Assembly (NCBI GenBank): GCA_001775995.1
Contig: MEZH01000007.1
Coordinates: forward strand, 264,806-323,270
Direction: 5' to 3'
Length of the DNA: 58,465 nucleotides
From: Candidatus Bathyarchaeota archaeon RBG_16_48_13
GTDB lineage: Archaea > Thermoproteota > Bathyarchaeia > RBG-16-48-13
In this document: positions 1 through 58,465 of the stretch, piece by piece
Numbering within the stretch: position 1 is the first letter of the stretch
Layout: each line of letters begins with the position of its first letter
Made by a program: the position numbers and the translations under genes
Notes under the pieces: generated by a model
Database searches by the model: none
Told to the model about the DNA's origin: nothing
Seen by the model: the letters and a program-made list of their open reading frames with translations, nothing else

Positions 1-647
1 AGAAGAAATGCGAAGAAAACAACATAATTTTCATTGACGACGAAGTTCAATCAGGCATGGGCAGAACTGGGAAGATGTTTGCGATTGAGTACTCAGGCGT
101 TGAACCAGATGTGCTGACAACAGGCAAGGGTCTCGCGAGTGGTTTGCCGGTTGGCTCAACGGTTTTCAGAAAAGATCTCTTCGAGACAGAAGAGATGATC
201 AAAAACTACGGCGGCGTCATGACAAGCACCTTCGCGGGCAACGGCATAGTGATGGCAGCAGCCAAGGCCAGCATCGAAACATACATAGAAGAGAAACTAC
301 CGGAGAACGCGGCCAAGCAAGGCTCCTATATAATGAAGAGGCTGGGAGAGATCCAGAAGGAGTCGAAGATCATCGCTAACTTCGAAGGGACCGGTCTGCT
401 AATACTTGTCGAGTTCATGAAAGACGAGAAGCCATGGAGGCACTGGGACTTCACGCCAAGTAAGGAAATGGCTATGGACATGTGCAAGGAATCTTTCGAG
501 CACGGCTTGCTGATGTTTAACTCAGGATGGCATGGCGGCGGAGTAAAGATATGCCCACCACTGGTCATAACAAGAGAACAAGTGGAGAAAGGCATGGATA
601 TCTTCGCAGAATCGGTAAAGGCTGTCCAGAAAAAGCATCTAGCTTAA
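1..647 (+). CDS. Class-III PLP aminotransferase (4-aminobutyrate/ornithine type), 5'-truncated by the window edge
   Basis: Frame is open from position 3 and reads IFIDDEVQSGMGRTGKMF...DVLTTGKGLASG, the class-III PLP motif. Confidence 0.9.
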   Translation, partial: KKCEENNIIFIDDEVQSGMGRTGKMFAIEYSGVEPDVLTTGKGLASGLPVGSTVFRKDLFETEEMIKNYGGVMTSTFAGNGIVMAAAKASIETYIEEKLPENAAKQGSYIMKRLGEIQKESKIIANFEGTGLLILVEFMKDEKPWRHWDFTPSKEMAMDMCKESFEHGLLMFNSGWHGGGVKICPPLVITREQVEKGMDIFAESVKAVQKKHLA

Positions 648-648
648 T

Positions 649-676
649 CCCCTTTTTTCCTTTTTTTGTTTTTCCT
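649..676 (+). terminator. Oligo-T archaeal terminator
   Basis: CCCCTTTTTTCCTTTTTTTGTTTTTCC immediately after the stop codon. Confidence 0.6.
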
Positions 677-799
677 GAACGATTTTTTTGGGTAGCTAGA
701 AATTCACTGATTTTCTAATTTTCCGGACTGTTGCCGAGAAGCAAAAATCTTAGAAGGGTCAACCAAGTCTATTAACGCTAGCAACTAAGAGGGAATTCA

Positions 800-2035
800 A
801 TGTACCTTACGAAGGAAGAGGAGCGGATGTACAATGGGGAGTGCGGCGAGCTCATTGAGTGGGCTATGAAAACCATCGTTGCATGGGGAGAGGTCTTCAA
901 TGCCAAGAGAATGGTTAAGATCGATTGCGCTCACTGTAGCTGCTCGGCCTACATGGTGGATGGAAAAAAATCCATCTTGGACTTTATGGGAGACCTAGCT
1001 AAATCCAAGCCAAGGGTAGTTGTTCCCGCGACATGTCAAGTTGCCTCAACCGATATGGTGGACTGGAAAAATCTCAACATTCCAGAGTACGTTGCTGAAG
1101 GACAACTCAAGTTGAGAGATCTTATAGAAGGTATGGGACCTGCTCCTACATGGACCTGCGCCCCTTACTTGGTCGGAAATATCCCAGTTGGAGGAAGCAA
1201 CATTGCGTGGTGTGAGTCCTCGGCCATTGTCTATGCCAACTCCGTTTTTGGGGCACGAACAAATAGGGAATGCGGTCAAAGCGTCTGGTTTGCCTCGTTT
1301 ATAGGGAGAACCGCCGAATATGGTCTCCGCTTGGATGAGAATAGGCGAGCTAGGGTCTTGATAGACGTTACAGCAAGTCTGAAGAATGAGACCGATTTTG
1401 GTGCATTGGGATATTTCGGAGGAAAGGTAGCGGGTCTACGAATCCCCGCATTCAAAGGAATTAAGAAGATCCCAACCGTCGAAGATTTCATGCAAGTCAG
1501 CGCTGCATTGGCAACCACAGGGGGAGTACCGATGTTTCATGTACTTGGGGTAACCCCTGAAGCTCGAAGAGATAATGAAGCATTCGGTGGGGAAAAGCCT
1601 GAAGAGACAATAGAGTTTGGCGAAGAAGAGCTGAAAAAGACTTACGAAGGAATACATTCGGGAAGCGGAGATAAGGTCGATTTTGTGTTCTTAGGATGCC
1701 CTCACGCTACATATCACCAGGTCAAGAGCGCCGCAGAAATGCTTGATGGTAAGAAGATAAAGAAGGACACGACATTCTGGATAGCCACGGCAAGACAGAC
1801 AAGGAATCTTATAGAGAAGGCTGGATACGGGAATATCATAAGGGCAGCTGGCGGAAAGATCATATGCGACACTTGTCCAGCTGCAGCCTTGGAGATAGGG
1901 TTCAAGCCTCAAGTAATGGTCACAAATTCGTTCAAGCAAGCTCACTATGTTCCAGGGCAATTCAAAGCCGGTTCCATAGCTTCAGATACGAAATCCTGCA
2001 TCAGTGCAGCCCTTGAAGGCAGATGGAGGGCTTAA
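800..2035 (+). CDS. Aconitase X catalytic (large) subunit, DUF521
   Basis: MYLTKEEERMYNGE N-terminus; CAPY, GCPH and CDTC cluster-ligand motifs. Confidence 0.88.
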   Translation: MYLTKEEERMYNGECGELIEWAMKTIVAWGEVFNAKRMVKIDCAHCSCSAYMVDGKKSILDFMGDLAKSKPRVVVPATCQVASTDMVDWKNLNIPEYVAEGQLKLRDLIEGMGPAPTWTCAPYLVGNIPVGGSNIAWCESSAIVYANSVFGARTNRECGQSVWFASFIGRTAEYGLRLDENRRARVLIDVTASLKNETDFGALGYFGGKVAGLRIPAFKGIKKIPTVEDFMQVSAALATTGGVPMFHVLGVTPEARRDNEAFGGEKPEETIEFGEEELKKTYEGIHSGSGDKVDFVFLGCPHATYHQVKSAAEMLDGKKIKKDTTFWIATARQTRNLIEKAGYGNIIRAAGGKIICDTCPAAALEIGFKPQVMVTNSFKQAHYVPGQFKAGSIASDTKSCISAALEGRWRA

Positions 2036-2036
2036 T

Positions 2037-2447
2037 ATGAAGATCATGTTGAGAGGGAGAGGCGTGGTAAAGGGATTCGGAGAAGGGGAGGCCCTCGTCA
2101 CTAGACAAGGGATCTCTTTCACTGGCGGAGTCGACATCGAGAGTGGTATCATAGTAGAGAAAAATCATGAATTAGAAGGAAAGAGCATAGTCAACAAAGT
2201 TTTAGTATTTCCCGCCGGCAAAGGGTCTGTGGGAGCGTCATCTGAGCTCTACCACGCATCGAAGGCTGGAACGGCACCAAGAGCTATAATCAACAAACAA
2301 CTGGATCCCCCACTAGTTTTCGGAGCGATCTTGGTCAAATTACCTCTGATGTGCGACCTGAACAAGGACCCCATAGAGACCATAAGAACAGGGGATTACG
2401 TCAAAGTCGATGCGACGAGAGGGATAGTCGAAATCACAAGAAAGTAG
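2037..2447 (+). CDS. Aconitase X swiveling-domain (small) subunit, DUF126
   Basis: GEALVT...ISFTGGVD...G...KVLVFPAGKGS motif; ATG 1 nt after the large-subunit stop. Confidence 0.88.
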   Translation: MKIMLRGRGVVKGFGEGEALVTRQGISFTGGVDIESGIIVEKNHELEGKSIVNKVLVFPAGKGSVGASSELYHASKAGTAPRAIINKQLDPPLVFGAILVKLPLMCDLNKDPIETIRTGDYVKVDATRGIVEITRK

Positions 2448-2544
2448 TATTGCCCATCTTTTTCAATTGGAAAGGGCCCCTCTCCGAGAAACATTATCTT
2501 ACCCGTATGGCACAGAACATCTGGAGTGTGGCGGGTTCAAGATA

Positions 2545-3174
2545 ATGTCGAAAGATTCCCTTTGTGAATTGATTCGAAGTAGGAGAAGCGTTCGTCGATA
2601 TCAAGAAAGAGCTGTGCCGATCAAGAAGATCAGGCACATACTTAGCATGGTCGCTTGGGCACCTTCGGCTCATAACTCGCAGCCTTGGAGATTCATAATA
2701 ATAACGGACAAGAGGAGGAAAACTAAGCTAGCCGCAAAAATGGCTGAAGGCTTTGAGAGGGACTTGAAAAGGGATGGGGTTCCTGAGAACGTACGCACGA
2801 AGGTCGCCAATGCATCGATCAGGAGGTTCACCGAGGCACCTGTTGTTATAGTTCCATGTTTGAACATGAGAGAAATGAGGATTTATCTTGATGAAAGGCA
2901 AGAGAGTGAGTACACCATGGGGATTCAAAGCGTTTCAACCGCGATCAACACTCTTCTATTATTTGCACACGCTGAAGGCTTTGGAACGTGTTGGTACTGC
3001 TCCCCGTTGTTTTGCAAGGAAGATGTTAGGAAATCTTTGAGCATCCCGAAAGATATAGATCCGCAAGCTCTGGTGACCATGGGCTATGCGGCGGAAAGAC
3101 CAGCGAAGCCACAACGAAAAATCGTGGATGAAATAATCTATCTTGACAAGTGGGGAAGCAATCCAAAGGAGTGA
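2545..3174 (+). CDS. Nitroreductase-family protein resembling the FbiB C-terminal domain / FbiE
   Basis: RRSVRRY, APSAHNSQPWRF, DLKRDGVP, GFGTCW, ALVTMGY; directly upstream of cofD. Confidence 0.8.
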   Translation: MSKDSLCELIRSRRSVRRYQERAVPIKKIRHILSMVAWAPSAHNSQPWRFIIITDKRRKTKLAAKMAEGFERDLKRDGVPENVRTKVANASIRRFTEAPVVIVPCLNMREMRIYLDERQESEYTMGIQSVSTAINTLLLFAHAEGFGTCWYCSPLFCKEDVRKSLSIPKDIDPQALVTMGYAAERPAKPQRKIVDEIIYLDKWGSNPKE

Positions 3175-3182
3175 AGAGGAGA

Positions 3183-4112
3183 ATGTACACGGTATTGGCT
3201 GGGGGTGTCGGAGCAGCAAGATTCTTACAGGGATTTCTGAATACAGTCGATCCTTCAGAGGTAACGATCATTGTAAACACAGGCGATGACGAAGAGTTTT
3301 ACGGTCTCCATGTATCGCCTGACCTCGATATAGTGATGTACACCTTAGCAGGGATCGTGGATCAGAAAAAGGGGTGGGGCATCTATAGAGACACATTTCT
3401 CTGTATGGAAGTTCTTCACAGGTACGGCGAAGAGACATGGTTCAAGTTGGGGGATATGGACTTAGCGACTCATGTACTTAGAACCGAGTTGTTGGACGAG
3501 AATGTTACATTATCAGAAGTCACACGGAAATTGTGCCATGAGTTGGGGATTCGATCAAGAATTATTCCGATGAGCAACAATAAAGTTTCAACGATGGTTC
3601 GAATAGGAAGCGGGTTCATAAAGTTTCAAGAATACTTCGTGAAGAGAGCGACCAGTGATGACGTCAATAAGGTGATTTTCAAGGGCATCGCGAACGCGAA
3701 ACCAGCTCCAGACGTCGTAGATTCAATCATGGACTCCAAGGGAATCATCGTTGCACCAAGCAACCCCATTGTCAGCATAGGCACAATTTTGGGTGTCAGG
3801 GGTGTCAGAAAAGCTCTTAGGGATACTAAAGCTCGCAAGGTGGCCATAAGTCCAATCGTTGGTGGCAACGCAATCAAGGGACCCGCGGATAGACTTATGA
3901 GGGGACTCGGAATGGAGCCAAGTGCCTACGGAGTCGCCGCTCTCTATCGAGATTTCTTGGACTGGATGGTGATAGACGAGATTGACGTCGCATTGAAAGG
4001 AAGAATTGAGGGACTTGGCATGAATGTTGGAATTACCGACACCATCATGAGGAACCAGAGAAAGAAAGAGAATTTGGCACGCTTTATCTTGGACATTTTT
4101 GGCCGAGGTTGA
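3183..4112 (+). CDS. cofD: 2-phospho-L-lactate/PEP transferase (F420 biosynthesis)
   Basis: LAGGVGAARF, NTGDD, SPDLD, LGDMD, PSNPIVSI, KGPAD motifs. Confidence 0.95.
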   Translation: MYTVLAGGVGAARFLQGFLNTVDPSEVTIIVNTGDDEEFYGLHVSPDLDIVMYTLAGIVDQKKGWGIYRDTFLCMEVLHRYGEETWFKLGDMDLATHVLRTELLDENVTLSEVTRKLCHELGIRSRIIPMSNNKVSTMVRIGSGFIKFQEYFVKRATSDDVNKVIFKGIANAKPAPDVVDSIMDSKGIIVAPSNPIVSIGTILGVRGVRKALRDTKARKVAISPIVGGNAIKGPADRLMRGLGMEPSAYGVAALYRDFLDWMVIDEIDVALKGRIEGLGMNVGITDTIMRNQRKKENLARFILDIFGRG

Positions 4113-4179
4113 AGGCTTTTATAAATAGACTCATAGCTATTTAACACCAAGGATCTATGGCAATCGATCCTCAACTACA

Positions 4180-4485
4180 ATGGGTGAGAGATTGTACGAC
4201 GAAGACACATTAAACAAATCTGCAACGGTATTCACCGCCCTTAGCAATGTATCTAGGCTTAGGATTTTTCTAATGCTGTCCGAAACCGACAGACCGCTTC
4301 ACATAAAAGCCGTCGCAAGGCAGTTGAAGCTGGACTACGGCACGATATACCGTCACGTGGAAATCTTGGAGAAAGCGAACTTGATAAAGATCTACGAGGT
4401 AGGCAGATCCCGTGTTCTCACGCCCAAGTCAGTTGACGTCATTAAGCAATTTGTGGAACAGGCGAAGAAGATTAAGGAAGAGTGA
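4180..4485 (+). CDS. ArsR-family winged-helix transcription regulator
   Basis: FTALSNVSRLRIF...IKAVARQLKLDYGTIYRHVEILEKANLI. Confidence 0.85.
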   Translation: MGERLYDEDTLNKSATVFTALSNVSRLRIFLMLSETDRPLHIKAVARQLKLDYGTIYRHVEILEKANLIKIYEVGRSRVLTPKSVDVIKQFVEQAKKIKEE

Positions 4486-4753
4486 TTTTCACCTATAGAT
4501 GCGTCTTGCACATTCTTTGGTGAATCAACGCGTCAAATAATGGATCAACTTTTAAGCTAGAGTATCTGTGTAGAAACGAATCTATTGGAATACATCGCTC
4601 TTAGCAATTATCATTACGGCGCTTTTTGATTGAATGATTTAAAAAATTAGAGTTGTAAGAATGAAAATTGATACAAAATATGTCAAAAGCCCTTAAGGGC
4701 ATATCCAACGCGATGGTTTAGAAGTAATCAATTGGGGGGTCGCTGAGTCTTCG

Positions 4754-4990
4754 ATGAGGAGAGTCAAAGTTTACAGCAGTAGAGATTGTCCTAACTGTGT
4801 AATGTTGAAGAGATTCCTGCGGGAGAGAGATATTCCGTACGTTGACATAGACGTTTCCTTCGATGAAGAAGCGACCTATGAATTGGTGATGAAGTCGGGC
4901 CAAATGGCGGTCCCTGTAACAGAAGTTGAGGGGCGCGTCATAGTAGGTTTCAACGTAGATGCATTGACTAAAGCGCTAGAGCTCACGTAA
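4754..4990 (+). CDS. Glutaredoxin-like (NrdH/YruB type) protein
   Basis: YSSRDCPNC CxxC motif and GQMAVPV...IVGFN. Confidence 0.9.
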   Translation: MRRVKVYSSRDCPNCVMLKRFLRERDIPYVDIDVSFDEEATYELVMKSGQMAVPVTEVEGRVIVGFNVDALTKALELT

Positions 4991-6260
4991 TGCTTAAATT
5001 ATAATATTCTGCGATGGCAGATTCAAACTCATTCATGTCTGCTTCTATCTGAGGAGCACCTCTGAACATCTTGAGAACCGTGCCTGGATCCTTGAGACCT
5101 GTTCCCGTGATTGGAACTACAACTGCATCGTCTCTTTTTATGACCCCCATTTCCAAGAGCCTTTTGAAGCCGGCTAATGAAGTGACTCCCGAGGGCTCTC
5201 CGAATATCCCCTCGTGCGATGCGAGGGCACTCTGCACCTCCAGAATATCTTTATCTGGAACACTTATCGCTGTTCCACCCGATTCGCGAATCGCCCGCAG
5301 TCCGATGTCCCCGTCCCAGGGGAAGGGATCAGAGAGTCCACCCGCAACTGTATTTGGATGTTCCCATGCTTTGATCTCAAAAGGTCCCTTTTTCTCTTGA
5401 TAAGCTCTCACTAATGGCGCGTTTCCGTCTGATTGGACAGCCGCCAGCTTTGGGATACGATCGATCAGGCCCAAGGCCTGGAAGTCCCGAAAGCCCTTCC
5501 AAATTCCTGCGAGAAGACATGAGGCGCCAGTGCTTAGTAACACCCAATCAGGAACCGCCCAATTCATCTGCTCTATGATCTCATATGAGATGGTCTTTGG
5601 GCCTTCCACCTGATAGGGGTTGAATGGCCCGAAACTCGGACAGGGATACCAGCCATACTTCTCAACAACCATCCGCAGCATCTTTACTGTTGGGTCTTCG
5701 CCTTTCTCAATTCCCTTGACAGCCAAGACCTTTGCTCCCAGAAGGAGGAGCTGAGCAATCTTTTCCATTGGAGCGATGTCGAGGACAAAAGCATAGCAGT
5801 CTAGACCGCCCCTTGCTGAGTACGCTGCGAGGGCTGCAGCCGCGTTGCCACTAGAGGCTGTGGCTGCGGTCTTTATTCCGAATTCAAGAGCCTTTGAGAC
5901 ACCGACGGTCATAGCTCGGTCCTTGAAGGAGCCTGTTGGCGAGCGAGTCTCATCCTTCAGATAGAGGTTTTTTGCGCCCCATTTCTCTGCCAGCCGCTTT
6001 GAACGCAGAAGGGGGGTACCTCCCTCACCTAGGGTTACAATCTTTTTCTCATCATTCACAGGAAGGAGTTCTTTGTATTTCCATAATCCAGGTGCTCTTT
6101 TTCTGAGTGTATCCTTGTTCAGAACCTTTGAAATTGCCCTGTAGTCGTAGTACACATCTAAGCGCCCGTCGTCCTTTCGAAGACATAGACAACGTTTATC
6201 GTCCAAGGAATATTCGGTGCCACATTTTGCACATTTAAGATGAGTAACAAAAGACGTTAT
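4983..6260 (-). CDS. thrC: Threonine synthase-like PLP enzyme with N-terminal Zn-ribbon; start extended to a probable ATA codon
   Basis: TLGEGGTPL, PTGSFKDR, ASSGN, EPS and TGTGLK motifs; the frame extends upstream of the TTG at 6206 to include LKCAKCG; GGAGG lies 5 nt before ATA at 6260. Confidence 0.82.
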   Translation of the reverse strand: MTSFVTHLKCAKCGTEYSLDDKRCLCLRKDDGRLDVYYDYRAISKVLNKDTLRKRAPGLWKYKELLPVNDEKKIVTLGEGGTPLLRSKRLAEKWGAKNLYLKDETRSPTGSFKDRAMTVGVSKALEFGIKTAATASSGNAAAALAAYSARGGLDCYAFVLDIAPMEKIAQLLLLGAKVLAVKGIEKGEDPTVKMLRMVVEKYGWYPCPSFGPFNPYQVEGPKTISYEIIEQMNWAVPDWVLLSTGASCLLAGIWKGFRDFQALGLIDRIPKLAAVQSDGNAPLVRAYQEKKGPFEIKAWEHPNTVAGGLSDPFPWDGDIGLRAIRESGGTAISVPDKDILEVQSALASHEGIFGEPSGVTSLAGFKRLLEMGVIKRDDAVVVPITGTGLKDPGTVLKMFRGAPQIEADMNEFESAIAEYYNLSIT

Positions 6261-6312
6261 TTTGGCCTCCTCTTTGTGATAAAGTGAGAAATAAAAAACC
6301 CAAAGAAAAGGG

Positions 6313-6924
6313 TCAAAGGAGTTCCTTTGCTGCCTTGTATCCTACGTCGAAGGCCTTCATGTTGAGGTCTTCTGTGCCCTTTGGGACTCTCTCTCTAATC
6401 GTCTCTTTTAGTATTTCAATTGGAAACGGCAACAACTCCGTTGCAGCTGCCATGCCAAGCATAAGCATGTTTAGGGTCTTGGCACTTCCAGATTTTATCG
6501 AGAGCCCAGTGGCATCGATGGCGACTACCTTTTTGCAGAGCCTCTCGAGGGAGGAAACTATAGTGGAGATTTCCGGGTAAGTTGCTTTCCCTATGTTCAC
6601 GTCTATAGATGGCACGGCCTTGGTGTTCAGAATCGCGATTCCAGTGGGTGAAAGGTATTTTACCCCAATTCGCAGGCCTTCCAAAGGTTCTAGGGCGATC
6701 AGAATATCCAGCTTATCTTCGGCAACTAAAGGACCTTGAACGTCTTCACCTATCCGGATGTGGCTTGAAACGGCTCCTCCTCTCATGGCCGCGCCGAATG
6801 TTTCGCCCACTCTGGCTTTCAGTCCGGCCCTCACAGCCGCATCCGCAACTATGTGGGACGCAAGGACGCTGCCTTGCCCTCCTACTCCAGCCACTATGAG
6901 ATTTAGATCCTTGGTTTTGTTCAT
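6313..6924 (-). CDS. iorB: Indolepyruvate:ferredoxin oxidoreductase beta subunit
   Basis: AGVGGQG, ETFGAAMRGGAV, NMLMLG motifs; coupled to iorA. Confidence 0.92.
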   Translation of the reverse strand: MNKTKDLNLIVAGVGGQGSVLASHIVADAAVRAGLKARVGETFGAAMRGGAVSSHIRIGEDVQGPLVAEDKLDILIALEPLEGLRIGVKYLSPTGIAILNTKAVPSIDVNIGKATYPEISTIVSSLERLCKKVVAIDATGLSIKSGSAKTLNMLMLGMAAATELLPFPIEILKETIRERVPKGTEDLNMKAFDVGYKAAKELL

Positions 6925-8906
6925 TACTGAGAACCTCCTGGAGAAATAGCCCTAAATGGGCACAGTTGCGCGCACATATCGCATGCAGTACACGTCAATG
7001 GATCTATACCTGCTTTCTTTGATCCATCTTCGAAATCTATAGCAGGGCAACCTAACTGGATACAGATCTTGCACCCGGTGCATTTCTCCTTGTTAACGGC
7101 GTACGGAACTATCTTGGTTTTTGATTTGCGAGCTTCTCTTAGATATTGGAGGGTGCAAAGCCTTCTAGTTATGATTACAGAAACACCAGGGTATTTTATT
7201 CCTTCCTCAATGGCTTCTCTGGCTTCTTTCAGGTTGTATGGATCGGCCACTTTTACCAGACCTGCTCCCAAAGACTTTACGATCTCTTCTATTCGGAAAA
7301 TCGGGCTCTGTTGGCCCATCGCCGTCATCCCCGTAGTCGGATTGGGCTGGTGTCCAGTCATAGCTGTCCAAGCGTTGTCCAAGACCAAGAAGGTTACCTT
7401 GGCTTTGTTGTAAACAGCATTCACGATGGCGGGCATGCAGGCGTGGAAGAATGTGGAATCTCCCGCAACCGCAACTATGGCTCCATCTTCGTATTTGGCA
7501 TGGAACTCACCTTGGCTGAGGCCTATTCCACCGCCCATAATGTAGTTGGTATCGAGCGTGTCGTAGGGCGTGTCTATATCGTACTTCACCGAGTGATCCA
7601 CGAAACTCGGAGCCAGCTTTGTGGCGAATATCCCGTAGCCGCCCTGTTCGTAGCAGCCTATGTCACCGTTGACTATCCAAACCTTTCCACCGCTCCTCCT
7701 TAAAGCGACCTTCAGAGCCCAGTAAGTACCCAAGTGTGGACAACCAGCACAGAGCGTTGAGGACCGTGGCGCAACCAGTTTGCGAATCTCAGCCTTGGCC
7801 TCAAGCCTGCTTTTGCTGATCTCTTCGAATTTGATGTCTAAGAATTTCGCTATCGCGGCAGCGACTACATTAGGCGTGAGTTCATCGTACGGGTTCAGGA
7901 TCTGATCTATGGCCATCTTTCCAGAGATCTTTCTCCCTGGAGCCAAACTATTGGACAGTGCCCTTACCTGCATCTCGACAACTGGATCGCCTTCCTCTAT
8001 CATGATCACTTTCTCAACGGAATTCAGAAGCTGTCCAATCTTCTTCTCAGGCAACGGGTAAGGAGTTCCGATTTTCAGGAAGCTGACCCTGCCATCAAGG
8101 CCCAATCCTCTCACGGCCTCTCTTGCGTAGGATGAACCGATGCCAGAAGCTATGATTCCAACCCTTGCGCCTTTGACAATTTCCAGCGTATTGAACTCTG
8201 TAGACTCCACGAATTCTTTGACCAGAGGAGCCCTTGAAAAGAGCCAAACGTGTTTTGAGACAGTACTTGGCGGCCCGTAAACGTTCCAGCGATATGGCAG
8301 TTTCCAATGCCTATCGAAAATTGCTTTCCTTTTCTCCTTTCTCATATCGCCGTATGTTACGTCCCCGCTTGCGTGGCTCAATCGAGTGACTGAACGAAGG
8401 AAGACGGGCAGCTCGAACTTTTCTGAAAGCTCAAAAGCAATCCTAGCCATATCCTTCGCCTCTTGCTGATTGGCAGGCTCAAAGCACAAAATATTCGCAT
8501 ACATCGCGGCGAATCGCGTGTCCTGCTCGTTTGAAGAGTAGTGGGCGCCAGGATCATCTGCGACGACTATCAAGTACCCTCCCCTAACACCACTGTAAAC
8601 CAGAGTCATGAACATGTCCATGACGACGTTCAAGCCAGCATTCTTCATGCAGACTAGCGATCGAACCCCAGTTATGGCTGCACCAGAGGCAACTTCGAAG
8701 GCTACCATCTCATTGGTAGACCACTCAGCGTAGAAGCCCAAGTCATCAGCAACCGTCGCAAGTGTTTCCATTACCTCAGATGAAGGAGTGCCGGGGTATG
8801 CCGCGGCCAACTGAATGCCTGCTTCGATCGCTCCTCGTGCAATGGCTTCGTTGCCCATAAGAAGGGTACGTTTTCCAATTTTATCTTCAGCAACTACGTG
8901 CACCAA
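6924..8906 (-). CDS. iorA: Indolepyruvate:ferredoxin oxidoreductase alpha subunit
   Basis: LMGNEAIARG, YPGTPSSE, LCAGCPH, GDIGC, GDSTFFH TPP motif; two C-terminal CxxCxxC ferredoxin motifs. Confidence 0.95.
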   Translation of the reverse strand: MVHVVAEDKIGKRTLLMGNEAIARGAIEAGIQLAAAYPGTPSSEVMETLATVADDLGFYAEWSTNEMVAFEVASGAAITGVRSLVCMKNAGLNVVMDMFMTLVYSGVRGGYLIVVADDPGAHYSSNEQDTRFAAMYANILCFEPANQQEAKDMARIAFELSEKFELPVFLRSVTRLSHASGDVTYGDMRKEKRKAIFDRHWKLPYRWNVYGPPSTVSKHVWLFSRAPLVKEFVESTEFNTLEIVKGARVGIIASGIGSSYAREAVRGLGLDGRVSFLKIGTPYPLPEKKIGQLLNSVEKVIMIEEGDPVVEMQVRALSNSLAPGRKISGKMAIDQILNPYDELTPNVVAAAIAKFLDIKFEEISKSRLEAKAEIRKLVAPRSSTLCAGCPHLGTYWALKVALRRSGGKVWIVNGDIGCYEQGGYGIFATKLAPSFVDHSVKYDIDTPYDTLDTNYIMGGGIGLSQGEFHAKYEDGAIVAVAGDSTFFHACMPAIVNAVYNKAKVTFLVLDNAWTAMTGHQPNPTTGMTAMGQQSPIFRIEEIVKSLGAGLVKVADPYNLKEAREAIEEGIKYPGVSVIITRRLCTLQYLREARKSKTKIVPYAVNKEKCTGCKICIQLGCPAIDFEDGSKKAGIDPLTCTACDMCAQLCPFRAISPGGSQ

Positions 8907-9029
8907 TCTCTTTCCCTCAGTCTCCTTTGCTCACGTCTAAGCTTAGACAGCCTTAATAAAACGAGTGATTTAAAAATATTGTTGCTTGTGTTGAAAATCG
9001 CTGAAAATTTTTCACCTGTATGAAGGTCT

Positions 9030-9313
9030 CTAGTTAAAAAAAGCCAAAGCCTTGCTGCGCATGACAAGGAATATCAGGATCATGATTATGGCTATGACAA
9101 AGGATATTAGTGCAATATATTCTGGCCTAGGACCGAACCCGAAAGCGATTGGAAACGGTCCAATAATAATGTCCCTCCAAAGCCACCTTCAGATGAAATT
9201 GCAGCGATAATGAAGGAGAAACATGTAACAATCAAGAAAAAGCCCAAGATAATCATGAAATAGAGTCTTTTCCATGGAGACACATTTGTCTCTGCAGAGG
9301 TGTTGGTTTCCAT
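9030..9313 (-). pseudogene. DUF131/TIGR00304-type small membrane protein interrupted by a frameshift near 9171
   Basis: TM segment then EGGFGG; a shifted frame continues IIIGPFPIAFG plus a second TM to a TAG at 9030. Confidence 0.65.
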
Positions 9314-9473
9314 TATGTCTCTAAAATCACCAGAGCGCGCGCTGCTATGACAAGGAACCTTGCCACAATTAGGATAGCTCCTAAAAGATAGTAGATAGCA
9401 AGAATGTGCTAATTACGCTAGATCGATCTAGGAGCCCCCCTTACAAAGGGCACCCGAAGCGAAAATGAGTAAC

Positions 9474-10583
9474 TCAGGTCTCAATCTGGTCGAGATTGAC
9501 ATCCAAATTTATCCTTTGATCGAACTCAAGGTCGGGTTCAAGGTTATAGAGGTCTACCGGAATGCCAGTGTATCCGGTATAGACATATGGTGAGTCTATC
9601 CCAGTTAAGACCAAGGTTACCTTCATAGAGTCCTCCAGCCTTTCGTCTATCCTTGCGCCCCAAATGACCAGGGCCTCTTCATCAAGTCGTTCGGTGACTA
9701 TTTCAGCAACCTGGGATGCCTCGGCAAGGGTCATTGAGTCGTTTCCGCTCACATGAATCAAAGCGCCGTGCGCCCCGTCATAACTTACGTCGAGGAGCGG
9801 ACATTGAAGGGCATTCCTCACAGCTTCTTCAGCCCTATTAGGGGAATCTGACTCGCCAATGCCCACAAGGGCCAGGCCACCTCTCTTTATGATCGTCCGA
9901 AAGTCCGCGAAGTCGAGATTTATCAAGCTCGGCATTGAGATAATGTTGGTAATTCCGCCTACCATATTGGATAGTATACTATCGGCAACTTTGAAAGCCT
10001 CGCTCAAAGGCAGCTGAGGAACCAACTCCATCAATTTATTGTTGTCAATGACCACAACTGTGTCGCAAAAGCGCCTCATCTCGCTGAGACCTTGGGCGGC
10101 GATGGTGAGCCTGGCCCTTTCGTGGATAAATGGCATAGTCACAACCCCAATGACTATTGAGCCCTTCTCGCGACTGATTTCAGCTATCACAGGAGCGGCT
10201 GCGGTGCCTGTACCTCCTCCCATGCCAGCAGCTATGAATGTCACGTCAACATTGTGAAGTAATGTATTGATTTTTTGCCTAGATTCTTCGATGGCAATTC
10301 TGCCGACCGAGGGATCAGCGCCCGCCCCCAGCCCTCGAGTGGTCTTTTCTCCGATGAGTAGCTTATGGTGAGCGTGAATCGCATCCAGATGTTGTCTATC
10401 GGTGTTTATCGCAACGCACTCAGCACCAATTATTCCGGTCTCCATGAGTCGATTTACAGTGTTGTTCCCTGCGCCACCGACGCCCAAGACCATAATCTTG
10501 GCGAAACCAGGTTCTCTCAGCCCTTCTTTGACGGCCTCGTGCCAAGTGTGTTGAAAAGCTTTGTCGACCAGGTTTCGATTCAT
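9474..10583 (-). CDS. ftsZ: Cell division GTPase FtsZ (probably FtsZ2-type)
   Basis: GVGGAGNN, GAGADP, GMGGGTGT, INLDFAD T7 loop. Confidence 0.97.
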   Translation of the reverse strand: MNRNLVDKAFQHTWHEAVKEGLREPGFAKIMVLGVGGAGNNTVNRLMETGIIGAECVAINTDRQHLDAIHAHHKLLIGEKTTRGLGAGADPSVGRIAIEESRQKINTLLHNVDVTFIAAGMGGGTGTAAAPVIAEISREKGSIVIGVVTMPFIHERARLTIAAQGLSEMRRFCDTVVVIDNNKLMELVPQLPLSEAFKVADSILSNMVGGITNIISMPSLINLDFADFRTIIKRGGLALVGIGESDSPNRAEEAVRNALQCPLLDVSYDGAHGALIHVSGNDSMTLAEASQVAEIVTERLDEEALVIWGARIDERLEDSMKVTLVLTGIDSPYVYTGYTGIPVDLYNLEPDLEFDQRINLDVNLDQIET

Positions 10584-10597
10584 GTCCTTACCCCTGT

Positions 10598-10735
10598 TTA
10601 CCCCAAAGTTCGCTCGCCAATGTCTCTCACGGCGAGACGTATCGCTTCAGCTCGGTTAGGATAAGAGCTTTGATCTATTAGTTCATCGAGGCCTTGAAGG
10701 TAAGCCTCGGGAATGTGTAAAGTGATTATCTTCAA
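10598..10735 (-). CDS. 45-aa ribbon-helix-helix protein, CdrS-like (absent from the ORF track)
   Basis: TTG start; MKIITLHIPEAYLQGLDELIDQSSYPNRAEAIRLAVRD; ends 14 nt before the ftsZ start. Confidence 0.8.
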   Translation of the reverse strand: MKIITLHIPEAYLQGLDELIDQSSYPNRAEAIRLAVRDIGERTLG

Positions 10736-10971
10736 AGAAAGCTCCTACGAATGAAGTAATAAGAACTAGTCTGTTTGAGGAATTATGCTCTGCGTATTTA
10801 AATAGTATTACGATTTAAATACCTTCGTGCCAATGCTATATAAAGCTAATTCATCAAAATGATCATGCCTTTAATCGTTTCCTGTGTAAAGCAGCCCCTT
10901 GCAGCCCTTGATATGTCTATATTCACCTACAAAAGTTTCAAAAAACGTAAATATTGTTCTAGACAAGTCAA

Positions 10972-12276
10972 TCACTCGAAATGCGCTAGAACGCCATTCA
11001 AATACGAAGAATGATGACCAGTGACCCGCACAACTGCCATCTTTCCCAATAAATCCTCATTGGTTTTGATCACTATTGGCTTGTAGGCGAAGTTTCTGGC
11101 TATCAAAGAATTGGATTGCCTTCTCTCATCAACGATGACCTCACCATTCCATCCCACCCATTCCATATTTCGGCCAGTTGAGATTTCAACAGAAAGTCTC
11201 GAAAGGGTTCGACCCCGATCATTTATCACGGAGAGAGGCAATTGAGCGAGTTCACTGGCAGTGGTCCCAGGCCGAGGGAAGAAACGAGAGACATTAATGA
11301 CGTCTGGTTTTACATTCCTGAGAAGGGACAGCGAGTTCTTGAAGGCGGCATCCGTCTCAGTTGGGAAGCCGTATATGAAGTCAGTGGCCAGAGTGAATTG
11401 ACTTATCCTCTCCTTGATGTCGGCGACAATCTCTCGAATGGCCTTCGATGTGTATTGTCTGTTCATATCCTTCAAAACCGTGTCGTCTCCGCTCTGAACA
11501 GGCAAATGCAAGAACCTGAAGAACCTCCTGCTCCTGAAGATATTCGTTAGCTCAGGTAGAATAGGCATTACGTTTGCCGGGTTCATCATCCCCAAACGGA
11601 CAAGAAATTCGCCGTCTATTTCGTCTATGTTAAGCAATAGCTCAACTAGGTCAGTATCTATGTCTCTCCCGTAACAGGCTAGATCCTGCGCAGTGAGCCA
11701 TATTTCACGAAATCCGCTCTTGATTGCATCTTTTACCGAGTCAACAATCTCTTCGATCGTATAGCTCCTCAAGTGGCCACGGGCGAAACGGACGCAGCAA
11801 TATGTGCAGGTTCCGAGGCAGCCGTAGCACACTGGCATGATCTTGACGACTCTGGATGAGTCACCGTGTGGAAGTGTGAGTGAGGGCTTCTGATCGTTAT
11901 ACAGAAGGGTAGATTTCTCCCCCTTGATGACGCTGTCAACGACATTCACTACTATCCGCCCAGGCGAAGGACCAGTCAAGCCGTGCCATTGGACCTCCTT
12001 GCTCAGCCTCTTCAGATTTATGAGGGGCAAGCAGCCTGTTATGATCAATCTCTTGTGTTTTGGGACGTTTTTCAGGGCACTGATAACCTTGTTCTCAGTT
12101 TGGGTTTTCACAGCACAAGTATTATAGATGAGAATGCTAGCTTCCTCTTCGTTAGGAACGATCTGGTAGCCACTCTTTGACAAGCAACCACTAATTGTTT
12201 CTCCGTCCGCGATGTTTGCGGCACAGCCATAGTTTCGGATGTATATCTTGGCAGGATTCTCTTGTTCTGAGACCAT
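10972..12276 (-). CDS. mtaB: tRNA t6A37 methylthiotransferase (MtaB/e-MtaB, MiaB-like radical SAM with TRAM domain)
   Basis: YGCAAN and NTCAV UPF0004 motifs; GCLGTCTYC CxxxCxxC; HLPVQSG; C-terminal TRAM. Confidence 0.88.
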   Translation of the reverse strand: MVSEQENPAKIYIRNYGCAANIADGETISGCLSKSGYQIVPNEEEASILIYNTCAVKTQTENKVISALKNVPKHKRLIITGCLPLINLKRLSKEVQWHGLTGPSPGRIVVNVVDSVIKGEKSTLLYNDQKPSLTLPHGDSSRVVKIMPVCYGCLGTCTYCCVRFARGHLRSYTIEEIVDSVKDAIKSGFREIWLTAQDLACYGRDIDTDLVELLLNIDEIDGEFLVRLGMMNPANVMPILPELTNIFRSRRFFRFLHLPVQSGDDTVLKDMNRQYTSKAIREIVADIKERISQFTLATDFIYGFPTETDAAFKNSLSLLRNVKPDVINVSRFFPRPGTTASELAQLPLSVINDRGRTLSRLSVEISTGRNMEWVGWNGEVIVDERRQSNSLIARNFAYKPIVIKTNEDLLGKMAVVRVTGHHSSYLNGVLAHFE

Positions 12277-12294
12277 TTCGTATCAGCTGGGTTC

Positions 12295-12594
12295 CTAAGC
12301 CGTAAATCCGCCCTCGATCGGCGGAATTATGGCTAGGACCGAGTTCTGAGAGAGCTTGGTCTTCTGGCCAGAAATCGTGAAGATGTTTCGTCCGTCGACT
12401 AAGAATTGGAGACCCGACGATAATTGCTTGCCATCCTTCTCATACACGTATTCTTCAAAGGCTTTGCCGTACTCTTCTCTGAGTTTGTCCAGGACCTCTT
12501 CGACCATGGTCTCTTCTCCAATCTCGATGGTTCGCTCCCTCGTCCCCGTGATCTCTCTCAGTGTTGTGAAGAACTTTACTGTTACATTAATCAT
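12295..12594 (-). CDS. MoaD/ThiS/SAMP ubiquitin-like protein with a C-terminal extension after GG
   Basis: VTVKFFTTLREITG...LVDGRNI...IIPPIEGG-FTA-stop. Confidence 0.88.
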   Translation of the reverse strand: MINVTVKFFTTLREITGTRERTIEIGEETMVEEVLDKLREEYGKAFEEYVYEKDGKQLSSGLQFLVDGRNIFTISGQKTKLSQNSVLAIIPPIEGGFTA

Positions 12595-12662
12595 ATTTTA
12601 TCCTCCTCGCGATTGGGGTTGAGTGGATTCAGACTGAATCAGCCTTGCCATAAAGGGGGAGG

Positions 12663-14195
12663 TCAGGGGTTGCTCTTCTGCTGTTTGTACATCTTCCAGC
12701 TAAGAGCCATAGTCTTGGGGTGGGCTGCTTTGACCTCATCAATCTTGGTGACCGTGGTGTTATGGGGCGAGGACATGACCGTCTGAGGAGTGTTGTAGGC
12801 TTCTTCTGAGATTTGTTTCATGGCGTCGATGAACCTGTCCATCTCTTCCTTGGTTTCGGTGTCGGTCGGTTCTATCATTAGGGCTTCGTCAACTATCTGA
12901 GGGAAGTAGTTCGTCGGAGGATGCATGCCGCTATCCAGTAGTCGTTTCGCAACGTTTAGAGCTCTGACACCCGTGTCGCTGGCCATAGGGGTGGCGCTGA
13001 AGACGCATTCGTGTTTCCTTGGTTTACCTGGGTCATATGGCAATGCATATCCTCGAACCCCCAACAATTTCTTGGCTATGTAGTTGGCATTCAGGGTAGC
13101 AATCTCGGATGTCTCTTCTAGGCCTTCAGAACCCAAGCTCAGGATGTACGCAAAGGACCTCAGGAACACGCCGAAGTTTCCATAATACCCCTTCACCTTG
13201 CCTATGCTTTCCGGTCGGTCGTAGTCGAGGCAATATTCTCCTGCTCTGTAGTCAACCACTGGTATCGGAAGGAATCGATCTAGGGCCCTGCAAACACCTA
13301 CTGGTCCTGAGCCGGGTCCTCCTCCCCCGTGTGGGGTGGAGAACGTCTTGTGAAGGTTGAGGTGAACCACGTCGAACCCCATGTCACCAGGTCTGACCTT
13401 GCCCAAGATGGCGTTGAGGTTGGCACCGTCGTAGTAGAGGAGACCACCTGCTTCATGAACCACTTTTGCTATCTCCCGAATATCCTTCTCGAATATTCCC
13501 AAGGTGTTTGGGTTGGTCAACATTAAGCCCGCCGTCTTCTCCGAGACCACGCTCTTGAGCCCTTCCACATCGATGCACCCATCTTTGCCAGAAGGTAAGA
13601 CCACAATACTGAATCCAGCCATTGCTGCGCTTGCAGGGTTGGTCCCGTGAGCGGAGTCAGGTATGATCATCTCTGTTCTCTTGTCACCTTCCTTGTTGGC
13701 GCGATGGAATGCACGTATGATCAGAACACCTGTATATTCTCCGTGGGCTCCTGCGGCTGGTTGTAGGGTCACCCTGTAGGTTCCAGTGATGCTGGCCAGC
13801 CATTTGGAGAGTTTGTACATTATTTCCAGAGAGCCTTGGGCTGTGGACTCATCTTGATACGGGTGCATCATAGTAGCGGAGTCCAAAGAGACTATGGAAT
13901 CGTTTATTTTAGGATTGTACTTCATTGTACAGCTGCCTAGTGGGTAAATGCCCAAGTCTACACAATAGTTGGTTTGGGATAGGCGGATGTAGTGGCGGAC
14001 AACTTCTACCTCCGAGAGTTCCGGCAGGTTTAGCGATGATCTGAGGAGGGATGCAGGAACTAGGTTTGTGATATCCCCCAAATCCTTCTTTATCTCTTTC
14101 TCTGCCTCTGGAACTACGTGTCCTATTCTCCCTCTCCCGTTGTATTCGAAGAGTGAGGGCTCATTCCACCTAGCTTGTCTGAAGGTTGTTGACAT
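12663..14195 (-). CDS. gcvPB: Glycine dehydrogenase (decarboxylating) subunit 2
   Basis: LGSCTMKYNP, QPAAGAHGE, NLHKTFSTPHGGGGPG. Confidence 0.97.
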   Translation of the reverse strand: MSTTFRQARWNEPSLFEYNGRGRIGHVVPEAEKEIKKDLGDITNLVPASLLRSSLNLPELSEVEVVRHYIRLSQTNYCVDLGIYPLGSCTMKYNPKINDSIVSLDSATMMHPYQDESTAQGSLEIMYKLSKWLASITGTYRVTLQPAAGAHGEYTGVLIIRAFHRANKEGDKRTEMIIPDSAHGTNPASAAMAGFSIVVLPSGKDGCIDVEGLKSVVSEKTAGLMLTNPNTLGIFEKDIREIAKVVHEAGGLLYYDGANLNAILGKVRPGDMGFDVVHLNLHKTFSTPHGGGGPGSGPVGVCRALDRFLPIPVVDYRAGEYCLDYDRPESIGKVKGYYGNFGVFLRSFAYILSLGSEGLEETSEIATLNANYIAKKLLGVRGYALPYDPGKPRKHECVFSATPMASDTGVRALNVAKRLLDSGMHPPTNYFPQIVDEALMIEPTDTETKEEMDRFIDAMKQISEEAYNTPQTVMSSPHNTTVTKIDEVKAAHPKTMALSWKMYKQQKSNP

Positions 14196-14201
14196 CTTTC
14201 A

Positions 14202-15590
14202 TCACTCCATGGATAACGCAATCTGCTCAGCGAGCAAATCTATCTCGTCCTTCGAATGGATCTCGGTGACGCAGTAAAGAGCGCTCTCACCAAGCTCAGG
14301 GAATTCCTTCGCCAAGATCTTGCCGCCGTGAACTCCATTCTTCAGGAGGGACTTGTGGATGCTTGTAGCGGTCTTTCCCGGCTTTTCGTATCTTACAACG
14401 AATTCTTTGAAGTGTGACGATTTGAATAAGGGAGCCTTGACGCCCTTGATGCTGGATAGCTTCTTCATGGCGTAGTTGGACTTGTAGAGAATTGTCTCGC
14501 AGAGTTTTCTGAGACCCTTTGGACCCAAAAGAGCCATGTAGACTCCCGCGGCTACTGCGCACAGCGATTCGTTCGAGCAGATGTTAGATGTAGCTTTCTC
14601 TCTCCGTATGTGCTGTTCCCTTGTCGACAGCGTCATGCAGTATGCTGATTGAAGGCCATCTTGGGTAGTGGTCATCCCCACAATTCTGCCCGGCATCTGC
14701 CTTATGATGGCTCCATCGTTTCTGCACGCGAATATCCCCAGCAGTGGCCCCCCGAAACTCATCGGAAGGCCTAGCGGCTGACCTTCGCCTATGACCAGGT
14801 CAGCATCGTATTCACCGGGCGCTTTGAATATCCCTAAGGATATAGGATCGATGCCCACAACAAACTTGGCTTCTGCTTTATGTGCTATACCTGCTACCTT
14901 CTCAGCATTGTCAGCAATGTAGCCAAGGTATGATGGATTCTCGATATACACGCCTGCAGTGTTGCTTGAGATCTTGTTTTCCAAATCTACCAGATCAACT
15001 TGACCTGTCTGCTTGTCATTCTTAACCTGTACGATTTTCATGCCTACAGGCTCGATGTAGGTTTTGAGGGTCATATATCTCTCAGGGTGGATCCACTGCG
15101 GAACGATGAATTCGCTTCGTCTAGTTACCCTAGAGACAAGTTTAGCTGCTTCCCCGAGGGCTGAGGCCCAATCGTAAAGCGAACAGTTGCAGACTTCCAT
15201 ACTCGTAAGTTCTACCATGAGACTCTGGTACTCAAAAAGGGATTGGAGTATGCCCTGGGATATCTCAGGTTGATAAGGCGTGTATGAGGTGATCAGCTCA
15301 GTTCGGTTTACTATCTCATCCACAACGGCCGGGATATAGTGGGGCCATATACCTCCTCCAAGAAAGGTAGGCATCTCTTTGACCGTTCGATTCTTGTTTA
15401 GGATGCTCTCCGAAATCTTCTTGACCTCAAACTCCGAGTACGGTCCTTCTAGATCAAGCTTTTCCTTGTGGCGTATGTCTTTCGGAACGTCTGAATATAG
15501 GTCTTCTATGCTGTTAAGGCCCATTTCGCTCAGCATCTTCTGTTTGATTTCCTGAACGCTGTTGGGCAAGTATGGATGGGGATTGTTCAA
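14202..15590 (-). CDS. gcvPA: Glycine dehydrogenase (decarboxylating) subunit 1
   Basis: YTPYQPEISQG, GEGQPLG, REQHIRREKATSNIC. Confidence 0.97.
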   Translation of the reverse strand: MNNPHPYLPNSVQEIKQKMLSEMGLNSIEDLYSDVPKDIRHKEKLDLEGPYSEFEVKKISESILNKNRTVKEMPTFLGGGIWPHYIPAVVDEIVNRTELITSYTPYQPEISQGILQSLFEYQSLMVELTSMEVCNCSLYDWASALGEAAKLVSRVTRRSEFIVPQWIHPERYMTLKTYIEPVGMKIVQVKNDKQTGQVDLVDLENKISSNTAGVYIENPSYLGYIADNAEKVAGIAHKAEAKFVVGIDPISLGIFKAPGEYDADLVIGEGQPLGLPMSFGGPLLGIFACRNDGAIIRQMPGRIVGMTTTQDGLQSAYCMTLSTREQHIRREKATSNICSNESLCAVAAGVYMALLGPKGLRKLCETILYKSNYAMKKLSSIKGVKAPLFKSSHFKEFVVRYEKPGKTATSIHKSLLKNGVHGGKILAKEFPELGESALYCVTEIHSKDEIDLLAEQIALSME

Positions 15591-15709
15591 CTGGAAACCT
15601 CCAATTTGTTAATGGACAATCAACAACTTGTTCTTATGTTTATCCGAGGGAAATCATGGATGAAAGTCTTAAATTTGTTCGTCAATCATTCAGTTGGAAA
15701 GGGGAGATC

Positions 15710-16387
15710 ATGGCCCAAAAGATGCATTGCGAGTTCGTCAGCTGGGATGAAATTTACTCCATGTGCAAGGAACTCGCGAAGACGGTTGAGTGCTCCGGCT
15801 ACGAACCTAACACTTTGGTGGCCCTCGCGAGGAGCGGATTCATACCCGGAAGACTGCTTTCAGATTTCATGGGAATCACTGATCTAGTCAGCCTCAAGGT
15901 TGAGCATTGGCTTGACACGACCGGCCAACATAAGGACGAGGCAACAATCCCATATATGATACCGTTGAATTTGGATGGCAAACGTGTTCTGGTGGTGGAT
16001 GACATCGTCGACACAGGAAAGAGCATGGTCGTTTCCGTGGACTATATCAAGAGGTACAAACCCGCGGCGATAAAGACGGCCGTCATGCACTACATCAACT
16101 CGTCTATGCATAAGCCCGATTATTACGTTAGGTTCATTGCGGATTGGACTTGGTTTGTGTGGCCCTGGAATAGGGTCGAGGACCTGTGCAACCTTTTCCA
16201 GAGGCTCCTAAAAACGGATCTTAAGAGAGCTTGGAGCGCGAGAGACATAAGGGAAGGGATTATGAAGAGCTTTGACCTGACCGTCTCCAAAGAGCAAGTC
16301 AATGAAGTCCTCAACACTCTTTCTAGGAGAAACAAAGTCGAAAAGAAGATAGAGAACGACCGAGAACTCTGGATGATAAGAAGCTAG
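15710..16387 (+). CDS. Type I (purine) phosphoribosyltransferase with C-terminal winged helix
   Basis: LARSGFIP and VLVVDDIVDTGKS PRPP loop; ATG 15710 follows GGGGAG. Confidence 0.88.
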   Translation: MAQKMHCEFVSWDEIYSMCKELAKTVECSGYEPNTLVALARSGFIPGRLLSDFMGITDLVSLKVEHWLDTTGQHKDEATIPYMIPLNLDGKRVLVVDDIVDTGKSMVVSVDYIKRYKPAAIKTAVMHYINSSMHKPDYYVRFIADWTWFVWPWNRVEDLCNLFQRLLKTDLKRAWSARDIREGIMKSFDLTVSKEQVNEVLNTLSRRNKVEKKIENDRELWMIRS

Positions 16388-16401
16388 AGAGGATAGAAGT
16401 T

Positions 16402-17184
16402 ATGGATCAAGCGGAAATTGGGATTTTCGGCGGCAGCGGACTATATAGCCTCCTAGAGGACGCCAGAGAGGTCAAGGTAGACACCCCATTCGGGTCGCCT
16501 TCCGATAAGATCTCTTTGGGCAAGATAGAAGGCAGGAAGGTCGCTTTCCTGCCCAGACACGGCAAGAATCACCAACATCCCCCTCACATGATCCCCTACA
16601 GAGCGAACATGTGGGCTCTATCGAATCTGGGAATCACACGGATTCTCGGACCTTGCGCTGCTGGAAGCCTCCAACCCGAAATCAAGCCAGGAGATTTTGT
16701 CATATGCGATCAATTCGTCGACCGCACGAGTGGTAGAAAGGATACTTTCTACGACGGCCCCATGACGACCCATATCTCTTCCGCTGATCCGTATTGCCCG
16801 GAGCTAAGGGAAATGGCCCTGAGGGTGGGAGCTAAGCTAGGCTTGCAGGTCCATGAGAAGGGAACGGTAGTAGTGGTACAGGGGCCCAGATTCAGCACCC
16901 GCGCCGAGAGCCGCTGGTTCAAGAACATGGGATGGGAGGTCATCAATATGACGCAGTACCCTGAAGTGGTCTTGGCCAGAGAGCTGGAGATGTGCTACCT
17001 AAACATATCGTTGATCACTGATTACGATGTGTGGCAAGATAAGCCGGTCTCCCATGAAGAGGTCATGAAGGTATTCAACCAGAATCTGGAGAACATCCGA
17101 AGACTTTTGTTCAACCTCATCCCAAAGGTTCAGCAAGAGAGGCACTGCTCCTGCAACTCAGCCCTGAAGACGGCCCGAATCTGA
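16402..17184 (+). CDS. mtnP: S-methyl-5'-thioadenosine phosphorylase
   Basis: IFGGSG, FLPRHG, GPRFSTRAES, INMT.PE, TDYD. Confidence 0.93.
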   Translation: MDQAEIGIFGGSGLYSLLEDAREVKVDTPFGSPSDKISLGKIEGRKVAFLPRHGKNHQHPPHMIPYRANMWALSNLGITRILGPCAAGSLQPEIKPGDFVICDQFVDRTSGRKDTFYDGPMTTHISSADPYCPELREMALRVGAKLGLQVHEKGTVVVVQGPRFSTRAESRWFKNMGWEVINMTQYPEVVLARELEMCYLNISLITDYDVWQDKPVSHEEVMKVFNQNLENIRRLLFNLIPKVQQERHCSCNSALKTARI

Positions 17185-17196
17185 TTTCTTGAGGGG

Positions 17197-17976
17197 ATGA
17201 AAACACATATGAAGGACATTGAGGTTCACGCCACCGCAATCATTTCAAAGAGAACAAAGATTGAGGAAGGATGCAGAGTGGGTCCACATTGCAGGACGGA
17301 GGGAAAGGTTGAACTTCTGAATAACGTAACCATGGATTCGAATGTAATCATTAGAGGCCCCGCCAGAATAGGCAAGGGCAGCTACATCGGCCCAAACTCG
17401 ATAATAGGGTTTCCCCCAGAGAAGTCTCTGAAGAAGATGATCCACGGAGGCGCCCCCGAAGAGGAGATAGCGCAGGTCATCATCGGAGAGAACGTCCTGC
17501 TTCGATCCAACGACGTAATCTATTCGGGAGTCAAGATAGGCAATAATGTACGCTTCGGCCACAACGTGATGATTCGAGAGAATGTACAAGTCGGTGAGGA
17601 CTCTCTAGTAGGAACCGACACAATAGTCGATGGAGGGGTTGCGATAGGACGGAGAGTATCCATTCAAACGGGAGTCTACATATGCACGAATTCGGTCGTA
17701 GAGGACTCCGTCTTCCTAGGACCTAGATGTGTCTTCACCAACGACAAATACCCGATGCAGAAACGGACAGATCTCAAAGGACCAACCATAAAAAGGGATG
17801 CCAGCATAGGAGCGAACGCGACCATTCTTCCCGGCGTGATCATAGGAGAGGGAGCGGTGGTCGGCTCAGGCTCCGTCGTCACTTCCAGTGTAAAGCAGAG
17901 AATCGTGGTAGCAGGAGTTCCAGCCAAGAAGTTAAAAGATGTACCGCCAGACTGGCACAGCCTACTCAGAGAATAG
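17197..17976 (+). CDS. Left-handed beta-helix (hexapeptide) N-acetyltransferase, WbpD-like
   Basis: Hexapeptide repeats; FLGPRCVFTNDKYP; IGANATILPG; VAGVPA. Confidence 0.8.
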   Translation: MKTHMKDIEVHATAIISKRTKIEEGCRVGPHCRTEGKVELLNNVTMDSNVIIRGPARIGKGSYIGPNSIIGFPPEKSLKKMIHGGAPEEEIAQVIIGENVLLRSNDVIYSGVKIGNNVRFGHNVMIRENVQVGEDSLVGTDTIVDGGVAIGRRVSIQTGVYICTNSVVEDSVFLGPRCVFTNDKYPMQKRTDLKGPTIKRDASIGANATILPGVIIGEGAVVGSGSVVTSSVKQRIVVAGVPAKKLKDVPPDWHSLLRE

Positions 17977-18051
17977 AGTACTCATCAAAAGGTTTTATTG
18001 TAAGCTATATGATTAACGTATCTTCAAAATAGTCGTTAAGGGGAATCTCAA

Positions 18052-19794
18052 CTGAAGACAAACGTAGCTTTGTCGATTGTTCTTCTAATCATCATAACTG
18101 CCATTTTATCCGCTACCCAGGTAGCGTATGCTACTCCCGCATCATCGCCATTCTTGACGGTCGATAGGACCCTAGATATAAGCAAAGGTGGAGTGATTAC
18201 TGTTAAGGACATTTACCATCTGCGGAATAATGACACCGATCCGATCTCGGAATTTACTATCTACTTAGAGAAGGACCTGTTGACCAGAATGGATCTAATG
18301 AGCGCTTCAAGCGGCAACCAACCTCTGAGCACAAACATTACACCTGACGCAACTGGCAACTACAGCCTGATCCATGTGACCTTCTCTCACGCCGTTGACC
18401 CGGGCACGGACTACGTCTTTAATATGACCTACGTTTATTCCCTCCTAGTAAGGGGGATCAGCTCTGGAACATATGGCGCATACATGTACATTTACCCGAG
18501 GCTTCCTTTTGCAGCGGTCAACTGCAGCGTAACTATAGTTATGCCTGAAACCACGACGTTGACAACTCTTGATAATGCTAGCTACTCTCTAGATAATGTC
18601 AGCTTCACCCCTATTACGTATAGTCCCAGGTGGGTATACAACAAAATAATAGCTCCTTTGGTACCTCTATCCAACACGACGCAGGCAATATTCTTCAAAG
18701 CCAACGTTATGCAAATGTTCTATGTGGGAAGTATCGACCGGTCCATTGCATTGGACCAGTTCGGAAGAATCTTTGTCTCCGATTCTTACAACATGATGTA
18801 TCTCGACTACACTTCGACATCAACCATTGACTTGAATCTGCTAGAGGGAAGGACAAACGTAAATGCCTCGGATTCGCTCGGCAATCTTAAGGTTGTGAGC
18901 GTGTTCGGCAACGCTACTGTCAACTACGCAACTGTGTCATTCAGGTATTATCTACAGACGTATGAGAATGTCTCCTTCACGGTGAACTACCAAATTCCAG
19001 CCAACAAGTATTTGAGCAAAGTCGGAACCTCGGACAGGTACAGGCTAAATATCACTCTCTATCCGAGTCTGAACTGGACCATCAGGGATGCGGCAGTGAA
19101 GATTAGCTTGCCCGAAGGCGGAGACTACGTGGCTTCGGCCGTCCATCCTCAGACGATCCAGAAAACTTACTTGCAGACAGTCGTGGAGTACCTTCTCCCG
19201 ATCGGTGCGGCAATGAACAACAGCGCCACGATACTGGATTATGATTATGCTATCTTGTGGTCGGCTTTCAGACCCACTCTGTGGGCTGGGCTAACGATCG
19301 CCGCCTTAGGCGGAGTTGTGCTCATAGCGAGAAGAAGAAAGAACGAGAACCCCGTGGAAGCAGAGGCACTGCCACTGGACGACCTCAAGGAATTCGTGGA
19401 CCTCTATGACGAGAAGAATGCCTTGCTGGACGAACTAGAAGAGGCCGAGGAGGAAGAGAAGAGAGGGGTCCTGAGGAAGGAGGACCGGAAGAGGATGAAG
19501 ATTGTCGAGGCTCAACTGGGGACATTGAGCAAGAAGATAGGGGAGCTTAAGCCAGAGATCAGATCAGCATCGACTCAACACGCTAACGCGTTAAAGCGGA
19601 TGGAAGTTGCAGAAGCTGACATGGCTGCGGCAAAAGACAGCTTGAAAAAAGTGGACGCCCAAATCCGAGCTGGACAGATCTCCAGAGAAGCGTACGAAAA
19701 ACTTAAACGAACTTATCAAAAGAGGATAGGAAGCGCGAAGGGCGTCGTAGACTCGGCGATCATCACCTTCAAGGAAGAAGTCGAAGCATTCTAG
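18052..19794 (+). CDS. Ribophorin I (RPN1/Ost1)-like type I membrane glycoprotein
   Basis: Signal peptide, two beta-rich exported domains with about 14 N-X-S/T sequons, one TM followed by RRRK, then a coiled-coil tail; collinear motifs with RPN1 (VKISLPEG, AGQISREAY); start is CTG 18052 or TTG 18070. Confidence 0.72.
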   Translation: MKTNVALSIVLLIIITAILSATQVAYATPASSPFLTVDRTLDISKGGVITVKDIYHLRNNDTDPISEFTIYLEKDLLTRMDLMSASSGNQPLSTNITPDATGNYSLIHVTFSHAVDPGTDYVFNMTYVYSLLVRGISSGTYGAYMYIYPRLPFAAVNCSVTIVMPETTTLTTLDNASYSLDNVSFTPITYSPRWVYNKIIAPLVPLSNTTQAIFFKANVMQMFYVGSIDRSIALDQFGRIFVSDSYNMMYLDYTSTSTIDLNLLEGRTNVNASDSLGNLKVVSVFGNATVNYATVSFRYYLQTYENVSFTVNYQIPANKYLSKVGTSDRYRLNITLYPSLNWTIRDAAVKISLPEGGDYVASAVHPQTIQKTYLQTVVEYLLPIGAAMNNSATILDYDYAILWSAFRPTLWAGLTIAALGGVVLIARRRKNENPVEAEALPLDDLKEFVDLYDEKNALLDELEEAEEEEKRGVLRKEDRKRMKIVEAQLGTLSKKIGELKPEIRSASTQHANALKRMEVAEADMAAAKDSLKKVDAQIRAGQISREAYEKLKRTYQKRIGSAKGVVDSAIITFKEEVEAF

Positions 19795-19940
19795 AAGTAG
19801 TGCGCGCACTAAGACTCTTTCTGTTTTGTCGATGCCTTCCAACGTTGCAGGCTGAACGATGATGCTTTGCACTGGAACTTCGCCATCTGGAAAGATTTCT
19901 CCCCAACCTTTTGCCCTCAGCGTTCAAACGTCCCCATGTC

Positions 19941-20186
19941 TTATACTTTCTCAAAGACTAAACCTCCCAAGCTCTGCCTCTTCAGCGCAGCCTTCCGAGT
20001 AGGACAAGAAGCGTAAACGCCAACATCAGAAAAGCCGAAACACTTCAAACCATCAGATTTGCACTTGCGACCTAAAGCGCCCTCATACATAGACTCTCCA
20101 ACGATCTCGCAGGAACCATCAGGCGCTAAATTAGAATCCACATTCTCAGGATACTTGTAATTCTCTAGCAACCTTGAATCCATCAC
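19941..20186 (-). CDS. Hypothetical 81-aa Cys-containing protein in a probable decayed element
   Basis: GAGGAGG upstream; four Cys (CEI, CKS, KCF, SCP); flanked by broken ORFs. Confidence 0.55.
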   Translation of the reverse strand: MMDSRLLENYKYPENVDSNLAPDGSCEIVGESMYEGALGRKCKSDGLKCFGFSDVGVYASCPTRKAALKRQSLGGLVFEKV

Positions 20187-20521
20187 GAAGCCTCCTCACT
20201 CGGGATGTCTATGACCTTTCTTGCAACCGCAGTCTCGGGTAAAGCAATTAGCTGCTGGATTTCGTTCATCCTTGGAATAATCACGTCCTTCAACGTCTTC
20301 TGGCCATCCTTGGAAGCAATATACAGCAGAAACTCAGCGGTCTTGGAACTCTAGCAAATAGGCAGCTTCAAGGTACGATTTAGCCAATAAGTACATAACT
20401 CACATACTAATGTCCCAGTTTACACTTTCAGCCTTAGACCGAGTTTCGTGGTCCCAGTTAGAAGGGAAATGACGCGCCCCCTGTTCGCCGTCTTGAAAAG
20501 TATAAATCACGCTCTAGAGGG

Positions 20522-20641
20522 TGGTAGCCCGGGAGAGACTCGAACTCTCGTCTCCGTCTCCCCTTGCTGGGGGACTACGGCTCCAAAGGCCGCTATGCTT
20601 GGCCACTACAATCGGCGGAGCTCTAACTCCTCCACCGGGCT
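20522..20641 (-). tRNA. tRNA-Gln(TTG) with two non-canonical introns (10/11: 20631-20611; 45/46: 20574-20552), CCA encoded
   Basis: Removing both introns gives a 76-nt cloverleaf AGCCCGG...GCGGC CT TTG GA GCCGT AGAC GAGAG TTCGAGT CTCTC CCGGGCT A CCA. Confidence 0.92.
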
Positions 20642-20785
20642 GGATTCCGGGCTGAAAAATCTTCAGTGAACAGCCTTAATAAGTTTTCAACTGAATTTGA
20701 TGACTAGTATCTTCAAGCGGAAATCTTGTATAGTATTCAACAAGTAAGATCCATGTCGAAGTCGCGTGCTTCTGAACATTGGAAT

Positions 20786-21061
20786 CTATGTCTTCGCGCT
20801 CAAGTTGAAGGGTTTTCCTTCTTTCAGGATCTTTTCTGGGAACTTGCCTTTCCACTTCTTCATGAACTGAAGGTCTTCCATTGCCCTGAGTTCGTCAGGA
20901 AGCATGTGGGGTACCTCATCAATTATTGGGTACCATCTTTGGCATACCGGGCAAATTATCACACCTTCTGCGATCGCTTCTTTTTCCTCAAATGCGATCA
21001 GTTCAAGCGGGTGATGTTTGCATATTGGGCACGCCAATAAGTCCATTAGCCATCGCTTCAT
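20786..21061 (-). CDS. trm112: Trm112-family methyltransferase activator
   Basis: MKRWLMDLLACPICK...GVIICPVCQRWYPIIDEVPHMLP. Confidence 0.9.
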   Translation of the reverse strand: MKRWLMDLLACPICKHHPLELIAFEEKEAIAEGVIICPVCQRWYPIIDEVPHMLPDELRAMEDLQFMKKWKGKFPEKILKEGKPFNLSAKT

Positions 21062-21115
21062 AAGGTGGTTCTCCTAGTCACGTGATATAAGTTGATTTCT
21101 AATTCTCTTTGATTC

Positions 21116-22060
21116 TTATCCGACAGTTACTATCTGGTTTTTCTCTCCAGATGCCAGGGCCGCCTCAGCTATTTCAAGGGCTTTTATTCCGTCCAAAGCT
21201 GTGACCGCGGGTTCCTGATCAATCCGCAAGGACTCCACAAAGTGCTCGAGCTCAGCCGTTAGAGGTTCCTCCCACTTGAGTTTTGGCTGAACAATTTCTT
21301 CCAAACCCTCTACAGTCAACTGTTGGGTTATGTAGTCGATGGTGACTATCTTCTCGCTGCCCGTAACGATGAGCGTCCTCACCTTATGGGGTGTTAGCCA
21401 GTTGGCTTCCACGAAGCCGGTCTTCTTGCTCTTGAAGCCAAGAAGTATCTCGGCGTAGTCCTCGAGTTTGTGTCTGTAGCTGCCTACTCTCGCGTACACT
21501 GTGCTGGGGGTCTCACCCAAGACAAACCTTATCACGTCAAGGTCGTGGATAGCGGTATCCTTTACTACGCCTATGTCGCCTATCCTTTCCGGCCACCTGC
21601 CAACCCTTTTGGCAACTATGAGCACGACCTCGCCTGTGGTCCCTTCGTGGACCATGTTTCTCAGCTTCTGGACGGCGGGGTTGAAGCGCTCTATGAACCC
21701 TACCATGACGTGCAAGCCCTTCTTCTGGGCAGCCTTGAGGATAGCCTTACCCTCATCAGAAGTCTTGCTGATGGGTTTCTCGATTAGGAGGTGCTTTCCG
21801 CACTCGATGGCCTCAAGAGCATGTTCCGTGTGGAATATGGTGGGGGTGCAAATGCTCACGGCGTCTATGTCATCTCTTTCAAGGAGTCGCTGGTTTGAGG
21901 TGTACCAATCGACACCGTACTTTTCGGCTATGGCCTTTGCTGTGGCTTCGTTGGTGTCGCTGATTGCCTTCAACTCCGCCCCCTTTAGCTCCTTGTAGAC
22001 TCTGACATGGTTCTTGCCCCAGAAGCCGGTGCCTATGACTCCGATCCCAAGTTTTTTCAT
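21116..22060 (-). CDS. Gfo/Idh/MocA oxidoreductase (WbpB / UDP-GlcNAc 3-dehydrogenase-like)
   Basis: GVIGTGFWG, LLIEKP, VGFIERFNP, DTAIHDLD. Confidence 0.85.
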   Translation of the reverse strand: MKKLGIGVIGTGFWGKNHVRVYKELKGAELKAISDTNEATAKAIAEKYGVDWYTSNQRLLERDDIDAVSICTPTIFHTEHALEAIECGKHLLIEKPISKTSDEGKAILKAAQKKGLHVMVGFIERFNPAVQKLRNMVHEGTTGEVVLIVAKRVGRWPERIGDIGVVKDTAIHDLDVIRFVLGETPSTVYARVGSYRHKLEDYAEILLGFKSKKTGFVEANWLTPHKVRTLIVTGSEKIVTIDYITQQLTVEGLEEIVQPKLKWEEPLTAELEHFVESLRIDQEPAVTALDGIKALEIAEAALASGEKNQIVTVG

Positions 22061-23415
22061 TTAGTCCACGTGCCCCTTCCAATTCCTCTGTAGATGAAGC
22101 CCTCCTTCTCCACCGTGTTTGGGTCAAACACGTGGCCGCAGTCGACTATGGCGGCTGGTCTCCTCATCATGAAGGCTATCTTTGAGGGTGCAAGGGTTTT
22201 GAATTCGTCGTGCCCGACAGTGATTAGGATGCAGTCCGCGTTCTCAACCGCCCTTTCAATACTTGAGAAGCCGTTGTATCCGAGGGCCTTCAGCTCCTCG
22301 ACAGTGAACCGCGGGTCGTATACCCTCATAGAGACGCCCTTCCTTTGAAGGGCGTTGTTAACGGTCTTTGCCATAGAGAGGCGGGTTTCCTTCACGTTTG
22401 CTCTAAAGGATACTCCCAGAAGGGCCACATTGCTTCTTCGGAGTTTCTTCCCGCAAGCCCTGAGGGCTTCCGACACGAGTCTGATGGAGTGGGTATACAT
22501 GTTGTCATTTATCTTTCGGGCGAGATGCACCATCCGGAGGTCGACACCTTGCTCCTCTGCCTTCTCCAAGAGGAAATACGGGTTAACAGGTATGCAATGG
22601 CCCCCTACGCCGATGCTTGGTGAATGGAGGTGTGAGTACGGTTGAGTGTTGGCCGCTTGCATCGCCTCATCGAAGTCTACTCCGAGCCTCTCACACAAGA
22701 TGGCGAGCTCGTTCACCAGGGCGATGTTGACGTCCCTGTAGATGTTCTCGAAGAGCTTTATTGATTCGGCAGTTCGGAGGTTCTTCACCTTGATGATCTT
22801 TTCCTTCACGATCGAGCCTATGAGTGCCGAGGCCGTCTCCAGGCTCCTTTGATCGAAGCCTCCCACTATCCGTGGATAGCTTTGGATATCTTTGATCACC
22901 CGTCCGGCTGTAGCCCTGATGGGGCTATAGGCTAGGCTGAAGTCACTCCCAGCGTTCATGCCTGAGGATAGTTCCAGCAACTCGCGCACGAATCCCTCAG
23001 TTGAGCCAGGTCCTATAGTGCTCTCAAGTACTACTAAGGAATCCACCTGGAGGCCCTTCCCTATCTCCCGACAAGCCCTCTCAACGGCAGAATAATCAGG
23101 CTTTCGGTTCTCGTCTATCGCTGTGGGAACGATGATTATTATTGTCTCGTTGTCAGTGGCAGCTTGTTTTATGTTGCTCGTCGCCTTCAGGCGTCCGCTC
23201 TCTACGTTCCTTCTTATCATTGCGTCCACAGTAGGCTCAGGTATAGGGCTCTTCGCATCGTTTATGACCTTAACTACCTTTAGGTCTATGTCGACACCGG
23301 TGACCTTGAACCCTGTCTCCGCGAATAGGCATGCCGTCGGTAGGCCCATCCATCCCAAGCCAATTACGGCGATCCGCATGCTCTTGTCGTTGATCTTCTC
23401 CTGGAGGGCTGCCAA
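22057..23415 (-). CDS. Nucleotide-sugar 6-dehydrogenase (WbpA/WecC family)
   Basis: VIGLGWMG, IIVPT, EST..PG, KLFENIYRDVNIA, GVGGHCIP. Confidence 0.9.
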   Translation of the reverse strand: MAALQEKINDKSMRIAVIGLGWMGLPTACLFAETGFKVTGVDIDLKVVKVINDAKSPIPEPTVDAMIRRNVESGRLKATSNIKQAATDNETIIIIVPTAIDENRKPDYSAVERACREIGKGLQVDSLVVLESTIGPGSTEGFVRELLELSSGMNAGSDFSLAYSPIRATAGRVIKDIQSYPRIVGGFDQRSLETASALIGSIVKEKIIKVKNLRTAESIKLFENIYRDVNIALVNELAILCERLGVDFDEAMQAANTQPYSHLHSPSIGVGGHCIPVNPYFLLEKAEEQGVDLRMVHLARKINDNMYTHSIRLVSEALRACGKKLRRSNVALLGVSFRANVKETRLSMAKTVNNALQRKGVSMRVYDPRFTVEELKALGYNGFSSIERAVENADCILITVGHDEFKTLAPSKIAFMMRRPAAIVDCGHVFDPNTVEKEGFIYRGIGRGTWTK

Positions 23416-23459
23416 ATTTGTTCAATCCGTATTGTTTTGAGAGAGTCTGATCATATATT

Positions 23460-24539
23460 CTAGGATATAAGTTCGCGCTCAACTTGGCCGGCTATCACGT
23501 CGACTGGGTTCTCCATGTTAGACAGCAGGTTGTTCGCCCGCTCTTTGGAGGCCCGCTTGTATATCTCAAAGTTGTCCAATATGTCAGCCATCTTTAAGAA
23601 GGCCTTGTTTGGGTCCAGTATCCTGTTGATCAACTTCTCTTTCAAGAGAAATTGCTCCACGAATGTTGGCTCTACAGGGTAGCAGGATATCGTAGGTACA
23701 CCGAGCAGCGCAGCCTCGGCGGTCATGGTTCCACCGGCGCCGACGAAGAGGGAACTAAAAAAAAGTAAGCTGGTGCTGTCTATCACCTTGTCCGTCACTG
23801 TCACTTCAGTGTGGAAAGCTGACTTCAGCATGGGGATCTGTTCACTGTAGCGAGGCATGACCACTATCTGGATCTCCTTCTTATACCTCTCCAGCAGGTT
23901 TCTTATGAGGGGGATCACAACGGACTCGCCTTGGGTGACCCTGTCGACGAGGTAGGACGCAAAGGCCTCTTCGACCCTGAATACCACTATGGGCTTGGAC
24001 CCGTCGAGGCTGAGTTGGTATAGGACCGCCGGAGAGGAGGGATAATTCTTGATCCAAGCCGCGGGATCAAGGGCGTTGTACTGAGTGATCAGGTCCGAGC
24101 TTGCACCGAGAGTCAACCAAGCCTTGAGCGGGACAACCTTGGGAGAGAACAATCGTTTGGACAACGGGATGGTCAGTCGAGCCACCGACACTGAGTGGGG
24201 GGAGTCGTTCACAGTGTAGTGTGGTATGGCCAGACCGAAGGCTGTTCGTGCAGCTTCCGGGGAGGCAAAGGCTATTGACAGCTCAGGCTGGAGCTTGGTC
24301 ACGAGGTTGGCAAGCTCAGCGATTCTATTTGCGCTGGCGATTAGTTTGCCCTTGAGGGTTGGCCCCCCGTGCTTGCCGACGACCGCACATTCGAGGCCCT
24401 TCATCTCAACAAGTTCATTGACCTCTTTGTAGTTCCTAGTCGTGTAGAATACTTCGTTCCCCTTAACGCGTAGCTTCTTGCCAAGTTCCACCATGAATAG
24501 GAATTGTTTTGGGGTAAGTATGTCGAGCCAGACCCTCAG
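23460..24539 (-). CDS. DUF354 protein (GT-B-like fold); probable CTG start
   Basis: RVWLDILTPKQ N-terminus upstream of the track start; GKHGG; GAGGTMTAEAALLGVPTIS. Confidence 0.85.
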   Translation of the reverse strand: MRVWLDILTPKQFLFMVELGKKLRVKGNEVFYTTRNYKEVNELVEMKGLECAVVGKHGGPTLKGKLIASANRIAELANLVTKLQPELSIAFASPEAARTAFGLAIPHYTVNDSPHSVSVARLTIPLSKRLFSPKVVPLKAWLTLGASSDLITQYNALDPAAWIKNYPSSPAVLYQLSLDGSKPIVVFRVEEAFASYLVDRVTQGESVVIPLIRNLLERYKKEIQIVVMPRYSEQIPMLKSAFHTEVTVTDKVIDSTSLLFFSSLFVGAGGTMTAEAALLGVPTISCYPVEPTFVEQFLLKEKLINRILDPNKAFLKMADILDNFEIYKRASKERANNLLSNMENPVDVIAGQVERELIS

Positions 24540-24616
24540 TTTCTTACCTCCATATCTTGACCCCGATGTTGGGATATAGATAAGATTAAGTTCATTACTT
24601 TAACGGAAGGGCAGGC

Positions 24617-25267
24617 TTATTTTAGGTGGAGCTTCAGAATTGAGAAGGCCTTCTTCAGCTGGTTTGTTAAGCTTGAAGCCATTCCTTCAGGGTGTGTCTT
24701 TTTGTCTCTTATGGCTTTCAGGACTCCTTCAACCGTCAGGGATTCTACCTCTATTACTGTGAAGGTGTCTCCGATGGTTTCCAAGATGTGGGAGTCGCTC
24801 CCCCCCAGCTGGGCGAGACCAAGCCGTTCTGCAAGGGCCATCCCCAGCCTGCTGGAACGCTGGAAGAGGGGGTAGGAGGCGTTCATGACCTCTACTGCGT
24901 CGAACCTCCCAGACTCTATGATCTTCTGGTCTATCTTCTGAGCCATCAAGCTGAAGGGGTGCGAAACCACCGACAAGCCTCCTACCTCCCTTATCCTGTC
25001 AGCAGTCTCAGAGGCTGGGAGCCCGCTCGGTATGGACTGATCAACACCTATCCCTAGGAGGTGGCCCTCTGAGGTGGAGACCTCTATCCCTGGAACTAGG
25101 AGAAAATCGCCGGCGCTGTATTGGGAAGTCTTTGTGGCTACGTCGTGGTCCGTTATGGCTATCCCTTGGAGGCCTCTCTGCCTAGCCTTCGCTATGGCTT
25201 CGGGGATAGTGATTGATGAATCATGGGATCGATCTGAGTGGACATGGAGGTCGATCTTTATACGCAC
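24617..25267 (-). CDS. PHP-domain metal-dependent phosphoesterase
   Basis: DLHVHS..S.DS, AITDHD, GIEVST..GH, GGSDSH. Confidence 0.9.
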   Translation of the reverse strand: MRIKIDLHVHSDRSHDSSITIPEAIAKARQRGLQGIAITDHDVATKTSQYSAGDFLLVPGIEVSTSEGHLLGIGVDQSIPSGLPASETADRIREVGGLSVVSHPFSLMAQKIDQKIIESGRFDAVEVMNASYPLFQRSSRLGMALAERLGLAQLGGSDSHILETIGDTFTVIEVESLTVEGVLKAIRDKKTHPEGMASSLTNQLKKAFSILKLHLK

Positions 25268-25271
25268 CGGA

Positions 25272-27287
25272 TCACCTGATCTTGCTTCCCGGCATGGTCG
25301 GTTGGTTCGGTTGGAGGATGACGATCTTCTCCCCGTCCTCTGCGGCGAGGATCATCACTTGGGATTCCACGTCAAAAATCTTCGTCGGCTTCAGATTGAC
25401 TATGACGGCTATTTCCCTACCTTTGAGCTCTTCCACTGTATATTGCTGAGCGATGCCCGAGATGGCCTGCTTAATGTTCTTTCCTCCTATATCTACGAGG
25501 AGCTTGAGGAGCTTGTCCGAGCCCTTCACCCGCTCGGCATCAACGATCTTCCCGATCCTCAGGTCGTTCTTCATGAAGTCCTCCATGGTTATCTGAGGCT
25601 TCGTGCCGACTGCTTCGAGAGATTCTTTGAGCTCTTCCTTCTGCTTTTGAAGAGTCTTGTCTTCTATCTTGACGAATAGGGGTTGTGGCTTCAATATCGC
25701 GTGACCGGGCGAGATTTCCTTGGGGATGTCTTGCCACCTCTGTTCGTGAATGCTTCCTTCCATGTCGAGGGTGCTCCAGATCTTCTCGGCAGTAAATGGG
25801 AGGAAGGGTTCAAGCATGATCGCAAGTGCTTTGACAATCTGGGTTCCGACGTTTAGAGTTGTGGCTGCGCTCTCTTTGGCGGTCTTCAGGAATTTCCAGG
25901 GTTCCTTGTCGTTGAAGTATTTGTTTCCGTGGGCGGCCAGATCGATTATGGTCTTGAGGGCTGAGTGGAAACTGAACTCATCGAGGAAGATAGCCACCTG
26001 GTCCGCGGCCTCTCGGATCTTTTTCAGCGCTACTTTGTCGTCCTCGTTCATTTCTGCTGGGGCGGGGATCTTGGCGTCGAAGTAGTTGGCGACGAAGGAG
26101 AGATTCCTGTGGATGAAGTTGCCGAGGATGTCAGCGAGCTCGTCATTGTGTCTCTTTGCGAAGTCGTCCCAAGAGAAATCTGCGTCCTTGTTGAGTGGGG
26201 ACGAGATTGTGAGATAGTACCTAAGAGGGTCGGGCTCAAAGGTTTTCAGGTACTCAGATATCTCCACTACCCATCTGCGGGTCTTGGACATCTTCTTCCC
26301 CTCAAGGGTCAAGTACTCCCCGGCCACTACGGCTGTGGGCAAGTTGTACTCGCCGCGGGCCTTTAGCATAGCTGGCCAGAAGATGGCGTGGTGGTAGATT
26401 ATGTCCTTCCCTATGAAGTGGTAGATCTCGCTCCCCTCGCTCTGCCAGTACTGGTGCCACCCATTTGGGTTGCCTTTGGACTCCTGCCAGAGTCGCGTCG
26501 CGGTTATGTAACCGATAGGGGCGTCGAACCAGACGTAGAGGACTTTGTCCTCTGCACCCTCCATCGGGACTGGGGTACCCCACTTCATGTCCCTTGTTAT
26601 GCACCAGTCTCTCAACCCCTCGTTTATCCACTGGATAGCGTAGTTCTTGACATTGCTCGCTATCCTCTTGTTGCCCTTCAGCCATCCTTCAACGAAGGGT
26701 TGCAGGGCACTGAGCTTAAAGAACCAATGCTTTGTCGCCCTTATGATCGGTCTTGTGCCGCACGTTATGCAGTATGGTGCTATAAGCTCCGTGGGCTTCA
26801 GATATCTGCCGCAGCTCTCGCATTGATCCCCTCGTGCGTTCTCGGCTTTGCAGTGGGGGCAGTTCCCTTGGACGTAACGGTCCGGCAGGAATCTCTTGTC
26901 CTTCGGGCAGTAGAACTGTTCGATCTCAGATTCGTAAATGTAGCCGTTTTCGAGGATGCGGCTGAAGAAGTCCTGAGTGAGCTCATCGTGGGCCGGTTCG
27001 GTGGTGCGTGAGAAGATGTCAAAGGAGCAGCCCATTTTCTGCAAGTCTTGGCGGATGAGGGCGTGATACTTGTCGGCGACCGCTTTTGGAGTTATGTGTT
27101 CCTTCTCGGCTTCGACGGCTATCGGGGTGCCGTGTTCATCGGTGGCGCAGATATAGGCGGCGTCGTACCCTTGGAGCCTCTTGAACCGCGCGAATATGTC
27201 GGCGGGTATGTACGTCGAGCGCAAGTGTCCGAGGTGAAGGCGGTAGTTGGCATATGGTAGGGCAGCCGTCACTAGTATCTTCTTCAT
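25272..27287 (-). CDS. metG: Methionine--tRNA ligase with C-terminal tRNA-binding domain
   Basis: ALPYAN..LHLGH, YVWFDAPIGY, KMSKT, DLRIGKI...SQVMIL. Confidence 0.97.
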   Translation of the reverse strand: MKKILVTAALPYANYRLHLGHLRSTYIPADIFARFKRLQGYDAAYICATDEHGTPIAVEAEKEHITPKAVADKYHALIRQDLQKMGCSFDIFSRTTEPAHDELTQDFFSRILENGYIYESEIEQFYCPKDKRFLPDRYVQGNCPHCKAENARGDQCESCGRYLKPTELIAPYCITCGTRPIIRATKHWFFKLSALQPFVEGWLKGNKRIASNVKNYAIQWINEGLRDWCITRDMKWGTPVPMEGAEDKVLYVWFDAPIGYITATRLWQESKGNPNGWHQYWQSEGSEIYHFIGKDIIYHHAIFWPAMLKARGEYNLPTAVVAGEYLTLEGKKMSKTRRWVVEISEYLKTFEPDPLRYYLTISSPLNKDADFSWDDFAKRHNDELADILGNFIHRNLSFVANYFDAKIPAPAEMNEDDKVALKKIREAADQVAIFLDEFSFHSALKTIIDLAAHGNKYFNDKEPWKFLKTAKESAATTLNVGTQIVKALAIMLEPFLPFTAEKIWSTLDMEGSIHEQRWQDIPKEISPGHAILKPQPLFVKIEDKTLQKQKEELKESLEAVGTKPQITMEDFMKNDLRIGKIVDAERVKGSDKLLKLLVDIGGKNIKQAISGIAQQYTVEELKGREIAVIVNLKPTKIFDVESQVMILAAEDGEKIVILQPNQPTMPGSKIR

Positions 27288-27314
27288 GAGTTTGCACTCG
27301 CTTCCTTGATTATC

Positions 27315-28577
27315 CTAAATGGTGCCGATTTCCCAGCTCGCGAGGTATTTGCGCTGTTCCTCTGTTAGGGTATCTATCTGCACGCCCATGGATTCGAGCT
27401 TGTGCTGGGCCACGGAGAGGTCTAGTTTCTCCGGGACAGTGTAAACCTTTGGCTTCAGCTCCTTTCCGTGGTTCTTTATGTATTCGGCGCTGAGGCTCTG
27501 GTTTGCGAAGGACATATCCATGACCTCACTGGGGTGGCCTTCCGCGGCCGCCAAGTTGACCAGCCGGCCATCTGCAAGGAGGTAGAGGTGTTTCCCATTC
27601 TTGAAAACGTATTCCTCAACGTTCTCTCGGATCTTCCTCTTCGCCTTGGCAAGATTCTCCAGGTCGTTTATGGCGAGTTCGACGTTGAAGTGGCCGCTGT
27701 TCGCCAGGATGGCCAAGTCCTTCATCTTGGACATATGTTTGGCTGTTATAACGTTGATGTTGCCGGTAACAGTCACGAATATGTCGCCGACCTCGGCAGC
27801 CTCGTCCATGGTGGAGACGGTGAAGCCGTCCATAATGGCCTCAAGTGCTTTCAGAGGATTAACCTCGGTGACGATGACGTTGGACCCCATGCCCCTCGCC
27901 CTCATAGCTAGGCCCCTACCGCACCACCCATAGCCAGCGACTACGAAGGTTTTTCCGGCCAAGAGGACGTTGGTGGCCCGAAGTATGCCGTCGAGGGTGC
28001 TCTGGCCCGTCCCGTACCTATTGTCGAAAAGGTATTTTGTGTAGGCGTCGTTGACAGCTATGATGGGATATTTAAGCTCACCTCGTTCGGCCATCGCCCT
28101 GAGTCTAACTACACCCGTGGTGGTTTCCTCAGTGCCACCTATGACATTCGTCAGGAGGGGTCGCTTCTTGGTGTGGAGGGTTGTGACCAGGTCAGCACCA
28201 TCGTCCATGGTGACGTTGGGTTCGATCTTTAGTGCGTTCTCTATGCAGTGGAAATATTCATCTGGATTTTGGCCGCGCCATGCATACACTGCGACGCCTT
28301 CCTCGGCCAAGGCCGCAGCCACTTCGTCTTGAGTGGAGAGCGGATTGGATCCACAAAGGGAGACCTGGGCTCCTCCAACCCTCAGCGTCCTGACAAGGAC
28401 ACCTGTCTCCTTCGTGACATGCAGGCACGCCGCCAGCTTGACCCCTTCGAGGGGTTTCTCCATCTGGAAGCGCGCCTTGATCTTCATGAGGACAGGCATG
28501 TGATCTTCTGCCCATTGCATGAGAGAGTGTCCATCCTCAGCGAGTGCAATATCCTTTACCTGATACTCTTTCGCCAA
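27315..28577 (-). CDS. ahcY: Adenosylhomocysteinase
   Basis: [44 protein letters not shown]. Confidence 0.97.
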
Positions 28578-28708
28578 AAGTCTCGACCTCGGTACATCCC
28601 TTTTCGGGTTCGTTTCACCAGATAAAAGCTCAGCTGCAACTTAATATATATTGCACAAAGGTTTTATCGGCGGTGGGCTGGTAGAATAATCTAAAATAAA
28701 AGGGAAAG

Positions 28709-29131
28709 ATGATTGCCGTGGACCTCAGAGAATACGAGAAGAACCTCGACCTTGCACTCAGCCAGCTCCCCCAAATGAAGGAGGCAAGGGACAGGTTCGA
28801 GATGCCGAAGCTGCAAGTCAACGTTAGTGGCAACAGGACGACGATCGCCAACTTCAAGGAGGTATGCGACGCCATCAACAGGGATCCGATGCACGTTATG
28901 AAGTTCCTCGCCAAGGAGATGGCAACCTCTGGAACGATCGAAGGGGGGCGGGTAGTGTTCCAAGGGAAGTTCTGGGAGGACGCCCTGACAAGGCTCATGG
29001 GTCGATACGTCAAGGAGTTCGTCATCTGCAGCACCTGCGGCAGGCCAGACACCAAGATCGTGAAGCAGGAAAGGTTCTTCTTTTTGGTGTGCGAGGCGTG
29101 TGGCGCGAGGGCACCGATGAGGCACGTATAG
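28709..29131 (+). CDS. eif2b: Translation initiation factor aIF-2 beta subunit
   Basis: RFEMP, NRTTIANF, RDP.H, CSTCGRPDT...CEACGA. Confidence 0.95.
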   Translation: MIAVDLREYEKNLDLALSQLPQMKEARDRFEMPKLQVNVSGNRTTIANFKEVCDAINRDPMHVMKFLAKEMATSGTIEGGRVVFQGKFWEDALTRLMGRYVKEFVICSTCGRPDTKIVKQERFFFLVCEACGARAPMRHV

Positions 29132-29135
29132 TGGA

Positions 29136-29447
29136 GTGACCGGAGCGATGCCAAGCGCCTACGTGAACGTGATCAGGGCCCAGGGACAGGTCTTAGTGGC
29201 AGCTTGCGACGAGGGCATCCTAGGCAAGACGCTCACCGACGGGAAGATCAGGTTCGAGGTGAAAAGCTCCTTCTATAAGGGGAACAAGATGGACGTGGAC
29301 AGGGCGCTGGAGCTGATAGACAACTGCACAATAGCGAACCTTGTAGGCACGGAAATCGTTGGGAAGGCAGTCGATGCGGGGCTGGTCCATCCTCAGGGTA
29401 TACTGAAGATCTGCGGCGTGCCTCACGCTCAAATAGTGAAGCTCTAA
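29136..29447 (+). CDS. DUF424 family protein
   Basis: LVAACDEGILGK...FYKG...IANLVG...VPHAQIV. Confidence 0.88.
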   Translation: MTGAMPSAYVNVIRAQGQVLVAACDEGILGKTLTDGKIRFEVKSSFYKGNKMDVDRALELIDNCTIANLVGTEIVGKAVDAGLVHPQGILKICGVPHAQIVKL

Positions 29448-30119
29448 AGTCCAAAGAAAGTTGGATCTATAGCGCTCGTGCATACTAGAAAAATGAGTGG
29501 GCACTTACTTTTGAGTTGTCCCATAAGACAAGGTGGGAAGGTAACCTCTAAGAAGCGACCTTCATCAAGACTTCTGTCCGAGAGTTCGGGTAGGTAGAAT
29601 AGCGAGATGAAGCGGATTCCCAATCTCTTCTGTCTTGGAGGATATATTCATAGATTATCCTGATCCTAGTTCCCTCCTTATGTTTGCCGTCCTCAATCTG
29701 TTCATAGTGTGAATTGGCATAGGTATATGCTACCTTCCAATTGGAGGTCAGGCGCACCCCTCGTTCATCTCCAGTTCCCTTGAATGGAAGGTTTGAAGGG
29801 CCCAGTGCTCTAGCTACTACAATCTCGACCGATTTGGAGTCGCTTCTCCTTCTCGTCATGGATATTACTCAGGTTGGAAGTTTATTGTAGCGGGACACTA
29901 TTATGATCTTTCAAGAACTAGCTGTATCGCATTTGTAATATTTTTGTGTACTAAGAGTTATCATTAGTAAACCATATGAATTTGTTGCCAGGGATATGTG
30001 TAAGAAATAGGCGATTAAACACGCACCCTAAGGCTAGGGCGTGATATTCCCTGGCACCCATGGGCATAAGTTTAAGATCACTCGCCAGCGATAAGTCTAG
30101 AAGAGATGGGGCTAGAAGG

Positions 30120-30422
30120 ATGGGAAAGAAGAAGGTTCTTAGCGAGGACGAAATAGGAGAGATGGTCTACCCCAAACAGGGGGAGATCCTTGGCATAGTC
30201 ACGCAGCTCCTCGGGTACGACAGGCTCAATGTCAAATGCAACGATGGCGTTGAAAGGCTCTGCCGGATAAAGGGAAGGATGAAGCGTAAGGTCTGGATCA
30301 AGGTCAACGACATTGTAGTGGTGGCGCCCTGGGACTTTCAGGACAAGCGGGGCGACATTATCTGGAGGTACACGAAGGGCCAAAACCAGTGGCTCAGAAA
30401 CCACGGATACTTGAAAATCTGA
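30120..30422 (+). CDS. eif1a: Translation initiation factor aIF-1A
   Basis: GIVTQLLGYDR..V.C.DG..RLCRIKGRMKRKVWI..NDIVVVAPWDFQ. Confidence 0.96.
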   Translation: MGKKKVLSEDEIGEMVYPKQGEILGIVTQLLGYDRLNVKCNDGVERLCRIKGRMKRKVWIKVNDIVVVAPWDFQDKRGDIIWRYTKGQNQWLRNHGYLKI

Positions 30423-30461
30423 CAGTTTTTGGAGATTATTGGGGAGAGAATTCGCTCTTTT

Positions 30462-31250
30462 ATGAGGGAAGTCGTCGAGAGAAGGCTCTGGCGCCTCGAA
30501 AAGAGGCACGACAAGGAGCAGTTCGTGAAGCGCAAGCGCTCTGAGGACTACGGGACGCTTGAGGAAGTCTTCGACAAGCCGACCCTCATGACTATTTACA
30601 GGATGCTGAACACGGGTGCGCTGCGAGGGCTCTACGGCATCCTGAACACCGGGAAGGAAGCTCGGGTCTACTTAGGTGAGCTGCCTGACGGTAGCGAGGT
30701 GGCCGTAAAGATTTACTTGACCACCTCCTCTGAGTTCAAGAAGGGCATGCTGATGTACATCGAGGGGGACCCGAGGTTCACCCGAGTCAGGAAGGACACC
30801 CGATCCCTGGTTTACACATGGGCTATGAAGGAGTACAGGAACCTCCTCGCCGCTTTCTACGCAGGGGTCAAGGTGCCGAAGCCCATGAAGGTTGAGAAGA
30901 ACGTGTTGCTCATGGAGTTCATAGGGAAGGATGGCTCTCCGGCTCCGCTCCTCAGGGAGACCCACGCCGAAGATATGCACCAGATCTACAGGACTCTCAT
31001 GAAGTACGTCAGGGCCATGTACAGGAAGGCTCAGCTGGTACACGGAGACCTAAGTGAGTACAATGTCATGATTTACAAGGGGAAACCGGTCGTCTTCGAC
31101 CTCTCCCAAGCCGTCCTTACTGCTCACCCTAGGGCTAAGGAGTATCTCCAGAGGGACCTCTCCAACCTCGAGAGATACTTTGGGAACCTTGGGGTGGAGG
31201 TCAAGCCTATGGACAAGGCGTATGAATGGGTGACAGGGGGCAAGGAGTAG
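30462..31250 (+). CDS. rio1: RIO1 serine kinase/ATPase
   Basis: TGKEARVY, VAVKIY, VHGDLSEYNV, FDLSQAV. Confidence 0.95.
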   Translation: MREVVERRLWRLEKRHDKEQFVKRKRSEDYGTLEEVFDKPTLMTIYRMLNTGALRGLYGILNTGKEARVYLGELPDGSEVAVKIYLTTSSEFKKGMLMYIEGDPRFTRVRKDTRSLVYTWAMKEYRNLLAAFYAGVKVPKPMKVEKNVLLMEFIGKDGSPAPLLRETHAEDMHQIYRTLMKYVRAMYRKAQLVHGDLSEYNVMIYKGKPVVFDLSQAVLTAHPRAKEYLQRDLSNLERYFGNLGVEVKPMDKAYEWVTGGKE

Positions 31251-31820
31251 ATGAACTTCAAAATCCCATTGGACAGGGTCGGTGTTATCATAGGGCCGAA
31301 GGGTTCTACTAAGAGGAAGATTGAGGAGAACTGTGACGTCAGCATCAAAGTTGACGGCGAAACAGGCGACATAGAAGTGATATCGACCTCCCCAAGCGAT
31401 CCCTCAGGAGTTCTGAACGCCCAGAACGTGGTAAATGCTATTGGAAGGGGCTTCTCGCCAGAAAAGGCGTTCCTGCTTTTCAGCGATGAGCGTTACCTAG
31501 AAATATTAGACCTGCGGGATTATCTGGGAAAGTCTCCTGAGAACATCAGGCGAATCAAGGCTAGGTTGATAGGCTCGAAGGGAAAAGCGTGGAGGCTGAT
31601 GGAGGAGCTGAGCGGCGTCGACCTCGCTATCTATGGCCACACAGTAGCCATTATTGGCTACTTAGGCAGAATCGGGATAGCCAAGGAAGCCATACAGATG
31701 ATCATTCAGGGCAACCAGCATGGAACGGTTTACTCCTTCCTACTGAACAAGAAGCGGGAGATAAAGAAGGCTAGAATCCAACTTTGGGAAGAGTCACCGA
31801 AGGGCGAGGAAAGGGACTGA
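31251..31820 (+). CDS. KH-domain ribosome-biogenesis protein (Dim2/Pno1/Krr1)
   Basis: RVGVIIGPKG, AIGRGFSPE, RLIGSKG, YGHTVAIIG. Confidence 0.92.
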   Translation: MNFKIPLDRVGVIIGPKGSTKRKIEENCDVSIKVDGETGDIEVISTSPSDPSGVLNAQNVVNAIGRGFSPEKAFLLFSDERYLEILDLRDYLGKSPENIRRIKARLIGSKGKAWRLMEELSGVDLAIYGHTVAIIGYLGRIGIAKEAIQMIIQGNQHGTVYSFLLNKKREIKKARIQLWEESPKGEERD

Positions 31821-33349
31821 TGGTTCAAAATAAAGAGGTTTTCTCCGAGATAAGCCCAGCTGACTTCTTCTACCGGAATAGGGATATTGCGGGTTTCAGC
31901 AATCCCTCCCGCGCCATCTACTCAGCCATCAGAGAGTTCGTGGAGAACTCCTTGGACACTTGCGAGCTGAATGCCATACCACCTGATGTCTATATCAGGA
32001 TCTCCTACGTCTCCGGCGACATGGAGGGCCCAGCGACCTACAAGATACGGGTAGAGGACAACGGCGGGGGTGTCCCGCCGGAGCATATACCTATGGCTTT
32101 CGGAAGAGTCTTCTACGGCTCCAAGTACAAACTCCGTCAGACGAGGGGAACCTTCGGTCTTGGAGGCACCATGGCGATCCTCTACGGCCAAATAACGACG
32201 CATAAGCCAGTCTATGTCATGTCCAGCACCGGGACCAGCAAGATACACGAAAACGAGCTTACCATCGACATTCAGAGGAACAAACCTGTTGTCCTGTCCC
32301 AGCGGACCAAGGATAACAAGGCGAGGTGGCATGGGACGGTCGTAGAGCTCCAGATAGAGGGTGATTACTTCAGAGCCATGCCCAAGATTCTTGACTACTT
32401 CAAGCAGACGGCCATGGTGAGCCCCTACGCCGACATTGTATTCGTCGACCCTCGAGGCAGGCTTTACATGTTCCAACGGAATACTACCAAGATGCCAAGC
32501 GCCGCTAAGGAGGTAAAGCCCCATCCCTATGGCGTCGACGTCGAAACTATCCAGAGGATAACGAGGGCAACAGATGCGAAGGACATGGCCTCATTCATGA
32601 CTACCCATTTCCATAGGGTGGGAGAGAAGATAGCCCAGAAGTTCCTTAAAGAGGCGAAGATCGACCCCGACTTGGACCCAAAGAGACTCGCCTCCCACGA
32701 CATAGTCAGTCTTGTTCATCACTTGAAGAGCTTTAAAGAGTTCCTGCCACCCGACGCCAGCTGTCTCTCGCCTTTGGGGGAAGAACTGCTCGAGAAAGGG
32801 GTAAGGAAGGAGTTGACCCCCGAGTTCGTCGCCGTGGACCAGAGGAAGCCCGCAGCGTACTCCGGTTTCTCGTTCATCGTGGAGACCGCCATAGCCTACG
32901 GCGGAGAAGTTCAGAGACCGGGGATAGAGCTCTACAGGTTCGCCAACCGAATACCGCTCCTCTATGACGAGGCCAGCGACGTGTCATGGAAGGTGATCAG
33001 CACGCTTATCAACTGGAGGCACTACAAGATCGCCCCGGAGGTGCCCATAGCCATCATCGTCCATCTTTGCTCCACGAAGATACCGTACAAGAGCGTTGGG
33101 AAGGAGTTCATCGCCGACAGGCCTGAAGTCGAGAGGGAGATCCTCAACAGCGTTAGGGAGCTGGCGAGAAAGCTCTCACTTTTCATCTCCAGAAAGGCCA
33201 GCGTGGAGCGGGAGAAGGAGAAATTTGATATCTTCACCAAGTACATGCCGAAGATAGCGCACTTCTCCGCGAAGCTCGCAGGGAAGAGCAAGGATGCGAA
33301 CATAGAGCCCCTCCTGAAGAACATAAGCAAGCTTGACCCTGAAGATTAG
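31820..33349 (+). CDS. top6B: DNA topoisomerase VI subunit B
   Basis: EFVENSLD, VEDNGGG, RGTFGLGG GHKL motifs; RFANRIPLL. Confidence 0.97.
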   Translation: MVQNKEVFSEISPADFFYRNRDIAGFSNPSRAIYSAIREFVENSLDTCELNAIPPDVYIRISYVSGDMEGPATYKIRVEDNGGGVPPEHIPMAFGRVFYGSKYKLRQTRGTFGLGGTMAILYGQITTHKPVYVMSSTGTSKIHENELTIDIQRNKPVVLSQRTKDNKARWHGTVVELQIEGDYFRAMPKILDYFKQTAMVSPYADIVFVDPRGRLYMFQRNTTKMPSAAKEVKPHPYGVDVETIQRITRATDAKDMASFMTTHFHRVGEKIAQKFLKEAKIDPDLDPKRLASHDIVSLVHHLKSFKEFLPPDASCLSPLGEELLEKGVRKELTPEFVAVDQRKPAAYSGFSFIVETAIAYGGEVQRPGIELYRFANRIPLLYDEASDVSWKVISTLINWRHYKIAPEVPIAIIVHLCSTKIPYKSVGKEFIADRPEVEREILNSVRELARKLSLFISRKASVEREKEKFDIFTKYMPKIAHFSAKLAGKSKDANIEPLLKNISKLDPED

Positions 33350-33397
33350 AACCAATAGCACCTCTCGAATGTTTAGTCAATACAAGACCAGCGCGTA

Positions 33398-33541
33398 TGG
33401 CGCCGCCGGAAGGACTCGAACCTTCGACCAACGGGTTTCCGTTCCCGTTTTAAGAGGATTAACAGCTTCAGCCCCTTGCATCATTTTGAAGGGTCCGCTG
33501 CTCTACCGACTGAGCTTTCGTCCATGATTGCGTACGGCGGC
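33398..33541 (-). tRNA. tRNA-Asn(GTT) with three introns (about 9/10: 33532-33516; 30/31: 33494-33467; 37/38: 33459-33437)
   Basis: Removing 17+28+23 nt gives a 76-nt cloverleaf with GCGGG CT GTT AA CCCGT; clear BHBs at the last two introns. Confidence 0.9.
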
Positions 33542-33657
33542 CCAGGGGCCTCTTCGGCGGCGCTACTTTTTGGAGATTTGATGCTCTATTTAAGTTTTGA
33601 GAAGGCTCATGGAAAACGTTTAAATCAAGATCGGAAAGAGCTATTCTTTGTCTCGGC

Positions 33658-33752
33658 GGGCCCGTAGCTCAGCTAGGTTAGAGCGACAGGCTCATAATCG
33701 AACGTAATGAGAGACCTGTTGGCCGGGTGTTCAAGTCGCCCCGGGCCCACCA
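33658..33752 (+). tRNA. tRNA with CAT anticodon, probably Ile2 (agmatidine-modified); canonical intron 33697-33713
   Basis: GGGCCCG acceptor stem, A73, ACAGG CT CAT A|A CCTGT; BHB helix CTCA/TGAG. Confidence 0.88.
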
Positions 33753-33759
33753 CTTTCGC

Positions 33760-34735
33760 TGACAGGGAGCAGCAAGACATTAGTATATCTCGATCATTTT
33801 TTTCTGCATCTCAGTACTAGCATGCACGCGCAGCTGACCAGTTATGCAAACGCATGTTCATTGGTTTAGGGAATAAGATAAGTTCGTGCCAAGCTAGAGC
33901 GGGTTAGTGGCAGCTGGGTAGCGTGTTCCGAGGAGGACCAGTAAAAATGCCGGGTCAATCGCTAAGGTGACTAGGACCTTCAGCTGAGGGGGCTAGCTAA
34001 GGCGTGAGCAAGCAAAGCAAACGACCAAGCAAACCAAGCAAGCAAACGAAGCAAACAAAGCGAAGGGGCCTTTCCATGCTCCTGGCCCGGCTGCAAACTG
34101 ACTTTCAAGAGCGAACATGCTCGAGCCGGGCATCTGCCCACCCATTATGCTGAGGAGCGAATGAAAAAATTGCTGAGCCAGGCTCAAATAGCTCGCGGGG
34201 CTGAGCCAGGCTGAGCTAAATTTGCCGCCGCCTCCGCCAGGTCTCAGCACCCCTAGTGACTCCCAAAACACCCCTAGCGCTACTAGTAGCCCCACAGGGG
34301 GTGTAGAGGGCTCAGAAGGGTTGAAGGAAGTGAACGAAACGAGCAAAGAGAGTGAGCAAACGAGCCAGGCTAGCAAAATGAGCAAAAAGGAGCTAAAATC
34401 GAGCCAGGCTAGCGAGGCTGAGCAAAAGAAGGATCTGAAGAACCCCATAGACGACAGGCTAGCCAGGCTCGGCTTCGACCCCGAAGCGATGATGGCGTCG
34501 ATAACTGCGAAGGTCAACAAGCCCGTCAAGGACCAGCTGAAAGCAAAGGGCCTCATTCAGGAGGTGGGCAGCGATGATGATGGTTCCAAGTACAGAGATA
34601 CGCCAGAGGTGATACAGGTCCACGAGGTGCCGGGCAAAGGGTTCATTTCACCGAAGCTGGTTGACTTCGAGCCATTGGTGCCCCAGTTCACTTGTCTATT
34701 CGTGGATCTAAGTCGCTCAAGCTGTCATACCAATT
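33760..34735. mobile_element. Probable decayed integrated-element remnant between the tRNA-Ile2 3' end and the guaA 3' end
   Basis: Low-complexity AGCAA and AGCCAGGCT repeats, a 49-aa basic ORF (34004-34153) and a frameshifted ORF from 34161; no integrase or att repeat seen. Confidence 0.45.
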
Positions 34736-36274
34736 CTAACATGGTTCGATGGTTGACGGCGGCTTCGAGGTTATGGCGTATGTCACCCATGTGACCCCCC
34801 GAATCTCATTCGTTATGCGGGTGCTTATCCTTTCGAGCAGTTGCGGAGGGAGTCGCATCCAGTCGGCGGTCATGCCATCCGTTGACTCCACAACCCTAAC
34901 TGTGACAATGTGGCCCGAGCATCTTTCGTCCCCCATAACACCAACAGCTTTGTCGTCGCCCACCATTGCGAAGGCTTGCCACGCCTTGCCATAGATCTTG
35001 ATCTTCCTCAATTCCTCCTCCACTATGGCGCTGGCCTCTCTGCAGATGTACAGCTTATCTGAGGTTATTTCTCCTAATATCCGTACAGCCAACCCGGGGC
35101 CTGGGAAGGGATGCCGGTTCACTATCTCTCCCGGCAAGCCTATGATTGCAGCAACTTCCCTGACTTCGTCCTTGTAGAGGAACCGCAAGGGTTCTAGGAG
35201 CTGGAATTTCATCCACGACGGCAGACCTGCAACGTTGTGGTGCGTCTTGATCCTTGAGGCCTTGCCCGCGGTTGCCGCGCTCTCTATAACATCTGGATAG
35301 AGTGTCCCCTGTGCCAGCCACTTGAAGGCCCCAAGCTTCTTCGTTTCCTCGGAGAAGACCTTGATGAACTCTTCGCCTATTACCCTGCGTTTTTCCTCGG
35401 GGTCTGCGACGCCCTTCAATCTTCGCAAGAAGCGGTCAGAGGCGTCCACCTGGATTAGTTTGAGCTTGAAGCTATCTCGAAGTATTCTCAACACCTTGGT
35501 GGCCTCACTCTTCCTGAGAAGGCCGTGGTCGACAAAGACGCACGTCAGGTTCCTGCCTATGGCACGGTCGACCAAGAGGGCTGTGACCGTCGAGTCCACG
35601 CCTCCGCTGAGGGCGCAGACCACCTTCTCTCCCTTCACCTTCGCCCTTATTTCGTGCACAGCCTGGTCTACGAAGGACATCATCGTCCACGATGGCGTGC
35701 AGCCGCAGATCTTGAGAGCAAAGTTTTCGAGTATTGTCATTCCCTTCGGCGTATGGGTGACCTCGGGGTGGAACTGAAGACCGTATAGCGCTCTCTTCGA
35801 GTTCTCGATGGCGGCGTTCTCCGAGTTCCCGGTGTGGGCGACGCTCCTGAAGCCCAGCGGCAGGTGCGTAATGTGATCGCTGTGGCTCATCCAGCACACG
35901 GTCTTCTTCAACAGTCCCTCAAAGAGAAGGGAGGAATTATCCAATTCCACGACGGTCTTACCGTATTCCCTCTTCGACGCCTTCGCGACGACGCCGCCCA
36001 GAACCTTGGCGATGAGCTGGAGGCCGTAGCATATCCCCAATACCGGGATTCCAAGCGCAAAGATGCCGGCGTCTGGCATGGGTGCGCCTTTGTCGTAGAC
36101 GCTGGCCGGGCCGCCCGAAAGAATTATTCCCTTCGGGACGATTGATCTTATCTTCACCAAGGGCGTGTCGAAGGGGATCAGTTCCGAGTAGACTTTGAGT
36201 TGCCTCATCCTTCTGGTGATCAGGTGGGAATACTGTCCACCAAAGTCCAGAACAAGTACGGAGTCCTTTGGCAT
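34736..36274 (-). CDS. guaA: GMP synthase (glutamine-hydrolysing), single-chain fused form
   Basis: LDFGGQY, LGICYG, QFHPEV, LSGGVDS, QGTLYPDVIES, SKPPSTIE. Confidence 0.97.
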   Translation of the reverse strand: MPKDSVLVLDFGGQYSHLITRRMRQLKVYSELIPFDTPLVKIRSIVPKGIILSGGPASVYDKGAPMPDAGIFALGIPVLGICYGLQLIAKVLGGVVAKASKREYGKTVVELDNSSLLFEGLLKKTVCWMSHSDHITHLPLGFRSVAHTGNSENAAIENSKRALYGLQFHPEVTHTPKGMTILENFALKICGCTPSWTMMSFVDQAVHEIRAKVKGEKVVCALSGGVDSTVTALLVDRAIGRNLTCVFVDHGLLRKSEATKVLRILRDSFKLKLIQVDASDRFLRRLKGVADPEEKRRVIGEEFIKVFSEETKKLGAFKWLAQGTLYPDVIESAATAGKASRIKTHHNVAGLPSWMKFQLLEPLRFLYKDEVREVAAIIGLPGEIVNRHPFPGPGLAVRILGEITSDKLYICREASAIVEEELRKIKIYGKAWQAFAMVGDDKAVGVMGDERCSGHIVTVRVVESTDGMTADWMRLPPQLLERISTRITNEIRGVTWVTYAITSKPPSTIEPC

Positions 36275-36469
36275 GTGCTATTCCTTTTCCTATTAAGGAA
36301 TCAGTTTGTCGCTAAAAAAGGTAGCCGTAATGCCCATTGCCAGCCTCTGAATCTCATTCGCACTCGACCCGTTCGCCATAATCAGTGCTATAAAAGACGG
36401 AGAGTTCAAAATCCGGAAAGGATACGTCAACAAAAGCCTTTAGAACTACCGAATTTATTCGTATATGAA

Positions 36470-36576
36470 GCTCCGGTAGTATAGTCCGGTCAAGTATTCC
36501 GGCCTTTTCTCACCCCGTCAGAGGTGGGAGGCCAATCGAGCCGGAAACCCGGGTTCGAATCCCGGCCGGAGCACCA
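36470..36576 (+). tRNA. tRNA-Glu(TTC) with a 29-nt intron inside the anticodon (34/35: 36507-36535)
   Basis: GCTCCGG acceptor; BHB helix GGCC/GGCC with bulges TT|T and AA|T; splicing gives CCGGC CT TTC GA GCCGG. Confidence 0.92.
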
Positions 36577-37555
36577 TCCGAGTTTCCATAATTGCACGTT
36601 GAACCAGAATCTGAGCAACGCTTAGATTCGACGGCACAGGACCGTATTGCGAGTACTCCTCATTGGATTGAGGGTATTTCCTTCGCCTTCTTAGGGATAT
36701 GTCCACTAAAGTCACTACGATTACCACTGCAAGTATGGTGAATAAGGACTCGGGGCTCGCGAGGAGTTGGAGGATCGGGTCAAGCGAATTCTCAGACGGC
36801 GGAGGAAGGGACGGAAGGTCCCCATAACTTACTGGCAGAAATTGGTATGTAATGTTCTCGGGCAGTGCAACTGAGGGAATCTGGGGAGGACTTCTGAGAG
36901 GGTCGTAAACTGAACTGGCCATCCAGGCCATAATGGTTGAGACCGCGTACAGATCGAGTGTTGAAAGGGCTTGAACTGTCGTTTTAGGGGTATAGCTCGG
37001 GTACATTATGTCCGCGGAGTAACTGCTGTGGCTGAGGCCCAGGCTGTGACCTACCTCATGGAGGGCGATGCTCTGCATATCGTATTCGTTCAGCACTCGA
37101 CCGTGTGCGTTCTCTGAGGCCAAGATGATTGTATTGTTTGTCATAGTGCCAGGCGGCTCGTACACCGCCTGGGAGGAGCCGATCTCGTCGGAGGTGGGGT
37201 TCTGGAACACTTTCACCCACGTAATGTAGACGTCGTAGCCTGACGCTGTTGACTCCGCTACGGTGGGGATCAACCGCAGTCTTGACAGGTAGCTGAACCC
37301 GGAGTAGTTCATCGCGAAATAGTAGATCGCGTTATTCCATTCGTCAACAGCGTGGAGCGTGGCGTTCAGGTAGGAAGGCTGCCACCAAGACATGCCTTCT
37401 TGGGGGACAATTAGGACGCTTATGGTTGAATGACCCCATGCGAGACCTTGGAGGCCTAAGGAGAATTGTGACTGTGCCTCCGCCATGCCGAGACTGCCAA
37501 CGACCAAGATTAGGCCTATTACCAGTGAAGCTGCAAGGATCCGTTTCAACAGCAT
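36518..37555 (-). CDS. Membrane-anchored matrixin-like (M10) zinc metalloprotease
   Basis: Signal peptide, HEVGHSLGLSH plus ADIMYP Met-turn, C-terminal TM then RRRRK. Confidence 0.85.
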   Translation of the reverse strand: MLLKRILAASLVIGLILVVGSLGMAEAQSQFSLGLQGLAWGHSTISVLIVPQEGMSWWQPSYLNATLHAVDEWNNAIYYFAMNYSGFSYLSRLRLIPTVAESTASGYDVYITWVKVFQNPTSDEIGSSQAVYEPPGTMTNNTIILASENAHGRVLNEYDMQSIALHEVGHSLGLSHSSYSADIMYPSYTPKTTVQALSTLDLYAVSTIMAWMASSVYDPLRSPPQIPSVALPENITYQFLPVSYGDLPSLPPPSENSLDPILQLLASPESLFTILAVVIVVTLVDISLRRRRKYPQSNEEYSQYGPVPSNLSVAQILVQRAIMETRMVLRPGFEPGFPARLASHL

Positions 37556-37978
37556 ATTTTTGTACACACAGCTGAATGGGGCTCGGTGACTGTAGGATCG
37601 CCAAGCGACCGACAAATGCCTATTGTTAAGGACCAGGTTTAAGATAGTTGTTATGGAGACAACCATACATAGTGATCATCATATTCTTCATACTATGCTG
37701 AGCTTCTTCAGCTTCATCTCAGCAGACATATCACTGTTCAGTTTGGTCATACCGGGGGCAGTTTCCCAGGGCTATGATGCATCGATCAGCGAGGATTCAA
37801 AGCCATCCCAACCTCTGAGATTTATCAGTCTGAGAAGTCTGTATCAGACAGACCCTTTCGAGGTTAGGGCTTAATGTCACCTCTGACTGGGTGAACCTTA
37901 ACGTACATAAGGGAAGAGGATTAATTAGTCAATTCACATATCTCTGCGAAGAGCAGAATTGAAGCGAGATATTCCTAG

Positions 37979-38088
37979 GCGGGGATATCCGAGTTTGGTC
38001 TAAGGAGCAGGGCTTAGGTGCCAACTAAGGTGGCTAAGAAACCCTGTGGCGCAGGCCTTCGTGGGTTCAAGTCCCACTCCCCGCACCA
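37979..38088 (+). tRNA. tRNA-Leu(TAG) with canonical 22-nt intron (38019-38040)
   Basis: GCGGGGA acceptor, long variable arm, CAGGG CT TAG G|A CCCTG; BHB helix CTTA/TAAG. Confidence 0.93.
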
Positions 38089-38213
38089 TCTTTCTAAAGC
38101 TAAACTCAATTTCGCAAACTTCAATGACCAACTAACGCTGGCAAGAAATTCGAAACATGTGACGGCGACCGCGGGTGCATCATCACTGCGCAGGATGCCG
38201 CCAAACCCCCAAG

Positions 38214-39287
38214 TTATCTTTGGTTAATCAGGAGCCCAATGTCCTTGCGCAGGTCTACAAGGTTGAGAGGCTTGAGAGTGTAAGCGTATGAGTACATCCT
38301 GACGCAGGTTCGGACGCATAGGTTGCAGCCCTCGGCCCTCTTGACGTGTTCCTTGTAGACGGGGCTAGAGAAGTATTCCCTGAAGGAGCCGCTGTTAAGG
38401 TCGTAGGTGTGGTCGCAGGTGCAGCTGTAGATCTTGTTGTTGGGCGAGACGTAAACGAAGATCTTTGGGAAGTGGCACGTGAAAGGCTTTACTTCGGCGT
38501 AGTGCCTCAGCACGTACTCCGTCTCCATCAATGGGTAGCCCTCTTTCTTCAGCCTAAGAATAGTATGATAGAAGGCTTGGAGTTGCTCCCTGCTCAGGCC
38601 GTAGTCCTCCACCAAGGAGGATTTGCTGCCCTCATCGTAGCTCTGCTGGAACGTGAGCCCGAAGGAGTCGTACAACTGGTTCGCCACCTCCACGGCGTTG
38701 TAGGAGATGCCTACCCCCAAATCCCGTGCGAGCTTTGCCATGGGCTCGATGGCGTCTAAGTTCAGCCTGCTGATGGTGGTGACCAGCGTGACACGGGTGT
38801 TTCCAATCGCCCTTATCCTCTCTATCCCTTTGATGACCTCCCGGAAGGCGCCACGCCTTCCCCTGATGAAGTCGTGGTACTCATTGAAGTAGTCGAGGGA
38901 GACGAACGTGAAGTCTAGATCCTTCCACAGAGAGTCGCGTTTGCTTTCGACGAGCGAACCGTTTGTGTTCATAACGGTCATGTAGCCGAGGTTCTTGGCG
39001 TGCTTGACGACGTCCTCGATGTCTCTCCGGATCATGGGCTCCCCGCCGAAGAGGTAGTAGGCGCGCATGCCGGAGTCATAGGCCTCCTCGAGGAGCCGAT
39101 ACACGCCCTCGGTAGACAGATCGTCTCTCATCATGTGAGATGTCTGCCAGAAGGAGCAGGTCTTGCACATGGAGTTGCATCCGTAGGTTATGGCGTGTGC
39201 CAAGAAGAAGGGCTTGTGGGTCACGAATCTCGATTTCAGCATGGAAACGAATGATCTGAGAAGTCTGGTGCTGTCCCTTGAGGTCAT
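38214..39287 (-). CDS. Radical SAM protein with C-terminal SPASM/Twitch-like Cys cluster (PTO1314-like?)
   Basis: CNSMCKTC CxxxCxxC, FGGEP, MNTNG, SLD; C-terminal CHFP..C..CNLCVRTC. Confidence 0.85.
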   Translation of the reverse strand: MTSRDSTRLLRSFVSMLKSRFVTHKPFFLAHAITYGCNSMCKTCSFWQTSHMMRDDLSTEGVYRLLEEAYDSGMRAYYLFGGEPMIRRDIEDVVKHAKNLGYMTVMNTNGSLVESKRDSLWKDLDFTFVSLDYFNEYHDFIRGRRGAFREVIKGIERIRAIGNTRVTLVTTISRLNLDAIEPMAKLARDLGVGISYNAVEVANQLYDSFGLTFQQSYDEGSKSSLVEDYGLSREQLQAFYHTILRLKKEGYPLMETEYVLRHYAEVKPFTCHFPKIFVYVSPNNKIYSCTCDHTYDLNSGSFREYFSSPVYKEHVKRAEGCNLCVRTCVRMYSYAYTLKPLNLVDLRKDIGLLINQR

Positions 39288-39490
39288 CTGTTCGAGGTTT
39301 CCCTTCGTATAAGAAGCTCAAAAGTTCTATTAAAGGGTTCTAAGGTGATTGTACCGGACAAGAATCATATGCAATCTCAAGATCAAAAAATCTCCTTGCC
39401 CCTGAGCTCCTCGTGGCTTCACCACGACACTAAATAATGAGCTAGTGCAAATCGGTTGTATTCAGATAGTCGTTCGAGGGATCGTGAACT

Positions 39491-41578
39491 ATGGCTAAGG
39501 ATCCAGTCTGTGGCATGTACGTGGACGAGAAGACCGCCCAGCTCAAGGCAGTCGTCAGGGGTACCACGTACTACTTCTGCTCAGAAGCATGTCTGAAGGA
39601 GTTCACTGCGCCCGAGATTGAGTTCAGGAAGCTAAAGATCCAATTCGCGGTAGGGCTTGCGCTCACCATTCCGACGGCACTCTTCACCTTTGTCAACATC
39701 CTGCCCATAGACGTGAGGAATTATGTCCTCCTGACACTGGCAACACCGATCCAGTTCGGCGTCGGATGGCGCTTCTACAGGGGTACTTACGACTCTATAA
39801 GGAACAGGATGGCAAACATGGACGTGCTAATAGCGCTTGGGACAACGACCGCTTGGCTGTACAGCATGATCATAACGTTCTTTCCGTCTGTGTTCCCCAC
39901 CAGAGAAGCCTACTTCGAGACCGGCGCGATAATCATAACGCTGATCCTGTTAGGCAAACTCCTCGAGCACACGGCGAAGGGAAGGGCATCTGAAGCGGTA
40001 AGGAAGCTCATGGACCTTCAGCCAACCATGGCCCACGTGATTAGGGAGGGACAGGAAGTTGAGGTCCCGGTGGAGCAGGTCGACGTGGACGAGGTGGTGA
40101 TCATACGACCCGGCGAGCGCGTGCCCATGGACGGTGTGGTGATCGGCGGCGGCTCATCCGTGGACGAGTCCATGGTGACTGGCGAAAGCATCCCGGTCGA
40201 AAAGAACCCCGGGAGCGAGGTGATCGGGGCGACCATCAATAAGACTGGAATGCTCAGAGTCAGAGCGACCAAAGTCGGTCAGGATACCATCCTTTCCCAA
40301 ATAGTCAAGCTGGTCGAGGAGGCGCAAATAGGCAAGGCACCGATACAGCGGTTGGCTGACAGGATCGCCTCAGTCTTCGTCCCGGTCATCGTGGCGATAG
40401 CGACCGCATCTGCCTTGCTCTGGTACTTCGTCGGCAACATCGGCCTTAACTTCTCAGTACTGGCCTTCATCTCAGTGGTTGTCATTGCGTGCCCGTGCGC
40501 CCTCGGGATAGCGACCCCCGCGGCGCTCCTAGTGGGGACTGGAAAAGGCGCCCAGAACGGAGTCTTGATCAAGAGCGGGGAATATCTTGAAACCGCCCAC
40601 AGGGTGAAGACCATCGTCTTCGATAAGACAGGCACCCTAACAAAGGGGCAGCCCTCGGTCACGGACATCGTGGCGCTCGATGACTACACGGAAGAGGAGG
40701 TACTCTCAATGGCAGCGACCCTGGAGAAGGGCTCTGAACACCCACTTGCCGAGGCCATCAACGGTGCAGCCCAAGCAAAGGGAATTCAAGCGCCGGAGCC
40801 GAAGGAGTTTCAGGCGGTCCCGGGCAAGGGAGTCACCGCCCAGTTAGGGAAAGACCGATTGTTCTTTGGCAACAGGAAGATGATGGCCGACTATTCCGTC
40901 GATACCAGCCCCCTTGAGGAGCACCTCAAGGCGCTTGAGGAGGACGGAAAGACCGTGATGGTGTTGGCCAAAGGGAGCCACCTGGTAGGGCTTGTGGCCG
41001 TCGCAGACACGATCAAAGAGCACGCCTTGGATGCGGTCGCAAGACTGAGGCAGATGGGAATTAGGGTGGTCATGCTGACGGGGGACAACGAGAGGACGGC
41101 CAATGCCATAGGAAGGCGCCTAGGGATAGACAGAGTGATAGCGGAGGTGTTGCCGGGGCAGAAGGAGCGGACCATAGAGAAGCTACAATCCGGCGGCGAG
41201 AAGGTGGCCATGGTCGGGGATGGGATCAACGACGCGCCGGCTCTGGCGAGGGCAGATGTCGGCATAGCCATCGGGAGCGGTACTGATGTAGCGAAGGAGA
41301 CAGGGGGAATCGTGTTGATCAAGGAGGATTTACGAGACGTAGTAACGGCCATAGAACTCAGCAAAAAGACGGTTGCTAAAATAAGGCAGAACCTCTTTTG
41401 GGCCTTCATATACAACATTGGGCTGATCCCTATAGCGGCTGGAGCCCTTGTGCCCATATTTGGGCCCTCGGTATATAATGTGCTGCCGATGTTGGCGGCG
41501 GGTGCTATGGCCTTCAGTTCCGTGACGGTTGTCACAAACTCCCTGCTCCTAGGTAGGTTCAAACCATCAATGCTCTGA
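39491..41578 (+). CDS. copA: Cu(I)-translocating P1B ATPase with N-terminal YHS/TRASH domain
   Basis: [41 protein letters not shown]. Confidence 0.95.
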
Positions 41579-41591
41579 GGTGGAAGTGAAT

Positions 41592-41822
41592 ATGACAAAG
41601 GAAGTAAGGATAGTGATCACCGTTCCAGGCCTGGACTGCGTGACCTGCGCTCCGGGGATAAAGCGTGCCCTGATGGAGTTGAGCGGCGTAAAGAAGGTTG
41701 AGGTGTCGATCATGTTAAACAAGATCTTCGTTGACTACGATCCGGAACAGACAGACACCATGCACATTGCCAGAGTGATAGAGAAGACAGGCTACAAGAT
41801 CCATATGTCACAAGCCATGTAA
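41592..41822 (+). CDS. HMA-domain metal chaperone (CopZ-like)
   Basis: GLDCVTC...GVKKVEV...YD...IEKTGY. Confidence 0.88.
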   Translation: MTKEVRIVITVPGLDCVTCAPGIKRALMELSGVKKVEVSIMLNKIFVDYDPEQTDTMHIARVIEKTGYKIHMSQAM

Positions 41823-41941
41823 CGACCCATTGAAGATCAAGAATATCGTGGTAATTGCGCTTTTCTCTGTTCTTCGGCTTTCGGTGGACATAGTGCAGTT
41901 TATAACACAGTTATGCAACCTAGAGACAGCTGTGCCTTGAT

Positions 41942-42757
41942 ATGCCGATAGTAGCTGTTGTCAAAGGAGAGAGAAGCTTTGATACCGTTGAAAGGGCGGT
42001 GAACCTAGCGGGCGGCCTGAAGCATCTGGTCGACAGACCAGTTCTCATCAAGGTTAACTTCATAACTCGCAAGACCTGGGATACAGGGGCGACGACGGAT
42101 CCGATGCTGGTGGAGGCCCTCATACGAATCTTGAAGCCACTCACAAAGGTGGCGATCGTCGAGTCGGATGCCACTCTGACCAACGCGGACAAAGCCTTTG
42201 AAGCCACTGGCATGATAGATGTCTGCAAGGAGTACGACGTGCCGTTCATCAACCTTCGCCGAGAGAGGGATAGGGTGAGCGTCGGAGTCTCAGGCTACGA
42301 CGCCCTATCTGAGATAGAGTTCCCAAAGATCGTCATGGAGAGCAACATCATTAGTGCTGCGAAACTGAAGACACACGCCGAGACACAGGTCACTTTGGGG
42401 ATGAAGAACATGTTCGGCCTCATCCCGGACAAGTTCAAGGGAAAGTACCACTTCAAGGGCATCGAGAAGGTCATCGTTGATATCAACTCAGTGGTCAAGC
42501 CTGCTTTCACGTTAATAGATGGGTTCGTAGCCATGGAGGGCAGAGGCCCAGTTAATGGGGATCCTGTCAAGATGGACTTGGTCATAGCCGGCATGGACCC
42601 AGTGGCTACCGACGCCGTCGCCGCCAAGATCATGGGCTTCGAGCCGAGCAAGATATATCATATAGCGAGGGCTAGCGAAAGAGGCTTAGGAAACATTGAA
42701 GATATCGAAGTGGTTGGAGAATCAATAGAAAAGGTCAAGCGGATTTTCAGAAGATGA
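41942..42757 (+). CDS. DUF362 Fe-S-associated protein
   Basis: VLIKVN, TTDP, KLKTH, TLGMKNMFG, MEGRGP, DPVATD. Confidence 0.85.
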   Translation: MPIVAVVKGERSFDTVERAVNLAGGLKHLVDRPVLIKVNFITRKTWDTGATTDPMLVEALIRILKPLTKVAIVESDATLTNADKAFEATGMIDVCKEYDVPFINLRRERDRVSVGVSGYDALSEIEFPKIVMESNIISAAKLKTHAETQVTLGMKNMFGLIPDKFKGKYHFKGIEKVIVDINSVVKPAFTLIDGFVAMEGRGPVNGDPVKMDLVIAGMDPVATDAVAAKIMGFEPSKIYHIARASERGLGNIEDIEVVGESIEKVKRIFRR

Positions 42758-43306
42758 TCAGACCACCTGTCGGTTGCAGGTGACAAACTCGTTTCCACCC
42801 ACATGGTAGAGCAAGGGCAGGAGCCCCAACGCATATTTTCTGTCGTATGATCCATCCGTGCAGTATGCGGCGGTGACCTCCCCTATGAACAGCGTGTGGT
42901 CACCTGCTACGATCTCGCTAGCCAATTTGCATTCTAGGCTGGCAACGCATTCCTTTATGGCTGACGAGGCCACAGTCATCCCTGGCGTAGGAGTGAGTTT
43001 TGTCTCAGCGAACTTGTCGTGTTCCCGCCCACTCGTCTTGCCACAGAGGAGGGTGACGTCTTTGAGTTCAACGATCGGGACGTTCACCACGAATTCCTTC
43101 ATTTCTCTTATGAGCGCGTAGGAATACCTTCTGGGGTGAATGCCTATGGCGACCATTGGTGGGTTGATCGAGACAGGCATCGACCAGCCTACGGCTATTA
43201 TGTTCCTCTTGTCCTTTCCTCCGCACGTCACGAGCACTGTGTGTCGTGGGTACATGAGCCGCTGGATTAGTGGCTTGTCAATGTTTACCTTTGCATAATC
43301 CATCAT
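42758..43306 (-). CDS. Flavin reductase-like / flavoredoxin
   Basis: NIIAVGWSMPVS..PP, EFVVNV, CG..SGR, ECKL, GDHTLFIGEV. Confidence 0.88.
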   Translation of the reverse strand: MMDYAKVNIDKPLIQRLMYPRHTVLVTCGGKDKRNIIAVGWSMPVSINPPMVAIGIHPRRYSYALIREMKEFVVNVPIVELKDVTLLCGKTSGREHDKFAETKLTPTPGMTVASSAIKECVASLECKLASEIVAGDHTLFIGEVTAAYCTDGSYDRKYALGLLPLLYHVGGNEFVTCNRQVV

Positions 43307-43440
43307 TTTCCCTCAGAAAACTGAGCATTTATGAAGGAAATATTTAGATTCAAGAACTTTTTTTCAATTTATAAGACTTGTTGTCATATTGCACAACGGT
43401 GACTATTTAGATCGATTTCCAACCAATGTTGGAGTAAGGT

Positions 43441-43785
43441 GTGGTTTTGACAAATTTAATGGACCTTTTTGGCAGTAAACAGCAGACTCGTCTCATCCAG
43501 TACATGTTGGACAACCCGGGCAAGATCTTCAATCAGGCTAGCCTCGCTCGTTTCCTGTCATGCTCGCCCAGCACCGTGGCCCGGGTCGTGAACCCCTTCA
43601 TCTTTACGGGAATGGTGAAGTTCGAGATGATAGGAAAGCAGATGAAAGTCTTCGCGCTGGATACGGAATCCTCAAAGACCAAGCTCTTGACTGAGTTTTA
43701 TCAGAAGCTCACAGCGTCAGAGCCCACCGAGGAGAAGGACCGCGATCATGATGACGAAGATGGCACCAAAGCTAATGTAGTATAG
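43441..43785 (+). CDS. Winged-helix HTH protein
   Basis: FNQASLARFLSCSPSTVARVV helix-turn-helix followed by a wing. Confidence 0.7.
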   Translation: MVLTNLMDLFGSKQQTRLIQYMLDNPGKIFNQASLARFLSCSPSTVARVVNPFIFTGMVKFEMIGKQMKVFALDTESSKTKLLTEFYQKLTASEPTEEKDRDHDDEDGTKANVV

Positions 43786-43929
43786 CCGATTAAACTTCTT
43801 CTGGCGCTTCATCCTGTTAGTATAAGATTGGTTGCATTTATCTGAGCAGAGACTTAGGTTCTCAGCCATGGCTTTGGCGCAAACCGGGCAATGCTTGTGG
43901 GGTGGGAACTTCGATTCTCTTGAAGGCAT
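43717..43929 (-). CDS. DUF2116-family Zn-ribbon membrane protein
   Basis: PPHKHCPVC...CSDKC followed by a C-terminal TM. Confidence 0.85.
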   Translation of the reverse strand: MPSRESKFPPHKHCPVCAKAMAENLSLCSDKCNQSYTNRMKRQKKFNRLYYISFGAIFVIMIAVLLLGGL

Positions 43930-43939
43930 TTCTATTCAC

Positions 43940-44629
43940 CTACTTGTACCGCAGACGGGTCCCCATGATTTCCCCGTGGACAACTCGCGCTATGTTTTCG
44001 GGCTTCCTGCCGTCAATTATCACCGTTGGTATCTTGGATCGCTCGACTATCTTGGCGGCCACCATGTCGAAAAGCTCGTAACCCCCTGCTTCAAACCCCT
44101 TGTTGAATAGAATCTCTATGAGTCTAGAGGAATCGATCTCGGTCAGGAGCTTGGCCTTCGGGTCTTTCTTAGGGTCTGAAGTGTACACCCCCTCCACGTT
44201 GGTTGCATTCACGAGGAGGTCGGCTCGCATCTCGTCGGCTGCAATCGCGGCCACGGCGTTGGTCGATTGGCCCGGTTGGAGACCGCCGAGTACCGTGATC
44301 TTGTCGCCTTCAAGAGCCACCCTCAATTCATCCTGATTTGACGGTGATTTCGGATAGGCGTTCTCCCCAAGCTTCGCCATCAGGAGCGACGCGTTCAGCC
44401 GCGAGACCGCGATTCCAAGTTCGTCGCAGAAGGCTTCAGTGGCACCTAGTCGTCTGGCCGTTGAAATGTACTTCCTCGATACCTCTCCGCCTCCCGCTAC
44501 AACTAGAATCTGGTGACCTTCGGACTTCAACCGTAGGAGCACGTCGGTGTAGGAAGAGATTCTTGTAACGTCCATGTCAAAGGGAAACAGGTGTCCACCG
44601 AGTTTTATCGCAACACGCATATCTATCAT
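43940..44629 (-). CDS. pyrH: Uridylate kinase
   Basis: IKLGG, VAGGG..SRKYI, PGQSTNAVAA, TNVEGVYTSDPKK. Confidence 0.95.
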   Translation of the reverse strand: MIDMRVAIKLGGHLFPFDMDVTRISSYTDVLLRLKSEGHQILVVAGGGEVSRKYISTARRLGATEAFCDELGIAVSRLNASLLMAKLGENAYPKSPSNQDELRVALEGDKITVLGGLQPGQSTNAVAAIAADEMRADLLVNATNVEGVYTSDPKKDPKAKLLTEIDSSRLIEILFNKGFEAGGYELFDMVAAKIVERSKIPTVIIDGRKPENIARVVHGEIMGTRLRYK

Positions 44630-44701
44630 CCTAAGGATATTATCTGAAAGAACTTATATAATTCGCGATTCAAGGCTTAACTTCGTTTACGTCTTCTGAT
44701 T

Positions 44702-45973
44702 GTGGTGCACGGAGTGCCAGATAAGAGTTCTCTATCCCAGTTCAGGTTGAAACGCGCATTAGGGGTCCTCGCATCAAAGGAGGGCCGTGGGACTGAGTTA
44801 ATATCGCTCTACGTGACCCCGGGGAAACAGATTTATGATGTGATCAGTCAGCTTCGCCAAGAATATACCACCGCGAGCAACATAAAGTCCGCAACTACCA
44901 GAAAGCACGTTCAGGACGCTATAACTCGCACCATGCAGAGACTCAAACTATTCAAGACACCCCCCGATACAGGCCTCGTCATCTTTTGTGGGGCGTTACC
45001 CCAAAACGGACCAGGCAGCGAACGCATCGAACTCTACGTCATAGTCCCTCCTGATCCGATACGAATTTACACCTACAGATGCGACAGCAAGTTTCTTCTA
45101 GATCCCATCAGAGAAATGGTCAAAGTAAAGGAAGTATATGGCATTCTTGTCATGGATGCCAGCGGCGCAATTTTCGCCCTCCTTAAGGGGGGAAACTTGG
45201 AAATAGTGCGCGAAATAACGTCCGGTGTCTCTGGCAAGCACAGGGCGGGTGGACAGTCAGCGCGACGTTTCGAGCGTTTAAGGGAGGCGGAGCTGAACTC
45301 ATTTTTTAATAGGGTGGGCATATACGCCTCAGAGATCTTCTTGCAGGTGCCGAACCTCAAAGGCATCCTCGTTGGAGGACCAGGCCCCACTAAATACGAT
45401 TTTGTCGATGGCGACCATATGCAGTACACCCTGAGGGGGAAGGTGCTCTCAATAGTGGACACGGCCTACGTCGAGGAGCAGGGCGTCGAAGAGGTCGTCG
45501 AGAAGTCCCCCGGGACTCTACTCGCCGTTCGATACCGGGAGGAGAAGCAGGCGGTACAGAAGTTCCTTTACGAGTTAGGACACGGGACAGGTCTGGCAAC
45601 CTATGGGGAAGAAGAGGTTCGGAGGAGCCTTAAGGGCGGAATCGCCCAGATGTTATTACTCTCGGCGGAGTTGAAGAAGACCCGACTTTACGTCAAGTGC
45701 CAGAGTTGCGACCACCGAGAGGAAAGAACAGTGAGCACTGCCGACCTTCACGATGCAGAAGACGAGATAAAGAATACGCCATGCCCCAAGTGCAATAATA
45801 AGAACATGGTTATAGACGAGACGAAAGACCTCGTGGATGACTTCGCTGACATGGCGGAACAGGCTGGAACAGACATAGAGATAATTACGAAGGAGACCGC
45901 GGAGGGCGAGATGTTGCGGGACTCCTTCGGCGGTATCGCTGCCATCCTCAGGTTTAAACAGTCGCAGACTTAG
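44702..45973 (+). CDS. prf1: Peptide chain release factor aRF1
   Basis: NIKS, YRCDSKF, GGQS motifs; C-terminal CxxC..CxxC. Confidence 0.97.
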   Translation: MVHGVPDKSSLSQFRLKRALGVLASKEGRGTELISLYVTPGKQIYDVISQLRQEYTTASNIKSATTRKHVQDAITRTMQRLKLFKTPPDTGLVIFCGALPQNGPGSERIELYVIVPPDPIRIYTYRCDSKFLLDPIREMVKVKEVYGILVMDASGAIFALLKGGNLEIVREITSGVSGKHRAGGQSARRFERLREAELNSFFNRVGIYASEIFLQVPNLKGILVGGPGPTKYDFVDGDHMQYTLRGKVLSIVDTAYVEEQGVEEVVEKSPGTLLAVRYREEKQAVQKFLYELGHGTGLATYGEEEVRRSLKGGIAQMLLLSAELKKTRLYVKCQSCDHREERTVSTADLHDAEDEIKNTPCPKCNNKNMVIDETKDLVDDFADMAEQAGTDIEIITKETAEGEMLRDSFGGIAAILRFKQSQT

Positions 45974-48425
45974 CCGAGCCTATAGAAACTGTAATCTCCG
46001 AGAACCCTTCAACTGCTCTCTCTAAGGTCTCGTGCGAGTCGAATTTTATGTATTCTATCTTACAGGTACCCTTTATGTCGTTTTCAAGCTCCTTTAGCGT
46101 CTCCAAGGCCTCGAGGTTCTTTGAAGATACGGAGACGTCTTCCAGCAGTTTGTTCAAAGGAATATTCCGCTCGGCCTTCAGCCTTCGGATCTCGGATATC
46201 ACCGCTATCGCTAGGTCACCCTTCTTCAGAGACGATTCGTCCACCTGTTTCTCATCGTAGTCGGGCCACGATAGCCTGTGGACGCTGGGTTCCTTCCTTT
46301 TCCCCGTGCAGATGAATTGGTGAATCTCTTCAGTGATGTGGGGGCATATTGGTGCTAGCAGTCGGATCACCTTGTTCATGGTCTTGAATATCGTGTATTG
46401 GGAAGCAGTTCGGGATTCCTTCCTGTACAGGTCAGGGTTGTAGAGGCGGTGCTTTGATGCCTCTAGATATTGGTCACAGAAGACGTGCCAAGTGAAATGT
46501 CTTATTTCCTCCAAGGCGTTGTTGAACTGGAACTTTTCCAGGGCGTCGGAGGCGTTTCTGGTCGCCAGTTCCAGCTTGCTTAGGATCCAGCGGTCCAAAA
46601 CCTCCAACGCAGGCGGTGTTCCGGTCTCTTGGAAGTCAGTGAGCTGCAGGATCGAGAAACGTGAGGCGTTCCACAGCTTCGTCAAGAATTTCTGACCGTA
46701 CTCAACATCGGCCCACCTGAACGGTATGTCGGAGCCAGTCGAGCCTCCACCAGCAGCCCATTGGCGTACGGCGTCAGAGCCGAATTTCTGGAGGACTTCC
46801 GGAGCGGTAACGTAGTTCTTCTTCGATTTGCTCATCTTAGTACCGTCTTGACCTAAAACCATCCCATTAATCAGGCATGCCTTGTAGGGCTTTTCGTTGA
46901 AGAGCGCCAGATGCCTTACCATAAGATAGTAGGCCCAAGTCCTTATGATGTCGGTACCGGATGGGTGAAGGCTCGCTGGGAATAGTCTTTTCCAGTCCTC
47001 CTTTATAGGCCATCCAGCGTGGACTGCACACGTTATAGACGAGTCCATCCATGTGTCCATCACATCCTGCTCCGCTTGGAAGCTCCTACTACCGCACTTC
47101 GGGCATTTATTGATCTTGGGCTGCTCAATTTTTGGGTCTATGGGTAGCCAATCGGCTTTGGCTATGATAGACTCCCCGCACTTGGAGCAGTACCATACAG
47201 GTATTGGGGTAGCGAAGATCCGCTGCCTCGATATTACCCAGTCCCAGTCGAGGGATGTCGCCCAGTTCAGTAGGCGCCACTTCATATGGTTTGGTGTCCA
47301 GTGTACCTCTTCAGTTGACTTGACTACTTGCTCTGTGAGGCCCCTGACGGCCATGAACCATTGATTCTTTTCCAATATTTCTACGGGGGAGTTGCATCTC
47401 CAACACAGTCCAACCTCGTGGTCGAGATCCTGTTCCTTCTCGAGGAGCCCGGCGTCTCTGACGTCCTCTTTGATAGCCTTCCTGAATTCAGCCATTGCGA
47501 GCCCCCGATATTTGCCAGCTGCATCCGTCATTCTCCCTTGCTCGTCTAGGGATATGATTGGCTGAAGCCCATACTTAGCGGCAAATTGGACGTCCGCTTT
47601 ATCGCCGTAGGTGCAGATCATCATAACGCCTGTGCCAAACTTCGGGTCAACACCTTCATCCTCAAAGATCTTGACTTTCCTGTCGAAAATTGGCACGCGA
47701 ATCTCTCTGCCGCCATAGCCCTTGTAACGCTCGTCCTTAGGGTTGACGGCGACGGCTACACATGAGGGCAGTAACTCAGGGCGGGTCGTCGCGATGATGA
47801 GGTATTCGCCGTCTTGGAGCTGAAATTTGATCGAGTAGATCTTTCCGTGTCTTGTCTCGTGCTCAACCTCAGCATCAGCTATTGCCGTTTCGCAACGTGG
47901 GCACCATAGAACGGGGTGTTTTCCCTGATATATAAGCCCCTTATCGTAGAGCAGAATGAAAGATAGCTGAGTCCTTCCCCAGTAGTCCGGGTCCATGGTT
48001 TTGTATTCTGTGGACCAGTCCACCGAGCAGCCTAGGGATATGATAGCCTCCTTCATCAGTTTGATGAATTGGTCAACTTGTTCTTCGCAAAGGCTCCTGA
48101 ACTTACCCGGGGGTATGTCGGACTTTTTTATTCCATACTTCTTCTCTACTTGAACCTCGGTCGGGAGACCGTGGCAGTCCCATCCCTGAGGAAAATGAAC
48201 GTTGTAGCCCTTCATCCTTTTGTACCGGGCGACTATGTCGAAGTAGGTCCAGTTTAGGACGTTGCCCATGTGGAAGTCACCTGAGGGGTATGGTGGAGGT
48301 GTGTCTATAGTGTAGATTGGGCGCTTCATGTCGCTTCTATCGAATGCATATGTGCCTGTCTCTATCCACTTCTGCTGCCATCTTTTCTCGGTCTCTGAGG
48401 CGTTATACCGGTTTGCAAGCGACAT
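45954..48425 (-). CDS. valS: Valine--tRNA ligase
   Basis: DTPPPYPSGDFHMGN, WCPRCETA, DWVISRQR, KMSKS. Confidence 0.97.
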   Translation of the reverse strand: MSLANRYNASETEKRWQQKWIETGTYAFDRSDMKRPIYTIDTPPPYPSGDFHMGNVLNWTYFDIVARYKRMKGYNVHFPQGWDCHGLPTEVQVEKKYGIKKSDIPPGKFRSLCEEQVDQFIKLMKEAIISLGCSVDWSTEYKTMDPDYWGRTQLSFILLYDKGLIYQGKHPVLWCPRCETAIADAEVEHETRHGKIYSIKFQLQDGEYLIIATTRPELLPSCVAVAVNPKDERYKGYGGREIRVPIFDRKVKIFEDEGVDPKFGTGVMMICTYGDKADVQFAAKYGLQPIISLDEQGRMTDAAGKYRGLAMAEFRKAIKEDVRDAGLLEKEQDLDHEVGLCWRCNSPVEILEKNQWFMAVRGLTEQVVKSTEEVHWTPNHMKWRLLNWATSLDWDWVISRQRIFATPIPVWYCSKCGESIIAKADWLPIDPKIEQPKINKCPKCGSRSFQAEQDVMDTWMDSSITCAVHAGWPIKEDWKRLFPASLHPSGTDIIRTWAYYLMVRHLALFNEKPYKACLINGMVLGQDGTKMSKSKKNYVTAPEVLQKFGSDAVRQWAAGGGSTGSDIPFRWADVEYGQKFLTKLWNASRFSILQLTDFQETGTPPALEVLDRWILSKLELATRNASDALEKFQFNNALEEIRHFTWHVFCDQYLEASKHRLYNPDLYRKESRTASQYTIFKTMNKVIRLLAPICPHITEEIHQFICTGKRKEPSVHRLSWPDYDEKQVDESSLKKGDLAIAVISEIRRLKAERNIPLNKLLEDVSVSSKNLEALETLKELENDIKGTCKIEYIKFDSHETLERAVEGFSEITVSIGSAKSATV

Positions 48426-48454
48426 TCTGGTGCTTCCTGGGGTGATCAATCAAT

Positions 48455-49273
48455 CTAACGTTTGAACGTGTCTATGGACTTAGACAAGCCTGGCTTTTTA
48501 ACGTTAATTCCTTTTGCAACCTGGATCTCCATGCTGTCAGCTGCCGCGAAGGTCTTTATGCCCGTCTTCTTTTCGACGAAACACGCTTCCTTTGAGGGAT
48601 TTGCAAAGATCATGCGCATCCCAAAATGCGTTATCACTGCGGCTTCTGGCTTGACTTCTTCCACGATCTTGGTTGCTTCGTCTGTCGATATGTGGCCCTT
48701 CCAAGGAAGACCTCTAGGTCTCAGCACGCAGAGTATGAGAAGTTTTACTCCCTTGTAGTAGTCTGATATGCCATTGAAATACTCAGTGTCAGACGTGTAG
48801 CCGATTTCGCCGATTCCGGGGAAGTCGAATCGGAATCCGACGGTGTCAGGGTCCCCGTGAGATGCCCTGGTCGGCTTTATCGTCATTCCTCTCATCTTAA
48901 AGATCTCTCCAGGTTTTGCTTCATAGGTCGCTTCGACGATACTTTTATGATAGTTTGAGATAGCAGCTCCATAATTTCCGTTCCCTTGCAGGACGCTTCG
49001 CGGCGCAATGAGGACGCCCTGTTTTCTCGTGCCGCCCCGTGTCATTGCCTCTATCATGACCTCAGCATCGCCGTAATGATCGAGATGGCAATGAGAGACT
49101 AGAACAGCACCTAAGGTCAGTTGGCTCAAGTGCAGGTTTAAGGAATGGACTAGAGCCCCCGGGCCTGGATCCACATGGATTTGGTCATCGCCGTGAATCA
49201 TTCTTATCCCTCCAGTGTGCCTCTCCTGCGTACTTGTAACGAACCTACCTCCGCCAGTCCCAACGAAGATCAC
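48455..49273 (-). CDS. MBL-fold metallohydrolase
   Basis: GTGGGR, VDPGPG, SHCHLDH, TSDT, THFG. Confidence 0.88.
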   Translation of the reverse strand: MIFVGTGGGRFVTSTQERHTGGIRMIHGDDQIHVDPGPGALVHSLNLHLSQLTLGAVLVSHCHLDHYGDAEVMIEAMTRGGTRKQGVLIAPRSVLQGNGNYGAAISNYHKSIVEATYEAKPGEIFKMRGMTIKPTRASHGDPDTVGFRFDFPGIGEIGYTSDTEYFNGISDYYKGVKLLILCVLRPRGLPWKGHISTDEATKIVEEVKPEAAVITHFGMRMIFANPSKEACFVEKKTGIKTFAAADSMEIQVAKGINVKKPGLSKSIDTFKR

Positions 49274-49405
49274 TTTTAGAGGCTCTAATGCGATGGCCTC
49301 CGAGAATTAGGTGGGGGCTTCAATTGAAGGAGGGAGGCGAAGTCCTTTGATATACATTCTGGTTCGTCGGAAAGAGTAAGACTGTACAGCATGCTGATGT
49401 GAGTG

Positions 49406-49545
49406 TGGTGGGCCGGATGGGATTTGAACCCGCGACCTTTCGGTTCCTGAGCATTGATCATATCAGCTTCGTCCCCAGCCCCATGAGGGCCAAGTCGAAC
49501 GCTCTCTATGGCCATGTTGTGGAAACCATGCTGAGCTACCGGCCC
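49406..49545 (-). tRNA. tRNA-Ile(GAT) with three introns (about 20/21: 49523-49506; 30/31: 49495-49468; 37/38: 49460-49445)
   Basis: Three BHBs (ATGG/CCAT, CGTT/GACG, CTGA/TCAG); the spliced product is 78 nt with TTCGG CT GAT AA CCGAA. Confidence 0.92.
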
Positions 49546-49673
49546 ATGCAACCAATTGCACTAGATCAGCCAACATTTATTAAAGGATTTCTTGAGCATC
49601 CCGGACAAGCGATTCCGAAACCAGCATTGTTATGCAAACATTAAAAACAACCTCTTAAGAATTCTATTCGTCA

Positions 49674-49789
49674 GGGCCGGTAGTTCAGCCTGGTATGAAG
49701 GTACCATTCAGGATCATGCAAACGACGCCTTCGCATGTTAGTACAGAAAGAGGCGGAGGTCCGGGGTTCAAATCCCCGCCGGTCCACCA
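49674..49789 (+). tRNA. tRNA-Ala(CGC) with two introns (about 23/24: 49699-49721; 37/38: 49736-49750)
   Basis: G3.U70 identity pair; BHB GTAT/ATGC; spliced loop TT CGC AA. Confidence 0.88.
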
Positions 49790-49793
49790 GATT

Positions 49794-50075
49794 TCAAAAT
49801 AGGTTCAGAAAATTCTTTGTAGGTTTAAAGGCAGAACTGTTGACCAGCTTGAGTTTCTGACTGTGAGTCAGCTTTTTGATCTGTCTTTCTCGCCGCATCG
49901 CTTCACACTGCAAATCGTGTCCTTCAATATAGACTAACCTTTTCGGCCTGTGCAGATGAGTGTATTTGGCTCCTTTTCCCCTCTTGTGAAACCCCATACG
50001 GGACTCTGGGTTCTTTGTGTAGCCGGTATAGAAGGTATCACCTTCGCATAGAAGCATGTAGACATAGTATGGCAT
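49794..50075 (-). CDS. GIY-YIG nuclease (UPF0213-like)
   Basis: YYVYML.C....YTGYT....R...H..GKGAKYT...A.R.E. Confidence 0.9.
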   Translation of the reverse strand: MPYYVYMLLCEGDTFYTGYTKNPESRMGFHKRGKGAKYTHLHRPKRLVYIEGHDLQCEAMRRERQIKKLTHSQKLKLVNSSAFKPTKNFLNLF

Positions 50076-50164
50076 CCCTCCAACTCCTTCAAAGATTCGC
50101 TGACAGGCGATCTAGACGTGTGGAACAGATTGTGTTCATGGAGCAATCGCGGAAAATGGAATTC

Positions 50165-50395
50165 TTACATCAACGGCTCCACGATCTTTACTCCGGGGAC
50201 GCGTTTCTTCAAAGTTGCTTCTACGAGACTCAGGAAAGTCAAGCCTGACATTGGGCAACTCGCACAGCTACCCATGAGTCTGACTCTCACCACTCCCTTC
50301 TTCTCGTCGACATCTATGAGCTCGACGTCTCCGCCGTCAGCAGCTAATCTCGGTCGAACGTATTCATTCAGGACTTTTTCGACATCCTCACGCAT
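50165..50395 (-). CDS. NifU C-terminal / NfuA-like Fe-S scaffold
   Basis: VRPRLAADGGDVEL...LMGSCASCP. Confidence 0.9.
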   Translation of the reverse strand: MREDVEKVLNEYVRPRLAADGGDVELIDVDEKKGVVRVRLMGSCASCPMSGLTFLSLVEATLKKRVPGVKIVEPLM

Positions 50396-50584
50396 GGAAA
50401 TCTCCTCTTTATGCAGGATATCAGATTAACCTTGCTGGCTTTCATATAATCGTTGCTTCCGAGGGAGGAGATTCTTCTCATGAGAGCAGTCAATTATTGG
50501 GGTAAAGCCCATTGGTGGAGGTACGTTTGTCATCGGCTTGCCCGTATGATGAGTCAAAAGGAAGGTTTATCTCTGACCAAGAAC

Positions 50585-50598
50585 AAAAGAGTTAAATG
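50585..50598 (+). promoter_or_regulatory. Putative BRE/TATA for the rRNA operon
   Basis: AAAAGAG-TTAAATG about 220 nt upstream of the 16S. Confidence 0.45.
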
Positions 50599-50820
50599 TT
50601 CTGCTATTGAGTTGAGCAGACGCCCCGCAACTAATTACAGTGGCGGCATCGACTTGGACGCTGAGGGCGGTTCGCCCGTAAGGATGACAAAGTCGATCTC
50701 CAGGTGCGGGGAAAGTAATGAAGACCCAAATAACCGTCAAGAACATTTGGGTCCGATGTTGGTTCGACGTTTAGCCCGTCAATCTTCAGCCAGTTGAACA
50801 ATTTGGTCGTCTCCTAGACA

Positions 50821-52320
<1,500 letters not shown>

Positions 52321-52490
52321 TAGATTTCGACTGGCTGAAGGACGATAGTTATACGTCGAACCAGGAAGATGCAACCAGGGAGATTCATGCTCTGCTGGTG
52401 AAGGGCTCAGTGGGCTGTGGCTCATGATGAAGGCCGTGCATAGGTATTGGACGCCATCTAGGTATTGGGTTTCATAGTAGACCTGAACAC

Positions 52491-55545
<3,055 letters not shown>

Positions 55546-55621
55546 TCAGGTCGAAAAAGAAGCTCAATACCTGGGCGATATCCAATACCGATAGAATGCG
55601 CGGCAAATCTTGATCCAAAGT

Positions 55622-55665
55622 TCTAATTTTTTAAGTATAGTTATTCCTTTTTTTGTTTCTTTGGA
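55622..55665 (+). terminator. T-rich terminator of the rRNA operon
   Basis: TTTTTTAAG...TTCCTTTTTTTGTTTCTTT after the 3' processing arm. Confidence 0.5.
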
Positions 55666-55698
55666 GAACTTTTTATTGATGATCTCCAGTAGAGTTGT

Positions 55699-56002
55699 TA
55701 GGGCAAGCCGGTGAGCAGGTTACGGATGCCATAGGCGTCTGAGGAAGCTCCTCCCTCCCCATAGAATAGGGGCATCGCGAGATGCAGGGGGAAACCCCTA
55801 GCTCCTGCACAGAAACGATATCTCCGCCATCCAATGGAAATGACGCGGTCGAACCGTCGATGACGATGGCAGGTGGAGTGAAACGTCTGCCTCCCTTGGA
55901 GAAAGGCCATATAGGGGCTGATGAGACTATGTGAGAGCCCGGGTAGGCCGATTAGCTGAATCCTGCTTAAAACAGAAGGAGGGCTACGGCCGGCTTGCCT
56001 CT
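55699..56002 (+). ncRNA. rnpB: RNase P RNA
   Basis: P1 GGCAAGCCGG/CCGGCTTGCC; P4 strands GAGGAAGCTCC and AACAGAAGGAGGGCTA; ACAGAAAC loop; about 300 nt. Confidence 0.9.
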
Positions 56003-56016
56003 TAGATATCCTCCGA

Positions 56017-56577
56017 TTGGATGAACTGCAGATGAGGAGCGAGACAAACAAAGCATTTGGCCCTAAGTTAATGGCTTTGATAATGGGTCAGGATGACCCG
56101 AAAAAGTGCAGCTCGGCTAAGCTTAACCGTTTTGGTTATGTGCGAGAGATCTTTCGGTTTTCACAAATCCCCGCAAACGCCATAGTCCTAAACCCGCTCT
56201 CGAGTTTGGTCCTAATTCCACAGGATAGGAAGTTCTTGCATCACGGGCTGGTCGTCGTGGATTGCTCGTGGGAGAGGTTCAAGGAAGCGTTCAGAACAGG
56301 AACACGTGGAGTACAAAGGCGCTTGCCGAGCCTCCTAGCGGCAAACCCCATAAATTACGGAAAGATCGGCAAGCTATCCTCGGTAGAGGCATGGGCGGCT
56401 GCTCTTTGTGTAATGGGAGATGAGAAAGAGGCTGAGCTGATACTCTCAAAATTCAAATGGGGCCCAAATTTCCTAATCCTAAATGAGGAACCCCTAAAGG
56501 AGTACAGTCTATCCGGAAATATTGAAGCTGTTCTGGAAGCAGAGAGATCTTACTTCTCTAGATCAGAGGCAGGATAG
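56017..56577 (+). CDS. tsr3: 16S rRNA aminocarboxypropyltransferase Tsr3 (DUF367)
   Basis: QDDPKKCS..KL, VDCSW, RRLPSLLAANPINYG..KLSSVEA, FKWGPNF. Confidence 0.93.
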   Translation: MDELQMRSETNKAFGPKLMALIMGQDDPKKCSSAKLNRFGYVREIFRFSQIPANAIVLNPLSSLVLIPQDRKFLHHGLVVVDCSWERFKEAFRTGTRGVQRRLPSLLAANPINYGKIGKLSSVEAWAAALCVMGDEKEAELILSKFKWGPNFLILNEEPLKEYSLSGNIEAVLEAERSYFSRSEAG

Positions 56578-58080
56578 GGCATCTTCTATTGCTTTGGGTA
56601 TCTTCTCAACGATGTCGGAGGCGACCAAGTGATAGCCCTTCTCAGCTGCTACCAAGTCACCTGCAACGCCATTGACGAATGCTCCGGCTGTCGCCGCCTT
56701 AAGTGGTTCATTCCCCTGCGATAGGAAGGCCCCAACAATACCGGACAACGTATCACCAGTCCCTCCCACCGTCATGCCGGGGTTACCAGTGAAATTGAAC
56801 CTCACTGAAATGCCATCAGATATTATGTCAACGGGCCCCTTCAACAAGATCACAGCGCCAAGTTTTTTTGCTTCCTTTCTGACATGCTCAGCCTTGGACA
56901 TGATTTCGTCAGGTGGGCTCGTTCCTGCGAGCATCTCGTACTCCTTTATATGTGGGGTGCAGACCAGCGGTACTTTCAACCTTCGCTTAACATTGGCGAA
57001 CGCTTTGAGTCCATCAGCGTCTAGAAGCATAGGTACCCCCCTATCCTCGACCATGCGGACTATCTTCTCAACTGCGTCAACAGTCTCTCTTTCAAGACCT
57101 AGCCCTGGCCCAATGACGACCGCGTCCACTTTGGAGAGCGCCGCCTCTATTGCGGATAGCGCTCTGGAGGAGAGGTTCTTTCCCTCCAGCTTGATTGTTA
57201 TAAGGTCTGGAGACATGGAAGATATATCGTGAGCTACCTTTTCAGGGGTTGCTACATAGGCCAAGTCAATGCCGGTTCTAAGAGCGGCGGTGGCGACCAA
57301 GGCTGGCGCACCAATGAAGGTTTCGCTGCCGCCTACAACTAGAAGTCTACCATTGTCTCCTTTGTGGGACGTTTTCTTCCTTCTACGGGCTGCGAGGTAA
57401 AGATCGCCGGGCCCGACGAAGAGTTCCGCTTCCGGAGGGATGCCTATGCTGACTTCAACCAACTCGCCTATATATTTCCTGGCCTTCATGAGTCCGGACT
57501 TAGCTCGGTGAAAGGTAATTGTCATGTCCGCTTTAACGGCAACGTTTTCTACGGACCCGGAATCTGCGTTCAAGCCGGTAGGGCAATCAATGGCCACTAG
57601 GAAGCTTTTCATCTGATTTATCTTCTCGACGGCTTCCAATATGGGGGTCCTGAGAGGACCCGAAGAACTCGTACCTAAAAGCGCATCAATGATCACCTCC
57701 CCTTTGGGATCTGGAATTAGCTTCGAATCTGGCGATATCTGAACCCTTACAGATCGCGTCATCCTAGATAATGCATTCCAGTTTGTCTTGGCTGCTGGGT
57801 TCTTGATCTCATCTGGACTTCCAATCAGAACGACTGTGGTATTGAAATCTCTTGAGGCTAAGTGCCTAGCCGCAACAAAACCGTCGCCCCCGTTCCCGCC
57901 AATGCCTGCAAATATCATGACCTTAGCCTTCTTGGGGTCGAAGCGCGACGAGACAAAACGAGCGACCTCAGCTCCCGCGTTCTCCATGAGTTGAAGAGTT
58001 GAGACGCCGAGGTAGGATGAGTTGAGCTCAAGAGCTTTCATATCCTGGCTGGATATTATTTTAATCCCACTCTCTTTCAT
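56563..58080 (-). CDS. nnr: Bifunctional NAD(P)H-hydrate epimerase/dehydratase
   Basis: LMENAG, GGNGGDG, DALLGT, HKGDNG, IGPGLG, LDADG, TPH..E, GGTGDTLSG. Confidence 0.95.
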   Translation of the reverse strand: MKESGIKIISSQDMKALELNSSYLGVSTLQLMENAGAEVARFVSSRFDPKKAKVMIFAGIGGNGGDGFVAARHLASRDFNTTVVLIGSPDEIKNPAAKTNWNALSRMTRSVRVQISPDSKLIPDPKGEVIIDALLGTSSSGPLRTPILEAVEKINQMKSFLVAIDCPTGLNADSGSVENVAVKADMTITFHRAKSGLMKARKYIGELVEVSIGIPPEAELFVGPGDLYLAARRRKKTSHKGDNGRLLVVGGSETFIGAPALVATAALRTGIDLAYVATPEKVAHDISSMSPDLITIKLEGKNLSSRALSAIEAALSKVDAVVIGPGLGLERETVDAVEKIVRMVEDRGVPMLLDADGLKAFANVKRRLKVPLVCTPHIKEYEMLAGTSPPDEIMSKAEHVRKEAKKLGAVILLKGPVDIISDGISVRFNFTGNPGMTVGGTGDTLSGIVGAFLSQGNEPLKAATAGAFVNGVAGDLVAAEKGYHLVASDIVEKIPKAIEDALSCL

Positions 58081-58168
58081 ATCAATCAGCGCTTGGGTGT
58101 TTGTCTGCAATTAATTCAGAAAGTCTTTTTAGGCATTTAAAGATGAATTACAGTTAGGAGGATTCAAG

Positions 58169-58405
58169 ATGCCCTTAGCTTTTGTGTTAATAAATGCGGA
58201 GATAGGCTCCGAGAACGCCGTCCTTGCGGAGCTAAAAAAGATAGAAAACGTGAAGGAAGCAAATGTTGTCTATGGAGTATATGATATTATTGCGAAGGTC
58301 GAGGCTGACACCATGGACAAGTTGAAGGCGATGGTTACCTGGAGAGTTAGAAGGCTTGACAAAGTGCGTTCAACGTTGACCATGATCGTCGTGGAAGGCT
58401 CCTAG
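58169..58405 (+). CDS. Lrp/AsnC ligand-binding-domain (demi-Lrp) protein
   Basis: AFVLINAE.G.E...VYGVYDIIAKVEA...VRSTLTMIV. Confidence 0.9.
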   Translation: MPLAFVLINAEIGSENAVLAELKKIENVKEANVVYGVYDIIAKVEADTMDKLKAMVTWRVRRLDKVRSTLTMIVVEGS

Positions 58406-58465
58406 ACATACCTTTGCCGTCACGGTGATTCAGGGAGGCTCCAAGAATGGTCCCTGACCGAAGGC

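Follow-up and report, generated by a model that had tools for sequence, protein, structure and literature searches.

Is the interrupted tRNA-like locus on the minus strand of this stretch a functional gene, and in what order would its three introns be removed, given that the splicing motifs of two of them draw on the same nucleotides? The window, by which we mean the whole 58,465-nt stretch of DNA analyzed here, belongs to the MAG of an uncultured Bathyarchaeia archaeon. ARAGORN called no tRNA genes over the whole window, and the Rfam tRNA model gave a partial match at the locus that scored 27.4 bits, under its cut-off of 29. Because default tRNA finders miss the gene, the MAG would seem to be without a tRNA-Asn.

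Exons, introns and mature product of the tRNA-Asn gene

We found a tRNA-Asn(GUU) gene with an encoded CCA at positions 33541 to 33398 on the minus strand. Introns make up 68 of its 144 nt (17 + 28 + 23) and lie at sites 8/9, 30/31, and 37/38; its parts are as follows.

Positions 33534 to 33541, minus strand: exon 1, tRNA positions 1 to 8 (5′ acceptor strand GCCGCCG and U8), placed by spliced alignment and the ARAGORN cloverleaf.
Positions 33517 to 33533, minus strand: intron 1, 17 nt at 8/9, with a relaxed BHB motif.
Positions 33495 to 33516, minus strand: exon 2, tRNA positions 9 to 30 (D arm and 5′ strand of the anticodon stem as far as G30).
Positions 33467 to 33494, minus strand: intron 2, 28 nt at 30/31, with a strict hBHBh′ motif.
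Positions 33460 to 33466, minus strand: exon 3, tRNA positions 31 to 37 (GCUGUUA, 7 nt), with the anticodon GUU inside.
Positions 33437 to 33459, minus strand: intron 3, 23 nt at the canonical 37/38 site.
Positions 33398 to 33436, minus strand: exon 4, tRNA positions 38 to 73 (3′ strand of the anticodon stem, variable loop, T arm, 3′ acceptor strand, G73) plus CCA.
Positions 33400 to 33398, minus strand: the encoded CCA, the last nucleotides of exon 4.

A preliminary description of this DNA had given the same coordinates, intron lengths, intronic share, and 7-nt anticodon exon; its reading of the locus as a tRNA-Asn gene with three introns is upheld by both the ARAGORN product and the exon boundaries of orthologues. 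Deleting the three inserts in silico leaves 76 nt, which ARAGORN recognized as tRNA-Asn(gtt) with a regular cloverleaf; intron removal thus restores the canonical fold, at junctions that match those of orthologues with fewer or zero introns. The spliced tRNA is identical to an intron-free orthologue (L004) at 71 of 73 positions and to 26 orthologous tRNA-Asn genes at 63 to 72 of 73. Its anticodon loop, CUGUUAA, has 7 nt with GUU, U33, and a purine at position 37, which together with orthology identifies it as tRNA-Asn. The discriminator base is G73, an Asn identity element, and is followed by CCA, as in most orthologues.

BHB-like geometry alone was rejected as evidence for the introns: shuffled 144-nt sequences average 1.25 strict motifs, and 37% of them have two or more. 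We also rejected the deletion of segments until ARAGORN accepts the remainder, which at a tRNA-Ile locus gave 58 solutions and at least 10 anticodons from 9994 combinations; because this test was too permissive, orthologue boundaries were used to place introns instead. Folding of the whole precursor was likewise discarded as evidence (minimum free energy, −49.1 kcal/mol; z = −1.10), with 30 of 200 shuffles folding equally well. The gene structure stands above chance because its exon boundaries match those of orthologues with fewer or no introns, and because BHB pairing is kept far above the level of shuffled-intron controls, in which strict motifs occur at 0.2 to 0.4%.

The survey of orthologous tRNAs proposed in the preliminary description covered 127 distinct tRNA-Asn genes (this gene and 126 orthologues) with none to four introns each, and found the identical three-site layout in 31 of them, mostly in MAGs named Bathyarchaeia. 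The 8/9 intron occurs in 86 of the 127, and 84 of these 86 introns have at least a relaxed BHB, compared to 12.7% of shuffled controls. The 30/31 intron, whose 3′ end (...GGCUGAA) is conserved among orthologues, has a strict motif in 114 of 120 orthologous introns (0.2% in shuffled controls), and all 42 introns at 37/38 have at least a relaxed motif. Pairing also follows sequence change: in two orthologues (L022 and L029) with the acceptor strand GCCACCG, the pairing strand of intron 1 has become GGUG. A strain variant (run X8) keeps all three introns and has two differences within the gene, both intronic, one of which turns a G·U pair into A-U. This tRNA-Asn gene is real and has three BHB-type introns; it is a kind of gene already known.

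Junction refinement resolved eight genes with four introns and gave no valid combination for three others (L014, L021, and L078). The aligner's own junctions for T-arm and variable-region inserts had no BHB and were rejected.

BHB geometry and predicted order of splicing

The BHB motif consists of two 3-nt bulges at the exon-intron junctions with a 4-bp helix between them, and is cleaved after the second bulge nucleotide (PMC7714728). Introns 2 and 3 have this geometry, intron 3 acquiring its exon-side helix after intron 2 is removed; intron 1 has it in relaxed form only. At intron 2, for which a perfect CAGC/GCTG BHB at 30/31 had been described, the central helix CAGC/GCUG indeed pairs at four of four positions, with two 3-nt bulges and outer helices of 2 and 5 bp. 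Intron 3 has a fully paired central helix, CUGU/ACGG (four of four, with one G-U), and an intron-side helix of 4 bp. Intron 1 pairs CGCC/GACG at three of four positions, with a C·A mismatch, flanked by an exon-side helix of 6 bp and an intron-side helix of 2 bp. The earlier placement of intron 1 at about 9/10, with a relaxed BHB and a tolerance of ±1, was right about the relaxed motif and within its tolerance but not in its register: 8/9 fits best (three of four pairs) and 9/10 gives one of four, although both yield the identical mature RNA. The exon-side helix of intron 1 extends beyond the gene.

Positions 33542 to 33545, minus strand: last four nucleotides of the leader, CUGG, which with G1 and C2 pair tRNA positions 10 to 15 (GCUCAG) in the 6-bp exon-side helix of BHB-1.

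An exon-side helix of at least 4 bp, which requires leader nucleotides, is found at intron 1 in 67 of 84 orthologues, compared to 18.6% with a shuffled leader. Because BHB-1 uses acceptor positions 1 to 6 along with the last leader nucleotides, intron 1 would be expected to leave the precursor ahead of 5′ trimming by RNase P. The BHB of intron 1 and that of intron 2 each include one D-stem strand, so that both introns could be cut from the primary transcript.

The preliminary description had proposed that the 30/31 and 37/38 BHBs compete for exon sequence, and the nucleotides they share are now identified: in precursor numbering, C77 and U78 belong to both the outer helix of BHB-2 and the central helix of BHB-3, while G44 and C45 belong to both the central helix of BHB-2 and the anticodon stem that BHB-3 needs. 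In the primary transcript that stem, the exon-side helix of intron 3, is limited to 1 bp; without intron 2 it has 7 bp, and the cost of the full BHB-3 in constrained folding drops from 8.07 to 0.33 kcal/mol, which is the behavior of a nested intron in silico. BHB-2 gains nothing from earlier loss of intron 3. Removal of intron 2 eases BHB-3 in 30 of 41 orthologues; the 11 exceptions include a soil clade of about nine genes. Since the full BHB-3 can form only once intron 2 is gone and the anticodon stem restored, intron 2 is predicted to be spliced before intron 3, and the earlier suggestion that splicing may be ordered gains support in silico. That one intron must leave before the next BHB can form has been described already (PMC8450103, section 13; PMC3728597).

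The scheme that we infer, from transcription through cleavage and ligation to the sequence of events and a supporting part for the leader copy, would run as follows. The transcript would start about 22 to 25 nt upstream of position 1 and carry three protein-spliced introns; EndA, probably the two-subunit form of broad specificity, would cut each intron in both 3-nt bulges of its BHB, and RtcB would join the exons. Introns 1 and 2 would be cut out of the primary transcript and intron 3 afterwards. None of the three BHBs is present in the minimum-energy fold of the precursor, and forcing them costs 4 to 8 kcal/mol. In that fold the partner of CAGC is the GCUG of the exon, not that of the intron, which means that BHB-2 lies above the ground state; splicing is assumed to need capture of a minor conformer by the enzyme.

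The introns could also be real and their order free, with a broad-specificity EndA cutting relaxed cores in the primary transcript in any sequence of steps. The cores of BHB-2 and BHB-3 have no nucleotides in common, and both can be formed together for 8.8 kcal/mol (37°C); in the primary transcript the two relaxed cores are about equally costly, at 4.5 kcal/mol for intron 3 and 4.2 kcal/mol for intron 2; and two-subunit and three-unit EndAs reportedly accept hBH, HBh′, and BHL forms as substrates (PMC4090602, PMC4033280). The 11 of 41 orthologues in which loss of intron 2 does not ease BHB-3 fit this alternative too. We consider it somewhat unlikely, however, because the core of BHB-3 falls in cost from 4.47 to 0.33 kcal/mol without intron 2, and because the strict 37/38 motif is found in 2 of 42 primary transcripts but in 25 of 42 after the other introns are removed. 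Moreover, the order measured in Cyanidioschyzon merolae, by reverse transcription-PCR (RT-PCR) of intermediates, correlates with BHB free energy and always places the anticodon-arm BHB last (PMC3728597).

The leader copy of the 5′ acceptor strand

Upstream of the gene, 20 nt from the tRNA, lies a second copy of the strand that opens it, with the following features around it.

Positions 33555 to 33566, minus strand: leader strand GUAGCGCCGCCG, whose last 7 nt (33561 to 33555) repeat the 5′ acceptor strand exactly.
Positions 33395 to 33397, minus strand: trailer UAC, which can pair GUA, the first three nucleotides of the leader strand, and so lengthen the helix between the leader and the 3′ acceptor strand (minimum-energy structures, constrained and unconstrained).
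Positions 33587 to 33593, minus strand: TATA-like box TTAAATA, a putative promoter, 52 to 46 nt upstream of position 1, located by eye.

The copy can pair with the 3′ acceptor strand, and the pairing can take in G73 and C74. In the partition function of leader plus gene at 37°C, the 3′ acceptor strand pairs with the copy at P ~1.0, which leaves P 0.0 for the true 5′ strand. Across the survey, a copy of at least 6 nt is present in 65 of 85 genes with the 8/9 intron, compared to 0 of 41 without it; judged by pairing instead, a 7-bp helix between the leader and the 3′ strand occurs in 63 of 85 versus 2 of 41.

This statistical link across orthologues suggests a helper role: the leader copy probably holds the 3′ acceptor strand that is orphaned while BHB-1 is formed. 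We therefore offer a tentative model, whose chances we put slightly under even, in which the transcript starts with a stand-in 5′ acceptor strand that would serve as a built-in folding aid and keep an acceptor/T-arm-like helix intact during BHB-1, with introns 1 and 2 leaving first, then intron 3, and RNase P acting last. If true, a surrogate strand would explain how an intron is tolerated at a site where its BHB destroys the acceptor stem and the D stem.

The copy may instead be no splicing helper at all, but a relic of the 5′-end duplication that made the 8/9 intron, or a promoter-proximal element; we regard this as rather unlikely. The promoter spacing speaks for it. The TATA-like center lies 29 nt before the leader copy (median, 31 nt in 56 orthologues), and at about −48 relative to position 1, compared to a median of −31 in genes without the 8/9 intron; that is, the copy sits where position 1 sits in those genes, as would be expected had the original 5′ end been kept and a new one added downstream. 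(We take TTAAATA to be the promoter from the archaeal TATA consensus; our TATA regex overlooked it and returned an irrelevant site at −80.) In addition, relatives are not independent, so that a single origin with joint loss could yield much of the 65-of-85 versus 0-of-41 contrast; 20 of the 85 intron-bearing genes have no copy of at least 6 nt; and a very stable leader helix could hinder final folding. A neutral relic would, however, be expected to decay. The copy persists from family to family, at distances that vary between −10 and −31, and also in Nitrososphaeria-type MAGs, yet is absent from all 41 genes without the 8/9 intron. Three of five genes with a variant acceptor carry the variant base in the copy (L145, matching at seven of seven positions, L022, and L029), and in some genes pairing outlives identity through a G·U change, which accords with the 7-bp helix counts. 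In a strain variant, the flanking C-G73 pair of the leader helix becomes U·G.

In the predicted fold, the leader helix is favored over the true acceptor stem even when the tRNA is fully spliced (P 0.89 versus 0.11 at 60°C), and the folding model gives no explanation for its release. The copy was also considered as the real exon 1 and rejected on inspection of the sequence, because the product would then have A8, where all orthologues have U8, and the intron-side helix would be missing from the BHB.

Gene copy, splicing enzymes and related systems

Since the host MAG is 74.99% complete, its missing 25% could hold a second tRNA-Asn. Neither the 25 Rfam tRNA matches nor the 25 intron-allowing ARAGORN calls in this MAG included one, and in a search of the MAG with blastn-short and an anticodon-loop/T-arm regex the locus was the sole match. 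BLAST matched nothing but the intron-bearing gene in three relatives rated 100% complete (G031, G039, and G027). An intron-free tRNA-Asn serving GTT, which the preliminary description had named, together with the lack of a spliced product, as what would make this copy a pseudogene, was thus not found in the 75%-complete MAG.

We are confident, if short of certain, that this archaeon has its functional tRNA-Asn(GUU) gene, probably the sole one, at this locus, and that the gene is spliced along the lines proposed. The MAG's incompleteness, the Rfam score under cut-off, and a metatranscriptome run that gave no RNA support at the locus would all suit a decaying pseudogene, with a tRNA-Asn in the unassembled 25% serving the AAC and AAU codons, but this is highly improbable given exons that form a flawless cloverleaf with encoded CCA and near-identity to an intron-free orthologue (71 of 73), the same interrupted gene as sole match in relatives rated complete, BHB pairing kept while intron sequences diverge, and strain variation that leaves the exons untouched.

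DNA of this archaeon is present in soil and sediment samples, such as those sequenced in runs X1, X2, and X8. The sequencing runs consisted of contigs only, so stretches without cover are uninformative. Metatranscriptome run X20 had no contig of the tRNA-Asn gene; its sole contig here derives from another tRNA. An apparent joint in that contig, from 33434 to 33489, was rejected as a splice: its loose end has a different acceptor (GGGCCC), and the letters at the joint fit a CUU-type loop, which points to another tRNA. A joint in run X1 was also rejected, as it includes 14 foreign letters and belongs to another gene.

As for the enzymes, an RtcB ORF (PF01139) with one in-frame TAG is present in the host genome (G000:C7:202439-203782; E = 1.1e-172). 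EndA (PF01974) was not found in the 74.99%-complete host MAG; EndA-domain ORFs are present in 40 of 40 relatives, 30 of which have two or more separate ORFs.

Three-intron tRNA genes are already known, and nested BHBs are already in print. The preliminary description held that triple-intron tRNAs come mainly from Thermoproteales, in agreement with the reviews (PMC4033280, PMC8450103), through which multiple-intron tRNA genes are known from Pyrobaculum, Thermofilum, and Caldivirga (Sugahara et al. 2007, 2008). Like the gene studied here, those genes have up to three BHB-bounded introns at canonical and noncanonical sites, some with relaxed BHBs, and include introns so closely spaced that the next BHB can form only after one of them has left; two-subunit EndA goes along with the trait, and the genes escape standard tRNA finders. 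In contrast to the hyperthermophilic Thermoproteales, the host here belongs to the Bathyarchaeia, a lineage recovered from soil, sediment, and groundwater metagenomes (runs with a share of <0.2 were left out of the habitat evidence), and its three-site layout is old, conserved, and common to the 31 distinct genes. The conserved acceptor-strand leader copy that accompanies the 8/9 intron is not mentioned in the available parts of the Thermoproteales literature, and the accessible parts of all the literature searched make no mention of a surrogate strand that is encoded in the leader and inherited along with one intron position.

Another comparison is with the soil Asgard archaea Atabeyarchaeia and Freyarchaeia, which belong to another phylum: like the Bathyarchaeia they are mesophilic soil archaea with intron-rich tRNA genes, most of theirs having introns, often at noncanonical sites, and over half having several, some of which tRNAscan-SE overlooked (PMC11291895). 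The C. merolae pre-tRNA likewise has three BHB introns in one molecule (PMC3728597) but belongs to a eukaryotic nucleus, whereas in the tRNA-Asn gene the 30/31 and 37/38 BHBs physically overlap. Split and permuted tRNAs (Nanoarchaeum equitans, Thermofilum pendens, and C. merolae; PMC4090602, PMC3218864) resemble our gene in that flanking RNA pairs with the tRNA and builds a helix for EndA, and the odd precursor of T. pendens was given away by the unusual distance of its promoter, much as the TATA-like center lies at −48 rather than −31 here. In those tRNAs, however, it is the flanks that make up the BHB, and EndA cuts them away, while our leader copy would, by prediction, keep hold of the 3′ acceptor strand and be removed later, presumably by RNase P.

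Heavy, nested tRNA fragmentation thus extends beyond the hyperthermophilic Thermoproteales, as an old, conserved trait of a very abundant mesophilic lineage of soils and sediments, and Bathyarchaeia genomes would generally look tRNA-poor unless multi-intron models are applied. Together with its 126 orthologues, the gene provides a natural series, with zero to four introns and with or without the 8/9 intron and leader copy, that lends itself to testing how EndA deals with BHBs in competition and whether a tRNA strand can be replaced by flanking RNA during splicing.

A 30/31 intron is also present at the tRNA-Ile locus, but homology with that of tRNA-Asn is unconvincing: the Ile intron pairs GACG/CGUU and the Asn intron GCUG/CAGC, and the features they share (28 nt, an AC start, and a GAA end) are what the BHB rule demands. 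The 30/31 Asn intron itself is found in some Nitrososphaeria- and Aigarchaeota-type MAGs as well, and is therefore probably ancient.

An interrupted tRNA-Asn gene and its orthologues

The tRNA-Asn(GUU) locus (33541-33398, minus strand) starts with a 7-nt acceptor strand and U8, followed by 17 extra nt; a regular D arm and anticodon-stem strand then run through G30 to 28 further extra nt. A 7-nt exon bearing the GUU loop separates these from a 23-nt insert, 3' of which lie the remaining tRNA, a discriminator G, and an encoded CCA. Deletion of the three inserts by script left 76 nt, which ARAGORN called a regular tRNA-Asn(gtt). Minus-strand reading and ARAGORN on the spliced product confirm the preliminary description in its intron lengths, its 7-nt anticodon exon, and its count of 68 intronic nt out of 144. 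ARAGORN in default mode reported no tRNA anywhere in the window. The window is archaeal. Three tRNA matches pass the Rfam threshold within it, all away from this locus, alongside an archaeal RNase P RNA and a 16S-23S operon; in permissive mode, Rfam gave a partial match here (33516-33409, minus strand; 27.4 bits, cut-off 29), with 60 nt inserted in its anticodon region.

Bulge-helix-bulge (BHB)-like shapes by themselves are not beyond chance, because shuffles of the 144 nt average 1.25 strict motifs. Folding of the whole precursor was no better than that of shuffled sequences, and segment deletion until ARAGORN accepts is a permissive procedure, as was shown by applying it to the tRNA-Ile nearby. 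The decisive support for the predicted gene model is comparative. Loci of the source genome (the MAG) and 28 relatives were aligned to the mature sequence with splicing allowed, which yielded 27 tRNA-Asn genes; L023, which holds no gene, and L028, whose anticodon is CUU, were set aside. Four of the 27 are intron-free, among them one (L004) identical to the spliced product at 71/73 positions; inserts of the remaining genes fall exactly at the proposed boundaries, 8/9 (14/27), 30/31 (20/27), and 37/38 (3/27).

A pattern scan of named genomes found the 30/31 Asn intron in at least 119 stretches; among the matches listed, nearly all are Candidatus Bathyarchaeia or Bathyarchaeota MAGs, with a few from Terraquivivens, Wolframiiraptor, Nitrososphaerales, Conexivisphaerales, and Hecatellales. 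For 14 relatives of the same order or class the tRNA-Asn sequence was identical to a pattern-scan locus (16 duplicate pairs altogether); merging identical sequences and removing three poor alignments (L097, L115, and L142) left 127 distinct genes. The exact 8/9 + 30/31 + 37/38 layout occurs in 31 of them; the 100 pattern-derived genes carry the 30/31 intron by construction, so that layout counts are not class frequencies. These sequence matches place the source organism in Bathyarchaeia. The MAG is the only member of its family among the genomes compared, and its organism's DNA was found in soil, sediment, and groundwater metagenomes.

BHB motifs at the three intron sites across the gene set
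8/9: strict 37/86, at least relaxed 84/86; shuffled-intron control 0.3% strict, 12.7% relaxed
30/31: strict 114/120, at least relaxed 119/120; shuffled-intron control 0.2% strict, 9.3% relaxed
37/38: strict 2/42 in primary transcripts and 25/42 with the other introns removed, at least relaxed 42/42; shuffled-intron control 0.4% strict, 17.6% relaxed

BHB pairing is preserved despite widely divergent intron sequences; where the acceptor is GCCACCG (tRNA-Asn loci L022 and L029), intron 1 shows a matching change in its pairing strand. A strain variant in sequencing run X8 retains all three introns and differs at two places in the gene, one in intron 1 and one in intron 3; one of these changes turns a G.U pair into A-U.

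The preliminary description had considered that this copy would be a pseudogene if no spliced product existed and another, intron-free tRNA-Asn served GTT. We found no second tRNA-Asn in the MAG (74.99% complete), and the interrupted gene was the only match in those relatives whose completeness is rated 100%. The sole metatranscriptome contig on the locus was rejected as RNA support, since it derives from another tRNA.

A leader copy of the acceptor strand

The 5' acceptor strand is repeated without change at 33561-33555, 20 nt upstream of position 1. Together with its neighbours, this copy could pair over 9 + 3 bp, taking in G73, C74, and the trailer as well as the 3' acceptor strand; in folds that include the leader, the 3' strand pairs with the copy (P about 1.0) and not with the true 5' strand. 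Genes with and without the 8/9 intron differ as listed, in contrasts that overstate their statistical weight because relatives are not independent.

Leader copy in genes with versus without the 8/9 intron
Copy of ≥6 nt: 65/85 versus 0/41 (one short-flank gene omitted)
Trailer control, copy of ≥6 nt: 2/83 versus 1/40
7-bp helix by pairing, G.U allowed: 63/85 versus 2/41
7-bp helix, shuffled leaders: 3.4% versus 0.7%

Variant acceptors were mirrored by the copy in three of five cases. The exon-side helix of the intron 1 motif (BHB-1) reached ≥4 bp, a length that requires leader nucleotides, in 67/84 genes, versus 18.6% with shuffled leaders. In 8/9-intron genes a TATA-like box lies ∼17 nt further upstream (median centre −48 versus −31). 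The copy follows that box at a median distance of 31 nt and would therefore open the transcript. It also occupies the place where the normal tRNA 5' end would be, a position that suits a stand-in role and that fits equally well a relic of a 5' duplication. Tentatively, and at close to an even chance at best, we lean towards the copy as a helper, a stand-in strand that would hold the 3' acceptor strand during splicing. The leader helix beats the true acceptor stem in the fold even once splicing is done, for which the helper model has no account.

Predicted splicing order, and enzymes

BHB-1 is built from the 5' strand of the D stem, acceptor positions 1-6, and the final four nt of the leader. 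BHB-2 takes up the 3' strand of the D stem and the two nt that open the anticodon stem, and BHB-3 draws on loop positions 32-35, with the anticodon stem required. BHB costs were derived from partition functions calculated under constraint at 37°C. In the primary transcript, the cost of full BHB-3 is 8.07 kcal/mol, versus 0.33 without intron 2; that of BHB-2 is 4.2-5.8 kcal/mol before and 5.4-6.5 after intron 3 removal, and that of BHB-1 ∼8.3 kcal/mol whatever the splicing state. This pattern was unchanged at 60 and 80°C. Among 41 orthologues having introns 2 and 3, BHB-3 was eased by >1 kcal/mol in 30, and intron 3 removal eased BHB-2 in 10 and hindered it in 16; the trend is reversed in one soil clade (about nine genes). 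The earlier suggestion that splicing may be ordered thus holds in silico: on the BHB costs in the MAG gene and its orthologues, intron 2 would be spliced ahead of intron 3. The sections of PMC3728597 consulted here report an experimentally shown order in C. merolae, whose introns are described as independent, in contrast to the nested introns of archaea.

At the junction of intron 2 with exon 3 the sequence is GCUG-AA-GCUG (33467-33479 and 33463-33466, minus strand; precursor 70-79). CAGC at precursor 25-28 can pair with either GCUG, and the MFE takes the exon copy, forming a one-bulge hairpin that is a rival fold to BHB-2. The Asn loop sequence dictates this duplication, which all orthologues having the 30/31 intron share.

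The MAG encodes the RNA ligase RtcB; the sole match in the genome (G000:C7:202439-203782, outside the window) has one in-frame TAG. We found no match to the splicing endonuclease EndA in the MAG (74.99% complete). EndA is present in 40/40 relatives, as two or more separate ORFs (mostly about 170-210 aa) in 30/40, in agreement with a putative two-subunit enzyme, a type linked to non-canonical and multiple introns in reviews, as excerpted from PMC4090602.

Known systems and other tRNA genes

Multiple-intron tRNAs, non-canonical sites, relaxed BHBs, and nested introns are described for Thermoproteales and Thaumarchaeota in the portions of PMC4033280 and PMC8450103 consulted, which give three as the maximum number of introns per tRNA; tRNA sets saturated with introns appear for soil Asgard archaea in an excerpt of PMC11291895. 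A literature search for Bathyarchaeota tRNA introns found a single paper, in which the phylum is named just in a footnote. The gene is thus of a kind already known, in a lineage for which the literature searched does not describe the trait.

Eight distinct tRNA-Asn genes in other Bathyarchaeia MAGs have four BHB-bounded introns each: L022 (=L144), L029 (=L052), L049, L050, L071, L088, L124, and L140. Their layouts are 8/9 + 30/31 + 37/38 + 50/51 or 8/9 + 30/31 + 49/50 + 63/64, and each gave a full-length ARAGORN tRNA-Asn once the introns were removed. L014, L021, and L078, also suggested by the aligner, failed validation.

Other RNA genes in the window
33658-33749, plus strand: tRNA-Met(CAT) with a 17-19-nt anticodon-loop intron, divergent from and 116 nt from the start of tRNA-Asn
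49406-49545, minus strand: tRNA-Ile(GAU), a second multi-intron tRNA, with introns at 30/31 (28 nt) and 37/38 and an insert in the D loop
55703-55998, plus strand: archaeal RNase P RNA gene, immediately 3' of the 23S rRNA gene

In metagenomes, the tRNA-Met exons collect a pile-up of contigs from many unrelated organisms. The tRNA-Ile 30/31 intron has a CGUU/GACG central helix (4/4) and a 9-bp intron-side helix; homology to the tRNA-Asn 30/31 intron was not convincing beyond what the BHB rules require. Genome-wide, Rfam matches tRNA at 25 places in the MAG (E ≤ 1), most of them 85-136 nt long, and ARAGORN with introns allowed makes some implausible calls, such as a Gln whose 71-nt intron sits at position 33; overall, the tRNA set is rich in introns and badly decoded by standard tools.
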